Assembly (NCBI GenBank): GCA_039024555.1
Contig: JBCCQQ010000002.1
Coordinates: forward strand, 1 to 64,000
DNA: 64,000 bases
Origin: Cyanobacteria bacterium P01_D01_bin.156
Lineage (GTDB): Bacteria; Cyanobacteriota; Cyanobacteriia; Phormidesmidales; Phormidesmidaceae
Reading direction: 5' to 3'
Position numbers and translations under genes: made by a program
Part shown: positions 1 through 64,000 of the stretch, piece by piece
Layout of the letters: each line of letters starts with the position of its first letter
Position numbering within the stretch: the stretch's first letter is position 1
The notes under the pieces: model-generated
Databases searched by the model: none
Seen by the model: only the letters and a program-made list of their open reading frames with translations
What the model was told of the DNA's origin: nothing

Positions 1-206
1 CAGACAGTTTCCGCTTGAGTATTTCAACAGAGTGAAGCATAGTAGAAGTATCTTTTTATGAGCCAAGGCTATTCTCCTTCACTGGCGAGGCGCTTGGCTA
101 TTTTTTTGGCTCTGCAACATTCTTAAGTCAGCGCCATTCGACTATAGCGAGTTTCTTCTCCAAGACCGTACTAATCTCTCTGTAGCTGAGATTTGCATTG
201 GTCTTG

Positions 207-237
207 TGACTTCAGATTGATTATCAATCTGAAGTCA
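207..237. promoter_or_regulatory. Perfect 15-bp inverted repeat (probable operator) upstream of the MATE gene
   Basis: TGACTTCAGATTGAT-T-ATCAATCTGAAGTCA, ending 16 bp before ATG 254. Confidence 0.6.
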
Positions 238-253
238 ATTATTTAACTAATTA

Positions 254-1413
254 ATGAAGTCTTCTCTCACAACGGGTCAGGTGCCTATTCAGCTCCTTAA
301 GCTATCTTTAACAATGGTTTTGGGGGGTATTGGCAGTACTGGCATTCAGTCTGGCTAATACGTATTTTATAGCTCAGCTGGGCACTAACGAACTAGCGGC
401 TATCAGCTTTACTTTTCCAGTGGTTTCTGTTTTGGCAAGCATAGCTATGGGCTTAGGCACTGGTGCTGCCTCCGTTATTGCGAGAGAAATTGGCAAAGGC
501 AATCGACAAAAAGTCCAACGTCTGACCACGGATAGTCTGCTGTTATCTTTCCTTATTGTTGGGATGCTTGCTGTTCTTGGCTTGATTACCATCAGGCCGT
601 TGTTTACGGCATTGGGAGCTGGACCTGTCCTACGCCCAATGCTTCGTGACTATATGAGTATTTGGTGTTTAGGAATGGCCTTCCTGGTTGTTCCTCTAGT
701 AAGGAACAGTGCTATTCGTGCTTCTGGTAACACGGTTGTTCCTAGTCTGATTATGACGTTTGCTGCACTCATGAACATTGTGGCTGCCCCACTGCTCATA
801 TTCGGTTGGGGGCCATTACCAGCCCTAGGAATCAAAGGAGCTGCTTTAGCGACAGTACTTTCACGTGCAGGTACGGTTGTTGCATCTCTCACGTTTCTCC
901 ACTTTCAAGAACGTTTATTGGTATTCACCTTTCCGAGTCTTGCAGCGCTAGTTAAAAATGGGCATCGTCTGCTGTTTGGCTGAAGCTGAGTGTTACTTTT
1001 TGCCTTGGTTGGAGAGCTATCGTCGGTATTATATTGGGAATGTCATCGTTCCAAATAGAATACCGACGATAGCTCCCCGATGTTATCTCTAGTGCGAGTA
1101 CTTATCTAACACTTGTGCCCATTAGTTACGGTGCTCTAAGTGTTGTCTTGACTGCTGGTTCAGCATTTAATGCTCTAGGAAAACCGTTGCCAGCTATGAC
1201 AATGTCTTTGTGTCGATTGTTGCTTTTTTATGTTCCTTTAGCCTACTTGGGTAGTCAATTATTTGTAATAACTGGCATCTTCGGTGCTGCCTGCAATCTA
1301 ATAGCATAGTTGGTCTTGGCGCTTGGCTGTGGCAATCCCGCTGGATGAGTGCTCTTACTAATACGGTAAAACCTGGCAAAATTTCAGTTCTATCAAAAGT
1401 TGTTGCCCAGTAG
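254..1413 (+). pseudogene. MATE family efflux transporter, frameshifted and internally deleted
   Basis: ATG254 frame (MKSSLTTGQVPIQLLKLSLTMV) joins the 330-983 frame (AVLAFSLANTYFIAQLG...GIKGAALAT) only if one T is removed from TTTTGGGGGG at about 318-327. Premature stop at 983. C-terminal remnants in other frames (AFNALGKP; IVGLGAWLW...VVAQ* ending 1413). Confidence 0.85.
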
Positions 1414-1466
1414 TAAAAAATCTCTAAGTTATCAACTAAGAAAATTTTCAAAACAATATATGCGCC

Positions 1467-1510
1467 TGTCCTTTAATCAGCGACATTTAAATGTCACTGA
1501 TTAAAGGGCA
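1467..1510. terminator. 44-bp near-perfect palindrome between convergent MATE and nblA
   Basis: TGTCCTTTAATCAGCGACATTT/AAATGTCACTGATTAAAGGGCA, 20 of 22 positions complementary. Confidence 0.55.
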
Positions 1511-1594
1511 ATGTGATTAATCTATTTTCTCCAAATAGGACGCTCGATAACTTGCATCCATTGCAAAGACGACTACCCAAATACCTTAAACATT

Positions 1595-1774
1595 CTAGTT
1601 AATACCCCAAGATTCCTTAAGAATCTCGCGGAAAGACGCGTTCTGAAAGAGCATTAGTTCTTTTAATTGCACAAGCAGTAGCTGAGTATCTTCATGGGAA
1701 AGTTGCCGAACTTGCTGTTCGAACGCTTTCAGTTCAAATTGCTGCTCCAAGGAGAGCTGTTCACGGACGTTCAT
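1595..1774 (-). CDS. nblA: Phycobilisome degradation protein NblA
   Basis: 59 aa, LSLEQQFELKAFEQQV...QN...ILKESWG NblA signature; ATG at 1774 preferred over the longer ORF. Confidence 0.9.
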   Translation of the reverse strand: MNVREQLSLEQQFELKAFEQQVRQLSHEDTQLLLVQLKELMLFQNASFREILKESWGIN

Positions 1775-1808
1775 AGCAACCTTAGGAATAAAATTCACAC
1801 ACAACATA

Positions 1809-1826
1809 TTAACATTGCGTTACAAA
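1809..1826 (+). promoter_or_regulatory. HLR1-like (RpaB) direct repeat upstream of nblA
   Basis: TTAACATT-GC-GTTACAAA versus consensus (G/T)TTACA(T/A)(T/A)-N2 repeat, 1 mismatch. Confidence 0.7.
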
Positions 1827-1991
1827 AATTGCAATCAAAAACATTTTATGGTACTTGCTTTGTTTGTACTTTAGTGATGTGTACTCTTTGGGTTTTGGCT
1901 GAGGGTTGAATTGATTAGTTCATTTGCATTGTTAGCTAGTAAAAATCCGAATTCTAAAGACCTGTGGGCTGTATTCCTAAAATATTTCAGG

Positions 1992-2031
1992 CAAGATAGC
2001 TGTAAAGCATTCAAGATAGCTGTAAAGCATT
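1992..2031. repeat. 20-bp exact tandem duplication
   Basis: CAAGATAGCTGTAAAGCATT x2. Confidence 0.9.
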
Positions 2032-2094
2032 AAGTAATTTGCCTCTGATTCGCTATAAAAAGTCAACCACATTGAAATATAAATTAATATTTTC

Positions 2095-2112
2095 TTTAGA
2101 TTGCGTTACATT
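2095..2112 (+). promoter_or_regulatory. HLR1-like direct repeat upstream of rhodanese 1
   Basis: TTTAGATT-GC-GTTACATT, 1 mismatch. Confidence 0.65.
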
Positions 2113-2157
2113 ATAAAGGTAACTTTCTATATAACAGCACCTTGACTGTTTAACGTT

Positions 2158-2532
2158 ATGCCTACCCCTTCATTTCTTTTTTCAATTCCAGGGCCTCTTA
2201 AGGCTCAGTCCACTGTTTTTGAACTTAAAAACCGTCTTGATTGGGGTGAACCTGCGCTCACTATTATTGATGTCAGAAGTAGAGATGCTTTCAACTCAAG
2301 TCACATTACTGGGGCGATTCTAATCTCTATGGATGAATTGGTGGTAAGTGCTTCCGCATCTCTTGGGTATGAGCGAGACATTTACGTTTATGGTGATTCT
2401 GATGAGCAAGCCGCTGAAGCTGCCTCCAAACTTCGTGAAATAGGTTTTCAAAATGTTTCTGAGCTTACTGGTGGCTTAGCGGCATGGAACGCGGCTAACG
2501 GTGCGATCGAAGGTGTTCTAGTAGCTGCGTAG
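2158..2532 (+). CDS. Rhodanese-like domain protein lacking the catalytic Cys
   Basis: LTIIDVR...HITGA...DIYVYG...ELTGGLAAW. Confidence 0.9.
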   Translation: MPTPSFLFSIPGPLKAQSTVFELKNRLDWGEPALTIIDVRSRDAFNSSHITGAILISMDELVVSASASLGYERDIYVYGDSDEQAAEAASKLREIGFQNVSELTGGLAAWNAANGAIEGVLVAA

Positions 2533-2694
2533 CGCTTTTTCAAGTCAAATTTTCTTAATCTCCTAGAAGTCAAGCTCCTCACCACAGCCATATGGTCTGG
2601 TGGGAGCTTGTTCCTTTGATGAGCAACTTTATACATCAGGCTCTACGAAGTGTTCAGTTGTTCCTAGTCAAAGTTATATTTACTAGCTTGCGCT

Positions 2695-3417
2695 ATGTTC
2701 GTTGACTTACCGTTGCACTTATCTCGCAGTTTGTTGATAACGGCAGGGACTCAAGTCAGTGTTCGTTATCCAGAAAGAATCCCGTCTACGGGAGCTATGT
2801 TGGTGATTAGCAACCATCGTAGTTTTCTAGACTTGCCACTGGTAATGAATGCGTTGGGACGGCCCGTTAGATTTGCTTGTCATCACTATATGAGTCGGGT
2901 GCCTGTTCTAAAGGAAATAGTTTCTACATTAGGATGTGTTCCTCTTGACGCACCTGGTCAGCGTCGCCAGGTCTTTTTTGAGCAAGCTATCGATTTATTA
3001 CGGACTCATCAACCCGTTGGCATTTTTCCAGAAGGTGCTCATCCAATGGTCCAGGTGACCAATCCGAAGAAACTGAGTCAATTCCACAGAGGATTTGCTC
3101 ATTTGGCGCTACGGGTACCCGTTCAAAAGTTAGCTATTTTGCCAACAGCTATTTCAGCGATTGAAGAAACTATCAGTCCAGTCGCACCCCTCAAACTGTT
3201 CAGCTTATTTGATCCATCAGAACCACTCTTTGATCAGCCTGGTTGGCACCCGTCCGTTAACTATCGTCGTGTAAATCTCTCAATTGGTAGTCCTATTTGG
3301 GTTACGGATTCTCTTAGGGAACAGTATCAGGGTAAACAGGCAGGACGATTGGCTAAGGTTTTAACTCGATCTTGCTATGGTGAAATCAACAATCTTTTAC
3401 GTGAAGGTTTTGCTTAA
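2695..3417 (+). CDS. Lysophospholipid acyltransferase (PlsC family)
   Basis: NHRSFLD (HxxxxD) and IFPEG motifs. Confidence 0.9.
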   Translation: MFVDLPLHLSRSLLITAGTQVSVRYPERIPSTGAMLVISNHRSFLDLPLVMNALGRPVRFACHHYMSRVPVLKEIVSTLGCVPLDAPGQRRQVFFEQAIDLLRTHQPVGIFPEGAHPMVQVTNPKKLSQFHRGFAHLALRVPVQKLAILPTAISAIEETISPVAPLKLFSLFDPSEPLFDQPGWHPSVNYRRVNLSIGSPIWVTDSLREQYQGKQAGRLAKVLTRSCYGEINNLLREGFA

Positions 3418-3476
3418 ATCTAGTCAGCTGTTAAAGACTGTTCTAAGGCTGTCAAGACTCAATCCTCATAACAGGC

Positions 3477-4190
3477 CTAGATTTCTTGGGCCATACTGGC
3501 ACAAAGGTCAAAAATAGCTTCTTTTGCTGCAACAGGTAATGTTTGTAGCAAAAAATGTGAGCCCGTAATTTCACGAGTTTCCAATGGGGGAAATACACGT
3601 TTAATTTCTAGCTGCTTTGAGGCTGGCACTAGCTGATCAGCTGACGCTTTTAAGTAGCCAAGGGGGACCGGAGATTTTCTGATTCTCCACAAATCATTGA
3701 TATTTAGGAGTAAATGTAACCGATATGAGATCACTTCAGGCTTGACCAGTTGTAGCGTTTCACGAAATGAATCGAGTATGACTTCTGGACAGCTAAAGCC
3801 AAAGCAGGCAACTCGTAAAGGAAACGATGGTATTGGAAAACGCAGCAATAATGGCAGTGGCATTTGCCCCACAAACTCCAGTAGCCATGGTTGTGGAGGT
3901 GTCAAAAAACTAGCACAAAAAATAATGCCCCTTAGTTGTGGATGCTCGATTAAGCGAGCAGCAATTGGACCGGCAAAAGATTCAGCAACAATAATGAAGT
4001 GAGTAGACTTTGGAAGCTGACGTCGAACGATTGCAGCTAACTGATCATAGTCCAGTAGCTGATCTGGAGGATATTTAGTAACTACAATGCGGTTCTTGTA
4101 CAAAAACTGTTCAAGAAAATATGAAAATAGGCGTCCAGTACCGTCTAGTCCTGGAAGTAACACTAACGTAGGATTTAGCGGGCTTTTCAT
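3477..4190 (-). CDS. Alpha/beta hydrolase
   Basis: LLPGLDGTG, AESFAG nucleophile elbow, C-terminal GSHFLL. Confidence 0.85.
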   Translation of the reverse strand: MKSPLNPTLVLLPGLDGTGRLFSYFLEQFLYKNRIVVTKYPPDQLLDYDQLAAIVRRQLPKSTHFIIVAESFAGPIAARLIEHPQLRGIIFCASFLTPPQPWLLEFVGQMPLPLLLRFPIPSFPLRVACFGFSCPEVILDSFRETLQLVKPEVISYRLHLLLNINDLWRIRKSPVPLGYLKASADQLVPASKQLEIKRVFPPLETREITGSHFLLQTLPVAAKEAIFDLCASMAQEI

Positions 4191-4350
4191 GCACTCCAGT
4201 GTTGTTTACAGGCGTAGTCGATAAAATGCTTAGACTCCCAGGATTCTTATGGTAATTCAATGGGGTTTGTGCATGGATGCACAAAGTTCACGTTGGCAAA
4301 ACCATAGAAAAAATCTATGGTTCAAACTGTCAAGTTTTTGGCAATAATTA

Positions 4351-4368
4351 TTTACATTGAGTTACAAT
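4351..4368 (+). promoter_or_regulatory. HLR1 (RpaB) direct repeat, perfect consensus
   Basis: TTTACATT-GA-GTTACAAT in the hydrolase/HCP divergent intergenic region. Confidence 0.75.
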
Positions 4369-4744
4369 TCTTAAAGAAATTCAAGGACAGTCCTACGCAA
4401 TTTTTAAGCTACTCCGTACTCTAATGACTGTCTAAGCTCTTTTGACTGATTTAAACTCACGGATAAATCAGCGATAGTTTGTTCTACAAAATTGGCTGAT
4501 TTCTCTGATGGTAAATTTATCACTTTTATAGTGTGACTAGTACTCATTCGAGATTGCTGTCCGGAATACTATGCAAATGTAGTTTTCTTTCAATGAAAAT
4601 CTCTCCCTGAGTAAGGAGCATACTTGTTCGCAGATTCTCTAAGGAGTTTGAAGCCCATAGGGCGGTTGTGTGTTGTTTTTTGCTGAGCTTTAAGACACTG
4701 CCGATTTTTGCAATTGCCAACCCACTAATAAGGAATTAACGATC

Positions 4745-5245
4745 ATGACATTCACTACTAGTAACTTTGTGAGTCAGTCTGTTAGCTCATTCTCGCCAGT
4801 TACCTCCGTACTTGCTGCATTCAAGCGTCTTTCTACCAACGAGAAGTTAGGAGTGCTGTGGTTCATTTACAAAGCGATGGGAAATGGCTCAGTTACCCCA
4901 GCTGCAACCGGAGCTGCCCGCATGCAGTTCGCCGAAGGTCTGCTAACTCAAGTCAAAGCGCTAGACTCTGGAGAACAGATGGCATTTATGCAAGATCTAG
5001 TCAATTGTCGCAAGACACCAATGACTACTGCCTATGGCGCGCTGACTAACAATACCAAACTTGCCTTTTGGTATCAGCTAGCTGTGCTAATGAGTTACGG
5101 TGATGTAGTTGGAGTTCCTAGTAACTATGCGCTCTCTACCAATGCAAAAGACGTCTACAATCGGATTGTTGCGTTGGAGTTTGGACAGCAGATTACGCTC
5201 TTACGTCAGACTGTGGTCAACATGGGCTATGACTCATTTGCCTAG
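4745..5245 (+). CDS. Helical carotenoid protein (stand-alone OCP N-terminal domain homologue)
   Basis: KLGVLWFIY...TPAATGAA...TKLAFWYQL...GQQITLLR...MGYD; AAGGA Shine-Dalgarno. Confidence 0.9.
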   Translation: MTFTTSNFVSQSVSSFSPVTSVLAAFKRLSTNEKLGVLWFIYKAMGNGSVTPAATGAARMQFAEGLLTQVKALDSGEQMAFMQDLVNCRKTPMTTAYGALTNNTKLAFWYQLAVLMSYGDVVGVPSNYALSTNAKDVYNRIVALEFGQQITLLRQTVVNMGYDSFA

Positions 5246-5257
5246 GGTTTAACAAAG

Positions 5258-5716
5258 ATGTCAACAACACACCTGATCGAGCAGCAGCTTATAGATGCTA
5301 TTGGCTTAAGCAATGAATCTGAGGTTGTTCTCCGCTACTTTACTCTATTTAATCAGGGTAGGTATGAACAAGTTTCTCGCCTTTTCTCTTCAGATGGTAG
5401 GCTTTATCCTCCCTTTGAGTCTCCTATTGTGGGGCCGGAGAATATTGAAAGCTATCTGGTAAAAGAAGCCGATGGCATGACAGTATCTCTTCTGAGTGCC
5501 GAAATTCAGTTAGAGGAAGATGAGCATCTGCAAATTGATGTCAGAGGCAAAGTTACAGCCCTTGTATTCAAGGTCAATGTTACCTGGCGCTTTATAGTGA
5601 CATCAGACAACAAGATTGAATCCGTTCGCGTCAATCTTGTTGCAACGTTAGAGGAATTGCTAAAGCTACGTCCTGAAGAGGATGCTCAAGCAACGGTTGA
5701 ATGTTCCCACGCTTGA
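5258..5716 (+). CDS. OCP C-terminal domain homologue (CTDH/CCP, NTF2-like)
   Basis: RYF..FN, LYPPFESPIVG, GKV...VNVTWRF, LVATLEELLKLR; 12 bp after HCP. Confidence 0.85.
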   Translation: MSTTHLIEQQLIDAIGLSNESEVVLRYFTLFNQGRYEQVSRLFSSDGRLYPPFESPIVGPENIESYLVKEADGMTVSLLSAEIQLEEDEHLQIDVRGKVTALVFKVNVTWRFIVTSDNKIESVRVNLVATLEELLKLRPEEDAQATVECSHA

Positions 5717-6123
5717 GTAATTAGGTCGCGTCCTAGGGCAAGGTCCTGGGGCGCGCACTGCCAGTCGGGATGTGCCGTTAGTAAAAAGGCTTCAACTGTT
5801 TCGCGATTAAAAATGTGCCAAGCATTCCCTCCCTCGATGAAATGTGGAATGGCATAAATATTTTCCATCGGATGATGGATAGTCAATCGCTCGTTGGTGA
5901 ATGTTGGCAAGGTCAATGTAGCGCCAACGGGCAATGAGCGAAAGCTGCGAACAGCTTCCTGAAACGTTTCTAGGGATGGTATCAACAGTCCGGGTATGGT
6001 GATGACCGTTGATTTTTCACCATTCACGTTGATCCAGTAGCGCCTCACTGGGTCGATGCCCAATAACCAGGGAGATTCATCGTCCAAGGTGTAGCGAGGT
6101 GTGAAGGAAAGGGCAGACTGCAT
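5686..6123 (-). CDS. Hypothetical protein
   Basis: MQSALSFTPRYTLDDESPWLLGIDP...LLTAHPDWQC; 3' end overlaps the CTDH gene by 31 bp; ATG 6123 assumed. Confidence 0.7.
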   Translation of the reverse strand: MQSALSFTPRYTLDDESPWLLGIDPVRRYWINVNGEKSTVITIPGLLIPSLETFQEAVRSFRSLPVGATLTLPTFTNERLTIHHPMENIYAIPHFIEGGNAWHIFNRETVEAFLLTAHPDWQCAPQDLALGRDLITQAWEHSTVA

Positions 6124-6234
6124 GGAATTAATGGACAGTGAAGAAACGGGCAACCCAACTGAGGTGCTGTTAACTACCATCACTTGCCCTACATAGTCGG
6201 CGCAATTTTCCGCAATAAAAGTTCAGCTTATGCG

Positions 6235-7014
6235 ATGATTCTTGTTAACTTATGTAAATATCTCCGTGCTGAGATTACGTCAGAAGGTCTGGCGGTTTGG
6301 GGCGGTTTGGTCGTCTCGGGTGCGATCGCAGCTACATGGAGCGCAACGTTATGCTGTTCTCTTTCTTTGCATTTGTCCGATAGCTCACCCGTCGCTGTTG
6401 TGTTTTGGCTATTGGTCAGAACGTTTTTACACACCGGATTATTTGTTATTGCCCACGATGCGATACACGGAAACGTTTTACCAAAGTATCCCCTAGCCAA
6501 TCGCTGGGTGGGGCAATTGGCGCTAGCACTGTATGGCTTTTTGCCCTATCAAGTTTGTTATCGACTCCATTGGCGACACCATGCCTACCCGGCTCAAGAC
6601 AAAGATCCAGACTTCTACCCTAAGCCTAATGGCAGTGTGATCGGTTATTTCATCCGGTGGTATTGCAACTTTATGGCAAGCTACCTGACACCTTGGAATT
6701 TGATGATGGTAATAACTGGGGTTGGCATAACAACATTCTGTTTTGTTGTTTTTTTACAGGCAGCAATTCAGAATTTAGTTTTCTTTTGGGTTGTGCCTTG
6801 GGTTCTTAGTTCACTGCAGCTATTTACCTTTGGTATATTTCTGCCCCATTATTCTGACAGTCCCAGTAATCGTCCTCATCAGCCACGGAGTTACTACTAT
6901 CCCCTAATGTGTTCTCTGCTAGCTTGCTATCACTTCAGCTATCACAGAGAGCACCATACCTACCCCGACATTCCCTGGTATCAACTGCCTTACGTTCAAC
7001 TACTGGAAGCTTAA
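6235..7014 (+). CDS. crtW: Beta-carotene ketolase CrtW
   Basis: His boxes TGLFVIAHDAIHG, HWRHH, DPDF, HREHH, PWYQLP; start uncertain (ATG 6235 or downstream). Confidence 0.85.
   Translation: MILVNLCKYLRAEITSEGLAVWGGLVVSGAIAATWSATLCCSLSLHLSDSSPVAVVFWLLVRTFLHTGLFVIAHDAIHGNVLPKYPLANRWVGQLALALYGFLPYQVCYRLHWRHHAYPAQDKDPDFYPKPNGSVIGYFIRWYCNFMASYLTPWNLMMVITGVGITTFCFVVFLQAAIQNLVFFWVVPWVLSSLQLFTFGIFLPHYSDSPSNRPHQPRSYYYPLMCSLLACYHFSYHREHHTYPDIPWYQLPYVQLLEA
6241..6258 (-). promoter_or_regulatory. HLR1-like direct repeat near the crtW/hypothetical divergent starts
   Basis: Minus strand TTTACATA-AG-TTAACAAG, 2 mismatches. Confidence 0.45.
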
Positions 7015-7077
7015 GCTAAATCTTCTCTCTCTTACGCAATTGCCATTGACAATTTGCCCGCTTACCCATGGCACCTC

Positions 7078-7095
7078 TTTGTAAAGAAATGTAAA
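7078..7095 (-). promoter_or_regulatory. HLR1 direct repeat, perfect consensus, upstream of the HEAT-repeat gene
   Basis: Minus strand TTTACATT-TC-TTTACAAA. Confidence 0.75.
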
Positions 7096-7121
7096 ATACA
7101 TTAAAAGCTCACTCTACAGTT

Positions 7122-7778
7122 ATGAATCTCCCTCAGATTGAATCTTTCCTGAATAGTCCAAATCCTCAGCTGCGCATGAAAGCAATTACCGAGTTGCGTA
7201 ATCACGAGCCTGCAGTAGTTGTTCCTTTGCTAAAACGGCGTATGTATGACGGACAGTTTTTGATCCGTTCTTTTGTGGCGATGGGGCTGGGCTATAAGCG
7301 TAATGATGAAGGGTTTAAGGCTTTACTCAACATTATTGACCATGAAACTGATCCTAACGTTGTTGCAGAAGCTGCTAATTCTCTAGCTAAATTTGGGGCT
7401 CAGGCCATTCCTCATGTAGAGAGAGTGTTTGAAGAGAATTCCCATTGGCTTGTACGCCAAAGTATCTATGCTGCTTTGGAAGATTTAGATGATGCTGAGC
7501 TGCTTTTAAAGCTTTGTTTATTGGGTTTTCAAGGGGACGACACTACGGTCAGAATGTCAGCGTTAGTGAACTTGAGACGGCTCAAGGAAACAGCTAAATT
7601 TACAGACGCTTTGGACATAGCCCTACAAGCGGCACAAGACAGCAATGGACTAATCCGTGCCAGTGCAGCGAGAACTCTGAGGTACTTGGGTGGGCCAGAA
7701 GCCCAGGAGATGCTGGTAAAGCTACGGCAGGATTCTGATTATCGAGTTGTACGCGCTGTTCTGGAAGGCCTTTTGTAG
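7122..7778 (+). CDS. PBS-lyase HEAT-repeat protein, NblB-like
   Basis: HEAT repeats (LRMKAITEL, IRSFVAMGLG, DPNVVAEAANSL, WLVRQS, DYRVV). Confidence 0.8.
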   Translation: MNLPQIESFLNSPNPQLRMKAITELRNHEPAVVVPLLKRRMYDGQFLIRSFVAMGLGYKRNDEGFKALLNIIDHETDPNVVAEAANSLAKFGAQAIPHVERVFEENSHWLVRQSIYAALEDLDDAELLLKLCLLGFQGDDTTVRMSALVNLRRLKETAKFTDALDIALQAAQDSNGLIRASAARTLRYLGGPEAQEMLVKLRQDSDYRVVRAVLEGLL

Positions 7779-7842
7779 GTTAGTCAGCCGAACCGAACTT
7801 AGTTTTTGACGGCTATTACCACCTGTATAAAATGAGTCTTTC

Positions 7843-7860
7843 TTTACAGATCGTTACAAT
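7843..7860 (+). promoter_or_regulatory. HLR1-like direct repeat upstream of the M50 protease
   Basis: TTTACAGA-TC-GTTACAAT, 1 mismatch. Confidence 0.65.
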
Positions 7861-7949
7861 GAGAGGGAGCTGGAAATAGCCTTCACGTCGTTTTTGCAGC
7901 ATTTCGAAGCGCCGCATCATCCAGCTCCCTGTTAGTAAAGGAGGCCAAT

Positions 7950-9077
7950 ATGAACGGTAGTCTTCGCGTTGGGAACCTGTTTGGGATTCCCTTTTACATT
8001 AATATTTCTTGGTTTTTTGTTCTGGCTCTCACCACGCTTAATTTTGGTGGTGGTCTGGTGGCACAATTTCCCGGGCTAGGGGGCAGTGCGCTGATTTTGG
8101 GCTTGGTCGCTGGCCTGCTTTTATTCGCTTCAGTGCTTTTGCATGAGCTGGGTCACAGTTTTGCCGCTCAGCAACAAGGCATTCGGGTGAATTCCATTAC
8201 ACTCTTTCTATTCGGTGGTTTGGCAAGCCTGGAAGACGAGGCTAAAACCCCTGCCGGAGCTTTCTGGATTGCCGTTGCAGGCCCCCTAGTCAGCCTAGTG
8301 CTCTATGGTCTTTTAACCACAGTAGCCAGCAGTGGTTTAGTGACTGGTCCACTAGCGGCTATCACAGGATTGTTGGCCTACATTAACTTAGTGCTGGCCG
8401 TTTTCAATATGATTCCAGGGTTACCGCTGGATGGTGGTAACGTGCTCAAGGCAATTGTCTGGAAAGTCACTGGCAATCGCTATCGTGGAGTTCGCTGGGC
8501 TAGCCGTTCGGGCCAAGTAATTGGTTGGACTGCGATTGCCTTAGGTTTCTTATCTATCCTAGGGATTTCCAATGTTGGTAGCTTCTGGACGCTAATTGTG
8601 GGGTGGTTTATCTTGCAAAACGCGGGTCAAGCGGCCCAATCTGCAACGGTGCAGGAGGCGTTGCTGGGATTAACCGCTAGCGATGCAGTGCTAGCCGATA
8701 GCCCTATGGTTGATGAGTCCAGTACATTACGGCAGCTGGCAGACGAGGCTGTAATGGCAAATGGCGACCGTCCCTGGCGTCGGTTTTTGGTCAAAAGTGC
8801 CGATGCTCATTTGGTCGGAACAATTGATTTGGATGTGCTCAAGATGGTTACACCAGACCAATGGTCCACGCTCTATGTGAAGGATTTTGTGAAGCTTGTG
8901 GACGATGGAGAAACTGTTCAGGCGGATAAGCCATTGCTAGATGTGATTCAGCATTTGGAGAAGCAACAAATTCAGACATTAGCCGTAACCCAAGAGAATG
9001 GAGCGCTGGTGGGGCTATTGGAAAAAGCAGAAATCATTAGCCTGTTGCAGCATAAAGCAACTCCCCAGACGGCTTAG
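7950..9077 (+). CDS. Site-2 protease (M50) with CBS domains
   Basis: HELGH, AGPLVS, NMIPGLPLDGG; AAGGAGG Shine-Dalgarno. Confidence 0.92.
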   Translation: MNGSLRVGNLFGIPFYINISWFFVLALTTLNFGGGLVAQFPGLGGSALILGLVAGLLLFASVLLHELGHSFAAQQQGIRVNSITLFLFGGLASLEDEAKTPAGAFWIAVAGPLVSLVLYGLLTTVASSGLVTGPLAAITGLLAYINLVLAVFNMIPGLPLDGGNVLKAIVWKVTGNRYRGVRWASRSGQVIGWTAIALGFLSILGISNVGSFWTLIVGWFILQNAGQAAQSATVQEALLGLTASDAVLADSPMVDESSTLRQLADEAVMANGDRPWRRFLVKSADAHLVGTIDLDVLKMVTPDQWSTLYVKDFVKLVDDGETVQADKPLLDVIQHLEKQQIQTLAVTQENGALVGLLEKAEIISLLQHKATPQTA

Positions 9078-9098
9078 CTTTACATTCGGGAATATTTT

Positions 9099-9125
9099 AG
9101 CCCGGCATACTGCCGGGCTTTTTTT
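9099..9125 (+). terminator. Rho-independent terminator
   Basis: AGCCCGGCA-TAC-TGCCGGGCT followed by a T-run. Confidence 0.85.
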
Positions 9126-9234
9126 GTTATGAGCTGCCATGGGCAAAACTATGATTTGCATTAATAAATACCTTTCCAAGAAGAATAGTCATCGCATTAA
9201 AAGTCAATTGTCATGAAATATAAATTCCTTTTTA

Positions 9235-9252
9235 TTTATATTTCGTTACACT
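9235..9252 (+). promoter_or_regulatory. HLR1-like direct repeat upstream of rhodanese 2
   Basis: TTTATATT-TC-GTTACACT, positionally equivalent to 2095-2112. Confidence 0.55.
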
Positions 9253-9294
9253 TAGGATAGCTTTTCTCACAGCAGCATTTAGGCTGTTAATTCT

Positions 9295-9654
9295 ATGCCC
9301 GCTACCTTCTTTCCCACTCCAAAGCCTCTTCAGGCCGTTTCAACTGTTTTCGATCTTAAGGATCGTCTTGACTGGGGTGAGCCTGCTCTCACTATCATTG
9401 ATGTAAGAGAGAGAAGGGCATTTAATGAGAGTCGTATTCTCGGTGCCATCTCTATGCCTATGGCTGAGCTTGTTGCCCGTGTATCCATGAGCCTTGAGTG
9501 CGATCGCGATATTTATGTTTACGGTGGAACCGATGAGGTCACTGCAAAGGCCGCTACTACTCTGCGCGATGCTGGCTACGAAAACGTAGCTGAACTGATG
9601 GGTGGCCTAGGTGCTTGGCAGGCAGCGTCTGGTGCCACTGAAGGTACCCTATAA
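9295..9654 (+). CDS. Rhodanese-like domain protein, paralogue of 2158-2532
   Basis: Shares RLDWGEPALTIIDVR, RDIYVYG and GGL..W. Confidence 0.9.
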   Translation: MPATFFPTPKPLQAVSTVFDLKDRLDWGEPALTIIDVRERRAFNESRILGAISMPMAELVARVSMSLECDRDIYVYGGTDEVTAKAATTLRDAGYENVAELMGGLGAWQAASGATEGTL

Positions 9655-9761
9655 GTTGCGTAATAGTTGCAAAGTTCCTAGACAACAGAGTTTTAACTTT
9701 CAAAACGTCAATTTTCTTTTTGCCCAGCTGATTTAATCGCTGGGCATTTTCACCAATAATC

Positions 9762-10133
9762 ATGCTTAAAAGATTCACAGCCCCATTAATCGTTCTTCTG
9801 GTAGTAGTTGCAGGTCTCACCTTTGTAGGTGTCAACTATGAATTGTTAGCAAAACCTAGCGAGGCTGACCAAGGTTACTTTCTCAAGTCTGTTCCTGACG
9901 TAAAGATGGTGCTTGTGGAACCCAATTATGGGGAGTTCTACCATCCTAATCCCAATGTGCAAGGGGATTCATCAGGGGAGACTTTATACGATTCTTTGGA
10001 TGAGTTAGCCCGTAATTACGACATTAAGGCAACAAGAATGGTTCGCTTTGAACGCAAGGGTAAAATGATTCCAAATTTATACGTATTTATTGATACGCCA
10101 CAGGATGGAAGCTTAATTGCTGATGCTGGCTAG
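9762..10133 (+). CDS. Hypothetical membrane-anchored or exported protein
   Basis: N-terminal basic plus hydrophobic segment; 123 aa. Confidence 0.65.
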   Translation: MLKRFTAPLIVLLVVVAGLTFVGVNYELLAKPSEADQGYFLKSVPDVKMVLVEPNYGEFYHPNPNVQGDSSGETLYDSLDELARNYDIKATRMVRFERKGKMIPNLYVFIDTPQDGSLIADAG

Positions 10134-10152
10134 TGGGCTTGCTTAGATAGGG

Positions 10153-13100
10153 CTATGTGCTGGTTTTGAGCGTAGGGGAGTGGTTGACTCTGCCTACGCT
10201 TTTTGTTTGCTTGCGGTAAATGAGGTAATAAACGGTAGGTACGAAATAGAGGGCCATGATGGACGAGCCAGTGATACCACCCGCGATCGCAATAGCCAAC
10301 GGACGCCAAAATAAGCCACCGCTGATGAGTAGTGGTACAAATCCAGCGATAGTCGTAATCGTCGTTGTAATGACATGGCGTGTGGCTTTGATAACCACAT
10401 TAACGATGGCTCGCCTATCCCCTAGCTTTGCTTGACTGTCCTCATTTAACGCCGACAACACAATCACTGTGTCATTAATGGCAATGCCCACTAGGCCCAT
10501 ACTGCCCACAATGGCCATAAAGCCCATGACTGTTCCAAACATCTTGAGAGAGAACAACGCAGTGCCCACAGAGCCAATGCCTACACCAGCGACAATAGCT
10601 GCCTGACGGAAAGAGCCTAGAGATAGAACTAAGGAGGTGATCATCACCAGTGCCAAAATAGGGACATAGAGCAACAAGTTTCCTTGAGCCTGGCTTTGTT
10701 CAGCTTGTTCGCCACCGTATTCAAGCCAATAACCAGGTGGTACGGTAAAGTCAGCATCTGCCAGCTTTTGTTCAAATGCCTGTTGCACCACTGACGGCAG
10801 GACACCCGCAGAAATAAAACCTTGAACGATATTGACTCGCTGTTCGTTGCGTCTGGCAATTTTGGCAAGTTCAGGTACCAGCGCAAAGTTACCTAAGGTA
10901 TCCGTGGAGATGCTGTTACTAGCTCCCTGCAGATCCAGAGATGCAATTTGAGCCAAGTTGGCCCGGTCTGGATTGCCGACGCGTACCCGCACAGGTAGAT
11001 TTTCCGTCGCTTCCAGAATAGATCCACCGACACTGCCTTCTAAATAAGCTTCTAACTGTTGGGCAATGGCTGTGTTATCTAGACCCGCTTGTTGTGCTTG
11101 TTCTTCATCGATATTTAAACCTAGTTTGGGCAAGGCTTCTGTCAAGTCATCACGCACGTAAACCACATCGGGAATGCTGGTGAGAAGTTGACGCGCCTCC
11201 ACACCCAAACGCCTGAGTTCTTCAATATTGGGGCCATAGATACGCAATTCGATGGGGGCATCAAATGGAGGGCCTTGTTCTAGCAGTTTGACTAAAATGC
11301 GAGCAGCTGGGAAGGACTGATCTAACTGGACTTGCAGCTCTTGCACAATGGTTGCCAAATTATTATTGGTATTGAGCTGCACCATGGCCTGGGCATATTG
11401 GGCCTGGTTACGGCGATTGCCCGTAAAGTTGTAATAGAACTTGGGGGCACTCTCACCAATAAACCAGTGCACCTCCTGTACATTGGGATGTTCCAAAATC
11501 ACCTGGCGAGCCTGAAGCATTTGCTCACGGGTTTGACCAATGGCACTTTGGGGTGCAAATTCTACTTCCACCTGAAGCTGATCCCGATCGCCCGATGGGA
11601 AGAATTGCTGATCTAGGGTGGGAGCAACAATAAAGCCTATTAACGGAATGGTTAGGGAGAGTGCGATCGCAAACAAGGGATGTCGCATACTCCACTGTAA
11701 TGATCTGCGGTAGGGGTTAGATAACAGCTGAGAGGAGAACCCATCTGCCCACCAGCTACCAGGCCGAAGTAAAAACCTTCGTATAGCTCTAATCGGTCCT
11801 AGCCGAGGAGAATTCTCTAAACTCTGTTTATGAGTTTGACTCTGTCCTAAAACCCGCCCAGCCAGAGCAGAAATCACCGTCAGCGACAACGCCAACGACG
11901 AAATAAGTGCCACAATTACCCCCAGAGCGATGGTGCCTACAAACTCGCCCGCCGCTCCCGGTAGCAGATAGATAGGCAAAAAGGTCATCACTGTGGTTAC
12001 GGTTGAGGCAAACAGCGGTACCTTCAGATAGTCAACCGTTTTGGCTACAGCATCAATGGGGCGATGTCCATGCTGTAACTCCACTTGGATTTCATCTACG
12101 GCAATGATGGCATTATCAATCAGCAATCCTAAGGCAATAATCAGCCCAGTCACTGACATCTGGTGGATGGGCACCCCAAATACCGTCATCCAGCCAAAGA
12201 CGGCTAAGGAGGTGATGGGTAGCGCTGTTCCAACGACCAGAGCGGAACGCCAGCCCATGGTAAATAACGTTACACCTACCACTAATAAGGCACCCAGGAC
12301 CAGATTCTCTAAAAGTTTGCTAATTCTGTCTTCTACATAGTTACTTTGGTCAAATACGATGTCTAAACTAATCCCCTGGGGGAGCTGGTCTGAAAAGTCT
12401 TTTAACTGCTGGCGAATATCCTCTGCCCAGAGGTCAATCCGCTTTGCTGACTGCATCATGACGCCAGCTACAATGGCGGGCTTACCACTCACTAGGGATA
12501 GTTCTGTCAGGGGCTGCTGCACACCACGATAGATTTGAGCGATGTCACTCAGGCGAGTGAACTGCCCTGCCTCAGTTTGAATGGCAATCTGACGGATTTG
12601 ATCTAAGGTTTCTAGCTCCCCGCCCACCTCAATGGCAAGACTCTGTTCTGGACTTCGTAATTGCCCAGCGGAGACCTTAGCATCGCTGGATTGAATACGG
12701 TTGGCCAAGGTTTGGGATGAGAGCCCTATGGCCGTCAGACTAGGAGCATCCACTTCCACTACAATTTCTTCGGCAGGATCCCCAAAGAGTTCCACCTCTT
12801 CTGTGCCTGCTGTTCCTCGTAATCGTAGAGCTAACTCCTCTCCATAACGGCGAAGAATGGCATAGTTCGGCTCTGTTGGCAGTTGCCACGTGAGCGACGC
12901 AATGATGGTGTACGCTTTGACAAAAGCTTCATCCAGCTCCGGTTCGCTTGTACCTATAGGTAAATTGGCAGTAGCATCACCGATCTCATCACGGACCTTA
13001 GACCACACAGGCTGTGCATCAACAATCGCATCGCTCAGTTCAACAGTCACAGAGGAAAACCCTACACGAGAGTCAGAGGAGAGAACATCAATTTCTTCTA

Positions 13101-13314
13101 GCTCAGAGAGTTCAGCTTCAATCACTTCGGTCACCAATGCCTCTACTCGTTCAGCGCTGGCCCCTGGATATGCAGTTTGGACAACGGCAACACGGGAGAC
13201 GAGCTCTGGATCTTCCTGCCGAGGAAGCGATTGGAACGAGACCAATCCCCACACCATAATCATGACGATGGTTAGGGTAAGCAAGCGCAGGTTACGATAA
13301 AACGGTCTGACCAT
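10153..13314 (-). CDS. RND efflux permease (AcrB/AcrD/AcrF family)
   Basis: 1053 aa; LPRQEDP, YPGASAERVE, GLLIDNAII. Confidence 0.95.
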   Translation of the reverse strand: MVRPFYRNLRLLTLTIVMIMVWGLVSFQSLPRQEDPELVSRVAVVQTAYPGASAERVEALVTEVIEAELSELEEIDVLSSDSRVGFSSVTVELSDAIVDAQPVWSKVRDEIGDATANLPIGTSEPELDEAFVKAYTIIASLTWQLPTEPNYAILRRYGEELALRLRGTAGTEEVELFGDPAEEIVVEVDAPSLTAIGLSSQTLANRIQSSDAKVSAGQLRSPEQSLAIEVGGELETLDQIRQIAIQTEAGQFTRLSDIAQIYRGVQQPLTELSLVSGKPAIVAGVMMQSAKRIDLWAEDIRQQLKDFSDQLPQGISLDIVFDQSNYVEDRISKLLENLVLGALLVVGVTLFTMGWRSALVVGTALPITSLAVFGWMTVFGVPIHQMSVTGLIIALGLLIDNAIIAVDEIQVELQHGHRPIDAVAKTVDYLKVPLFASTVTTVMTFLPIYLLPGAAGEFVGTIALGVIVALISSLALSLTVISALAGRVLGQSQTHKQSLENSPRLGPIRAIRRFLLRPGSWWADGFSSQLLSNPYRRSLQWSMRHPLFAIALSLTIPLIGFIVAPTLDQQFFPSGDRDQLQVEVEFAPQSAIGQTREQMLQARQVILEHPNVQEVHWFIGESAPKFYYNFTGNRRNQAQYAQAMVQLNTNNNLATIVQELQVQLDQSFPAARILVKLLEQGPPFDAPIELRIYGPNIEELRRLGVEARQLLTSIPDVVYVRDDLTEALPKLGLNIDEEQAQQAGLDNTAIAQQLEAYLEGSVGGSILEATENLPVRVRVGNPDRANLAQIASLDLQGASNSISTDTLGNFALVPELAKIARRNEQRVNIVQGFISAGVLPSVVQQAFEQKLADADFTVPPGYWLEYGGEQAEQSQAQGNLLLYVPILALVMITSLVLSLGSFRQAAIVAGVGIGSVGTALFSLKMFGTVMGFMAIVGSMGLVGIAINDTVIVLSALNEDSQAKLGDRRAIVNVVIKATRHVITTTITTIAGFVPLLISGGLFWRPLAIAIAGGITGSSIMALYFVPTVYYLIYRKQTKSVGRVNHSPTLKTST

Positions 13315-13337
13315 GGGAGTGCGTTTGGGAGATTTTT

Positions 13338-14660
13338 TTAATTAATTGGACTGACCAGCTGACCGGGGACCAGTCGATGGGGACCACTGGCAACAACTAC
13401 ATCGTTAGGCTGAAGAGTGCCACGAACCAAAACGCGATCGCTATCCTGGTATAAAATCTCTACGGACTGGGGTTGTACTGTGTATCGTTCTCCGTCAAAG
13501 TTTTCATCACGGACAAGTACATAGCATGTCCACAGCCCGCGAATGCCCTGGGTAAGGGCTTCTGTAGGGAGCCATATACCTTCTGTCGGAATGGTTTGTT
13601 GCAAATTAACCCGCACCGTTTGGCCGGAACTAGCCTGGTCAGCTGCAGCGGATTCTAACGCCAAAACCACGGTCTGCGTACGAGTTTGAGCATCCACCTC
13701 GGGCAAGATTGAGGTCACGGTTGCTGAGTAGGGGCGTTCTCCCAAATACACGGTTTTATCACTGCCAACAGCTATCTGAGCGAGAGCACTGGTGGGCATC
13801 CCCACTCGGGCTTCGGGAGTAGCATTTTCTAAAAACCGGATAACGGCCTGTCCTGCCCCCACGACGGTACCTTCATCCACCTGTTTTGTTGATACCACAC
13901 CATCAAAGGGAGCCTGCAGCGTACTTTTTGAGATGGTGACATCTAAGTCCGCAATGCGGGCATCTAACTGTTGCACCAGAGCCTGTTGCGCCATTACCTG
14001 CTCTGGGCGAGTGCCGTTTTCCAGTTCCGCCAGCTGACTGCGGGCCTGGTCGAGTCTAGCTTGGAGAGTACCTGCTCCAAAAGAAAATTCGTCCAATTCC
14101 TCCCGAGAGATCGCTCCCTTAGCATATAAAGATTCTCGCCGGGAGCGTTGAACCTGCTGCAGCCGCAACTGTTCTTCCCAATCTCTAACAGCGGCGGCGG
14201 CGGCAGCAATGCTCTCAACACGTGCCCCTGCCTGGAGTTCCATCAGTTGTGCATTTGCCCGCTGCTTTTCTGCTACCAGCTGCTGCCGCTGGGTTTGCAA
14301 GTTGCGCACATCTAAACGGGCTAGGGGAGAGCCTGCGGCGACAACAGCTCCTTCATTTACGAGCATCTCGACCAGCTGGCCGCTGCGTTCAAACCCCAAA
14401 TCACTGGCACGCAATGCCGCAATTTCTCCCGTGTAGGTACGGGAAACGGTGTAGCTGTCAACGGTTGTTACCGTCAGGGTTTCAACAGGTAGAACCCTCT
14501 CCTCTTGCCCAGAGTTTGCCTGGGCTGCCCCAGCAATATGTTTTTGCATTCTGGGCAGACCAATTGCCATCAGGCCCAGAACACCCAGACAGATAAGGCC
14601 CAACCGCTGGCGAGCTGTTCCAAATTTAGTGAGCGCGAATGGGGGTGAATTAGAAATCAT
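13338..14660 (-). CDS. RND periplasmic adaptor (membrane fusion protein)
   Basis: N-terminal TM, LGFERSGQL..V.EG, coiled coil, LQAPFDG; ATG 14660 assumed. Confidence 0.93.
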   Translation of the reverse strand: MISNSPPFALTKFGTARQRLGLICLGVLGLMAIGLPRMQKHIAGAAQANSGQEERVLPVETLTVTTVDSYTVSRTYTGEIAALRASDLGFERSGQLVEMLVNEGAVVAAGSPLARLDVRNLQTQRQQLVAEKQRANAQLMELQAGARVESIAAAAAAVRDWEEQLRLQQVQRSRRESLYAKGAISREELDEFSFGAGTLQARLDQARSQLAELENGTRPEQVMAQQALVQQLDARIADLDVTISKSTLQAPFDGVVSTKQVDEGTVVGAGQAVIRFLENATPEARVGMPTSALAQIAVGSDKTVYLGERPYSATVTSILPEVDAQTRTQTVVLALESAAADQASSGQTVRVNLQQTIPTEGIWLPTEALTQGIRGLWTCYVLVRDENFDGERYTVQPQSVEILYQDSDRVLVRGTLQPNDVVVASGPHRLVPGQLVSPIN

Positions 14661-14675
14661 AATGCCAACAAGAAA

Positions 14676-14906
14676 CAAACGTATGTTTTAAAATGATCAG
14701 ATAACTAGCAAACATATTTGCAGGAATTAGGCATGGCTATGGTTCAAAGAGCAATACAAACACAGGCAGAATAATCTTTTAGTGACCGTAACCTGTGGCC
14801 TAAAAAATATATTCTGTCCAAGCCTGAACCACTTTAGTTACGGGGACCTCAGACAAAATGGATTTAATTCAAACGTATGTTTGATATATTAAAACGTATG
14901 TTTGAA
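14676..14906. promoter_or_regulatory. TetR (PsrA-type) operator repeats
   Basis: AAACGTATGTTT core at about 14677, 14871 and 14892; variant GCAAACATATTTGC at 14708. Confidence 0.75.
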
Positions 14907-15106
14907 TAATTGGCAAATCTAGAGGCTACAAGCTGAGCAAGCGTCACTTTCTGGCTGTCATCTATGATGGCTACAATACAACAAAGCCTGGCGTTGCTGG
15001 ATTTAGTCGGAGATGCTTTGATATGGCATGTTTGGCTAAGCGGCGCATAATCAACAACGGCCAAAATCTGATTTAACGTTCTATTTCTGGAGTATGCATT
15101 GCGTTA

Positions 15107-15730
15107 ATGGTGAGTGAGGGAAGCAGCGATACGAAGGAGCAGTTGCTAAATGCAGGGGAGCAGCTGATTGCTGAGCGGGGGTATGCAGCCACTACTGTAC
15201 GTGCGATCGCAGCTCGAGCCAATGCCAACCTAGCAGCGGTGAGCTACCACTTTGGGTCGAAGGAAGATTTATTTCGAGCGATATTTTCTCGTATTGCCAA
15301 GCCAATTGTAGTAGAGCAGCTCACTATCCTAAATAACCTTGCAAAAAAAGATTCTCTGCCTACAGTAGAGGAAATTTTGACAGCATTTCTCAGACCTTGT
15401 TTTCAAAAAATTGTTCAGGATGAGTCTTTTCGTACCGTGCGCGCCCAGTTTATGGGACGCTGTTGGAGTGAGCCAGAGCCATTACAAAGTATTGCTAGTG
15501 GTGAGTTTATGGAAAGTCGTCTAGCATTTCTAAATATTTTGCAACAAGTTATTCCTGATTGTTCGCGGAGAGAATTAAATTGGAAGCTAGATTTGGTAAT
15601 TGCGACATTGATTCGAGTACAAAATGAAGCTGGCAAACCTGATTCGTTGTTAAAGAGTAGCCAGCCTGATGATGTAGACTATGCGGTTCAATATTTGGTG
15701 CGTTTTTTAACGCCAGGAATGGTTATATAA
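15107..15730 (+). CDS. TetR family regulator, PsrA-like
   Basis: HTH TTVRAIAARANANLAAVSYHFGSKEDL; divergent from the RND operon. Confidence 0.92.
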   Translation: MVSEGSSDTKEQLLNAGEQLIAERGYAATTVRAIAARANANLAAVSYHFGSKEDLFRAIFSRIAKPIVVEQLTILNNLAKKDSLPTVEEILTAFLRPCFQKIVQDESFRTVRAQFMGRCWSEPEPLQSIASGEFMESRLAFLNILQQVIPDCSRRELNWKLDLVIATLIRVQNEAGKPDSLLKSSQPDDVDYAVQYLVRFLTPGMVI

Positions 15731-16032
15731 TCCTTGGGTATTGTTGAGCCTTGGGGTAATTCTAGATTGAGCATTTCATCATCAAAATCAGCAATGGCAA
15801 AAACAGTTGCTAACATCTAATATTTTACCGATTGGGCTTCTATATATCGAAAATTCATAATTTATTGGGAGCTAACCTAGCAAAAAGATGATGGGTATGT
15901 ATTTTATTTCCCATAGCACCTAAAACCTATGGTTTACAGCTCTATACGCGATAGGTCAGTAACGCTAGATTGCGCAAAGTATTGGTTATCCTGTGCTTTC
16001 AAGTTCAGGGTATTCAGCATCGATCGTTCGTT

Positions 16033-16074
16033 GCCGGTTAAGTTACCCCTTTAGCCGGTTAAGTTACCCCTTTA
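16033..16074. repeat. 21-bp exact tandem duplication
   Basis: GCCGGTTAAGTTACCCCTTTA x2. Confidence 0.9.
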
Positions 16075-16439
16075 TATAAGAAGACGAGTTGCCAATTGCC
16101 TGTAGCATGGCCTAGCGCTAGGCTAACTAGCCTGTTTTGATACTCAACAATTGATATCTATTTCCTTAGGGCAAGTTCAATGAGCCATACCTGTACGGGA
16201 ATATGGTCTAAGTGATCATACGGTTTTTGAAATGTTTCAATTTTTCTTATAATAAGTCATCTAAAAACATAGAGAGTGTTCGTCATCAAGTGTTCTTGTG
16301 ATAACAGTGTCTATAGTTGTGTTTTCCTGAAATTCTTTTGTATGGGAAATCTGTTTCCTATGCACCTAGACACCTGGGGTGTCTTGGACTTAGAGCCCAT
16401 CATCTACCGTATGTTAGCCGAAATAGTCTTACCTAGAAA

Positions 16440-17561
16440 ATGGGTGAATCTCTGCATCATCACGCTCATCGTTTTCAGCCTCTATTAACAACTCACTGTC
16501 AACCCTCCTGTTTGAAATATGTTCTTTTGATTGAAGATAATATCGGTGATGTTGTCTCAATTGAAGAGATGCTTTGCCCTGCAGACGAAAATGCTGAGTT
16601 TTGTATGGTACATGCTAATTCTTTAGCCATGGGATTAGCACACCTGAAGCGAAGTAGCTTTGACGCTGTGTTATTGGATTTAGAATTACCGGATAGTCAA
16701 GGGTTTGAAACACTATTACGGTTACAGCAGGCATTTCCTGATGTACCGATCGTCGTTTTGACAGATTTGGCTGACGATAGTTTTGTTGTTCGATTGATTC
16801 AGCAAGGAGCCCAAGGGTTTTTGCTAAAAAAGGATATGACATCAAGCTGGTTGAAAAGTACCCTAGCCCTATCTATGAATCGATTCAAGGATGTTACTCA
16901 GCAACAGCAACAACAACAACAGCTAGAACAGTCAAATCGATTTTTATATCGACAAATCGGTACCTGTATTGATGAAGTGTATCGCTTACGGAAAGAGTTA
17001 AAAAGTCTCGCTGTGTTGGCTGCAACTGATAGTTTGACTGGAATTGCAAATCGCTATGGTTTTGAACAATGTCTAGAACGAGAATGGAATCAGGCCTATT
17101 CAGATCAAAAACCCTTATCGCTGATCATGATAGACATTGATTACTTTAAGCAATTTAATGACAGCTATGGTCATGTTCAAGGTGACATTTGCTTAAAGAG
17201 AGTGGCTCAATTGCTTCAGCAGCACTTGCAACATTTTCGAGGTATGGTAGCACGCTATGGTGGGGAGGAGTTTGTTGCAATCTTGCCAAATACCCCGGTA
17301 CAGTCTGCAATACAGATGGCAGAAAAGTTAAGAATAGGCATTCAGGCCTTGGCAATTCATCATCCCAATTCACGCATTAGCCGTTGGGTAACGGCTAGTT
17401 TAGGTATTGCTTCCGTAGTGCCTACGGCCAGTCTTACAGCTGCCAATCTACTTCATGAAGCGGATCAAGCCCTCTATAGTTCGAAACAACAAGGACGCGA
17501 TCGCGTGGCTTGCTTTCAACCTGTCAAAGTTGCGCACGAAACTCTGTGTGTTGGGCAATAG
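16440..17561 (+). CDS. Response-regulator diguanylate cyclase (REC-GGDEF)
   Basis: LLIEDN, LLDLELPD, DSLTGIANR, DIDYFKQFND.YGH, RYGGEEF. Confidence 0.93.
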   Translation: MGESLHHHAHRFQPLLTTHCQPSCLKYVLLIEDNIGDVVSIEEMLCPADENAEFCMVHANSLAMGLAHLKRSSFDAVLLDLELPDSQGFETLLRLQQAFPDVPIVVLTDLADDSFVVRLIQQGAQGFLLKKDMTSSWLKSTLALSMNRFKDVTQQQQQQQQLEQSNRFLYRQIGTCIDEVYRLRKELKSLAVLAATDSLTGIANRYGFEQCLEREWNQAYSDQKPLSLIMIDIDYFKQFNDSYGHVQGDICLKRVAQLLQQHLQHFRGMVARYGGEEFVAILPNTPVQSAIQMAEKLRIGIQALAIHHPNSRISRWVTASLGIASVVPTASLTAANLLHEADQALYSSKQQGRDRVACFQPVKVAHETLCVGQ

Positions 17562-17628
17562 TTAGACATTTCTTGACTGCTGATCGGTCCGCAATCCGTT
17601 TGCCATAGTCCAGTTTCTCTGTGCTTGC

Positions 17629-17662
17629 CAAAAAAACTGGCTTCCAAAACATGGAAGCCAGT
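17629..17662 (-). terminator. Terminator downstream of tRNA-Arg
   Basis: ACTGGCTTCCA/TGGAAGCCAGT stem followed by a T-run on the minus strand. Confidence 0.8.
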
Positions 17663-17690
17663 CATTTAGTCAATGGTTTAGTGATTTCGA

Positions 17691-17967
17691 CGGGACTGGC
17701 GCGATTCGAACGCGCGACCTACCGCTTCAGATTTGTGTGAGTTTCCCCACTCTCTGGACTATACCTTCACCTTGGGCAGTGTGCCTGTAGGTGGTAGCCG
17801 TCTAGTCTCTACACCTTCCAAAGTCAACCTTTGGCTTGGCTCGGCATTGCCTTGGAGAAATTTCTCGTTAGGTTTCACCGACTTTGACTACATTCACACA
17901 TGGAGTTTCCCCGCACGGTGCCCGATATTCAGGAGGCGGTTGCTCTATCCAGCTGAGCTACAGCCCC
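17691..17967 (-). tRNA. trnR: tRNA-Arg(CCU) split by a group I intron; exons 17931-17967 and 17691-17727
   Basis: Joined exons GGGGCTGTAGCTCAGCTGGATAGAGCAACCGCCTCCT|AAGCGGTAGGTCGCGCGTTCGAATCGCGCCAGTCCCG form a full cloverleaf with anticodon loop CT-CCT-AA; CCA not encoded. Confidence 0.95.
17728..17930 (-). ncRNA. Group I intron (IC3-like), 203 nt, no ORF
   Basis: Follows U and ends in G; P1 CCU.GA/UC.GGG; P3 GUAGUC/GGCUAC; P4 UCGGU/GCCGA; P7 GAGACUA/UAGUCC; GAAA loops in P2 and P9. Confidence 0.93.
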
Positions 17968-18052
17968 AAGACTGTTCATCTAAATATTAAAACTCATATT
18001 GCATTTTCCAGAGCGGATGATTGATAAAATCCGTCATCCGGCGGAGAACATA

Positions 18053-18847
18053 TTAACCTTCTACCCAACGGGGTATATACTTCCAGCCATTTTTTAAGAT
18101 TTTCCGATGGGGCTCAAAATCAGGCATTTTTTCCTCCACAAGCTGCCAAAATGCCTTGGAATGATTCATATGCACCGTGTGACATAGCTCATGGACTAAA
18201 ACATAATGAACAACTTCCTGAGGCAAAAATAAGAGCTTGTAATTCAGGCTGATATTTTTGCTACTGGAACAGCTAGCCCACCGTGTTTTTTGTCCCCGCA
18301 CCGAAGGACGCTTGAACGGTAAATCTAGATCAAAACTTAGCTGCCGCAGCCAGGGTACCAGCTCTCGATGGGCTTTGTGCCCCAACCATTCACACAGGAC
18401 CTGATGGCAGCTAGCAAAGTGATCAACATTACCTCGTACTTTTAGACCATTACCGGGAACCGGAATGCACAGTGTAGGACCGGGATGGGCTTCATAGTCA
18501 ATCCTCCAAACTTCGTGGGGAGTTGTCTGAACTAAAGGAGCCTGCCATCGTAGTTCCAGCTTGTGCGGTTGATGAACTTGCCAGTCTTCCACAGTATCGT
18601 GGTGTTCCTGCAGGAGGCGTTCACGATTTTTGAGAATCCAGCTGCGACGCTTCTTAATCAGTGAGGGGATTTTATTGCAGTTATAGGTGGGGGGGACAAC
18701 GACCTCTACCGTGCCATCCACCGCAATCTTTATGGAAACATGCTTAGCCCGCTTACTTTTGCGGACAGTGTAGTCAAAATTAGTTGAGTTAGACGCAGGG
18801 GATGGGGGGAATAGCTCTAGCTGCACCATGATAAAGGGTGAGTCCAT
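18053..18847 (-). CDS. YgjP/DUF45-like (M48/SprT-like) metal-dependent hydrolase
   Basis: QKTRWASCS, YVLVHELCH, NHSKAFW. Confidence 0.9.
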   Translation of the reverse strand: MDSPFIMVQLELFPPSPASNSTNFDYTVRKSKRAKHVSIKIAVDGTVEVVVPPTYNCNKIPSLIKKRRSWILKNRERLLQEHHDTVEDWQVHQPHKLELRWQAPLVQTTPHEVWRIDYEAHPGPTLCIPVPGNGLKVRGNVDHFASCHQVLCEWLGHKAHRELVPWLRQLSFDLDLPFKRPSVRGQKTRWASCSSSKNISLNYKLLFLPQEVVHYVLVHELCHTVHMNHSKAFWQLVEEKMPDFEPHRKILKNGWKYIPRWVEG

Positions 18848-18985
18848 TTGCGCATTAGTAGTCTAACTGACAAAGCCTTTAGAACCCCAGCGCTTTTAAC
18901 CTTTCTCTAGGCAAATCGATACCGCACCCACCCTACGATAATATGTGAACAAAGAAAATTGCTTTTATAACCGGATTTTTTACCA

Positions 18986-20263
18986 ATGGCCCAGCTGAAA
19001 ACGCGACTATGGTTAGCAATGGCAGCACTGTTGATGATCAGTGCCTGCGGTGGCGATGATGATGGGGCATCTGAAAGTACAGATAAGACGGTGACAATTT
19101 TGGGGGTCATCGTTGGTGAACAGCAAGAGAAGCTAGAAGCGGCTTTGGTACCCTTTGAGGAAGAGACTGGAATTGAGGTTATCTACGAAGGGTCGGACTC
19201 CTTTGCCACCCTACTGCCGGTACGAGTAGAATCTGGCGATGCACCAGACATTGCCATGTTTCCCCAGCCGGGCCTAATGGCCAGTTTTGCAGAGGCTGGG
19301 CAAATGGTGCCTGTGACTGAGTTTATGGACCAATCGACCCTAGAGGCGGCTTATCCTGAGGCCTGGCTGTCATTAGCCACTGTGGATAATGGCCTTTACG
19401 GTATTTGGTACCGTGCTTCTGTAAAGAGTTTGGTATGGTATAACCCCAAAGCATTTACAGCTCAAGGGTTTACCGTGCCAACGACTTGGGATGAGCTGTT
19501 AGCCCTGAGCGATCGCATTGTGGCAGCGGGGGTAAATCCTTGGTGCATCGGTTTAGAAAGTGGCGAGGCCACCGGTTGGCCCGGTACCGACTGGATTGAA
19601 GACATTATGCTACGCACCGCTGGTCCCGATGTCTATGACCAATGGATTACCCATGCAATTCCGTTTAATGATGGTGCTGTGCAAACGGCATTTGAGGAAT
19701 TTGGCAACATTATTCTCAATGAAGCCTACGTGGTAGGCGGCTCTGTAGGCGCTATCAGCACGCCCTTTGGAGATGCCCCCCAGGGACTATTAGGGGATAC
19801 ACCCACGTGTTACTTACATCGTCAAGCCAACTTTATTTCTAGCTTTTTGCCAGAGGGGGTAAACCTCGAAGAAGATGTGGATATCTTTTTGTTGCCGGGC
19901 ATTGATCCAGCCCACGGCACACCGGTTTTGGTAGCTGGAGATTTGTTTGGCATGTTTAAAAATACCCCTGAGGCCCAGGCTCTCATGGAGTATTTGGCAA
20001 CGCCCACCCCCCATGAAATCTGGGCTGAGTTGGGGGGATTTTTATCACCCCATAAGCAAGTAAGTTTAGAAGTATATCCCGATAGTCTAAGTAAGAAACA
20101 GGCTGGCTTCTTGACCAATGCCGAGACGATTCGCTTTGATGGATCGGATATGATGCCAGGAGCTGTAGGAACTGGCACATTTTGGTCCGGTGTGGTGGAC
20201 TATGTCGCTGGTGAACCGGTAGAGGATGTGTTGGATGCCATTGAGGCAAGTTGGCCAGAATAA
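18986..20263 (+). CDS. ggtB: Alpha-glucoside (glucosylglycerol/trehalose/sucrose) ABC substrate-binding lipoprotein
   Basis: Lipobox ISAC; PDIAMFPQPG, ATGWPGTDWIED, RFDGSDMMP. Confidence 0.8.
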   Translation: MAQLKTRLWLAMAALLMISACGGDDDGASESTDKTVTILGVIVGEQQEKLEAALVPFEEETGIEVIYEGSDSFATLLPVRVESGDAPDIAMFPQPGLMASFAEAGQMVPVTEFMDQSTLEAAYPEAWLSLATVDNGLYGIWYRASVKSLVWYNPKAFTAQGFTVPTTWDELLALSDRIVAAGVNPWCIGLESGEATGWPGTDWIEDIMLRTAGPDVYDQWITHAIPFNDGAVQTAFEEFGNIILNEAYVVGGSVGAISTPFGDAPQGLLGDTPTCYLHRQANFISSFLPEGVNLEEDVDIFLLPGIDPAHGTPVLVAGDLFGMFKNTPEAQALMEYLATPTPHEIWAELGGFLSPHKQVSLEVYPDSLSKKQAGFLTNAETIRFDGSDMMPGAVGTGTFWSGVVDYVAGEPVEDVLDAIEASWPE

Positions 20264-20265
20264 AC

Positions 20266-20302
20266 AACTCACCCCGGAACTCATCCCCTCGTGGGGTGAG
20301 TT
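20266..20302 (+). other. Intercistronic stem-loop after the substrate-binding gene
   Basis: AACTCACCCCG...TGGGGTGAGTT. Confidence 0.6.
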
Positions 20303-20322
20303 AGCTCTGTAGGGAGAAAACC

Positions 20323-21372
20323 ATGTCCGATAACGTTGTGCGAGTGCTAACAGCGATTGTGGCGATCGCAACTGGTTCCATCGGTACCTTTGCCATTTTT
20401 TATGGTTTAAATCTCCTGGTGGAACGGTTTCCTCGACCTTGGAAAGATCGGATTCTGCCTTGGGTCTACATGGGACCAGCCATGCTGATGCTGACGGCCT
20501 ACCTGGTGCTACCCACACTACGTACGCTGTACCTAAGCTTTTTTGACAGTCGTTCCGTTAACTTTATTGGCCTTAAAAATTATGCCTTTGCCCTGACCAA
20601 TCCAGACATGGTCATCGCCTTTCGCAATAATCTTTTGTGGCTGATATTGGTTTCAGGGATCAGTGTCGGGCTGGGGCTGATTATTGCCGTACTGGTAGAC
20701 CGGGTAAAGTACGAGTCGGCGGCTAAGTCGCTAATCTTTTTGCCCATGGCGATTTCCTTTGTGGGGGCCAGTGTCATTTGGCGATTTGTTTACGCATTTA
20801 AACCCGCTGGTAGCGACCAGATTGGTTTACTCAATGCGGTCAGACAGTCACTGGGGCTAAAGCCGTTGGGGTGGCTAATTGAGCGAGATGGGTTGTTAGA
20901 GCCTATCTGGTCTGCGTTAGGGCTGGAGAATCTCACTCCGCTGCCTACATTATTGCCCCTAAATACCTTGGCCTTGATCACCATCATGATTTGGCTCCAG
21001 ACTGGATTTTGTATGGTGCTGCTATCGGCGGCGGTCAAGGGGATTCCCAAGGATGTCATTGAAGCAGCCCGCATTGATGGTGCCAATGAATTTCAAATTT
21101 TTCGGCGCATTATTATTCCAATGATCATGCCCACCATTACGGTAGTAACCACAACGGTGGTAGTGGCAGTACTCAAGGTGTTTGACATTGTATACGTGAT
21201 GACGGGTGGCAATCTTGATACCGATGTGATTGCCAGCCGCATGATCAAGGAAATGTTTAACTTTAGAAACTTTGGGCGCGGTAGTGCCATTGCCACAGTG
21301 CTATTGCTTGCGGTGATTCCGGTGATGGTGACGAATATTCGTCGTTTTACCCAACAGGAGGCGAATCGATGA
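20323..21372 (+). CDS. ggtC: Carbohydrate ABC permease
   Basis: EAARIDGA (EAA loop), FLPMAISFVGASVIW. Confidence 0.8.
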   Translation: MSDNVVRVLTAIVAIATGSIGTFAIFYGLNLLVERFPRPWKDRILPWVYMGPAMLMLTAYLVLPTLRTLYLSFFDSRSVNFIGLKNYAFALTNPDMVIAFRNNLLWLILVSGISVGLGLIIAVLVDRVKYESAAKSLIFLPMAISFVGASVIWRFVYAFKPAGSDQIGLLNAVRQSLGLKPLGWLIERDGLLEPIWSALGLENLTPLPTLLPLNTLALITIMIWLQTGFCMVLLSAAVKGIPKDVIEAARIDGANEFQIFRRIIIPMIMPTITVVTTTVVVAVLKVFDIVYVMTGGNLDTDVIASRMIKEMFNFRNFGRGSAIATVLLLAVIPVMVTNIRRFTQQEANR

Positions 21373-22229
21373 AAATTGCCCGCAGTAATTGGGTTAACCG
21401 GTGGCCACTGCATACGGCAGTGGTGGCAATTGCACTTTTATGGACATTGCCCACCGTTGGGTTGTTGATTAGCTCTTTTCGTCGCCAAGATGACTTATTG
21501 CAAACTGGCTGGTGGACCGTTTTGAGCCACCCGTTTGACTTAGCCCAGTTTCACATTGGTAACTATGCCGATGTATTAGCTAGCCAGGGCATGGGGCAGG
21601 CATTTTTAAATAGTTTGGTGATCTCTATTCCGGCAACAGTCATTCCGATTTCCATTGCCACCTTTGCGGCCTATGCCCTAGCTTGGATGCAGTTTCCAGG
21701 ACGACAGCTGTTGTTTATGACCATTGTGGGGCTACTGGTGGTACCGCTGCAGATGACGCTGATTCCCGTATTGCGGGCCTACAATGAGCTGGGTTTGGCT
21801 GGCAGTTTTCTGGCGGTTTGGCTGGCACACACGGGCTATGGTTTGCCCTTGGGAATTTATTTATTGCGTAACTACATTGGGTCGCTACCGCGAGACCTGA
21901 TTGAAGCTGCCGCTGTGGATGGAGCTTCCCACTTAAAGATTTTTATGCGGCTAATTGTGCCATTATCTATGCCTGCGATCGCATCTTTCGCCGTATTTCA
22001 GTTCCTGTGGGTATGGAATGACCTGCTGGTGGCTCTGGTATACCTGGGCGGCAACCAGGAGGTAGCCCCAGTGACTATCGTGCTACGTAACCTGGTAGGA
22101 GATCGAGGCCAGGATTGGCACCTGCTCACAGCTGGCGCATTTATCTCAATGGTGGTGCCATTGGCTGTCTTTTTTGCTCTACAGCGATATTTTGTTCGGG
22201 GACTACTGGCAGGATCTGTGAAGGGCTAG
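21369..22229 (+). CDS. ggtD: Carbohydrate ABC permease
   Basis: EAAAVDGA, FQFLWVWNDLL, QRYFVRGLLAGSVKG; ATGA overlap with the upstream gene. Confidence 0.8.
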   Translation: MKIARSNWVNRWPLHTAVVAIALLWTLPTVGLLISSFRRQDDLLQTGWWTVLSHPFDLAQFHIGNYADVLASQGMGQAFLNSLVISIPATVIPISIATFAAYALAWMQFPGRQLLFMTIVGLLVVPLQMTLIPVLRAYNELGLAGSFLAVWLAHTGYGLPLGIYLLRNYIGSLPRDLIEAAAVDGASHLKIFMRLIVPLSMPAIASFAVFQFLWVWNDLLVALVYLGGNQEVAPVTIVLRNLVGDRGQDWHLLTAGAFISMVVPLAVFFALQRYFVRGLLAGSVKG

Positions 22230-22564
22230 TCGCTGGCTTTTCACGCCTATTTTTGTTTCGAATATGGGCTCACGATAATTGGAACAGTACCAATACATAC
22301 TGTTGTGGCGAAGAATCTGTACTAACAGTAAGTTATTGCAGCAACGAAAATTGATGCAACTCCAGAGTCCTAATCGCGAGCCCACATCGATTGCTGATGT
22401 TGAGATTATGCATATGAATGTGTAATACTCAAAAAAATTTAGATTTTCTTTTGATTCTGGATTTTATAGACCCAGACGTGCCTAACCCAGTTGGCTGAGG
22501 TTAGGGATTTACCAGGCTGCCGAGATTAGCTCTGGGGTTTCAATAACACTTTGGACAATTCACT

Positions 22565-22942
22565 ATGCAACGTACCAATAATTCTGGGTCTAAGTTTCTA
22601 GTAGAGAAAATCGCTAGTGTGGTATCCGATTACCCCATCTACCCTTATCAACTGGCTTTAAGTAATAAAGCCATCCAGAACTTACTGCTGGATTATGTTG
22701 AATGCCAATTAAAACAGCTAATGCCAGAGCTTGAGTATCCTGACTACTGGCAACAACTACCGCGATATGTCAATAAGCGAGTGGATTTAGAACTGCATTT
22801 AGACAGTTACATTTACTGGGGCATCGAGTACATTATCCAGAATCAATTTGATGTCCTTATGGATGTGGAAAAATCCTCAAACCCCACATGGAACGCGCAG
22901 GATATGAATAAAGGCAGCGTACCTTCCAATTGGTTTGGCTAA
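22565..22942 (+). CDS. Hypothetical protein
   Basis: 125-aa ORF with YPYQLA and C-terminal PSNWFG. Confidence 0.6.
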   Translation: MQRTNNSGSKFLVEKIASVVSDYPIYPYQLALSNKAIQNLLLDYVECQLKQLMPELEYPDYWQQLPRYVNKRVDLELHLDSYIYWGIEYIIQNQFDVLMDVEKSSNPTWNAQDMNKGSVPSNWFG

Positions 22943-23141
22943 TATTTTGCCAAAATCATTTTTTCAGATTAAAACGGATGACTTGGCTGGGTTCATGGCA
23001 AACGCAGGGTATGGCCTTGAGCCTGTTTTAGAAAAATCAAGGCCAGATAACGCTTTCAATAACTTTTCAGTTCAGAACAGAGCCTGATGGTTCATCAGGC
23101 CAGCCTGTTATCAGACTCTTAGTTCGATCAACGGGTTGGTT

Positions 23142-23945
23142 TTAGTCTCGGCTCAACGCCTTTGTCCCCTCTTCCTCGTCCGCTTCTAAAGCAGTAACTA
23201 CCGGCATTGTTAACTCGACTTTATTATTAGCTTCAGTCACCTCACCTTCACCAACAGCTTCGCTCACCTCGGTTTCCACCCGTTTCGAAAAGCCCCAGGC
23301 AAAGATCGCAGCGATCAAGGTTACCATGGCCCAATCCGGAATAACCCAAGCCTCGTTGATGACGCGGACCAACAGGCGCAGACCGACAAAGGCTACAGTG
23401 ACAAATCCAGCATCTTCCAGATATACGTATTCATCTAGCCAGCGGATAAAGAGACCCGCCATAAATCGTAGGGCAATGATGCCAATAGCACCGCCTAGCA
23501 AAATGATAGCGACTTCATCTGACAGAGCAATGGCGGTAGTTACGCTGTCTAACGAAAAGGCTAAATCTGTAAAGGCAATAATTGGAATCGCCTGCCATAG
23601 GGACGCAAACTTGGGCCCACGGTGTTGCTCGTCCTCGTCTTCTCCACCAGTAAAGTGCTGATATACCAGCCACAGTAGATAGGCAGCACCCGCCACTTCA
23701 AATTGCCAGAACTTGAGCACCCAGCTGGCCGTCAAAATTAGGGTCATCCGTAGGATAAAAGCAACGAGCAATCCTATATTTAAGGCCCGTTTTTGCTGTT
23801 CGGCTGATTCTAACCCCTGGGCAATGGCAGCCAATGCGATCGCATTATCCGCTGATAAGACCGCCTCTAGTGCGATCAGCACCGGCAGTAAAACTAACGT
23901 ATCTAGGCCTAAGTTAGGCGACCATTCGAGTAACTGATCTAACAT
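23142..23945 (-). CDS. TerC family membrane protein
   Basis: LEAVLSADNA, DLAFSLDSV. Confidence 0.92.
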   Translation of the reverse strand: MLDQLLEWSPNLGLDTLVLLPVLIALEAVLSADNAIALAAIAQGLESAEQQKRALNIGLLVAFILRMTLILTASWVLKFWQFEVAGAAYLLWLVYQHFTGGEDEDEQHRGPKFASLWQAIPIIAFTDLAFSLDSVTTAIALSDEVAIILLGGAIGIIALRFMAGLFIRWLDEYVYLEDAGFVTVAFVGLRLLVRVINEAWVIPDWAMVTLIAAIFAWGFSKRVETEVSEAVGEGEVTEANNKVELTMPVVTALEADEEEGTKALSRD

Positions 23946-24073
23946 TTAGCCCCTAGCAGTCTGCAGTCTTTTAGAGTAAACATCTTTTGTAATCGGGACT
24001 AGCGACACCCTTGTTTAGAATAGATCGGATACAATCCACCGCTCCTTTTTATCAGGGAAACTAAAGTTCCTGA

Positions 24074-24787
24074 ATGCCTGTGCTTCCTAACCTGTTCGCC
24101 CAATTTCGTCACCAGCATGCCAACGGTAGCCTCATCACAGAACTGCTGATGCCCCATGCCGAGCAATACCTAGTCAAAGCAACTATCAGCATTGAAGGCC
24201 AGGTCATTGGTACTGCCCTGGCAGCTGACAAAGATTTAGCAGCAGCAGACGATCAGGCCAAAGCAAGAGTGCTAGCAATGCTAGGTTTTGCCCAAGAGCC
24301 AACGGCGCTTACGGTTTCCCAGGAACCACTAGCCTCGGGTGTGGTGGCTAGCCAGGAAAATCATCCCCCCCATGACCAGCCCGACGTCAAAGCAATGGCT
24401 GCCGACAAGAACCCTGCGGCAGTGTCCACTGTGGCATCTGATGAGCCTGAACCAAACGATTCTAACGAGGCGTTAGAGGGTGACGACGACATGGGCCGCC
24501 CCCTAGATAGCTTTACCCCTGAGGAAGCACCTGCACCTGCTGAAGTGCCAGCCTCTTCATTAGCCGCAACCGCCATTGAAAACTTTGACGATACCCACCC
24601 AGTAGATCTCTCAGATATCATCGCTCAGACTGACGTAGAAATGACCCGTCTGGGTTGGAGTAGCAGTCAAGGACGTAGCTACCTAGAACAAACATTTCAT
24701 AAACGCTCACGCCAGCAGCTAACCGATGAAGAACTGCTGACGTTTCTTCTATATCTAGAATCCCAAACAACGCCTAGTCTCGGGTGA
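24074..24787 (+). CDS. Hypothetical protein with an acidic linker
   Basis: C-terminal DLSDIIAQTDVEMTRLGW...KRSRQQLTDEELL helical domain. Confidence 0.8.
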   Translation: MPVLPNLFAQFRHQHANGSLITELLMPHAEQYLVKATISIEGQVIGTALAADKDLAAADDQAKARVLAMLGFAQEPTALTVSQEPLASGVVASQENHPPHDQPDVKAMAADKNPAAVSTVASDEPEPNDSNEALEGDDDMGRPLDSFTPEEAPAPAEVPASSLAATAIENFDDTHPVDLSDIIAQTDVEMTRLGWSSSQGRSYLEQTFHKRSRQQLTDEELLTFLLYLESQTTPSLG

Positions 24788-24794
24788 TTCTAAG

Positions 24795-25400
24795 CTATTC
24801 CACTACAGTGGGTCGACTACCAATGGCGTGGCGATCGATCACCTGGTCAATCAGACCGTATTCAACCGCTTCATTGGGAGACATAAAGAAATCCCGCTCG
24901 GTATCTTCTGTAATCCGGTCAATGGGCTGACTGGTGTGCTCTGCTAGCGCATCGTTCAGCGTCTTCTTAATGTAGAGGATTTCCTTGGCCTGAATTTCAA
25001 TATCAGTAGCCTGACCTTGGGCACCGCCCAGGGGCTGGTGAATCATAATACGGGAGTTCGGTAAACTCAACCGCTTCCCTTTAGTCCCTGCACTCAGCAA
25101 AAAGGCACCCATACTGGCCGCTAGCCCCACACAGATAGTGGAGACGTCCGGCTTGATGTGATTCATGGTGTCAAAGATGCCCAGACCGTCATACACCGAG
25201 CCACCGGGGGAGTTGATATATAGGAAGATATCCTTCTCTGGATCCTCAGCTTCCAAAAACAGCATCTGCGCCACAATCAGATTGGCTGATTCAGCGGTCA
25301 CCTGCTGCCCTAAAAAAACAATGCGCTCCCGTAGAAGGCGGGAGTAGATATCAAAGGCGCGTTCACCGCGACCCGATTGCTCAATAACGGTTGGGATCAT
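24795..25400 (-). CDS. clpP: ATP-dependent Clp protease proteolytic subunit (ClpP1-type)
   Basis: [32 protein letters not shown]. Confidence 0.97.
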
Positions 25401-26346
25401 AAGGGCCTAAGCGTATGGGTTCACTTAATCATAATGATTGTACAGACTTAGTCGGACCAATGGGGGAGTGCGGATACCCGACTATGGGCTGCAATCAAAA
25501 ATGACGTGTCCGTAAATGACACACCTATGACGTGAGCGGCTCATATATATGTAGGTTCTACACGCGCCTTCTTTTATGGGAGCTGCTAAAAATATCACTG
25601 GCTTTTTAACTCAGCTTGTCTGGCTAGAGCTAAAGGAGATTTTTATTGAAAATCAAGCATATGGGCAGCAGATCGCCTCTACAGTGCTGTGTTTTAATCC
25701 ACTACTAAAAAACTTTGTATACACTGCTAAAAAACATCCATGGCACTATCAACAAGCTATTTGGTAGCTAAATGTACAAGTTATTTAAGTGGCTTAGAAA
25801 CAGCAAATATCAACCACTACCAACACGAGCAATTTCTTCTATATTAAAAATAGGACTGAAGGGGACCATCGGTTTAAGGTTGGCCACTATTCTGTTGTTT
25901 AACTATCCTTGGTTTTGGCGAGGGAATTCAGCCATTTCTAGTAATTAAATGCAATCTACCGGACAGCGTCACTGTGCCTCGGATACTTGAGCCACAGTTC
26001 TAGGCTCTGTGCTGCTAAGTCGGACTGGATAGATTTGGGAACTATGGAATCGTGCAAACAGCCTGAACAGATAACTTGCCTGATACCCATGGATTGACTA
26101 AAGGTAAGTCAATTGCATTGTCAATGTTTCAATCACTTTCACGATGCAATTGACCCATATCCAAGGGATTAATTTATTGCTTTGAGTCGTTCCTGTTTAG
26201 GGATGAAAAGATACATAACTGGCGCTTGGCCTGTATCTGATCGACAAAGATATGCCGTGCCTCGGTCATGCTTTTGTCCTCTTGTTGACTCTAAACGTGA
26301 AGAGCTCTCGTTGAGTCAGCACTTCTGAGCAAAGAACAGCAGCGCC

Positions 26347-28863
26347 TTGTTTTTACTACCAGAATCAGTGTCCTCCACCAAACTTCCTCGTACCCTGTCT
26401 CTAATTGAGACCCTGGGCTTTGGCCTAACTGGTCTATTGCTATGGTTAGGTGTGGCCCCAGGTGCCCATGCAGAGCTAGGGTTACAAGCTATGTGGGTCT
26501 GGATTCCAGGCTCGCTATTAGGGATAGTCATCAACGTACAGGTAAGACAGCTAGGTCAACAACTGCCGGATGTTGCTGGCGGCACCCCCAACTATTTGAC
26601 CCACTTGTTACCCGAAAAACGATGGCTAACATCCTATGCCGCCATTGGTTATTTTCTTAGCTGGGTTGCGGTCATACCCGTCAATGCCATCATTCTCACC
26701 AATCTAATTGAGACCTATTTGCCATCTTTAGGGATTGCAGTACCAGAGATAGCACTCAAAATGGGCTTTGTTTTGATGGCTTTTGTAGTCGCGTTTAGCG
26801 GCAGTCGTGCCCTCAGCATATTGCACCTAGCATTTTTGTTACCTGCTGTTGGCTTATTGTTACTCTTTTGTACCCAAGGCAGTATTTGGTTAATGGTTTC
26901 ATCCCCTCATCATGAAATCATCACATCTGAATTTTCCATTCAAGGATGGGCCAAGTGGTATCTCAATGGCACCTATGCGTTTTACGCATGTGAAACAGCT
27001 TCGGTATTTGTCGCCGATAGTAAACAGCCCAGTCGTACTCTGACTAGTTTATTAATCGCCGCTGGATTGATTCCAGTGGTCTATGTGGCAGGTTCATGGT
27101 TGTTGCTGTGCAGCCCCATTGATGTTACTGAATCAACCGATACATTTCTGACATTACTGACGGCGGCAAGACCCTACTGGGGTGCTACGGCTCCACTGCT
27201 TATCACTTTTCTAGTGGTATCCAGCTGTTTATTGTCTATGGCTACAGCTGTTTCTATTACACCCAGAATTTTGTATCAGCTTGCTCAAGATAAGCATATT
27301 TCTCCAGTCTTTGGTCAAGTGTCTCCTCAAGGCGTCTTTGAACCTGGTTTATGGCTGACCCTACTGCTCAGCTTGGTGTTTCTTTCCTGGGGAGATCTGG
27401 ATGAGATTGTTATGGTCACTGGTGTGGGTTGGTTAGTGGCCTTTATCGTATTGCATTGGGGAATTGGGTCACAGCCAAAAGACTCGAGTATTAGTCCACC
27501 GTGGTTGGCATTGATCATGGCTGTTTGTGAAACAGCCATTCTTTGCATTGGAGGATGGGCTTGGGGCATACATAATTTTGCTATTGGTTTGTTGTTACCT
27601 TGGGGAATTGTCCTTGGTAACTATCTGGTGAGTAGTATATTGCCACGTTGGTTATCTTCCTTGACATGGCAAGGGCCTGTCTGGCAAAGAAACAGCCGAA
27701 ACTTTGACAATTTAATTCCTGTTCAAATTGCTACTTTAGTAGGTTTTATTAGTGTTACTAGCATTATTAGTTGGTATGCCAGTGCTGCTGTAGCTCGTAT
27801 TGATACTGAACTCCCTATCGACTTTTTGGTGGTGTTAGTGCTGGTCATGTCGTTCGTGGGCGTTGCCATCGCCTGCTGGACAATTTTCCCAAAAATGGTG
27901 GCTGTTGACGATGCGCGTAAATCTGCAGAGGCGCTGAGCGAAGAGCTGGAGTCTACATTGCAGACGTTACAACACACCCAGGTGCAAATGATTCAACAGG
28001 AGAAACTCTCTAGCTTGGGAGCTTTGGTTGCCGGCGTTGCCCACGAGATTAATAATCCGGTGAGCTTTATTCATGGCAATCTTTTTCATGCTCAGAACTA
28101 CACCCAAGACCTATTAAGTCTGGTAAGTCTGTATCAACAGCATTATCCAGAACCGGTGGCTGAGATTGATACCGTGGTGGAAGAGATTGATCTGGATTTT
28201 CTTCAGGAGGATTTACCTAAAGTCCTAGGTTCGATGAATGTGGGTACTGAGCGTATCTGTGCCATCGTTTCATCCCTGCGAAACTTCTCTCGCAAAGATG
28301 AGGCTGAGCTTAAGTCTGTAGATATTCACGATGGCTTGGACAGCACTCTGGCTTTGCTACAACATCGATTAAAAGCAACAGCTTTGCGCCCTGAGATTCG
28401 AGTCGTTAAGCACTATGGCAGTTTACCCCAAGTGGAATGTTATCCAAGTCAGCTGAATCAGGTGTTTATGAACATTTTTAGCAATGCTGTTGATGCTATG
28501 GAGATGTGTGAGCAAGCAGAAGCTGAGGATAACGCTGCTGCGTCTGACAAAGCAGGTAATAATCCATACAAGGTGACGATTCGAACACGTCAGGTGAAGG
28601 CCAAATCGGTGGAAATTGCGATCGCAGATAGCGGCCCAGGTATTTCGGATACGGTAAAAGCTCGCATTTTTGAACCGTTTTTTACCACCAAGCCCATTGG
28701 CAAAGGTACAGGCATTGGCATGTCCATTAGCTATCAAATTGTCACCCAAAAGCATCAGGGCCAGCTGTCTTGTGAGTCTATTGTGGGGCAAGGAGCCAAC
28801 TTTATCGTGCGGATCCCGATTTGCCAGACTGAGACTACCGTTCAGTCAGTTTCAAACGGTTGA
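26347..28863 (+). CDS. APC-family amino acid permease fused to a histidine kinase
   Basis: Multi-TM N-half (AGGTPNY, PRILYQLAQD) plus LVAGVAHEINNP, QLNQVF.N, DSGPG, FFTTKPIGKGTG. Confidence 0.9.
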   Translation: MFLLPESVSSTKLPRTLSLIETLGFGLTGLLLWLGVAPGAHAELGLQAMWVWIPGSLLGIVINVQVRQLGQQLPDVAGGTPNYLTHLLPEKRWLTSYAAIGYFLSWVAVIPVNAIILTNLIETYLPSLGIAVPEIALKMGFVLMAFVVAFSGSRALSILHLAFLLPAVGLLLLFCTQGSIWLMVSSPHHEIITSEFSIQGWAKWYLNGTYAFYACETASVFVADSKQPSRTLTSLLIAAGLIPVVYVAGSWLLLCSPIDVTESTDTFLTLLTAARPYWGATAPLLITFLVVSSCLLSMATAVSITPRILYQLAQDKHISPVFGQVSPQGVFEPGLWLTLLLSLVFLSWGDLDEIVMVTGVGWLVAFIVLHWGIGSQPKDSSISPPWLALIMAVCETAILCIGGWAWGIHNFAIGLLLPWGIVLGNYLVSSILPRWLSSLTWQGPVWQRNSRNFDNLIPVQIATLVGFISVTSIISWYASAAVARIDTELPIDFLVVLVLVMSFVGVAIACWTIFPKMVAVDDARKSAEALSEELESTLQTLQHTQVQMIQQEKLSSLGALVAGVAHEINNPVSFIHGNLFHAQNYTQDLLSLVSLYQQHYPEPVAEIDTVVEEIDLDFLQEDLPKVLGSMNVGTERICAIVSSLRNFSRKDEAELKSVDIHDGLDSTLALLQHRLKATALRPEIRVVKHYGSLPQVECYPSQLNQVFMNIFSNAVDAMEMCEQAEAEDNAAASDKAGNNPYKVTIRTRQVKAKSVEIAIADSGPGISDTVKARIFEPFFTTKPIGKGTGIGMSISYQIVTQKHQGQLSCESIVGQGANFIVRIPICQTETTVQSVSNG

Positions 28864-29249
28864 AACCATTGTTGCTTCAGCCCCAAATCTAAAACTAGAC
28901 GGATACCTAAAAAGAGACCAAAGCTCTCACCAACAGGTAATCCTAACGGTAGGATTTCAGCAAGGGCAATGTCGTCGGGCCACAGACCTTCAAGCTGGCC
29001 GAGGCCACGGGTCAAGGCAAAGGCACCCACAGCCCCACTCCTAAGGTGAGGGTTCGAGTCATTCCGAACAATATAGCGATAGGTCACACCAAACAGAAAA
29101 GCAGAAACTGTGGCGACGGCAATGCGCACAATATAAGCATTTGAGCCCCAAACATTAGGCTGCAACGTTGCTAATGCCATGCTGAGCAGGACACCTGTCA
29201 GCGCTGCAATGCCACCAGCTTTAATTGATTCAATGCGTTCTGGGTCCAT
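28842..29249 (-). CDS. Hypothetical membrane protein
   Basis: [24 protein letters not shown]. Confidence 0.8.
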
Positions 29250-29365
29250 GCCGTCTGTTTTTGGGCAATAATTTTGCCATTAATCAAAAATTGGGTATTA
29301 ATCTACCGTATGATAGAAACAGCCTGTTAGGCGATACGTTTCATTTAGTAAGCAAGTTAGGCGAT

Positions 29366-29455
29366 ATGGATATTTTGTCTTTGGGTTGGGTAGCGTTGCT
29401 CGCTTTCTTTAGCTTCTCTATTTCAATGGTGATCTGGGGCCGTAACGGTTTTTAG
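29366..29455 (+). CDS. petN: Cytochrome b6f subunit PetN
   Basis: [29 protein letters not shown] (29 aa). Confidence 0.95.
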
Positions 29456-29484
29456 ATTGCTAGCCTTTTGTTTAGTGAGTATCC

Positions 29485-29667
29485 ATGACAGGTGAATTAG
29501 AAGCCCAGGCATATAGCGTTTTAGCAACTTTTGCGGCTCTTCTCCTTGTATTAGTAACTGGAGGAGTCGTATATTTAACCGCTGTTGAGTGGCGCGATAA
29601 GCGTCAGCGCACTCAAGAAGCGCTCGATAATCGGAAACCTGTAGCTAAGCGCCGAAAGAAGAAGTAG
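29485..29667 (+). CDS. Small single-TM protein
   Basis: Hydrophobic helix ending GGVVYLTAVEWRD, then a basic tail. Confidence 0.75.
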   Translation: MTGELEAQAYSVLATFAALLLVLVTGGVVYLTAVEWRDKRQRTQEALDNRKPVAKRRKKK

Positions 29668-29741
29668 ACCGCCTATTAGTCTGATGTTCAGGCTTGAGTC
29701 TATGATTTAATCACCTCAGTATTGACCATCTTAGAGTTCAG

Positions 29742-29777
29742 AAAATTGCCCTGGGCGTTGAGCCAGGGCAATTTTTT
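29742..29777 (+). terminator. Rho-independent terminator
   Basis: AAAATTGCCCTGG...CCAGGGCAATTTTTT. Confidence 0.8.
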
Positions 29778-29909
29778 GCTTTATTAGGCGATTAACGCAA
29801 GCGCTACACACTCAGGTATCGGGTTGACCTGTCGATGGTGGATAGATTTGAGGCAAATGGTCTGTTACAGTGTTTGCCTTGTCTATCTGCTGTTTTGTCT
29901 CTATAACCA

Positions 29910-31283
29910 GTGCCGTCTAAATCGCATTCTGTTCCTCCCTATCTATCGGCACGTCACCTAGCCTTTGTGGTTCTTCGAGACATTGATAAAGGAGCCTTTG
30001 CCGATGTTGCTCTGGAGCGAAATATTGGCAAAGTGAGGTTATCTCCAGCCGATCGACGTCTGGCAACTGAGTTGATTTATGGCACCGTCCGCCGTCAGCG
30101 AACACTAGATGCGTTGATTGATCAATTTGGCAAACGCTCTGCCGATCAGCAACCTGCAGAGCTCCGGCGAATTTTGCACTTGGGGTTTTACCAGCTGCGC
30201 TACTTGGACCATGTTCCAGATCATGCTGTGGTAGATACAACGGTGAATCTGGCTAAACATCAGCGCTTAGGTAAGCTAAGTGGTGTGGTGAATGGCATGC
30301 TGCGACAATATATTCGTTTGGAAAGTGAGGGCGCTGATCCACTGCATGTGCCATCGGATGATCGGATGAGGGCGCAGGGGATTTTCCATAGCTACCCCGA
30401 CTGGATAGTACGGGCATGGCACCAGCTACTGCCAGATGAAGAGATTACTAGCCTGTGTGAGTGGTTTAACCAAACGCCAAAAATAGATTTGCGGGTAAAT
30501 CGGCTACGCTCTAGCGTGGACCAGGTAATTACGGCATTAACTGACCATGGCTTAACGGTAACGCCCCATGGCACTGTCCCAGACGCCCTACGCATTGTGG
30601 GGCCGACGGGCAATATTCGCGAGCTGCCAGGGTATGACGAAGGCTGGTGGATGGTTCAGGACAGTAGTGCTCAGCTGGTGAGCTATTTGGTGGATCCACA
30701 GCCAGGCGAAACGATTATTGATGCCTGCGGTGCACCGGGCGGTAAGACCACACACCTGGCGGAAATGATGGGAGATCAGGGGCGAGTACTGGGATGCGAT
30801 CGCACCTCTTCCCGTCTGAATAAAATCCGGCAAAATGCCAAACGCCTCAAGCTCAATAGCATCGAAACGGTCATGGGTGACAGCCGTGCGCATCCTGAAT
30901 TTAAAGGTATTGCCGACCGGGTGCTGCTGGATGTCCCCTGTTCTGGTTTGGGGACATTACATCGCCATGCCGATGCTCGCTGGCGGCAGACACCAGATTC
31001 CATTGAAGGGTTAACGATGCTCCAACGGCAGCTGTTGGAATCCGCGATGCACTGGGTAAAACCTAGCGGGGTGCTAGTGTACTCCACATGTACCCTGCAC
31101 CCCGACGAAAATCAAAACCTTATTCAGGCGTTTCTAGGCGATCATTCTGACTGGACCATTGATACTTCAGGTATAGATTCTTCAATCGCACTATTTGTAA
31201 CTAAGGAAGGCTGGGCAACGGTGTGGCCCCATAAACAAGATATGGATGGATTCTTTATGGTAAGACTCCGTCGTAGTACATGA
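29910..31283 (+). CDS. rsmB: 16S rRNA m5C967 methyltransferase RsmB
   Basis: NusB-like N-terminus; DACGAPGGKT, DVPCSG.G, LVYSTCT, DGFF. Confidence 0.95.
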   Translation: MPSKSHSVPPYLSARHLAFVVLRDIDKGAFADVALERNIGKVRLSPADRRLATELIYGTVRRQRTLDALIDQFGKRSADQQPAELRRILHLGFYQLRYLDHVPDHAVVDTTVNLAKHQRLGKLSGVVNGMLRQYIRLESEGADPLHVPSDDRMRAQGIFHSYPDWIVRAWHQLLPDEEITSLCEWFNQTPKIDLRVNRLRSSVDQVITALTDHGLTVTPHGTVPDALRIVGPTGNIRELPGYDEGWWMVQDSSAQLVSYLVDPQPGETIIDACGAPGGKTTHLAEMMGDQGRVLGCDRTSSRLNKIRQNAKRLKLNSIETVMGDSRAHPEFKGIADRVLLDVPCSGLGTLHRHADARWRQTPDSIEGLTMLQRQLLESAMHWVKPSGVLVYSTCTLHPDENQNLIQAFLGDHSDWTIDTSGIDSSIALFVTKEGWATVWPHKQDMDGFFMVRLRRST

Positions 31284-31285
31284 GC

Positions 31286-31579
31286 TTACTGCTTAAACGG
31301 ATCATATTCAGACAACAATCTTTCTAGTTTGGCTTCGTCGATGCGGCTCAACATTCTCTTAGCTTCTTCTTGATCGCGAATTGTTTTAGATAAACTGACT
31401 GTTGACCCAACAGAAAATAATAATCCCATACCAAGGTACCCCTTAAGCCAGATGTCAGTCGGCAAATAAACGATACCAATGGCTGTTGCTGAAATAGAAA
31501 TGATAAAAGACAGCCAGGTTTGGGCAATCCAGGCAGCTGTATGGTTTGAGGGGGTGTTGAATTTTTTAGTCGTAGTCAT
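31286..31579 (-). CDS. YiaA/YiaB-like inner membrane protein
   Basis: Two TMs, WLKGYLGMG, LSKTIRD. Confidence 0.85.
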   Translation of the reverse strand: MTTTKKFNTPSNHTAAWIAQTWLSFIISISATAIGIVYLPTDIWLKGYLGMGLLFSVGSTVSLSKTIRDQEEAKRMLSRIDEAKLERLLSEYDPFKQ

Positions 31580-31739
31580 GGTTAATCTCCTCTGAAAATC
31601 TTGGTTACGTATCTGCTAAAAATACAGATGCCAAAATTTTCTCTAAAGACCCGATGAAGATGCCATGAGATAAACTCAACAACCCCCAGGTAATCCTATG
31701 AAAAGCAACTGAAGCGAAGTGCCCCGCAGTAGCACGAAC

Positions 31740-33137
31740 TTAATTTCTAGCGACTCCAGCATCGCGGGCAGCCTGTTGGACTGCAGCAGAGACAGCGGTG
31801 GCCACCCGTGGATCAAAGACCGATGGCACAATGTGGTCAGGGCGAAGTTCGCTATCGGGAATCAGCGTTGCGATCGCATGGGCAGCATGTAAAAACATAC
31901 CAGTGGTAATTGACTCAGCTCGACAATCGATGGCTCCTCGCAGCAAACCTGGAAATGCCAGCACATTATTAATCTGATTGGCATAATCACTGCGACCGGT
32001 GGCCATGACTGCCACAATGCCGTCCAGTAGCTCCGGCTGAATTTCTGGTACCGGGTTGGCCATGGCAAACACAATGGGATCCTTCGCCATGGATTTGACC
32101 ATATCTACGGTGACCACACCGGGAGCGCTCACGCCCATAAATACGTCAGCTCCCACCATGGCATCAGCGAGTGTTCCGCTTTGGTCCACAACAAATTCTT
32201 GCTTGCGGGTATTTAGGTCAGTGCGATCGCGGCTAATAATCCCCTTAGAATCACATACTGTAATGTGATTTACCCCAGCCTTCTTAAATAGGCGGGCCAT
32301 GGCCAGACCGGCAGCTCCAGCACCGTTAATGACCAACTTGACTTCACCCATTTGGGGTTCTTTTCCGACAACCTTAAGGGCGTTGACCAGCGCTGCCAGA
32401 CTGACAATAGCGGTACCATGCTGATCGTCATGAAAAATGGGAATGTCTAACTCCTGCTGCAGCCGCGCCTCAATCTCAAAGCAGCGGGGAGCACTGATAT
32501 CCTCCAGGTTTATCCCACCAAACACGGGAGCAATCCGCTTGACCGTTTCAACAATTTCATCCGTATCCTGGGTGTCTAGGCAAATGGGAAAGCCATCTAG
32601 ACCTGCAAATTCCTTAAACAGCATGGCCTTGCCCTCCATCACCGGTAGAGCCCCCTCAGGCCCTAGATTACCTAACCCTAGGACAGCGCTACCGTCGGTG
32701 ATAATCGCCACTGTATTCGACTTAATAGTTAGGTCATAAACCCGTTCTGGATGCTGGGCAATTTCTGAACAGACTCGCCCGACACCTGGGGTGTAGGCCA
32801 TCGCCAGATCTTCCTGGCTACGCACAGGAGCCTTGCACTCCATGCGAATTTTCCCTCCTTCATGGAGCTTAAAGGTACGGTCATGAACCTTGACAACCTC
32901 GATATCATCTAGAGCATGTATGGCCACCAAAATTTGCTCCGCATGCTCTGCACTAGCTGCATCTACACTGACATCACGGGTAACATTGGCCCGACACCGT
33001 TCGACCACATCGATATCCCCCAGGTTGCCGCCTGCTTCGGCAATAGCCTGGGTCACTTTGGCCAACATGCCAGCCTGATTGGGGACATGCATACGGATGG
33101 TTAAACTGTAACTAGGGTTGGGTGTCAGGCTGACCAT
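31740..33137 (-). CDS. Malic enzyme with an N-terminal ACT domain
   Basis: AYTPGV, MEGKAMLFK, HDDQHGTA, GAGAAG, NNVLAFPG; start MVSLTPNPSYS at 33137. Confidence 0.95.
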   Translation of the reverse strand: MVSLTPNPSYSLTIRMHVPNQAGMLAKVTQAIAEAGGNLGDIDVVERCRANVTRDVSVDAASAEHAEQILVAIHALDDIEVVKVHDRTFKLHEGGKIRMECKAPVRSQEDLAMAYTPGVGRVCSEIAQHPERVYDLTIKSNTVAIITDGSAVLGLGNLGPEGALPVMEGKAMLFKEFAGLDGFPICLDTQDTDEIVETVKRIAPVFGGINLEDISAPRCFEIEARLQQELDIPIFHDDQHGTAIVSLAALVNALKVVGKEPQMGEVKLVINGAGAAGLAMARLFKKAGVNHITVCDSKGIISRDRTDLNTRKQEFVVDQSGTLADAMVGADVFMGVSAPGVVTVDMVKSMAKDPIVFAMANPVPEIQPELLDGIVAVMATGRSDYANQINNVLAFPGLLRGAIDCRAESITTGMFLHAAHAIATLIPDSELRPDHIVPSVFDPRVATAVSAAVQQAARDAGVARN

Positions 33138-33352
33138 TGTCAAAAACCTCAGATAGTGGGAAGAAATAATGTAGTAAAAAAATGTTAAGCCCTGTTGGCC
33201 TAATCCTGCGACCCTTGAAACCATCTAGATAAAAAGCATTCAAAGAATAATTCCTTGGCAACCGTCTAGACATTGACCGCAATGGCCCCATAGGTTGATC
33301 AATCCTGTCCATTCCTCAAGTTCTATTTCCCAAACCCTATTTCCCTTTCACC

Positions 33353-34225
33353 ATGCCAAGTCTCTACGCTGAAATCGAAATCAACGCGACCGCTGCCCAG
33401 GTTTGGGATGCTTTGGTACGCAAAGAAGACTGGCGTTATTGGAATACGTTTTTATACGACTGCGACCCGCGCTCTAATTTTATGTTGGGCCGGGAAGTAT
33501 TTTTGGCCATGCAGCGGATTGAGGGGGATGTGGACACGGAATTTCAGCCGGTGGTAACCACATTACGACCGGGTAGCTGTTTGCGGTGGGTCTCAAAAAT
33601 TCCAGGATTAAAAACGGAACATTCTTTTGAAATGCAGGAAATTGCGCCGGGACGTACCCGTTATCTGCATCGAGATATTTTTATGGGCCCGCTGTCCGGT
33701 GTGTTTCTGCCCTTTATTCGGGACGATGAACGTGAGGGGCTACGACGCATGGCCTATCAGCTAAAGCGCTACGTGGAGAGCGGTGGCAAGCCGCAGCGAG
33801 ATCCTTACAGCCGTAATGCCTATGGCGATCCCTACGGTGGGCGTGGCTATGATGATCGGCGCTATGGCGGCTATCAAGACCGGAGCTATTATCCGGAACA
33901 AGGTAGCTACCAAGACCAAGGGGACCCGAGATATCAGGATCAAGGCTATGGACGTGGTTATAGCGATGAGGGCTATTCCGACCGACGGTATCAGGATCAG
34001 CAAGGCTATTCGGAACGTGGCTATTCGGACCAGGGTGGCGACTACCGGGATCAAGGAGATCAGCGCTATCGCGGGCAGGGCTATGATAACCAGGGTTATG
34101 GAGAGCAAAGGCGCGGTGGTCAGCAAGGGCGCGACTATGGTCAGCAAGGGCGTGACTATAGCGATAACGACTATCCCGATCGACGGTATCGCGACGACAG
34201 GGACTATCGTGATGACAGATGGTAA
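33353..34225 (+). CDS. SRPBCC (START-like) domain protein with a low-complexity C-terminal tail
   Basis: EIEINATAAQVWDAL...WN...EHSF; the last ~145 aa are Y/G/D/R/Q repeats. Confidence 0.85.
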   Translation: MPSLYAEIEINATAAQVWDALVRKEDWRYWNTFLYDCDPRSNFMLGREVFLAMQRIEGDVDTEFQPVVTTLRPGSCLRWVSKIPGLKTEHSFEMQEIAPGRTRYLHRDIFMGPLSGVFLPFIRDDEREGLRRMAYQLKRYVESGGKPQRDPYSRNAYGDPYGGRGYDDRRYGGYQDRSYYPEQGSYQDQGDPRYQDQGYGRGYSDEGYSDRRYQDQQGYSERGYSDQGGDYRDQGDQRYRGQGYDNQGYGEQRRGGQQGRDYGQQGRDYSDNDYPDRRYRDDRDYRDDRW

Positions 34226-34953
34226 TGCAAGGCTTCTACAAACAAGATCTCGCCCATGTTCACGATATTGGTTATGGCGATCATGCGCGTAAGGCAGCTG
34301 CGGAGATCTGCAAAATCCTTGCCAATAACAACATTTTAGATAGGCTGATTGTTGAATTAGGCTGTGGCAGCGGTATCTCTGCTCTAGAATTTGCTAGGCG
34401 TGGCTATAAGATACTCGGCATTGATATTTCAAGTGCCATGGTTGATTTAGCTAGAGCTAGGGTGCCTCAGGCAGAATTTTATAAGGCTTCGTTGTTTAAG
34501 ATAGATTTACCACCTTGTGCAGTCGTAACCGCCATTGGTGAATGTCTTAATTATTTATTTGATCCAGATAATCAAGACGATCGTTTACAACAACTGTTTG
34601 AGCGTATCTATCAAGCGTTGATGCCCGGTGGCCTGTTTATTTTTGATGTGGCAGAACCTGGGTTGTTAGAAAAAGGCGATGAACAACATTTTACCGAAGG
34701 TCATGACTGGCTAGTGTTAGTAGAGAAAGAAGAGAACTTAGAGCAATCTACGCTTACTCGTCGGATCATCACTCTGCGCAAGATAGGTGAACAGTATCGA
34801 CGGGATGATGAGGTTCACCATATTCGTCTCTACCGCTCGACAGACCTTGCTCACAAGCTACGACAGGCAGGCTTTAAAATACAAAGCATGCGTAGCTATG
34901 GGGACTATCAATTACCAAGAGCCCATGCAGCGTTTGTGGCTCGTAAGCCCTGA
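34219..34953 (+). CDS. Class I SAM-dependent methyltransferase
   Basis: VELGCGSG, GIDIS, LMPGGLFIFD. Confidence 0.9.
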   Translation: MVMQGFYKQDLAHVHDIGYGDHARKAAAEICKILANNNILDRLIVELGCGSGISALEFARRGYKILGIDISSAMVDLARARVPQAEFYKASLFKIDLPPCAVVTAIGECLNYLFDPDNQDDRLQQLFERIYQALMPGGLFIFDVAEPGLLEKGDEQHFTEGHDWLVLVEKEENLEQSTLTRRIITLRKIGEQYRRDDEVHHIRLYRSTDLAHKLRQAGFKIQSMRSYGDYQLPRAHAAFVARKP

Positions 34954-34969
34954 GTTTCTGGGTTTGAGA

Positions 34970-35599
34970 CTAGAGTGATTGACCTTCATAGGCCATTTGC
35001 CAAAATTCTTTTTCTAGGTTGGCAACAGTGATAAATGCTTTCTCTGCCTCTGTTTGAGTGTTGTTATCTGCAGTGGCCAGAACGCTATTGGCTTGTTGTT
35101 CTAGCTGTTGAACGTAGGCAGTAAATGCAGCATTGCCCCACCGGTCTGCAAATTCGGTATAGGGTTCTGGCATGGGGCTATGGCTCTGCCAGCCTTGGTT
35201 ATAGGCGAGCTCAATCGCCCAAAAACCGGTGGCCTGAACCGGATAAGACTGCTGTGCTAAATCTTGCATAAACTTGCAGTAGGTTTGGCAAGTTTGCTGT
35301 AGCGGCTGGTTTAAGTCTAGATTGCGGTCTTTGGCTTTCGCATGAAACCATGCTAGCTCTTCTTTGAGTACGGTAATACCGCCCAGAATGAGATCAAAAT
35401 GCTCGACAGGAGCGGCCTGCAATAAACTAGCCGCCAAACGGGTGAATTCAACAACAAAATGATAATCCTGCACTAGCCAGGTGTTGAACTGGTGAGGCAA
35501 TATTGTTCCTTTTTGGCACTGTTCCAAGAAAGGATGTTTGATGGCGGTTTGCCATTGCTCAGGGTATTGGCGAAGGAGTTGTTGACAAATCAGGGGCAT
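34970..35599 (-). CDS. TenA/THI-4 family protein
   Basis: HPFL, WLVQDY, E..FWQMAY. Confidence 0.9.
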   Translation of the reverse strand: MPLICQQLLRQYPEQWQTAIKHPFLEQCQKGTILPHQFNTWLVQDYHFVVEFTRLAASLLQAAPVEHFDLILGGITVLKEELAWFHAKAKDRNLDLNQPLQQTCQTYCKFMQDLAQQSYPVQATGFWAIELAYNQGWQSHSPMPEPYTEFADRWGNAAFTAYVQQLEQQANSVLATADNNTQTEAEKAFITVANLEKEFWQMAYEGQSL

Positions 35600-35692
35600 A
35601 GACAGAGGGGCATGAGGTTTTGCTCGCTCCAGTTTACGTTGTTAGGGCTATGGTTGGAATTCTACCGTTTGCATAGCACTAGCCATAGGGAA

Positions 35693-36589
35693 TCAATGCT
35701 CAGCTAGCCACGCAATGATATCGTGCATTACCTGCTGTCGGTCTAAATCATTGTGGGGTTCGTGATAGCTGCCGGGGTAGATTTTTAAGGTTTTGTCCAC
35801 TGAGATGCGTTCAAAAATCTCTTGGCTACCGCAGACGTCATTGACCTTGTCGGCGCTGCCGTGAATTAGCAGAATGGGCAGCTGAAGTTGACTGATTGTT
35901 TTGCGCACATTCGCGATCGCAACCAAACATTCTGTTCCCCAGCGCACGGTGGCCACCGAATGGGTGAGCGGATCGGTCTGCATTTGATTCACAATGGCCG
36001 GATCGCGAGATAGGGTGTCTCTACCCGTACCAACATCCATGGAAAATCGGGGCCAGATACCAGACAACAGCCGAGCAATAGCCACCAAATAAGGTTTAGC
36101 AATACCAACGGGACGAATGGGTGGGCCGCTGATAATAATGCCTGCTATGCCCTGGGGGGCTGTCAGGGCAAAATCTAGGACGATAAGACCACCCAGACTA
36201 TGGCCCAAGATAAACAGCGGTAACCTCGGTTCATGCTGACGTACCTGGGCTAGAAAGGCACTGACATTATCGCGATAATCTTGCCAGCGATTAATGTGAC
36301 CCCGTTGGCCTTCGGAACGTCCATGGCCCTGGTTATCAAACCCAAAAATGACATAGCCCGCTTGGGTCAGTGCTGTCGTGACCGTATGGTAGCGATCGCA
36401 ATGTTCACCAAATCCATGCACTAGGGCAATGACGGCTCTGGCCGTGCCACTTGGGTACCAGGCCTGATAAAACAGCGACAGACCGTGGGCACCACAAAAT
36501 TTACCTTTTAATTGGGATGCTTGGGTGGCAGGCATGGTTGAACAATCAACAGACAGGGAACGGTTGCTAAATGTATTGGACTGAGTCAT
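35693..36589 (-). CDS. Lysophospholipase/monoglyceride lipase (alpha/beta hydrolase)
   Basis: VHGFGEH, D.QGHGRS.G, GHSLGG, HG..D, YHE. Confidence 0.92.
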   Translation of the reverse strand: MTQSNTFSNRSLSVDCSTMPATQASQLKGKFCGAHGLSLFYQAWYPSGTARAVIALVHGFGEHCDRYHTVTTALTQAGYVIFGFDNQGHGRSEGQRGHINRWQDYRDNVSAFLAQVRQHEPRLPLFILGHSLGGLIVLDFALTAPQGIAGIIISGPPIRPVGIAKPYLVAIARLLSGIWPRFSMDVGTGRDTLSRDPAIVNQMQTDPLTHSVATVRWGTECLVAIANVRKTISQLQLPILLIHGSADKVNDVCGSQEIFERISVDKTLKIYPGSYHEPHNDLDRQQVMHDIIAWLAEH

Positions 36590-36613
36590 GGTAATGTGCG
36601 AACCTTGATGATT

Positions 36614-39568
36614 TTATAGGATCTCAACGGTGCCTTGCTGACCATCAATGCGCACACGCTGCCCTGTCTGTAACCGCTGGGTAACGTCAGTCACATCCAT
36701 CACCGCTGGAATCCCATATTCACGAGCCACAATGGCTCCATGGGAAAGTTGTCCCCCAACCTCAGCGATCAAGCCCCCTAAGTTTGCCAACAGCGGTGCC
36801 CAGCCCGCATCGGTATAAGGTACAACTAAAATAGTTGTTTTACTAATAGGCACATTGGTATCTAGGGTGGTAAGCACCTGGACCTTGCCTTCTAGGGTGC
36901 CCGGACTAGCCCCAATGCCCGTTAGCAGTCGTCCAGTTTGGGCAACTGCCCTGGGCGATGGGGGCATTGAGACCACCATGGTATCTTGGCCATACACTAG
37001 GTGGGGTGGCCTCCATTGGTGATCTGCCTGGTATTGCTGACGGCGAGTGGCCACCGTGTCCTGGTAAATCGGTGAGGCCATATCCCAAGGCTGTAGCTCG
37101 GACCAAGTGAGAAAAAAGATATCTCCAGCCTGTTTAAGGCTATCTGTTTCTAGACAGTGCTGTTCTAGGGCTAAAAAACAGGTTCTCAATTCAGCCAGTA
37201 AACGATTGTAAACCTCAGCAACTTGACCTTTCAAATTTAGTCGTTTTTGTACCTGGTGCTGTTGCCAGGATTGTTTCCTAGATTTCTGAGCAGTTTGGCT
37301 AGAGTGAGGTGGCTGTTGCAAAAATGTGCTGAGCAAGACTTTAACTGGTGCGGGCTGCTCCTGCCAGGTGGGGACAGAGATGTCGGTAGCCACTTCACTT
37401 AAATATCCGTAGTCTGTTAGAAACTGATCTAACTGTTCGAAGAGAGGGACACTGTCAGGCAGTCTCTTTAAGGCAGTAAATAGTTCTTCGCTGTCTTCAG
37501 GAAGCGACTCTAGCTGATGAATCAGAAAAGAATGCTTTTGGGCAATGTCTTTAATGGCCTCAATGGCAGCAATTTCCGGATTAGATTGGTAGTTTAGCTC
37601 CTGACTGTCTACCTTTAGTAGTGCTTTTCGTAGGGCAAAACTTAAGGGAGCCAGAATGTTATAAAATGTGGCCTTTTCTAATAGTTTGAGGATTGTTTTT
37701 ACTTGCTGTTTGATCTCTTCCGGAGAGAGTTGCTCCGGTGATTGTAAAGCATTGAGTGCTGATTGAAAATGGGTCCGGTGCTCATGGTTAAAGTGTTTAA
37801 TTAATTGCCATTCTGCTTTGGCCAACTGCAATAGTCCGAGAGAATTTCGCAGAGTGGATACAAGAGGGGGACGGCTAAATTTGGCCCCTCGCGTGAGAAA
37901 TTCTAAACTCTCGGGGGGGAGCCCCATGCGCTGAAAGATGTCTCCCAGTAGGGTGGCATTGAAGTAGGCATTGGAGCGGTGTAGTGTTGCTGTTTGAGAA
38001 AAATCTAGCCCAGCGGTGCGTTTACCTAAAACGAGGGTAAACAGCTTTCCCCACACACCGCAGGTAAGCGGCTGGTTAATGGACCAGGTGAGGGGATGAA
38101 TCACTCCAGGAATCACCTCAGCGGCAATTTTGCGGGTCCATAGCGGAATTAGAGTGGTAATGGGACGGCTTTGTAAAACCCAAATTTTTTCTCCGTCGTA
38201 GGTCCACTCTACATCTTGGGGAATATCGCTAAATTGTTGTTCCAGGTGACGGGCTAGGTAGGCGATTTGTTGAATAAGTCGGGTAGGAATAGGGGAAGGA
38301 GTAATGGAAAATGGCGAATCGGAACTCTGCTCACCATGATTTTGATCGGTAATGGGTAAATCTACCGCATCGGATAGTTGCCAATCGCTGCCCATATCTT
38401 CTGGGGTAACGGTCACTTGGTAGCGCTGGGGTGTCACTTGGCCAGAGACTACGCGACTAGCGGGGCCTGGTAATGCTTCAATCACCACATGGTGACCACA
38501 GCGGGCAATAGGATCGCGACTAAAGGCAACACCGGAGAAGACGCCTTGGATTTGTTGCTGCACCAAGATGTTCATGGCGGCTTCAGGCAGCCCCTGATCT
38601 TGGCGATAGCGGACGGCGCTGGGGTGGTTATAGGCTTGAAAGCAGGTAGCGATCGCACTTTCTAACCCTGGCTGATCTACCACATCGGTAACCGATACAT
38701 ATTGGCCTGCGGCAGAGGCTCCTAGGCCGTCTTCACCCACAGCAGAGGAACGCACCACCAAGGGCTGTTCCAGGGATGGCTGACATAGACTTAACAGCGC
38801 TGCCGGATCGTCCCCTGCCCGCATTACATAGCCCATGGGCACCGGGTAGCCCCAGGTTTTTAGTTGGGATAGGGTGGCGGCTTTATTCCCCACTATGGCT
38901 GGGTCTAAGGTCTGATCGAGTCCCTGCAAGGCTGATTCACCTCGAAAAAAGCGAAACAATCGGCGCGATTCTGTGCGGGTGCCCTGGTCCGGTAGTTCTA
39001 AATCATCCGGCAATTTTTCATAGATCCAACCGATCAATCCCATAAGACAAGCTACTGCGGTAAACCGCATGCCATTGTTGTGTACAAGTCCGGTAAGTAC
39101 CGGCAACAGAATCAGGGCAAAGGTACGGCCCTGTTTGCGATCGCGAATCACGGTAAACGCGATGAGGCTTAGCAACCAACCTAAACCACCCACCAGCGGG
39201 TCGTAGACCAAAAACCCCCAGCTAACGTTGGTCACGCCCGCTCCACGGCTGAGCCAGTAGCGGCCCATAACCAGCGCAATCAAAGCGACTACGGGCCAGA
39301 TAGGATCGGCTGGAAAAAAATGCCGGGCTAGGAGGACTGCACCGATGCCCTTAAAGGCTTCCAATAGCACTGCCCCAATGCCAACCGGGGTGCCGCCGTG
39401 GTAAAAGGCTGCAGATACGCCTACATTGCCAGTGCCGATTTGCGATAGGCGTTTGCCCGTGGCCAGCTGTACCCACCAGCCGGTTAGGGGTACCCCCCCC
39501 AACACCGGACAAATAAGAAAAATGAGCAGTGCGCCCCACACCTGAACCATGGGTGACTCCGGTAGCAA
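36614..39568 (-). CDS. PlsY-like membrane domain fused to a PEP-utilising dikinase (ATP-grasp plus phosphohistidine domain)
   Basis: N-terminal GTGNVG and TMs; GNKAATL, VRSSAVGED, DVEW, LQSRPIT; GGQLSHGAIVAREYGIPAV. Confidence 0.88.
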   Translation of the reverse strand: MLPESPMVQVWGALLIFLICPVLGGVPLTGWWVQLATGKRLSQIGTGNVGVSAAFYHGGTPVGIGAVLLEAFKGIGAVLLARHFFPADPIWPVVALIALVMGRYWLSRGAGVTNVSWGFLVYDPLVGGLGWLLSLIAFTVIRDRKQGRTFALILLPVLTGLVHNNGMRFTAVACLMGLIGWIYEKLPDDLELPDQGTRTESRRLFRFFRGESALQGLDQTLDPAIVGNKAATLSQLKTWGYPVPMGYVMRAGDDPAALLSLCQPSLEQPLVVRSSAVGEDGLGASAAGQYVSVTDVVDQPGLESAIATCFQAYNHPSAVRYRQDQGLPEAAMNILVQQQIQGVFSGVAFSRDPIARCGHHVVIEALPGPASRVVSGQVTPQRYQVTVTPEDMGSDWQLSDAVDLPITDQNHGEQSSDSPFSITPSPIPTRLIQQIAYLARHLEQQFSDIPQDVEWTYDGEKIWVLQSRPITTLIPLWTRKIAAEVIPGVIHPLTWSINQPLTCGVWGKLFTLVLGKRTAGLDFSQTATLHRSNAYFNATLLGDIFQRMGLPPESLEFLTRGAKFSRPPLVSTLRNSLGLLQLAKAEWQLIKHFNHEHRTHFQSALNALQSPEQLSPEEIKQQVKTILKLLEKATFYNILAPLSFALRKALLKVDSQELNYQSNPEIAAIEAIKDIAQKHSFLIHQLESLPEDSEELFTALKRLPDSVPLFEQLDQFLTDYGYLSEVATDISVPTWQEQPAPVKVLLSTFLQQPPHSSQTAQKSRKQSWQQHQVQKRLNLKGQVAEVYNRLLAELRTCFLALEQHCLETDSLKQAGDIFFLTWSELQPWDMASPIYQDTVATRRQQYQADHQWRPPHLVYGQDTMVVSMPPSPRAVAQTGRLLTGIGASPGTLEGKVQVLTTLDTNVPISKTTILVVPYTDAGWAPLLANLGGLIAEVGGQLSHGAIVAREYGIPAVMDVTDVTQRLQTGQRVRIDGQQGTVEIL

Positions 39569-39729
39569 TCTTCTCTATCTGACCATTGACCGTTACCGTT
39601 ATGGGCAATCCTTAAGCTCAGCGTTAGAACCACAGATTGGAATTAAACGAGTTTTCACACCTTTCAAGAGGCGAGATGTGCAAACTAAAATTATTTCGAG
39701 GAACCGTACATTCAGAGCTATTCAAGTGC

Positions 39730-42700
39730 TCAGAAATCCTCACACATCAATCGATCTGTATCGCTAAGATCGCCGTATGCTAAATAATCTTGGAGCCACT
39801 GACAGCCTTGTTTCATCAGCTCTGCCAAATTGAGATTCCATAACCGAATGTGACCATCAGCTCCAGCAGAGGCTAAATATTCCCCAGTACTGTCGAATGA
39901 GGCCTGCCAGATAATGCCTCGATGCCCGGTGAAGGTGTGGAGCAACTCACCATTGGAGACTTGCCAAAAACGGATGGTGCCGTCATCGCTGGTGGAGGCA
40001 ACTACAGTGCCTCCCAGACCAAAGGAGACACTGCGTACCCAGTCGTGATGACCCCGTAGGGTGTGTACTAGCTCCCCGTTATGCCACAGACGGACGGTAT
40101 TATCGCTGCCAGCGGAGGCGATAGTTTTACTATTGGGAGAGACCGCCACGGCCCATACGCTACCGGTATGGCCTCGGAAAACGTGGTGCGTTTGGCTAGG
40201 AGATGCGGCGGTGATGCCCGTCCACTGGCGCAGGGTACCGTCTTCACTACCGGAAACCAAATAACGGCCATCGGGGCTAAAGGCAACGGACCAAATGGTA
40301 CCTTCATGACCCCGCAGTTGAGCTATGGGATGCCCGTCGGTGTTCCATAGGCGAAGGTTGCGATCGCTCCCTGCCGAAGCTAGATAAGTTCCGTCCGGGC
40401 TAAACTTGACCGACCAAACCGCATTTTGATGGTTTTCAAAGGTCTGTAACAGCTCACCATTGGGGGTCCAGAGCTTAACCGTATGGTCGGCACTAGCAGA
40501 GGCCAGCATCTGACCATCGGCCCGCCAATCCACACTGTAAACACTACTATTGTGACCCTGCACCGTCTTTCTCAAACTGTGCTGAGACGTCCAAAAGCGC
40601 AAGCTTTGATCGGCACCAACCGAAACCAATCCGGCCCCCTGGGGGTGCCAGCACACATCCCAAACAATCCCTTGGTGCCCTCTCAGTATCGGCGCTTTAG
40701 GGGCGTCTAGTTGCCAAAGGCGCACCGTATTGTCGTCGCTGGTGGAAACAACCTGAGTTCCCTGGGGATGGATGGCTACACTTAAAACGCTGCTGCGATG
40801 TCCCTTCAAGTCATCCAAAATCTGTCCCTGCAGATCCCACACATAGATATTGCGATCGTCGCTAGCAGAGATGATGCGTTTGCCATCAGGACTAAAACAT
40901 ACATCCCTGACCCAGTTTTGGTGTCCCTCAAAACACTGCAATAAGTCCCCGTCTAGGTTCCATTGTTTGATCAGGTGATCGTCCCCACCGGAAAGAATAT
41001 GTTGACCATCAGGGCTAAAGACGGCTTGCAGCACCCAGCCTGCATGGCTGCTCATAGTTTGGAGTAACTCTCCTGCCGTATTCCAAAGACAGAGGGTGCC
41101 ATCCTCAGCAGCGGAGACCAAATGCTCGCCATCGGCGCTAAACGCCACCGAACGGACCCAGTCTATGTGGCCTTTCAGAGTTTTTAGCCACTGGCCATCC
41201 TGGCTCCATAGTTGAATCGTGTGATCATTGCTGGCGGAAGCAAGCAGTCGCTGGATGGGACTAAACGCAATGCTATTGACTGAACTGCTGTGGCCGCTCA
41301 GGACATGCAAACATTCCCCCGACATCTGCCATAGCCGAATGGTGGCATCATCTCCGGCAGAACCCAGAAGCTGACTGTCGTGGCTAAAGGCCACATCTAG
41401 GACGCTGCCCTGGTGTCCGGTAAAGACCTGTAATAACTTCCCCTGAGTACTCCAGAGTCGTACAGTGCCATCATCACTGGCAGAGGCAAGATAGTGACCA
41501 TTGGGGCTAAATCGAGCCGAAAGCACCCAGTCCTGATGACCAGAAATACGAATTTTCTCACGCACACCGTGGACCGCTTGCCACAGACAAAACAACAGCT
41601 GATTTTGTAAATAGCTAGATACCGGCGTCAATCGGCTTTGCTGTGCGCCTTTGAGGGCCTCTAGTAAGGCCCCTAACCCGTCAGCCGACAACAGTAAAGC
41701 TTGAGACACTGACGCCAGGGCCTGCATCTCTGCAATTTCTGCGCGATGGCGATCTTCAGTGGCTTGGGCTAAGGCTAGGGCTTGTTCCTGTAGAGCGGTG
41801 CGCAGCTGGGTCTCAGTTTGTTTACGCCGCCGCCGCTCAGCTTGGAGGACAGTCATCAGACCCGGCATATCCTGTTGTTTCACTAAGTCGGCTAAGTAAT
41901 CATGGGCAAGCTGATATCGCACCCGCCCCCCCACTTCCGGACTTTCAAATAACAAACCGGATGCGGCTAAGATTTCTAATACCAGCGTAAGCCGGGCTGG
42001 GTCTACCAGAATGCCTAGGGACTCTAAGGATTCTTCTAATTCGGCTAGCGTCTTTAAAGGGCGGGTGGTGCTCTCATCGCTGAGTAGGTAGAGAGTTGTT
42101 CTTGCCAGGGTACTATTTTCAGGGCCACAGTCGCGGATCACCCGGTTTAGAAAGCTGCGCACTAGGGCTTGGATAGGGTCGTCTCCTAGTTTTTGATAGC
42201 TTCTCAGGGTGGTAATGTTCTCTCTCTGCAATTCGGCCCCGACCACCTGCAGTTGAATCGGTTTAACGTCTCCAGCATCGACGGTCAGATCGTCCACTAA
42301 GGCCGTAATCAGTTCTTCTTCTAGGTAAAACTGGGCGTTGTCTGTGAGCTGACGGATGACGGCTTCGCACTGGCGGCGATTAAAGTTACCAATGTAGTAG
42401 CGTGCATCCTTACTTAAAATGTCTAGATCTAAGCTAGCAATGCGCTCCCACTCTAGAAGGTAGTGTAAATAGTCATCCCTGAGGGCTAAGACGACCTTAA
42501 GGTAGGGAGTATTTAAACAGTTCCGTAAAAAATAGTAAAGAGACTGTCGTTGTTTAACGCTGGGACTTTCAAAGAAGAATTCTTCGAACTGGTCAAAGAC
42601 GAGAATAATCTGTTGGTAGTTGTCTTGGGCATGTTGGTTGAGATGGCTTAATAAATTCTCACCCATAATCGGAAAAGTGACTTGAAAGTTGGGTGGTGCT

Positions 42701-44526
42701 GAGGGCTGGGAGGCTGTGACTCGCTGTAAGGCTTGGAGAATGGAGACTTCCCAGCTCAGATAGTTACGTACCAGTAAAGGCAGAGTAGTGCGTCCTTCTG
42801 TCGTGGCTTCTGTGAGCGCGGGCACTAGCCCGCCTCGCAGCAGGGAGCTTTTGCCAACACCGGATTCTCCATGGAGAATCACTAGGGTGTGTTGGGGCTG
42901 CATCAGCCGAGCAACCAGATGATCAATATCCTGCTGTCTGCCAGAGGCCTGCATCTCAAAAGCAGAAATTTCGCTACGACCGGAGGATGACCGATAGGGC
43001 TGGATCGGGCTAGCGCCAATAAACGCACGCAAACCCATCAGGTTTTCAATATGACGCTGCTCCTGTTTGATGGTGAAGGCATCGAGATAACGTTGCTTGG
43101 CAAAATACAAATCCTGGAGGCTGCTAAGAATCTGACGATATAGGGCAAAGTTGTGGCGCGCTTCCACTCGCTGTCTGGCATTTTCTAAGTCTTGGAGGGC
43201 GTCTTGAAAGAGGGTTTCATCCCCCTGTAGCTGACGAGCCTGTCCCCGTAGAAAGTAATATTCTCCTTGGTGGTACCGAAGCGCAAAGACAACAGATTTG
43301 GCAGCAGGGCTGGTGCTTGCATGATCGGGATCGCTAAGGCTGGTGGCGTGGGCATTTTTGACAGTTTGGTTAATTAGCTCTAGGGCTCTGCTAGCCAGCT
43401 GTTCTGCTTTGTTCCATTGCTGTTGGTGGAGAGCGGCTTCTGCTAGGTAACCATAGTCTCGGGCTAAGCGAATCGGATCGGCTGCATGTAATACCAAACC
43501 CTCTTCAGCAACTTGGATAAGGGCTTCCCAAGCTTCTAGCTTTTGGATAACTTCGGCCAGCACATGAATAAATTTGGCCGTGAGGTCGAGCCGATCCTGC
43601 TGACGTAAAATGTCCAAAAAACGTTCATAAAACCGTCGAGCCTGGCGACAAGAAGCTATGTAGGTAGAGCGCTGCATCTGTGCGTGGGTTTGCCACCACA
43701 GTCCTAAATGCAGCAGTAATACCGCCTGCTGGTCGGTTGTATCTTCAACGGTGTTATTAACGGCTAGCCAATAGTCAAGGCTCTGTTCGTAGTAGTCCCG
43801 AGCTACTTTTAGCCGCTCGGGTGTGTGGGCTTCTCGACCCCTGAGAAAATTGAGACTGGCCTGGAGAGCACCATCTAGCTGAGCCGTATGGTGGCTGAGG
43901 TCTGCGATCGCAAATGGCAATTCCTGCTCAGTTAAAATTTTCAGATGGTGGCTTAGGCTCGGTAGCTGGGGCGCAAAATAGTCCAAAAAATCCGATGCGG
44001 GGCTATCTAAAATGTGAGTAAATAGCTCTGCAGCGGATCGATGTAGGGCTTCGATTAGAGCCTGAACCGGATAGTCCATTTGGATAGGCACTGCCGCAAA
44101 ACTCTTGAGATCGGCGGCATGGACCGTCATCGTTTGCAAAACGCTGTCGTTCATCCACAGCACCACCGGATAGGGGCACTTGGTGAGCATTGCATTGCGT
44201 CCCACGTTTGCCGCTTTGAACATTACCTCTAAAGCGTCAACCTGCTCAAAACCTGTGACCATAACGGCTTCAGAAGGCTGTGGCAACCCTTTCAAGCTGT
44301 GGTTAATCTGGTTAGATAGGGAGCGAGTACATGACGAAAGTTCTACTTGGTGGAAATCTTGCCCTGCGGCCAGGGTACCCAGTAGAAGCTGGGTTAAGCG
44401 TTGATAGTTGGCCCGCACCAAAATCAGCGAAAACTGCCCACGGCCCAAGGTGAGCGCCCGTTGTAAATTATTCAGTGCCGTTTGATTGTGGGCAACAATT
44501 TCGGGAAGATCGGCCTGGTACATCAA
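39730..44526 (-). CDS. TPR plus STAND-type NTPase plus WD40-repeat protein
   Basis: GESGVGKS Walker A, LVFDQFEE Walker B, YQLAHDYL, about 14 GH...W repeats. Confidence 0.9.
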   Translation of the reverse strand: MMYQADLPEIVAHNQTALNNLQRALTLGRGQFSLILVRANYQRLTQLLLGTLAAGQDFHQVELSSCTRSLSNQINHSLKGLPQPSEAVMVTGFEQVDALEVMFKAANVGRNAMLTKCPYPVVLWMNDSVLQTMTVHAADLKSFAAVPIQMDYPVQALIEALHRSAAELFTHILDSPASDFLDYFAPQLPSLSHHLKILTEQELPFAIADLSHHTAQLDGALQASLNFLRGREAHTPERLKVARDYYEQSLDYWLAVNNTVEDTTDQQAVLLLHLGLWWQTHAQMQRSTYIASCRQARRFYERFLDILRQQDRLDLTAKFIHVLAEVIQKLEAWEALIQVAEEGLVLHAADPIRLARDYGYLAEAALHQQQWNKAEQLASRALELINQTVKNAHATSLSDPDHASTSPAAKSVVFALRYHQGEYYFLRGQARQLQGDETLFQDALQDLENARQRVEARHNFALYRQILSSLQDLYFAKQRYLDAFTIKQEQRHIENLMGLRAFIGASPIQPYRSSSGRSEISAFEMQASGRQQDIDHLVARLMQPQHTLVILHGESGVGKSSLLRGGLVPALTEATTEGRTTLPLLVRNYLSWEVSILQALQRVTASQPSAPPNFQVTFPIMGENLLSHLNQHAQDNYQQIILVFDQFEEFFFESPSVKQRQSLYYFLRNCLNTPYLKVVLALRDDYLHYLLEWERIASLDLDILSKDARYYIGNFNRRQCEAVIRQLTDNAQFYLEEELITALVDDLTVDAGDVKPIQLQVVGAELQRENITTLRSYQKLGDDPIQALVRSFLNRVIRDCGPENSTLARTTLYLLSDESTTRPLKTLAELEESLESLGILVDPARLTLVLEILAASGLLFESPEVGGRVRYQLAHDYLADLVKQQDMPGLMTVLQAERRRRKQTETQLRTALQEQALALAQATEDRHRAEIAEMQALASVSQALLLSADGLGALLEALKGAQQSRLTPVSSYLQNQLLFCLWQAVHGVREKIRISGHQDWVLSARFSPNGHYLASASDDGTVRLWSTQGKLLQVFTGHQGSVLDVAFSHDSQLLGSAGDDATIRLWQMSGECLHVLSGHSSSVNSIAFSPIQRLLASASNDHTIQLWSQDGQWLKTLKGHIDWVRSVAFSADGEHLVSAAEDGTLCLWNTAGELLQTMSSHAGWVLQAVFSPDGQHILSGGDDHLIKQWNLDGDLLQCFEGHQNWVRDVCFSPDGKRIISASDDRNIYVWDLQGQILDDLKGHRSSVLSVAIHPQGTQVVSTSDDNTVRLWQLDAPKAPILRGHQGIVWDVCWHPQGAGLVSVGADQSLRFWTSQHSLRKTVQGHNSSVYSVDWRADGQMLASASADHTVKLWTPNGELLQTFENHQNAVWSVKFSPDGTYLASAGSDRNLRLWNTDGHPIAQLRGHEGTIWSVAFSPDGRYLVSGSEDGTLRQWTGITAASPSQTHHVFRGHTGSVWAVAVSPNSKTIASAGSDNTVRLWHNGELVHTLRGHHDWVRSVSFGLGGTVVASTSDDGTIRFWQVSNGELLHTFTGHRGIIWQASFDSTGEYLASAGADGHIRLWNLNLAELMKQGCQWLQDYLAYGDLSDTDRLMCEDF

Positions 44527-44546
44527 AGGATCAGCAACGCTAATAA

Positions 44547-45872
44547 TTAATTATGAGCTGCCAACCAACTTTTATACCGTTTTGTTTCTTTTAACACCGG
44601 GTTAAAATCAAACCAACGACCGCCGTTATCACGATACTCATAGAGAAATAGACTCCGCAGTAGCAGGCTGTAGGCTTCATTCCCTTGAGTGTCTGGGGTG
44701 CTGATGGCCTTAAACATCAGCTGCCATTCGCTTTCATCAATCAATGCCATTAGAGAATCTCGCTCATCGCGGATCACGGCTTCTAAAATGTTGGACTGAA
44801 TGGGTGGATCTCCCTTTTGCAAGCAGCCGTACAGCAATCGCATGAGATTACGCATGTGGCCCCCGCTCAAATGGCAGAGACGCTCTAAAACGGTACTATT
44901 CTCAAAAATGTTGTCAATATGATCGATACGTTCGTTGTAATTTTTGTTGGGAAATGCTCGGGCAAGAACCATCTGTTGTAGCAACGCTAATCCGGGTTCT
45001 GATGTACTTCCACTGCGCTGCATGACTGGGACCATAGGGAGTACCTTTGGCGAAACCCCAAAGCGGTTGGAGAGTCTTGGTAAATCGTCTGAGAATACCA
45101 ATGCTAACGGAATTGTGTACACCACATGGCAGTTTAGTCGTTTCAGCTGTTCTCCTCGATCGATAAATAAATATTCAGACTGGGTGCGGCCATTGGCGCG
45201 TTCCACCGGGTCGATACGGTCCAGGTTATCAACAATCACCACCAGGCCTTTTTTGCCTTGGGAGCGGAGGTTTGCGATCGCAGTTTCCAATAGCTCTTCA
45301 TTGATGGCATCGATAATATTTTTAGTACGGGGTTCCAAATACTGCCGCATGCGGCTGCGCATTTCTGGACTTTCCTTAGCCCGTGCCGTAATTGCCGCAA
45401 TACCCACGGAAAAGCTAACATCAGCAATTTCCATGGGAGTTTGTAACGTCTCCGCTAAATTCCGAAACAGGCTCACGAGTGCCGACGGCTTTAGATTAAT
45501 ATTCTCACTTTCTAAACTTTCCACCACCTGATGAGCAATCATTAGCAGAATATCGCTAATGTCCACATCAGCCATTTCTAAATCTCGGTCCGACTCGAAA
45601 TACACCACATGCAAACCCTGTTGCTCTAACTTGGCCTTTAGCCGCAGTAGTTCTGTGGATTTACCGCAGCCAATATTGCCAGTAAACAACTGAGTTGTTG
45701 CTTCATCTGGCGATAGCAATGTAATAGTACGTTCCAGTTCTCGTACAATATCTCCACCACGCACTGACGAAAAGTCAATGTAATACTGTCGATCTTCATC
45801 TTGTATCAAGCGTAGTGGCCGACTTGGGTTCGCGGCCCGATAGAAGCGGGGTAGGTCTAACACCATCGGCAT
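44547..45872 (-). CDS. P-loop ATPase (AAA/KAP-like), operonic with the WD40 protein
   Basis: FTGNIGCGKST, VIVDNLDR, SGGHMRNL. Confidence 0.9.
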   Translation of the reverse strand: MPMVLDLPRFYRAANPSRPLRLIQDEDRQYYIDFSSVRGGDIVRELERTITLLSPDEATTQLFTGNIGCGKSTELLRLKAKLEQQGLHVVYFESDRDLEMADVDISDILLMIAHQVVESLESENINLKPSALVSLFRNLAETLQTPMEIADVSFSVGIAAITARAKESPEMRSRMRQYLEPRTKNIIDAINEELLETAIANLRSQGKKGLVVIVDNLDRIDPVERANGRTQSEYLFIDRGEQLKRLNCHVVYTIPLALVFSDDLPRLSNRFGVSPKVLPMVPVMQRSGSTSEPGLALLQQMVLARAFPNKNYNERIDHIDNIFENSTVLERLCHLSGGHMRNLMRLLYGCLQKGDPPIQSNILEAVIRDERDSLMALIDESEWQLMFKAISTPDTQGNEAYSLLLRSLFLYEYRDNGGRWFDFNPVLKETKRYKSWLAAHN

Positions 45873-46129
45873 ACAGCATTACAGCATCCGTAATCCTAGA
45901 CGATTTCCCAAAAATAGACCAAGAATTTTAGCGTTGTTAGCTAGTAACGGCACTCCAACTTCAAACTAACTCGTCATGTCAGCTTGAATGTAAGGATTGT
46001 ATTGATATGGCTGTCTATCCCCTCCTTAGAGGGTAATTTAGCCTAATACGTCTAAATTAGCTAAGTTTGATTTAGGCCACAATTGGGCATTTTGAGAACG
46101 AATTATAAAAAGGGTATGGTGATGAATAA

Positions 46130-48211
46130 TTGCAGAGACGAACAATGGCATTTGTAGAACGTCTCAGAAAAAAAGCAGTTTGTTATCTGCCCATCCTGCT
46201 ACTTGCCTTTGGAACCAGGCCGCTAGTAGCTAAGTCCTTAGTTCACACTACTGACAACATTTTAGTTATCCATTCCTATAACTCGGAACTATCTTGGACA
46301 CAGCAAGAGAAAAAGGGCATCGAAGAGGGATTTCAAGACAGCCAGCATGCGGTCACGGTTTATCACGAATTCCTAGATGCCAAGCGTTATCCTGAGCTAG
46401 AGCATCGGGATGCGTTTTTAAGCTATCTCCAGAAAAAGTACCAGGATGTGGATCTGCGACTGCTGATGGTAGCGGACGATCCTGGTCTAAATATGATTCT
46501 GGTGACGCGCGAACAGTATTTCCCAGATTTACCCGTTGTATTTATGGGAATTAATCATGTTCAAGATGAGTTGTTAAAAATTCCTTGGCTAACCGGAGTA
46601 TTTGAAACCCACAGCTACAGAGAGACAATATTAGAGGCCCAGCGCCAAACCCAGGCAGACAACGTTATTGTTCTGCTCGATTCCACAGAGACAGGCAAGG
46701 CCAATCTTGAGCGTCTCAAACAGATTCAATCAAGTGATCAGACATTGCCCGAAATTACGGTGGTTCAGGACGTTACACCAGCTACCATTGCTCAAATACT
46801 GGGCAGCTATCCAAGTCATTGGCCTATATTTTTGCGGGGGCAGTTACGCTCGGATGATGCAAATGCAGCACTGTTGCCCTTTGAACAAACAACTCAGTTG
46901 TTGCGCTCTCACTTAAAAAACCCCATCTACACCGTCAGTAGTCAAGATTTAGGCCATGGTGTTGTCGGAGGGAAAGTCATTGAAGGTAGCTACCACGCTA
47001 AACAAGCGGTTCAGCTAGTTGAAGAGATTTTAGATGGCACCCCCATTCACCAAGTATCCCCGATCATCCATGGCACCAACCAATGGTTTTTTGATGCCCA
47101 AGAGTTGAGACGGTTTAACATTCAGAAAACAGCATTGCCGCCTGCGAGTATTCTGATCAATCAAAAAACATCATTCTATGAGCAATATCGTGAGCTGACA
47201 TGGTATCTCACGTCTGTTTTTCTGTTGGGGATGCTCACTATTTTAATTCTAATAGAAGCGATTCGACGTCAAAAGCAGGCCGAACAGACTTTAGAGCATC
47301 GAGTAACTGAACGCACAAACGAACTTAGCAACACCCTAGAAGAGCTAAAACAAGCTCAGGCACAGCTGATTCAGACCGAAAAGCTATCTAGCCTGGGGCA
47401 ATTAGTGGGTGGCGTTGCCCATGAGTTTAATAATCCCCTCACGTTTATTGCTGGAAACATCGAGATTTTAAAGGGATATGGAAAGAACCTTTTAGACCTA
47501 ATCTCTGTGTACCAAAAACAGATGCCAGCATTCAATGCAGCAGCCCACAATGCCCAGGATGTAGATGACATAGATTTAGACTATATCCAGGAAGATATGC
47601 CTAAAATATTCCAATCTATTGCTCGGGGGACGCAACGTATTGAAGCGATTGTGAAAAGCCTACAGTCGTTTGCCTGTGTGGATGAGCAAGGCATTAAACC
47701 AACTGATCTCAACAAAAGTCTCGATAACACGCTACTCATCCTAAAAGCTCGTATAGGAGAAGAGATTGATATCGTTAAAGAATATGGAGAGTTACCTAAA
47801 ATCCCTTGTGATCCAGGTGCTATCAATCAGGTATTTATGCAAATCATGCTCAATGCCATAGACGCTGTTAATACCCTTGAGAAAGATGAATTAAAGCAAA
47901 TTTCAATTCATAGCTATGTTCAGAACGATGATTGGATAACAATCATCATTCAAGATACTGGGTCAGGAATTGCTCCTGAAATACAGGATAAAATCTTTGA
48001 TCCATTTTTTACCACCAAACCTGTTGGCGCTGGAACCGGCTTGGGTCTATCCGTTGCCTATCAGTATATTCAGCAACATAATGGTCGGTTTAGCTTTTGC
48101 CCTAATCAGCCCCAGGGAAGCATATTCACACTCCAACTGCCGTTTAAGACATCAATCGCTAGTCTCCAACGGCAACAGAGTGTCCAGATAGGCAAAACTG
48201 AGAATCGTTAA
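46130..48211 (+). CDS. Sensor histidine kinase with a substrate-binding-protein-like sensor domain
   Basis: [51 protein letters not shown]. Confidence 0.9.
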
Positions 48212-48478
48212 AGACTGTCACAGCAATATTGAGTTTTGATGGCAAAGGTGAAAAACCTTGACGGTGGTGTCGCTTTTTTAGAATGCCTACCTAATACTAG
48301 TTGGCTCGTGTTCCCTATAAAAGCAAGCGTAAAATAAATGACATTAATGCAGGATAAAAAGGCTGGTGAGCAGACTTATCCAGAAAATGTAAACTATGCT
48401 CTCTATGAATTGATTTGGGCCTTGGGTCTGGTGGCTATTTGCATTAGTACAGCTATGGTTCTGATTACAAACTACTAA

Positions 48479-48787
48479 ATGCTAGAAGTGGCTATTCTCG
48501 ATGTCAAGCCCGATGACACAGACGCATTTGAGGCCGCGTTTCAGCAGGCTCAGTCAATTATCAGCTCCATGGCTGGCTACCGTGGTCATCAGCTCCAAAA
48601 ATGCCTAGAAAAAGACAATCGCTATGTGTTGTTAGTGAGTTGGCAGACTCTGGAAGATCATACTCAAGGCTTTCGCGGTTCAGAAGAGTACCAGCAATGG
48701 AAGGCGTTGTTGCATCATTTTTACGATCCGTTTCCTGTTGTCGAGCATTACCAGCTAGTGGCAGGCAACAACCTATTAGAAAGCTGA
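48479..48787 (+). CDS. Antibiotic biosynthesis monooxygenase (ABM) family protein
   Basis: W.TLEDH..GFRGS.EYQ.WK.LLHHFYDP. Confidence 0.9.
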   Translation: MLEVAILDVKPDDTDAFEAAFQQAQSIISSMAGYRGHQLQKCLEKDNRYVLLVSWQTLEDHTQGFRGSEEYQQWKALLHHFYDPFPVVEHYQLVAGNNLLES

Positions 48788-48809
48788 GTCTCCGTAACAG
48801 AGACTCAGC
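48783..48809. terminator. Hairpin after the ABM gene
   Basis: GCTGAGTCTC...GAGACTCAGC. Confidence 0.55.
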
Positions 48810-48856
48810 CTATCGTAAATAGACAACAACACCCCCCATTCACGAGAGATTCCCTT

Positions 48857-48987
48857 GTAGGGGCAGGTCTCGTGCCTGCCCTGGGACATCATTTGGCCCC
48901 AAACCGCATGGCGTTTATCCAAAGATTAGATAGCCCTCGGTCTGTAGCCATAACGGTTGCAGGGCATCCAGGAGGGAGTGCCCCTAC
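48857..48987. repeat. Inverted pair of GTAG-type REP elements (REPIN-like)
   Basis: GTAGGGGCAGGTCTCGTGCCTGCCC ... GGGCATCCAGGAGGGAGTGCCCCTAC. Confidence 0.7.
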
Positions 48988-49009
48988 AGGGTGTTGATTT
49001 GGCAACAAT

Positions 49010-50170
49010 CTAAATCTCGGCCATCACCTTGCCCATGGCCGTCAACACACGGTCCACATTCTCAGGACGGCTGTTATACCCCATCAGACCAATGCGCCAT
49101 ACCTTGCCGCCTAGCTCGCCTAGACCATTGCCAATCTCGATATTGTGATCAGCCAACATTTTACTCGTGACCGCCTTCGCATTTACCCCGTCAGGTACCC
49201 TAACAGTTGTTAACGTCGGCAAACGATACTCCTTGGGTACATGGCAGCTCAGGCCTAGGTCAGCCAAGCCATCCCAAAGCTTCTCCGCTGTCTTCTGATG
49301 ACGTTCCCAAGAATTTTCCAGACCTTCTTCAATCACCAGCCGCAGTGCTTCGCGAATAGCGTAGGTCATATTCACAGGAGCCGTATGGTGGTAAGTGCGT
49401 CCCTTACCCCAGTAGTTGCGCAATAGGGAAATATCTAAATACCAGTTCGCTACCTTGGATTGACGCTTATCTAGCTTTTGGAGAGCCCGCTCACTCATAG
49501 TGAATGGAGAACTACCGGGAGGGCAGCTAAGACCTTTTTGACTGCAGCTATAGGCCATGTCCACACCCCATTCATCTAGAAAAATGGGGACTCCGCCCAT
49601 GCTGGTAACCGTATCAATCAGCAGCAGACAGTCAAACTCACGGCACAGATCGCCCACACCTTCGAGGGGCTGACGCGCACCGGTAGAGGTTTCAGCATGG
49701 ACCAGCCCCAGAATAGCAGGACGATGTTCTTCCAGAGCCGCCCGTAGTTCTGATAGGCTAAAAACCTCGCCCCAAGGCTTACTAATGCTGCGGACATCGG
49801 CCCGGTATCGTCCAGCCATGTCCACTAGACGATTGCCGAAGTAGCCATTAATCCCAACTAAAACCACATCCCCAGGTTCTACAGCATTGGCCAGAGTTGC
49901 TTCCATGGCAGCGGACCCAGTACCGCTGATGGGTAAAGTCATTGGATTTTCGGTTTGCCAGACGTAGCGCATCATGGACTGCACTTCATCCATTAGATCC
50001 AAATATGCTGGGTCCAAATGGCCAATGGGCTGACGATTCATGGCAGCAACCACATCAGGGTTAGAGTTGGAAGGGCCAGGACCTAGAAGAAGCCGCTCTG
50101 GAATGTTTAGGGCTGTGGGGGTAATGCGAAATTTATCGTTGATTTTGGGTCGGGATAAAGTCAGGCTCAT
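49010..50170 (-). CDS. Alanine-glyoxylate/serine-pyruvate aminotransferase (class V)
   Basis: LLGPGPS, VHAETSTG, SCSQKGL, YHHTAP. Confidence 0.95.
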   Translation of the reverse strand: MSLTLSRPKINDKFRITPTALNIPERLLLGPGPSNSNPDVVAAMNRQPIGHLDPAYLDLMDEVQSMMRYVWQTENPMTLPISGTGSAAMEATLANAVEPGDVVLVGINGYFGNRLVDMAGRYRADVRSISKPWGEVFSLSELRAALEEHRPAILGLVHAETSTGARQPLEGVGDLCREFDCLLLIDTVTSMGGVPIFLDEWGVDMAYSCSQKGLSCPPGSSPFTMSERALQKLDKRQSKVANWYLDISLLRNYWGKGRTYHHTAPVNMTYAIREALRLVIEEGLENSWERHQKTAEKLWDGLADLGLSCHVPKEYRLPTLTTVRVPDGVNAKAVTSKMLADHNIEIGNGLGELGGKVWRIGLMGYNSRPENVDRVLTAMGKVMAEI

Positions 50171-50360
50171 GGCGGTATTTAACGGATTTAGAGAGCTAAC
50201 AAAACGGTAGCTAATGTGACAAAATGTCTTCCCATTGTCCGACGGAATGGACCATTCGTTAAATATTGGTTATCTGACCAGCCAACTAATGTGGAACTAA
50301 AGGTATTGGATTAAAGTGAGGGCGGGTAATTGTCCCGATGGTTTGAACGTATGAAGGTTT

Positions 50361-51065
50361 GTGAGTGTGGTGCAGTTAGACGACTTGAAACAGCGGTGGC
50401 AGCTAGAGCCGATGGCGGAGTATGTCTGCGATCTCAACCTAAACCTCTACAAAACCCCTACGGACTCTAGTTTGGTTACCCAAGCTGCCGCTGGCCTGCC
50501 GCTAAAAATTGCTGACATCACCTCGGACGGTATTTCCGTTATCCTTTGCACCGATAGTTATCCCGGCTGGCTGAGGGTAGACGATATTGATGCGCTCTCC
50601 ACAGCAGCGGCACCGTATCAGGCCCCTATGGTCACCCGTGCCCATATCGAAAAAGTTATTCCCGATGCGATCGCCTTTACCCAGGCGGCCATGGCCACCC
50701 CAAATCAGTACCTGTGGGGAGGCACCGTTGCCCCTGACTATGATTGTTCGGGGCTAATGCAGGCGGCTTTTGCCTCAGTGGGGGTGCCTCTGCCCCGTGA
50801 CTCCTATCAACAAGAGGCATTTACCACCACCCTAGATAAGACAGCTCTACGCCCTGGCGATCTGATCTTTTTTGGTACGCCAGAACGAACAACCCATGTT
50901 GCCCTGCACCTGGAGAATGGTCGCTATATTCACAGCTCGGGGAAAGACCAAGGGCGCAACGGTATTGGGATTGATTCTATTGATGATCTAACCGACCCCG
51001 TCAGCGCTGCCTATGCTGCCCAGTATCGATGCTGTGGTCGCATTATGGCAGGCTACAGCCCTTAG
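50361..51065 (+). CDS. NlpC/P60 (C40) peptidase
   Basis: YLWGG...DCSG, GDLIFF, THVA, YIHSSG. Confidence 0.92.
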   Translation: MSVVQLDDLKQRWQLEPMAEYVCDLNLNLYKTPTDSSLVTQAAAGLPLKIADITSDGISVILCTDSYPGWLRVDDIDALSTAAAPYQAPMVTRAHIEKVIPDAIAFTQAAMATPNQYLWGGTVAPDYDCSGLMQAAFASVGVPLPRDSYQQEAFTTTLDKTALRPGDLIFFGTPERTTHVALHLENGRYIHSSGKDQGRNGIGIDSIDDLTDPVSAAYAAQYRCCGRIMAGYSP

Positions 51066-51215
51066 CATCCTCTCCAATGCATACCCCCCTGTTACACTGC
51101 TATAGCAAACTGTGGAATACCCGTAGTTTTGTTGCCCATCACTGTTGAACTTGATATTTTAATCAAGCGCTGATGGGCGTAAACGCTGTACTCTATGTGC
51201 TGGTTTTCTCCTTCC

Positions 51216-52316
51216 ATGGTTAAACGCATCCTTCGCTGGCTGTTGTTCGGCGGTATTCTGTTCTTTCTTGCTAAAACCCTCAAGGACCACTGGCAAGAGG
51301 TGCGAACGCTGCAGATTACCGGGGCGACCTGGGCACTGCTGACCATAGCTCTGGGAATTACCCTCATGGCTCATATTTGGTCTGGCTGGGTGTGGCATTG
51401 GATTTTGCGCACCATTGGTCAATCTCGCAATGGTCAATGGTCTACGGCGGTTTATCTAAAAACCAATATTGCTAAATACTTGCCTGGGAATGTATGGCAC
51501 TTTTATGGTCGGGTGCGGGCTTTGCAAACTACCGGTGCATCGACCGGTGCAGCCATTGTAGGCGTAGTTCTAGAGCCGTTATTGATGGCAGCAGCAGCCC
51601 TATGTCTGGCAGCGATTAGTTTTAGTACCACTGTTGCTAATACCCGTTGGTTGTTGCTGGGCTGTGGTGCTGTTCTGGTGGCCATGTTGGTGGCCATTCA
51701 TCCTCGATTGCTCAACCCCATTCTGAAAAGGCTAGGCACGGCTAAAGCAAAGGCCCAAGGTTTAACGGTTACCAATAGCACCCTTCGACTGCAGACCTAT
51801 CCATTGCGATCGCTCCTGGGAGAGATTGGGTTTGTCGTCCTGCGGGGCCTAGGATTTATGATGACGCTGGTGGCGCTACAGGCCCTAGAACCCAGTCAAT
51901 TTGTGCTGGTGTTAGGAACATTTAGCGTAGCCTGGTTAGCAGGACTCGTAGTACCCGGTGCGCCTGGCGGTGTGGGAGTGTTTGAAGCAGTTGCGATCGC
52001 TCTCCTTGGCAACCAAATTCCCAATGGTCTGTTGATCAGTAGCGTTGCCCTTTACCGTTTAATCAGCACTCTGGCAGAAGCTCTGGGGGCGGGGCTGATT
52101 TGGATAGAAGAACGGATTGCGGGCCTGATGATATCCACAGGCCAAAAAAAGCGCCCGATTTTGTTACCACCACCAAAAGAAAGCATTACAAATTCGGCAT
52201 CTTCTAGCTCAAGCGTCAGCCCTAGTGAACCCACACATCCTTCTTTTGCAAACCAATCTCCTGTACGCGAGGGGGAACCCACAACGCAGTCCTTTGCACC
52301 TCGTAATAAGCAATAA
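51216..52316 (+). CDS. Lysylphosphatidylglycerol-synthase-like flippase-domain membrane protein (UPF0104)
   Basis: KYLPGNVW, PGAPGGVGVFE, LYRL; ATG 51216 assumed. Confidence 0.85.
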   Translation: MVKRILRWLLFGGILFFLAKTLKDHWQEVRTLQITGATWALLTIALGITLMAHIWSGWVWHWILRTIGQSRNGQWSTAVYLKTNIAKYLPGNVWHFYGRVRALQTTGASTGAAIVGVVLEPLLMAAAALCLAAISFSTTVANTRWLLLGCGAVLVAMLVAIHPRLLNPILKRLGTAKAKAQGLTVTNSTLRLQTYPLRSLLGEIGFVVLRGLGFMMTLVALQALEPSQFVLVLGTFSVAWLAGLVVPGAPGGVGVFEAVAIALLGNQIPNGLLISSVALYRLISTLAEALGAGLIWIEERIAGLMISTGQKKRPILLPPPKESITNSASSSSSVSPSEPTHPSFANQSPVREGEPTTQSFAPRNKQ

Positions 52317-52406
52317 AATTGTTGCAACCTCAGAGGGCTCACCGAGTTATGCGTATAAGAAATTCGCAAGCCGCATGCAAACGACTACGTAACATATGGC
52401 TAAAAA

Positions 52407-52733
52407 CTAGATACATTCATCTGCTTGCATCGACCATAGAAGTGTGTTGAGTTGTACAACTTTTTCACTATGGCGCTGACACAAAACATACCGGTAGGCA
52501 TCAGCCAATCGCACTGCCAATTGTTGCTCAACTGTAGTAGCTTCATCACGAGACTGGCATGGCAGTGATAACAATGGTTGCATTGTAGGATTCAAAAGTA
52601 TTGCACTTAACCTTAAAAACAGGTTACTGTCCCAGACCATATAGACTTCAGCCTCCGATATAAGTGTTAAATGGGATTTTGCTAGACAACAAATTACATC
52701 CCGTAACGGATAGAACTTACACTGGGCAGCCAT
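52407..52733 (-). CDS. Hypothetical protein, helical paralogue A (108 aa)
   Basis: About 50% identical to 52920-53222 by manual alignment, which also fixes the start at ATG 52733. Confidence 0.8.
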   Translation of the reverse strand: MAAQCKFYPLRDVICCLAKSHLTLISEAEVYMVWDSNLFLRLSAILLNPTMQPLLSLPCQSRDEATTVEQQLAVRLADAYRYVLCQRHSEKVVQLNTLLWSMQADECI

Positions 52734-52919
52734 GGAGAATTTTTCTGAATTTGAAAACAGGTAGATGCTGAATGGAACGACACCAACAACACCTCTTTCC
52801 AGAGTGCCCACAGTCCAGAAACATGACGCTATGTAAGGACACTGACTACATATCCAAGCCATGTCCCCTAAAGGTCATTTCACCATTTGTAAGCCATAGC
52901 TTTTGATCTTTTTTGAAAC

Positions 52920-53222
52920 TTACAACAGCTCGTTCAATTGCTGTACTTTTTCATTTTCACGCTGCTTGAGGATGTGTCGGTAGGTCTGGACTAATGATTT
53001 AGCCATTTCTACTTCGACAGTAGAAGCCTCTGCACGAGAGCGATACCCGGAGGTTAGTGACGGTTGAAGAGTCGGTTGTAAGTAGGTGGCAGACAATTCA
53101 GTAAACAGTGCTTCATCCCAAGCAATACCTGACTCACAAGCCTCAGGAGTAATCGTTAAGTTGGTCTTTGCGATACAACGAATAACGCTACGCAATGGGT
53201 AATGCAGATACTGAGAATCCAT
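52920..53222 (-). CDS. Hypothetical protein, helical paralogue B (100 aa)
   Basis: YPLR.VI.C.AK..LT, WD..LF..LSA..L.PT.QP, QR..EKV.QLN.LL shared with paralogue A. Confidence 0.8.
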   Translation of the reverse strand: MDSQYLHYPLRSVIRCIAKTNLTITPEACESGIAWDEALFTELSATYLQPTLQPSLTSGYRSRAEASTVEVEMAKSLVQTYRHILKQRENEKVQQLNELL

Positions 53223-53574
53223 AACTAACCAAGCTTCTTTAGAAAAAGGGCACAGTGAATGTAGTGAAGTATACGCCCGTTTTATTCCTTTTATCACTTC
53301 TTTTGTTAAGGTTCCCAGAACTCGCCAGCAAACACCTACGTGGTGATATATCTATCTGCTGTTCACTGATTTCAGATTATGTCATTGATCAACTCGATTA
53401 AAACAGAGAGACTCCAGGAGAGTGCTTTTAATAGCCTTAATTTTGCCTTGGGTAGCATCAGGATATCTTGGCTCCATTGATTCAAAAAGTCTGACCATTT
53501 CAAGGAGTTCATATTAGTCACCATTAGCCCTGTTTCAACCTTAGTAGGGGAGGTAATCAATCTATGAAAATAGT

Positions 53575-53693
53575 CATCAAAAAATAAGCTGGACTCCTTG
53601 AGTATCAATTCATCACAGCTTATTTTTGATGTTGGTAGCTTTTCTAGCTGAGTAACTCTCACAGAAAATCAGACTTGCTCAGCTAGAAGAAGC
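53575..53693 (-). other. Two tandem long stem-loops 3' of the 188-aa gene
   Basis: TTCTAGCTGAG(53642)/CTCAGCTAGAA(53678) and CATCAAAAAATAAGCTG(53575)/CAGCTTATTTTTGATG(53616). Confidence 0.75.
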
Positions 53694-53702
53694 GCGTGTT
53701 AC

Positions 53703-54269
53703 CTAGGCATCGTAGACCTGCATCACAATACCTGCAACATAACCTGCACCAAGCAGAGCAGGTGCACAGGGATGATCAGACATTTCCACATTGGCAACAG
53801 CAGCAATCGCATAGAAACCAGGGGTCATACCAGCTACCTGGGCAGTACCAGCCCATGCGATCTCATACTCGAATTTATCCTTCTCAGTAGTAATGGAACT
53901 AGTAACATCAACTTCAGTTGCGTTACCACCACAACCTTCGATGCAGAAGTTAACTTTCACATCGATACCAAGGCAAAGCAGCAAGCGAGTTAAAGGAGTG
54001 TTGTTGAAACGAACTTTAGTCTTAAGCTTGAAGACTTCTTCCTTCTCAACAATCTGAGCCTTGTTAGCAGGAGCCACTTGGTAAGGTAGAGCAGGTTCTG
54101 CTACGGAAGCAGACACCTGTAGATGATATAGATCAAACTCTACAGGACCTAGGATATTGTGAGAGTATGTTTCCTCAGCACTAATGAGCTTTGTAATATT
54201 CTCACCTACAGTTGTAGGAGCATCAGGAGAGTTGCCGTAGGGTGCGCCACTGGGAACAGGAATAGACAT
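53703..54269 (-). CDS. Hypothetical 188-aa protein, predicted beta-rich, with highly-expressed-type codon usage
   Basis: AGAGGG Shine-Dalgarno; codons dominated by GCT/GTT/ACT/CCT/AAC/TTC; alternating hydrophobic strands. Confidence 0.85.
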   Translation of the reverse strand: MSIPVPSGAPYGNSPDAPTTVGENITKLISAEETYSHNILGPVEFDLYHLQVSASVAEPALPYQVAPANKAQIVEKEEVFKLKTKVRFNNTPLTRLLLCLGIDVKVNFCIEGCGGNATEVDVTSSITTEKDKFEYEIAWAGTAQVAGMTPGFYAIAAVANVEMSDHPCAPALLGAGYVAGIVMQVYDA

Positions 54270-54303
54270 AACGTTTCCCTCTTAAGTTGTTGAAGTTGGG
54301 TAA

Positions 54304-54374
54304 TAGCAGCATGGGTGAAAATCTCAAGAAAGGAGGCTTGTGCTACCTTTGAAATTTCCTTCACTTGCTTGCTA
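54304..54374 (-). other. Long imperfect 5'-UTR hairpin of the 188-aa gene
   Basis: Nested pairings TAGCA/TGCTA, GTGAA/TTCAC, AATTTCAA/TTGAGATT, AAGG/CCTT. Confidence 0.6.
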
Positions 54375-54410
54375 CAAATCCATAATGGCTAACTCATCTT
54401 GATTTGAGAA

Positions 54411-54425
54411 TTCCCCTAAGGGGAT
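54411..54425. promoter_or_regulatory. Palindromic box, candidate LuxR-family binding site
   Basis: TTCCCCTAAGGGGAT; related boxes at 52863, 54661 and 56587. Confidence 0.5.
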
Positions 54426-54857
54426 ACCTTAATAGTTATTCCAAGCATCACAATTAAACCAATTCTAGAGTCAGTGAATATCTTTGAATCTGCCCAATCA
54501 AAGCAGAATTTAATACTATTAGCAAGACAGCTTTAATTATCTACTATTAACAGGATTGGCACATATAGAAAAACAAAAAATCCCAGAAAATCGTTCTAAA
54601 TTCTTGTCATATCCACATTTAAGCTTAATTACAACCAATCACTAATGCGAATTTACTAGGTACCTCTACAGGGTAGTTTTAGTGCAAAAATTGACCCGAT
54701 TTTCTGGAAAACTTGGTTTACATTCTGTAAAAGAAACTGGCATTGCTAAAACTCAAAATCATCAGCTTAGCTACATGCCTTGATGGCATAGCGTGTTTTA
54801 CCGCTCGTCCCATGGGCCACATCAGCCACCCTCTTGCACATCCAACATTAGTGAACA

Positions 54858-55364
54858 ATGAGTGACGCTACCATACACAGTCTGCCAATCATTTGTACAG
54901 CGCATGGACTCAGTGTTGTAACGGCTAACTCAGATCAGACGTCAGGCCATGGGATCTTGCCGCATGACGCTCCCTTCACAGCCCAAGTCGCCTTATCTTT
55001 CGACGCCAGTAACGCTGTTGCCCTATTAGCGTTGAACCCGACTATTCAAATTGATTTCTATATCAAGCCCCTGCAGGCAGGCAGCACGATTGATGTCGGC
55101 AACATTGCCCTGGTAACCAACAGCCAAGAGCGCCTCTATACTCTGCAGCTAGACATAGCCTCACCAGCAGAGTTGAATTTGGATAAAAGCAAGGTATACC
55201 GTTTAGGAGCTTTGGTTCGCATTGGAGCACCAGAAAACCCAGCTCTTCTGTGTGGTGTAGTAGAAGAGCTGATGATCCAACTGTATACATCTGAGAAATT
55301 ATCTCAAGCTTCTAAAAAGGCTCAAAAAAACACATCTAAAAAGCACTTTAAAACTAAAAAATAA
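54858..55364 (+). CDS. Hypothetical 168-aa protein, distant paralogue of 53703-54269, with a Lys-rich tail
   Basis: ALLALNPTIQIDFYI versus RLLLCLGIDVKVNFCI; PALLCGVVEELMIQLY versus PALLGAGYVAGIVMQVY. Confidence 0.8.
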   Translation: MSDATIHSLPIICTAHGLSVVTANSDQTSGHGILPHDAPFTAQVALSFDASNAVALLALNPTIQIDFYIKPLQAGSTIDVGNIALVTNSQERLYTLQLDIASPAELNLDKSKVYRLGALVRIGAPENPALLCGVVEELMIQLYTSEKLSQASKKAQKNTSKKHFKTKK

Positions 55365-55629
55365 CCGCTTTTTTGGCAAAAAGCAGTTTTTCCATCACTT
55401 AGCGTGAAGGTTTATCTATATGATAAACTCTGACATTTCAAGTTCAATTTCGAAGAGAAATCACAATAGATTATCCCTAGAAATTCATCTTTTTTATCAA
55501 TAGTATTGAATTAAAATTATCATTTTATTTCAGCAATTAGGGATCTCCAAACTTATCTAGAAGATCCCAAATACAGATTACAAAATTATGAACTAGATAA
55601 CATTCATGGCCCTATATCTAAGAAAAAGA

Positions 55630-56286
55630 TCAAGAGGTATACCTATTAGAGAAATTTGCAGTGCCTAGAGTAGAGTCTTTCTGCTTAGAGTGGATATTTT
55701 TCATATGTTTTTTAACAGTATGGGGAGTAATCCCCAGTTCCACTGCTATTTGCTTATAGGTCAAATCATTACGATGTAACATCCAGACTTCTTTTTCTCG
55801 CGAAGTTAGTCCGTATTGTTGTGCTTCTTCCATCGCAATATGGACAATAGCCTGCTGACGATCTTCAAGCACTAACAACAGACAAGGAGATTCCATCAAA
55901 TTTGTTTTTAACCATCGAGCACGAATATGTAAAATTACACTATCTTGGGTAACGATATCTAATTCGACCAACCAGTTTTGGTGAGGGAACTGGGCCCGAC
56001 TATGGATTAATGATTGACAAATATGTAGGATCTCCTCAGGAATAATTACAATCTCATCTGCAGGCTCTTGATGAAAATGGTCGAGGATATTACAGGCACT
56101 TCGATTAGAGTAAATCAGGTCTCCTTGTTCAGTAAATACGAGGATTCCATCGAGGAATTCTTGATGAAGCTCGGCTAAGAATTGAGTCTCAAGATGTTTC
56201 CTAGACTCTCCTTGATCAGCAATATTGGCTATTGCAGGAATTGCATAAAGATTTTCTAAGTTGGGTTTGATAGCAGGTAATGTCAT
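55630..56286 (-). CDS. LuxR-family HTH regulator with a PAS-like N-terminal region
   Basis: DGILVF...G.LIYSN; GLTSREKEVW...TYKQIAVELGITPHTVKKHMKNIHSK. Confidence 0.9.
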   Translation of the reverse strand: MTLPAIKPNLENLYAIPAIANIADQGESRKHLETQFLAELHQEFLDGILVFTEQGDLIYSNRSACNILDHFHQEPADEIVIIPEEILHICQSLIHSRAQFPHQNWLVELDIVTQDSVILHIRARWLKTNLMESPCLLLVLEDRQQAIVHIAMEEAQQYGLTSREKEVWMLHRNDLTYKQIAVELGITPHTVKKHMKNIHSKQKDSTLGTANFSNRYTS

Positions 56287-56768
56287 ATATCTAGAGGGAA
56301 CTGATGGCTAATGATTTCTGCTGGAAAGGTCAGACATGGCCGTCGGAGAGTTAAAAACACCGAAATACAGCTAACAATTAAGCTCAACTATTTGATTTCA
56401 GCATATAGGCTAAGAGAGAATATATTTCTCTCTTAGAACTCTCTACTACATTGTCTATGCACCCGCCTATTCAAAGGCTTTAATACACCAAACTCCTGCG
56501 ATCGCAATCTCTCAACATAGAGACTGATTTATCTCTCTGTTAGGTACTTTCACTACAATAGTGCCATCACAATATCTTTTTGCTATCACCCCTCAGGGTA
56601 CTCTTAACGCTCTCTACGCTAGTAATGTCTTTGAAGAGTAGATACAGTGCTGGGAAAAAGGAGCACACAAGTAGACATTTACCGTTTATGTAACCTTCAG
56701 TGAGAAAAAGCACCCTAAGCCCTAAATACTACTGAATACACTACAGGAATAGTCATATCTTTAAAGTC

Positions 56769-56812
56769 AAACGAAAAAACGCCTCGACTACAGTCGAGGC
56801 GTTTTTTCGTTT
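56769..56812. terminator. Bidirectional terminator downstream of rpmA
   Basis: AAACGAAAAAACGCCTCGACT/AGTCGAGGCGTTTTTTCGTTT. Confidence 0.88.
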
Positions 56813-56889
56813 AGATGTGGGAATTGTTTGAAATGATTATCTGCCGTTTACTCAGAGTTAAGGCTGCAGATAAACTGACATCCGCTCAA

Positions 56890-57150
56890 CTAAGCCGTTG
56901 CCGGGTAAACACTCACTTTTTTACGGCTCTTACCTTTACGCTCAAAGGTAACTACACCATCAACGAGGGCAAACAGGGTGTCATCACCGCCACGGCCAAC
57001 ATTTTCACCGGGGTGAACCTTGGTACCACGCTGACGAATAATGATATTGCCAGCCCTTACAACTTCACCACCATACTTTTTGACGCCCAGACGCTTTGAA
57101 TTTGAGTCGCGACCATTGCGCGTACTACCCGTACCTTTCTTATGAGCCAT
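56890..57150 (-). CDS. rpmA: 50S ribosomal protein L27
   Basis: [24 protein letters not shown]. Confidence 0.98.
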
Positions 57151-57208
57151 GATTTACCTCTCCAAGATTTCTCAATTATAAAATGTGGCGTCTGCAACTA
57201 GCCAGATG

Positions 57209-57583
57209 CTACTCTTCTTCACCAGTTGCATCGCTAGCCGTAGCTTCACCCGCAGTAATGGTTTTGCCGCCAATATTAATTGAATCGATCATTAAACGAG
57301 TCAGCTCTTGACGATGACCCCGCTTTTTACGGGTCTTTTTCTTGGGCTTCATCTTATAGACGATAACTTTCTTGCCACGTAAGTGACTGACCACAGTCCC
57401 ACTGACGCTAGCCCCATCGACTAGAGGCTGACCAATACTCGTCTCGTCACCGTCATTCACTAAAAGGACCTTATCAATCGTCACGCTAGCGTCTTCATCA
57501 ACTGCTAGACGATTGATGTCATAAAAGCGGCCAGGCTCAACACGGAGCTGAGTCCCACTCGCTTCAATAATTGCGTATGCCAT
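57209..57583 (-). CDS. rplU: 50S ribosomal protein L21
   Basis: [26 protein letters not shown]. Confidence 0.98.
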
Positions 57584-57870
57584 TGAATCTCCCTTGCCGT
57601 ACAGGTAGCAAATTTGCTTCAGACCTGATCCGAGCAGTTTTTTGCACAGAGTCTAATAATCGTCAATTTATGTCGGTACTGTCAAGGGACATTCGACATA
57701 TGTAGGCTTTATAAATTCGTCCTGATTTAATCCGTCTACGTCCGCTTTAAGTAGTTAAATCGAGCTTTGCTGATCCTCGATGTGTCTGTATCGGTTATGT
57801 CTAGACAACTCGTCGGTTATTCAGCAACGGCTCAAATTGTGTTCTCCACAAATAGGAAAATTTCGGGCGT

Positions 57871-58890
57871 ATGTCAGATTTGCTGATGTTGATGGCACAA
57901 CTTACCGCGCCGGAGCCATTAAAAGGCCCTCAGCCAGACATCGATATTTCCTCCATGGCACAAGCAGCTGTAGATAGCGCTAGCCAAATTGGCGGGAATA
58001 TATCGATATCGGCGGTACAAGCAGACACACGCTTGACGCCTAGGTTTTCTAATCAACTGGAAAATCCGATTGAAACACGTCGACAAAAGCTCTTACAGCT
58101 GCAGCAAACGCTTCCCCCGCGCTCTACGGCCTACACAACTCACTCTCAAGCTGTCGACGTTGCCCGTTGGCAAGTCTCGATTAATCTGGGCCCAAAACCT
58201 GCTAGTGGCCCACAGCTCTTTGAACAACGCTGGGCAGCCCTAAAGTCGGGTTCTCTATACACTCGAATTGCGCCCGATAGCTTCCACAGTCAATGGACCA
58301 ATGCCACCTATCAGCCTACCTATGAGGAATGGCGGGGTTTATTGAAACAGGAAGCTGATGCGATCGCAACCGGTCAGGGTAATAATCGTCTAACGGTCGT
58401 CATCGGGGACTCTCTAAGTATGTGGCTACCCCCTGAACTTTTACCCCGCGATCGCTTTTGGTTAAATCAAGGCATTTCTGGCGACACCACCACGGGTATT
58501 TTGCAGCGCCTGTCAACCTTTGCAAATACCAATCCTGACACTATCCACCTCATGGCCGGTGTAAACGACCTTAAAAACGGTGCTAGCAATCAAGAAATTC
58601 TGACAAATCTGCATCAGATCATGGCCCGCCTGCGGCAGCAACACCCCAACGCCCGAATTATCGTCCACTCCATCCTGCCCACCCGTTGGAAAAACATTCC
58701 GGCCCAGCGAGTGCGTGCTCTAAATGTTGGCATTGCCCAGCTCACCACTTACCACCAGCTTGACTACTTAGACCTGCACCCTAGCTTTAGCAACGAGCGA
58801 GGAAATCTTCGTCAAGAACTCACTACAGATGGCCTGCATCTAAATCGCCTGGGTTACCAAGTGTGGCAGCTAGCCATCTTAAATGTATAA
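57871..58890 (+). CDS. SGNH/GDSL hydrolase
   Basis: GDSLS, NQGISGD, GVND, DGLH. Confidence 0.92.
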   Translation: MSDLLMLMAQLTAPEPLKGPQPDIDISSMAQAAVDSASQIGGNISISAVQADTRLTPRFSNQLENPIETRRQKLLQLQQTLPPRSTAYTTHSQAVDVARWQVSINLGPKPASGPQLFEQRWAALKSGSLYTRIAPDSFHSQWTNATYQPTYEEWRGLLKQEADAIATGQGNNRLTVVIGDSLSMWLPPELLPRDRFWLNQGISGDTTTGILQRLSTFANTNPDTIHLMAGVNDLKNGASNQEILTNLHQIMARLRQQHPNARIIVHSILPTRWKNIPAQRVRALNVGIAQLTTYHQLDYLDLHPSFSNERGNLRQELTTDGLHLNRLGYQVWQLAILNV

Positions 58891-58986
58891 ACCTGTTCCA
58901 CAGAGCAAAAAAAGGCGCTTTTCAACCGACCAATCTCCCTCGTAGAATGAAGGGCCAAGGCAACATTCACTAGCAAAAAGCGCCCC

Positions 58987-59799
58987 ATGAAATCCTATCT
59001 GGCTGCAGCTCTGCAAATGACCAGCGTTCCTGATCTGGCAAAAAACCTAACCCAGGCAGAGGAGCTAATTGATCTTGCCGTTCGTCGTGGAGCCGAGTAC
59101 ATCACCCTACCTGAAAACTTCTCATTCCTAGGAGATGAAGCCGGCAAACTCGCCCAAGCTGCTGATATTTGTAGCGCTAGTGAAAAGTTTCTCAAAACTA
59201 TGGCCCAGCGCTATCAAGTCACCATTTTAGGGGGTGGTTATCCAGTGCCCACTAAGGACGGCAGAATCTATAACACCGCACTATTAGTAGATACCCATGG
59301 AGATGTACTATTGCGCTACGAAAAAGTACATCTCTTTGACGTAAATCTCCCCGATGGCAATACTTACCAGGAATCTGCCACGGTTACATCAGGTAAGGAG
59401 CTACCTGCCATTTACTCCACCCCTAATCTTGGCAAACTTGGCATTTCCGTTTGTTATGACGTACGTTTCCCGGAACTCTATCGTCATTTATCGCAATTGG
59501 GTGCGGAAGTAATCACCGTCCCTGCAGCCTTTACTGCTTACACCGGTAAAGATCACTGGCAGGTACTGCTGCAGGCTCGAGCGATTGAAAACACCTGTTA
59601 TGTGATCGCCCCCGCCCAAACTGGGTTTCACAATCATATTCGTCAGTCCCATGGTCATGCCATGATCGTAGACCCCTGGGGAATTGTACTGGCAGATGCA
59701 GGCCAAGACGTAGGCATGGCCATCGCTGAAGTGACGCCATCTCGATTGGGACAGGTACGGCAGCAGATGCCATCCTTAGAGCATCGCGTGTTTGCTTAG
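58987..59799 (+). CDS. Carbon-nitrogen hydrolase (Nit1-like amidase)
   Basis: LPENF, YEKVHLFD, VCYDVRFPE, ARAIEN. Confidence 0.95.
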   Translation: MKSYLAAALQMTSVPDLAKNLTQAEELIDLAVRRGAEYITLPENFSFLGDEAGKLAQAADICSASEKFLKTMAQRYQVTILGGGYPVPTKDGRIYNTALLVDTHGDVLLRYEKVHLFDVNLPDGNTYQESATVTSGKELPAIYSTPNLGKLGISVCYDVRFPELYRHLSQLGAEVITVPAAFTAYTGKDHWQVLLQARAIENTCYVIAPAQTGFHNHIRQSHGHAMIVDPWGIVLADAGQDVGMAIAEVTPSRLGQVRQQMPSLEHRVFA

Positions 59800-59940
59800 G
59801 ACCGCAGCACAGCGAAAAGGTTAGCCTGAGAAAAATATAATTTTTTCCTTAAAGAAAGCAATAAACACTGACTGTATGAGCTAAAAGCAGCGAGCTAACT
59901 CATGTAGAGTAAACAGAATGAGTAAGTTTCTACGGTTCGC

Positions 59941-61353
59941 ATGATCTATCTATCTAGCGGCAATCTGCTGTCAAGCAATGCCGTACCGTTGTTAGCAGAA
60001 GTCAATGAAGCTGAGTTAGGACCCTTGGTTCTAGCCAGCGTCTTACTTAGCCTGATTGTCATCTATCTAGCCGCCAAGCTCGGTGGAGAGCTTTGTGCTC
60101 GGGTAAACTTGCCATCAGTTTTAGGTGAACTTGTAGGCGGTGTACTAGTCGGTGTATCGGCCCTCAATTTGATTGTGTTTCCAGAAGGAGCCGAGCCTGT
60201 CCACTCACTGCTCATGGACTTTGTTCAGTTAACGGCCCATCTGGATGTAGAAGCCTTAGACATAGTTTTTGCCAGCCAAAGTGAGGTCGTCTCTGTTCTG
60301 GCCGAAATTGGCGTTGTCATCCTGCTATTCGAAATTGGCCTAGAATCAGACCTAAAAGAATTAATTCGGGTGGGACCTCAGGCCGCTGTGGTTGCCGTAG
60401 TTGGTGTTGTGGTCCCATTTGTAGCAGGGACAGGCGGACTGATTGCATTTTTTAACGTGGCAACGATTCCAGCTGTATTCGCTGGGGCAGCCCTTACCGC
60501 TACTAGCATTGGCATCACCGCTAAGGTCTTAGCAGAGATGCAAACCCTGAGTTCCAGGGAAGGCCAAATTATTATCGGCGCAGCTGTACTGGATGACGTG
60601 CTTGGCATCATTGTCCTAGCCGTTGTCGCCAGCCTCGCTAAAACCGGTGAAATTGAAATTACCAACGTTATTTTTCTAATTATTGGAGCAGCTGTTTTCT
60701 TAGTGGGCTCTATTTTAGTAGGCCGCCTGTTGAGTCCATTCTTTGTGACAGTTGTGGATCAAATGCAAACCCGTGGTCAAGTACTGATTAGTTCTTTGAT
60801 CTTTGCCTTTGTGCTGTCCTACATTGCTGCGGCCATTCAGCTTGAAGCCATCTTAGGGGCATTTGCCGCTGGCTTGATTTTGGCAGAAACCACTAAACGC
60901 AAAGAACTGGAAGAGCAAATCAGTCCTATCGCGGATATGTTGGTCCCCGTCTTCTTTGTTACAGTCGGTGCCCACACTGATATCAGTGTGCTTAATCCGC
61001 TTAATCCAGCTAACCGTGAAGGCTTAGTGATTGCCTCCTTCTTGGTAGTGGTCGCTATTCTTGGCAAGATTGTTACTGGATTTACCGTATTTGGCCAGGA
61101 AAAAGTCAATCGTCTTGCGATTGGCGTGGGCATGATTCCTCGAGGAGAAGTAGGTTTGGTCTTTGCCGGTGTCGGCGCGGCCAGCGGTGTTCTTTCCGAA
61201 TCTTTGGATGCGGCCATTATCGTTATGGTCATCTTCACCACATTCTTAGCGCCCCCTCTGCTGAGGGTTGTGTTTAACCAGGACGATAATGATCCTAATT
61301 GTCCAACAGATGTAGGTAGTTCACAGGAAATGGCCCAGGCATCTGCGGAATAA
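59941..61353 (+). CDS. Na+/H+ antiporter, CPA2 family (NhaS3-like)
   Basis: LFEIGLESD, ATSIGIT, AAVLDDVLG, GMIPRGEVG. Confidence 0.93.
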   Translation: MIYLSSGNLLSSNAVPLLAEVNEAELGPLVLASVLLSLIVIYLAAKLGGELCARVNLPSVLGELVGGVLVGVSALNLIVFPEGAEPVHSLLMDFVQLTAHLDVEALDIVFASQSEVVSVLAEIGVVILLFEIGLESDLKELIRVGPQAAVVAVVGVVVPFVAGTGGLIAFFNVATIPAVFAGAALTATSIGITAKVLAEMQTLSSREGQIIIGAAVLDDVLGIIVLAVVASLAKTGEIEITNVIFLIIGAAVFLVGSILVGRLLSPFFVTVVDQMQTRGQVLISSLIFAFVLSYIAAAIQLEAILGAFAAGLILAETTKRKELEEQISPIADMLVPVFFVTVGAHTDISVLNPLNPANREGLVIASFLVVVAILGKIVTGFTVFGQEKVNRLAIGVGMIPRGEVGLVFAGVGAASGVLSESLDAAIIVMVIFTTFLAPPLLRVVFNQDDNDPNCPTDVGSSQEMAQASAE

Positions 61354-61788
61354 CCAACTTCCATAGCGTTTGAGAATTCTGCTTGGACTAGTCAGCTCGC
61401 TCCATGGTCATCTATCTCTATCAGTTATGCGCCCTAGCTAGCAGCCGTTAGTAGGGCAATCTTGGTTAACCTTTTACCCAATAGCATCCGCTATGGCAAT
61501 CTTCAACCATCCCTGGCAACTATGACTGCCTTGGGGTGATACCGACATGGTGCTTGGCAAAAAATCAGATTTTCTGCAGGTTAATTAGATCAACAAGCAA
61601 TTGGACTAAATAAATTTATCGGATATATTTCGGGTGAACGCTGCTTAAAAGTCATCAGTGGTTCTATCAGAATTCATATGAACTTACGGATTCTGGCTTA
61701 AAAGTTTTGAATGAAACTAAAATTTGGCAAAACTTCCACTAAACTCTAGTCAGCGTAAAATACTTACCTTTAACAAGCGTCTTTCCTT

Positions 61789-62628
61789 ATGGCACAATTC
61801 CTGCAAATGCCCGTTCAGTCCGGCAAAATTGGCGTTTTTGACAGCGGTGTCGGAGGACTGACGGTACTACGGGAAATTATGGCCCATCTGCCATCTGAAT
61901 CTTTACTGTATTTTGGCGATACGGCCCGCGTTCCCTACGGTAATCGCACCCAAACAGAACTCCTGCAGTTTGTTCGAGAAATTATTACTTGGATGCAGGG
62001 ACAGGGCGTCAAAATGGTGGTAATGGCCTGTAATACGAGTTCTGCTTTAGCGTTGGAAACGGTTAGAGCTGAGTTTGATATACCAATTCTCGGAATTATT
62101 TTGCCAGGGGCACGGGCAGCCGCTAGAACTGGCAAGCGGATTGGTGTTATTTCTACCGTCGCCACAGCTCAAAGTAATGCTTACAAACAGGCCATTTTAG
62201 AAGCATCGCCAACAGCTAAGGTTTGGCAAATCGGATGTCCTGACTTTGTGCCCCTCATTGAAAAGGGCCGTATTCATGATCCCTACACTCTGGCAGTCGC
62301 TACGGATTATCTAAAGCCGCTAATGGCGGCGAATATCGATACTCTGGTCTATGGATGCACTCACTATCCACACCTGAACCCAATTATGCAAAAGATTTTG
62401 CCAGGTTCAATTCGGGTGATTAATCCGGCTAGGTCGTTAGTATCGGCTATGGCAAAGGAGCTAGATGTGTTGGGGTTGAGTCATAGTGGTCAAACCAAAC
62501 GACAAATTGACTTTTATGTCAGTGGTGATCCAGCCCAGTTTGCGGCAGTTTCTGGCCAGTGGATTGGGTTTAAGCCCAAGGTACAGGCAGTGAGCTTGTC
62601 GGTGTTAGAAGGACTTGCGATCGCATAG
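61789..62628 (+). CDS. murI: Glutamate racemase
   Basis: FDSGVGGL, PYG, ACNT, GCTHYP. Confidence 0.97.
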   Translation: MAQFLQMPVQSGKIGVFDSGVGGLTVLREIMAHLPSESLLYFGDTARVPYGNRTQTELLQFVREIITWMQGQGVKMVVMACNTSSALALETVRAEFDIPILGIILPGARAAARTGKRIGVISTVATAQSNAYKQAILEASPTAKVWQIGCPDFVPLIEKGRIHDPYTLAVATDYLKPLMAANIDTLVYGCTHYPHLNPIMQKILPGSIRVINPARSLVSAMAKELDVLGLSHSGQTKRQIDFYVSGDPAQFAAVSGQWIGFKPKVQAVSLSVLEGLAIA

Positions 62629-62647
62629 CAGGTTATTAGCAAGCAAA

Positions 62648-62687
62648 AAACATCTGATGTGGCGACTGGACGCCACATCAGATGTTT
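62648..62687. terminator. Bidirectional terminator between convergent genes
   Basis: AAACATCTGATGTGGCG/CGCCACATCAGATGTTT. Confidence 0.85.
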
Positions 62688-62707
62688 CAAAGGTTATGCA
62701 TAGAAAT

Positions 62708-63661
62708 CTAACTAGCTAATACCGCTAAAACCTTGTCATGGATTTCACCGTTGCTGACCACAACACCTTCGGTATCCACAAAGCGAGGTTCTTTGGAAAA
62801 GTCTAGGCTTTTACCATGCATATCAGTCACCTTGCCACCCGCTTCTTCAATGACTAGAACACCTGCCGCATGGTCCCAAATCTTCTCACGATAGCCGGGA
62901 TATTTGGGAGAAGGCAGGCGCAGATAAAGCACTGCATTACCGGATGCTACCGTACCGTACTTGGCTTGACTATCCATCCGAATCGCTTCGGTGGTGATGC
63001 CTGCCGCTTGAGCAATGCGGGAATGAAGCTCCTGATCGCTATGGGCTACACTCTCCACAAACCGAAAGTTGGCCGTATCCGAAGAGGAGGTCACAGCAAT
63101 CTTTTCAGGATTACTGCCATCCATATCCATCATCACGGCCCCTTCACCGCGAACAGCCACAAACATGACGCCAGAACGACCGTTGAGTTTAAGGGCGGGG
63201 CAGCCTAAAACACCTACCTTGAGATCACCCTCTTCCACCATGGCCAAGGCTACCGCATACTGATCGCCCCGTAGAAAGCCCTTGGTACCATCGATAGGGT
63301 CTAGGGTCCAATAGCGGGGACTAACATCACCATTACCCTGATCAATCCAGCCGGGAATTTGCTCATCCGTAGCATCCGGCAATACTGTTTTTACATAACT
63401 GGTCACTTGAGCAAGACGAGCAGCCATTTCAGGAGTTCGCAAGTCGTCTGCATCTTCTTCACCCACAATGGGATCGCTAGGAAACACTTCTTTGAGCATT
63501 TTACAAACGATAGCCTGAGCCCCAAAGTCAGCAACAGTAACAGGACTCTTATCAGATTTTTCAATCGCTTCGGGTACCATCTCAGCCCGTACTTTTTCAC
63601 AGATAGTAGCGGCAGCCTGGACAGCTGCGATCGCAATTTCTGTCTCTTTTTCGTAAGTCAT
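62708..63661 (-). CDS. 3'(2'),5'-bisphosphate nucleotidase (HAL2-like, inositol monophosphatase family)
   Basis: SPVTVADF, GEED, WTLDPIDGTKGF, DSQAKY, EKIWDHAAG. Confidence 0.93.
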   Translation of the reverse strand: MTYEKETEIAIAAVQAAATICEKVRAEMVPEAIEKSDKSPVTVADFGAQAIVCKMLKEVFPSDPIVGEEDADDLRTPEMAARLAQVTSYVKTVLPDATDEQIPGWIDQGNGDVSPRYWTLDPIDGTKGFLRGDQYAVALAMVEEGDLKVGVLGCPALKLNGRSGVMFVAVRGEGAVMMDMDGSNPEKIAVTSSSDTANFRFVESVAHSDQELHSRIAQAAGITTEAIRMDSQAKYGTVASGNAVLYLRLPSPKYPGYREKIWDHAAGVLVIEEAGGKVTDMHGKSLDFSKEPRFVDTEGVVVSNGEIHDKVLAVLAS

Positions 63662-63772
63662 AGTTAATTAATAATTAAGAATTAACATTAAGCAAATGGT
63701 TCTTGTACAGTCTACCGGACCATTTCCAACTACTCAGTAGTAAAGTCATAAATTTCTCTGGATTTGAGAAAT

Positions 63773-64000
63773 TTATGACTCACCGTGGGAGATCCAGGCG
63801 CGAGTACCAAAATATTGACAGCTCAAACTAGCTATCTCAGCAGCTCTTGATAAAGCTGATGTAAAGTTACCGGCCCAGTGGTAACAAAAAGCACCGTGAA
63901 AAATATCTCCTGCACCGAGGGTATCCGTAACAGAAATTAAGGGGATAGCTAGCTCACTTACGGTGTTGCGATCGCTGACAATAATAGGTCGTTCACCCCG
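63773..64000 (-). CDS. PfkB family sugar kinase, C-terminal part (truncated by the window end)
   Basis: My translation gives ...VTDTLGAGDIFHGAFCY...CQYFGTRAWISHGES*. Confidence 0.88.
   Translation of the reverse strand, partial: RGERPIIVSDRNTVSELAIPLISVTDTLGAGDIFHGAFCYHWAGNFTSALSRAAEIASLSCQYFGTRAWISHGES

Follow-up and report, generated by a model that had tools for sequence, protein, structure and literature searches.

LuxR/NarL-type activators (GerE, PF00196), the SUKH proteins of polymorphic toxin systems and the conflict systems of multicellular prokaryotes are the described systems to which the locus reported here is most readily compared, and on sequence comparison this locus is a reduced version of a cassette that filamentous cyanobacteria carry and that has not been described before. 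SUKH proteins are predicted to be toxin-immunity proteins and versatile scaffolds (PMC3113570). As in polymorphic toxin systems, the cassette of related genomes includes a SUKH gene that is a true PF09346 member (40 to 48 bits), but it is flanked by gene H and a second LuxR gene with no neighbouring toxin or secretion domain, is sometimes fused to a middle domain and an Ig-like tail, and has been deleted from our locus. With the multicellular conflict systems (PMC7159879) the cassette has in common a host range among filamentous bacteria and CHAT, caspase and NACHT genes that share its operator box, yet it lacks an NTPase core, and the main text of that study contains neither "SUKH" nor "immunoglobulin" nor "helix-hairpin". 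The cassette regulator LuxR1 resembles LuxR/NarL activators in its helix-turn-helix (HTH), its 18- to 19-bp palindrome and its predicted autoregulation, but has a PAS-like input part and neither a receiver nor a known autoinducer domain; unlike the AHL-dependent LuxI/LuxR pairs, cassette loci contain no luxI-type gene, and the sequence and targets of the box are undescribed in the literature searched. The palindrome is centered ca. 43 nt before the inferred start, a position that we liken to that of the lux box, and we take its half-sites to be comparable to the NarL motif TACCC. The cassette itself was described nowhere in the searches made, whose coverage is thin for subscription papers and bioRxiv supplements, and family terms are absent from the proteome supplements of PMC6416890.

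In the window, by which we mean the whole stretch of 64,000 nucleotides analyzed, the locus comprises five genes: C2 (52407–52733, minus strand, 108 aa) and C1 (52920–53222, minus strand, 100 aa), both helical and of the same undescribed family, the acidic protein A (53703–54269, minus strand, 188 aa), its divergent paralogue B (54858–55364, plus strand, 168 aa) and LuxR1 (55630–56286, minus strand, 218 aa), with a perfect 21-bp inverted repeat after rpmA (56769–56812) as the right boundary. The original prediction had described an AT-richer block with two tandem paralogues of ca. 100 aa, a beta-rich protein with a distant paralogue, and no recognizable family for these four, and on all these points it was correct: GC content is 40.7% versus 47.1% genome-wide (equally low in 2.3% of 1,502 windows of 4.2 kb), C1 and C2 are 51% identical (E 2e-31), A and B are linked by hhalign (97%, E 4e-11; BLAST alone gives E 2.7), and profile searches assign none of A, B, C1 and C2 to a Pfam, NCBIfam, PHROG or PADLOC family. 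The reported lack of HIP1 sites is likewise real, with none between 51993 and 56498, but ordinary, given that 322 of 2,410 HIP1 gaps measure at least 4.5 kb, and we rejected it as an island signal. A 96-aa open reading frame at 53372–53662 was rejected as a gene because it spans hairpins into the remains of a SUKH gene.

Two genomes of the same genus carry nine genes at the same rpmA site in the order LuxR1, B, A, H, two SUKH genes, LuxR2, C and C, where H consists of a helix-hairpin-helix (HhH) part, whose domain matches are of HhH type only, a middle domain and an Ig-like tail. Judged by alignment, the window genome holds this cassette minus H, SUKH1, SUKH2 and LuxR2, so that the core of A, B, C and LuxR1 is kept while the cargo genes are lost. 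A SUKH (SMI1/KNR4) stub remains at 53372–53512 (minus strand), with ca. 18 homologous codons of the first SUKH gene followed by unrelated sequence; positions 53460–53512 match the SUKH start in the relative L032 (by blastn and also by tblastn of the 96-aa frame), and the stub marks the loss of SUKH1, SUKH2 and LuxR2. The deletion junction of H lies at 53513–53563, the flanks of which match L032 at 9908–9972 and 11114–11166 with H in between, and neither a PF09346 match nor H was found in the window genome. The notion of a self-contained island therefore gives way to that of a nine-gene cassette reduced by four genes and forming one node of a wider regulon. Recent import also fails as an explanation, since three congeners have the cassette at the same site, congeners share its flanks, and synonymous distances are like those of flanking genes; LuxR1 orthologues at this site are 69% to 70% identical, and in between-species comparisons each of the five genes of the locus has a dN far lower than its dS.

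Across 61 genomes, we detected the LuxR family in 42 and the A family in 32, of which 28 also have the C family. Among 53 GTDB loci, A stands with H, SUKH and LuxR in 26 and occurs in tandem copies in six, and the proposed co-occurrence of A, B, C and LuxR was found in five, though the loci are interrelated and such counts overstate their independence. The set of A, B, C and LuxR without H and SUKH recurs in a distant lineage (L069), and A with C but without H in at least seven congeners. Searching metagenomes with a short A-like query recovered a single locus, the plasmid, phage and viral contig collections contained no cassette homologue, and outside cyanobacteria we obtained one Atlas structure match (141 aa, commonest in Actinomycetota, TM 0.60/0.77).

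The predicted regulation through LuxR and a palindromic box is well supported by sequence. The HTH of LuxR1 scores 37.2 bits against PF00196 (cut-off 23.5), so that this half of the predicted "PAS-like/LuxR regulator" is secure, whereas the PAS-like part is a weak PAS_9 match below its cut-off (E 0.043, 14.5 bits versus 27); none of the 15 Pfam families listed at E ≤ 1 is an autoinducer-binding domain. The recognition helix is nearly invariant across cassette LuxRs, and the window genome encodes three unlinked LuxR1 paralogues. The box, AGTACCC-N4/5-GGGTACT, is present before A (N5, 54410–54428), 180 nt before B (N5, 54659–54677) and before luxR (N4, 56585–56602), and when both box regions were scored with a matrix built from 18 loci outside the genus, none of 300 shuffles of either reached the best site. 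The shared box that had been predicted, for which no sequence was given, was found independently before A, B and luxR but not before the C pair: no box precedes C1 or C2 or lies between B and luxR, where 79, 113 and 226 of 300 shuffles, respectively, scored as well. Elsewhere, where a locus contains LuxR, it precedes A in 29 of 30 cases (23 of which served for training); it also precedes 16 of the 28 A genes that have no linked LuxR, all of 18 further A loci and 12 of 19 B genes, compared with control gene counts of 2/216 for N5 and 5/216 for N4. Predicted -10 hexamers of A (54382–54387, minus strand) and luxR (56558–56563, minus strand) lie at the same offset, 22 to 23 nt downstream of the box, which is an activator position and is conserved in 39 A promoters. 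In other congeners, an A-family gene occupies this site, and the box before it is the positional homologue of the N4 box of luxR; two regulators may lie behind the two spacings. A sigma-70 consensus scan gave no excess (9 promoter-like sites versus 11.6 expected), and NtcA, LexA and HetR boxes, their consensus sequences being compared by eye, differ in spacing or orientation.

The same box is found before defense- and surface-type genes elsewhere in the window genome, and genus-wide targets include vanadium bromoperoxidase (in four genomes), a small-protein family, haemagglutinin/two-partner secretion genes, CHAT, caspase-TIR and NACHT genes and LuxR paralogues, which adjoin boxes in three further operon types. 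A CHAT domain lies within 3 kb of 3 of 12 boxes against a background of 2.5%. Counting against a regulon, 36 box sites were inspected in congeners, and about half are intragenic or beside unrelated genes. As a genome-wide motif, the N5 box shows no excess over permuted matrices; its best site, before an HtrA-like gene, is unconserved in five of five congeners, and box-regulated small proteins of ca. 102 aa proved not to belong to the A family.

Protein A looks like a very abundant protein, in line with its predicted role as major product: its codon bias ranks 21st of 4,849 open reading frames, amid psbA, phycobiliproteins and rbcL, and only 2 of 344 GC3-matched genes, A itself being one, reach its score, while B, H, SUKH and LuxR are average or low. 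A stem-loop follows the A stop codon directly (53642–53688, minus strand) and has a consensus in seven same-genus loci, with 10 of 19 pairs changed on both sides; a second, terminator-like hairpin with A/T-run arms (53580–53627) is common by alignment to two congeners. Modeled alone, A forms a complete seven-stranded Ig-like sandwich resembling the Wzt C-terminal carbohydrate-binding domain (6O14, 2R5O, 5HNO), RhoGDI, Spo0M/arrestin and the INTS7 C-terminal domain (rmsd 3 to 4 Å over 110 to 126 residues, Z 8 to 10), though these scores are tied across many unrelated families. To these proteins it is only 10% to 14% identical, with no profile match and no ABC ATPase fusion, and an inserted helix, a cysteine pair and an N-terminal arm set it apart. 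None of 30 short members matches Wzt_C (PF14524) and neither A nor B has a Pfam family, searching PDB sequences with profiles for A, short A/B and C gave nothing below E 0.4, and a viral fold library returned generic matches to A. The arm (ETYSxNILGP) is conserved despite low confidence in the monomer model (pLDDT 55 to 59), Cys99 and Cys168 covary (both present in 61 and both absent in 9 of 73 sequences), and by a hydropathy proxy none of 58 A and 15 B proteins has a hydrophobic N-terminal stretch indicative of a signal peptide.

By profile comparison, a single Ig-like domain, not described before, recurs in A, in B and as the tail of both H and the long SUKH proteins. B matches the H tail at 93% in hhalign, and the middle domain with Ig-like tail is common to HhH proteins and three long SUKH proteins (E 1e-16 to 7e-13), with the same SUKH type also at L145 and L146. 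B lacks the arm and cysteine pair of A, and its basic tail, which had been proposed as the mark of a minor subunit, is lysine-rich in the window copy but missing from 6 of the 15 B proteins, 9 having it. The C1 model has five helices (pLDDT 82), with no PDB match above Z 6.0 and none in the Atlas.

Our preferred though tentative reading places the locus at the center of an inducible regulon of biotic interaction (competition, defense or surface), with A as an oligomeric scaffold for cargo-bearing Ig paralogues. LuxR1 dimers would bind the palindrome, activate the sigma-70-type promoters of A and luxR by overlapping their -35 regions, in the latter case as positive feedback, and activate B from further upstream. 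A would be made in bulk, its mRNA stabilized or stopped by the stem-loop, so that downstream genes would be made in smaller amounts. The assembly and function of A we only infer: it would self-associate via its arm into an oligomer or fiber stabilized by the cysteine pair, and B, H and the long SUKH proteins would join through their paralogous domain, so that DNA-binding HhH and protein- or nuclease-binding SUKH modules would be displayed on A, with C as a putative helical partner that co-occurs with A. Given the missing signal peptide, A would form in the cytoplasm and act there or after lysis. Disulfide-linked endospore appendages (Ena) and donor-strand AggA pili serve as a working analogy only, for their small beta proteins, N-terminal arm, cysteine cross-links and minor subunits. 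A is unrelated to them in sequence, lacks a signal peptide and stands in neither a chaperone-usher nor a sporulation setting, and its AggA match in Foldseek is poor (TM 0.40, rmsd 8.8) and absent from the best 50 VIA matches. A bolder version, which we consider rather unlikely, is that in filamentous mat and reef cyanobacteria A builds an inducible, disulfide cross-linked, signal-peptide-free Ig-fold fiber or scaffold, with minor subunits bearing DNA-binding HhH and nuclease-blocking SUKH modules. The PAS-LuxR regulon that yields A in bulk would also turn on bromoperoxidase, haemagglutinin-type adhesins and caspase-like proteases, a dedicated contact or defense state of the filament. Against the preferred reading speak the missing box before the C pair, the wider spread of the LuxR family than of A, the generic, mostly monomeric Ig folds that A matches, the direct hhalign score of A to the H tail (0.1%, the link running only via B), the absence of linkage between C and A in several genomes, and the branch of the window A, ca. 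twofold faster than in two sisters (0.30 versus ca. 0.15).

With the same regulation, A could instead be a soluble protein, made in large amounts, that binds a ligand or protects the cell, with B and the H and SUKH tails binding the same ligand independently. The complete monomeric fold, the recurring RhoGDI and Wzt matches, the co-regulated bromoperoxidase and the sufficiency of A and C alone in many congeners favor this, but many unrelated Ig folds score no worse than these two, A-type proteins can be very divergent in otherwise intact cassettes (L145, L147), unlike a ligand-specific binder, and the conserved, unpacked arm is left unexplained. We consider it rather unlikely, whether A has a RhoGDI/Wzt-C-like pocket that takes up a lipid, a glycan or a halogenated metabolite, or serves as a cysteine-based oxidant sink beside the bromoperoxidase. 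An intracellular conflict or immunity system, in which Ig-like domains would be sensors or homotypic adaptors coupling HhH and SUKH modules much as in the conflict systems of multicellular prokaryotes, would fit the predicted immunity and scaffold roles of SUKH proteins, the patchy spread with gain and loss at one site, the box-linked CHAT, caspase-TIR and NACHT genes and the Pycsar AGS-C Ig domain among the Foldseek matches. In no mapped locus, though, does the cassette encode an effector such as a nuclease, a deaminase or an ATPase, PADLOC has no match for A, B, C2 and H and weak partial ones for C1, LuxR and SUKH, the SUKH gene is strongly conserved instead of diversifying, and homologues are missing from the mobile-element collections named above. 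Codon bias for bulk expression is, moreover, unusual for such systems, and we regard this explanation as unlikely. That the window locus is a decaying, non-working remnant is suggested by the two deletions that took four of nine genes and by the longer branches of A and C2, the faster-evolving C copy, than of their sisters; it is nonetheless improbable given that the hairpin, all three boxes, the two -10 elements and the five reading frames are intact, and given the low dN and the recurrence of the same reduced gene sets in L069 and the congeners.

For the biology of these cyanobacteria, the shared Ig-like domain is an undescribed one that serves as a plug-in tail for several kinds of cargo, and A is a candidate for a very abundant protein of widespread marine and mat-forming members. 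The operator sequence links A to bromoperoxidase, adhesin and caspase-like genes, and together, domain, A and operator make the switching of chemical defense and surface interaction in non-model filaments testable. If A polymerizes, it would constitute a new kind of bacterial assembly; otherwise, the regulon alone would be a modest but solid new result.

All five predicted genes were found as described, namely the tandem paralogues C2 (52407-52733, minus strand) and C1 (52920-53222, minus strand) with 51% identity, A (53703-54269, minus strand), its distant paralogue B (54858-55364, plus strand) and the regulator gene LuxR1 (55630-56286, minus strand). No family was found for A, B, C1 or C2 in Pfam, NCBIfam, PHROG or PADLOC. 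The regulator has the GerE helix-turn-helix of the LuxR family, of which it is a member, while its proposed PAS-like part amounts to a weak hint. The block is AT-rich (GC 40.7%, a value equally low in 2.3% of genome windows), and the lack of HIP1 sites noted in the original prediction is ordinary (322 of 2,410 HIP1 gaps are equally long); HIP1 density in this genome is low (one per 2.6 kb). The genes do not form a self-contained five-gene module: the window holds a cassette shortened by two deletions, which is part of a wider predicted regulon.

The corresponding site below rpmA in genomes G013 and G020 reads LuxR1, B, A, H, SUKH, SUKH, LuxR2, C, C, where SUKH denotes members of the SMI1/KNR4 family (PF09346) and LuxR2 a second regulator. 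Genome G017 has a similar gene set, and the same gene order is found in named loci L051 and L055. DNA comparison shows that H is missing from the window between 53563 and 53512 and that a second deletion before C1 runs from about codon 18 of SUKH1 through the end of LuxR2; neither H nor any PF09346 protein was found elsewhere in this genome (99% complete). Among 53 GTDB loci, which include close kin, A, H, SUKH and LuxR occur together in 26 (20 of 31 when only loci with sufficient flank are counted), B in 15 and C in 9. The proposed co-occurrence of A, B, C and LuxR was seen in five, including L069, which like the window lacks H and SUKH.

Matches to A occur in 32 of 61 related genomes and are rare in two phylum-wide samples (6 of 301 and 6 of 401 genomes), with Leptothoe species as the closest named relatives. 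C is present in 28 of 32 A-positive versus 2 of 29 A-negative genomes, both of the latter incomplete; phylum-wide, four of five C-positive genomes have A/B, and H is restricted to A-positive genomes (19/19). At this site, other congeners carry just C and one or two genes from another A clade, and the box preceding luxR in the window is the one preceding that different-clade A gene, as its predicted driver. It appears that the larger cassette replaced this gene in an ancestor. The left side is rearranged, since the window has a lysylphosphatidylglycerol-synthase-like membrane gene there (51195-52316), while in most congeners genes for a sigma-70 factor and a Clp-type ATPase lie past C instead.

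The model of A (pLDDT 84, from 73 sequences) shows a full beta-sandwich into which a single helix is inserted. Cys99 and Cys168 occur jointly in 61 of the 73 sequences and are jointly missing in 9, as counted in a loose alignment window among related proteins. Its structural matches are generic Ig folds (best Z 8-10, identity 10-14%), with resemblance to INTS7, ester-bond adhesin repeats, Wzt-C, RhoGDI and Spo0M. B shows no BLAST similarity to A and aligns by profile with A (97% probability) and the C-terminal domain of H (93%), while no direct alignment of A to H was obtained (0.1%). H consists of an HhH (DUF4332-like) domain, a middle domain of ca. 60 aa and an Ig tail, and some SUKH proteins end in the same middle domain and tail, which thus behaves as a plug-in on two cargoes. 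One predicted Ig-like domain is common to A, B, H and long SUKH proteins. A-type proteins are highly divergent in some intact cassettes (L145, L147); at L145:7345-12140 (G002), the very divergent A-type gene stands with an HhH-less H, a 525-aa SUKH-middle-Ig fusion, B and a long-insert C, all in the same orientation. No signal-peptide-like stretch was seen in any family member checked. C is modeled as a five-helix protein without a structural match; the C proteins of L139-L143, L069, L072 and L080 have a low-complexity stretch of 30-90 residues inserted between the first two helices and are often unlinked to A.

Motif discovery in the regions upstream of A, reduced from 29 to 23 non-redundant ones, returned the palindrome AGTACCC-N4/5-GGGTACT with a log-likelihood of 200 versus about 30 in shuffles. 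In the window, the shared box lies before A, B and luxR and not before C1 or C2; none was found upstream of C genes generally. It precedes 29 of 30 A genes with linked LuxR (a count that includes the training set), 16 of 28 without, all 18 further A loci and 12 of 19 B genes, compared to 2-5 of 216 control genes. The box is followed at 22-23 nt by a -10-like element, both at luxR and in the promoters of A, and therefore covers the -35 region. A site over this region is the class II activator position; no paper on this point was found in the literature searched. The recognition helix is nearly invariant among cassette LuxRs.

A looks abundant on indirect evidence. Its codon bias, referenced to highly expressed genes, ranks 21 of 4,849 ORFs, a score reached by 2 of 344 GC3- and length-matched ORFs, A itself counted. 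Scores are comparably high for congener A genes and not for B, H, SUKH or LuxR, as computed with this genome's codon table. A stem-loop 3' of the A stop codon is conserved, with double changes in 10 of 19 pairs (7 loci), and 6 of 53 loci have tandem A copies. Two related small proteins of this genome, encoded at C11:93534 and C72:27472 and 116 and 131 aa long, have ranks 3 and 22 for high-expression codon bias. A secreted-looking 170-190-aa repeat protein with a box-like site upstream (C118:6006-6569, also L231) has high-expression codon bias (rank 32).

Nine of the 12 N4 boxes in this genome are intergenic (22% expected), compared to none of three reversed control motifs, and three of the 12 have a CHAT domain no more than 3 kb away versus 2.5% background; the genome has 43 CHAT-domain matches. 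Four congeners carry 38 N4 boxes versus 9 controls on the forward strand. The N5 form is not enriched across the genome. Of the 56 congener sites, 36 were examined, and about half of these have unrelated neighbors or lie inside ORFs. An N4 box ca. 100 nt upstream of a vanadium-dependent bromoperoxidase recurs in four genomes (L214, L197, L220, L229), with near-identical N-termini of the three congener proteins; the gene of this genome (C28:26514-28510, E 6e-133 to 5LPC) is missed by Pfam and NCBIfam. In all five genomes, a family of divergent, Cys-containing, unclassified proteins of 101-105 aa (C1:318405-318886 on contig C1, L215; L218, L230, L232, L236) follows an N4 box with the -10 spacing seen at A; a LuxR paralogue is near three members and a haemagglutinin-type gene beside two. 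A box-headed unclassified operon in three genomes (L217, L233, L207) comprises three large genes (products of about 490, 445 and 810 aa), then a small gene and finally a LuxR paralogue. CHAT, caspase-TIR, NACHT and TpsA/TpsB genes are among the recurrent box neighbors, and a 505-aa protein behind a box at L222:2068-3585 has a partial tyrosinase-like match.

Our best reading, which we offer tentatively, is that LuxR1 would activate A, B and luxR itself, with A as the bulk product, self-associating via an N-terminal arm that is conserved and unpacked. Their Ig domain might let B, H and long SUKH proteins join A, C would be a partner of the assembly, and the cassette may belong to an inducible competition, defense or surface state. 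It is unlikely that A instead serves as a soluble binder of a ligand or as an oxidant sink. Slightly less likely still is a role of the cassette proteins as intracellular immunity adaptors. A dead remnant, for which the branch of the window's A, roughly double the length of its sister branches, would speak, is improbable. In all five window genes dN is below dS, and their dS is similar to that of flanking genes, except for a lower value at A.

The cassette does not pass the tests that define a polymorphic toxin system, a pilin, a PADLOC system or a mobile element. No published description was found in the literature covered, with subscription papers and bioRxiv supplements outside this scope; comparison extended to PMC3113570, PMC7159879, PMC6416890 and the Ena preprint (10.1101/2020.08.21.260141). 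The cassette is real and undescribed and, together with its regulon, more interesting than the five genes originally seen, though its proposed function is less so.
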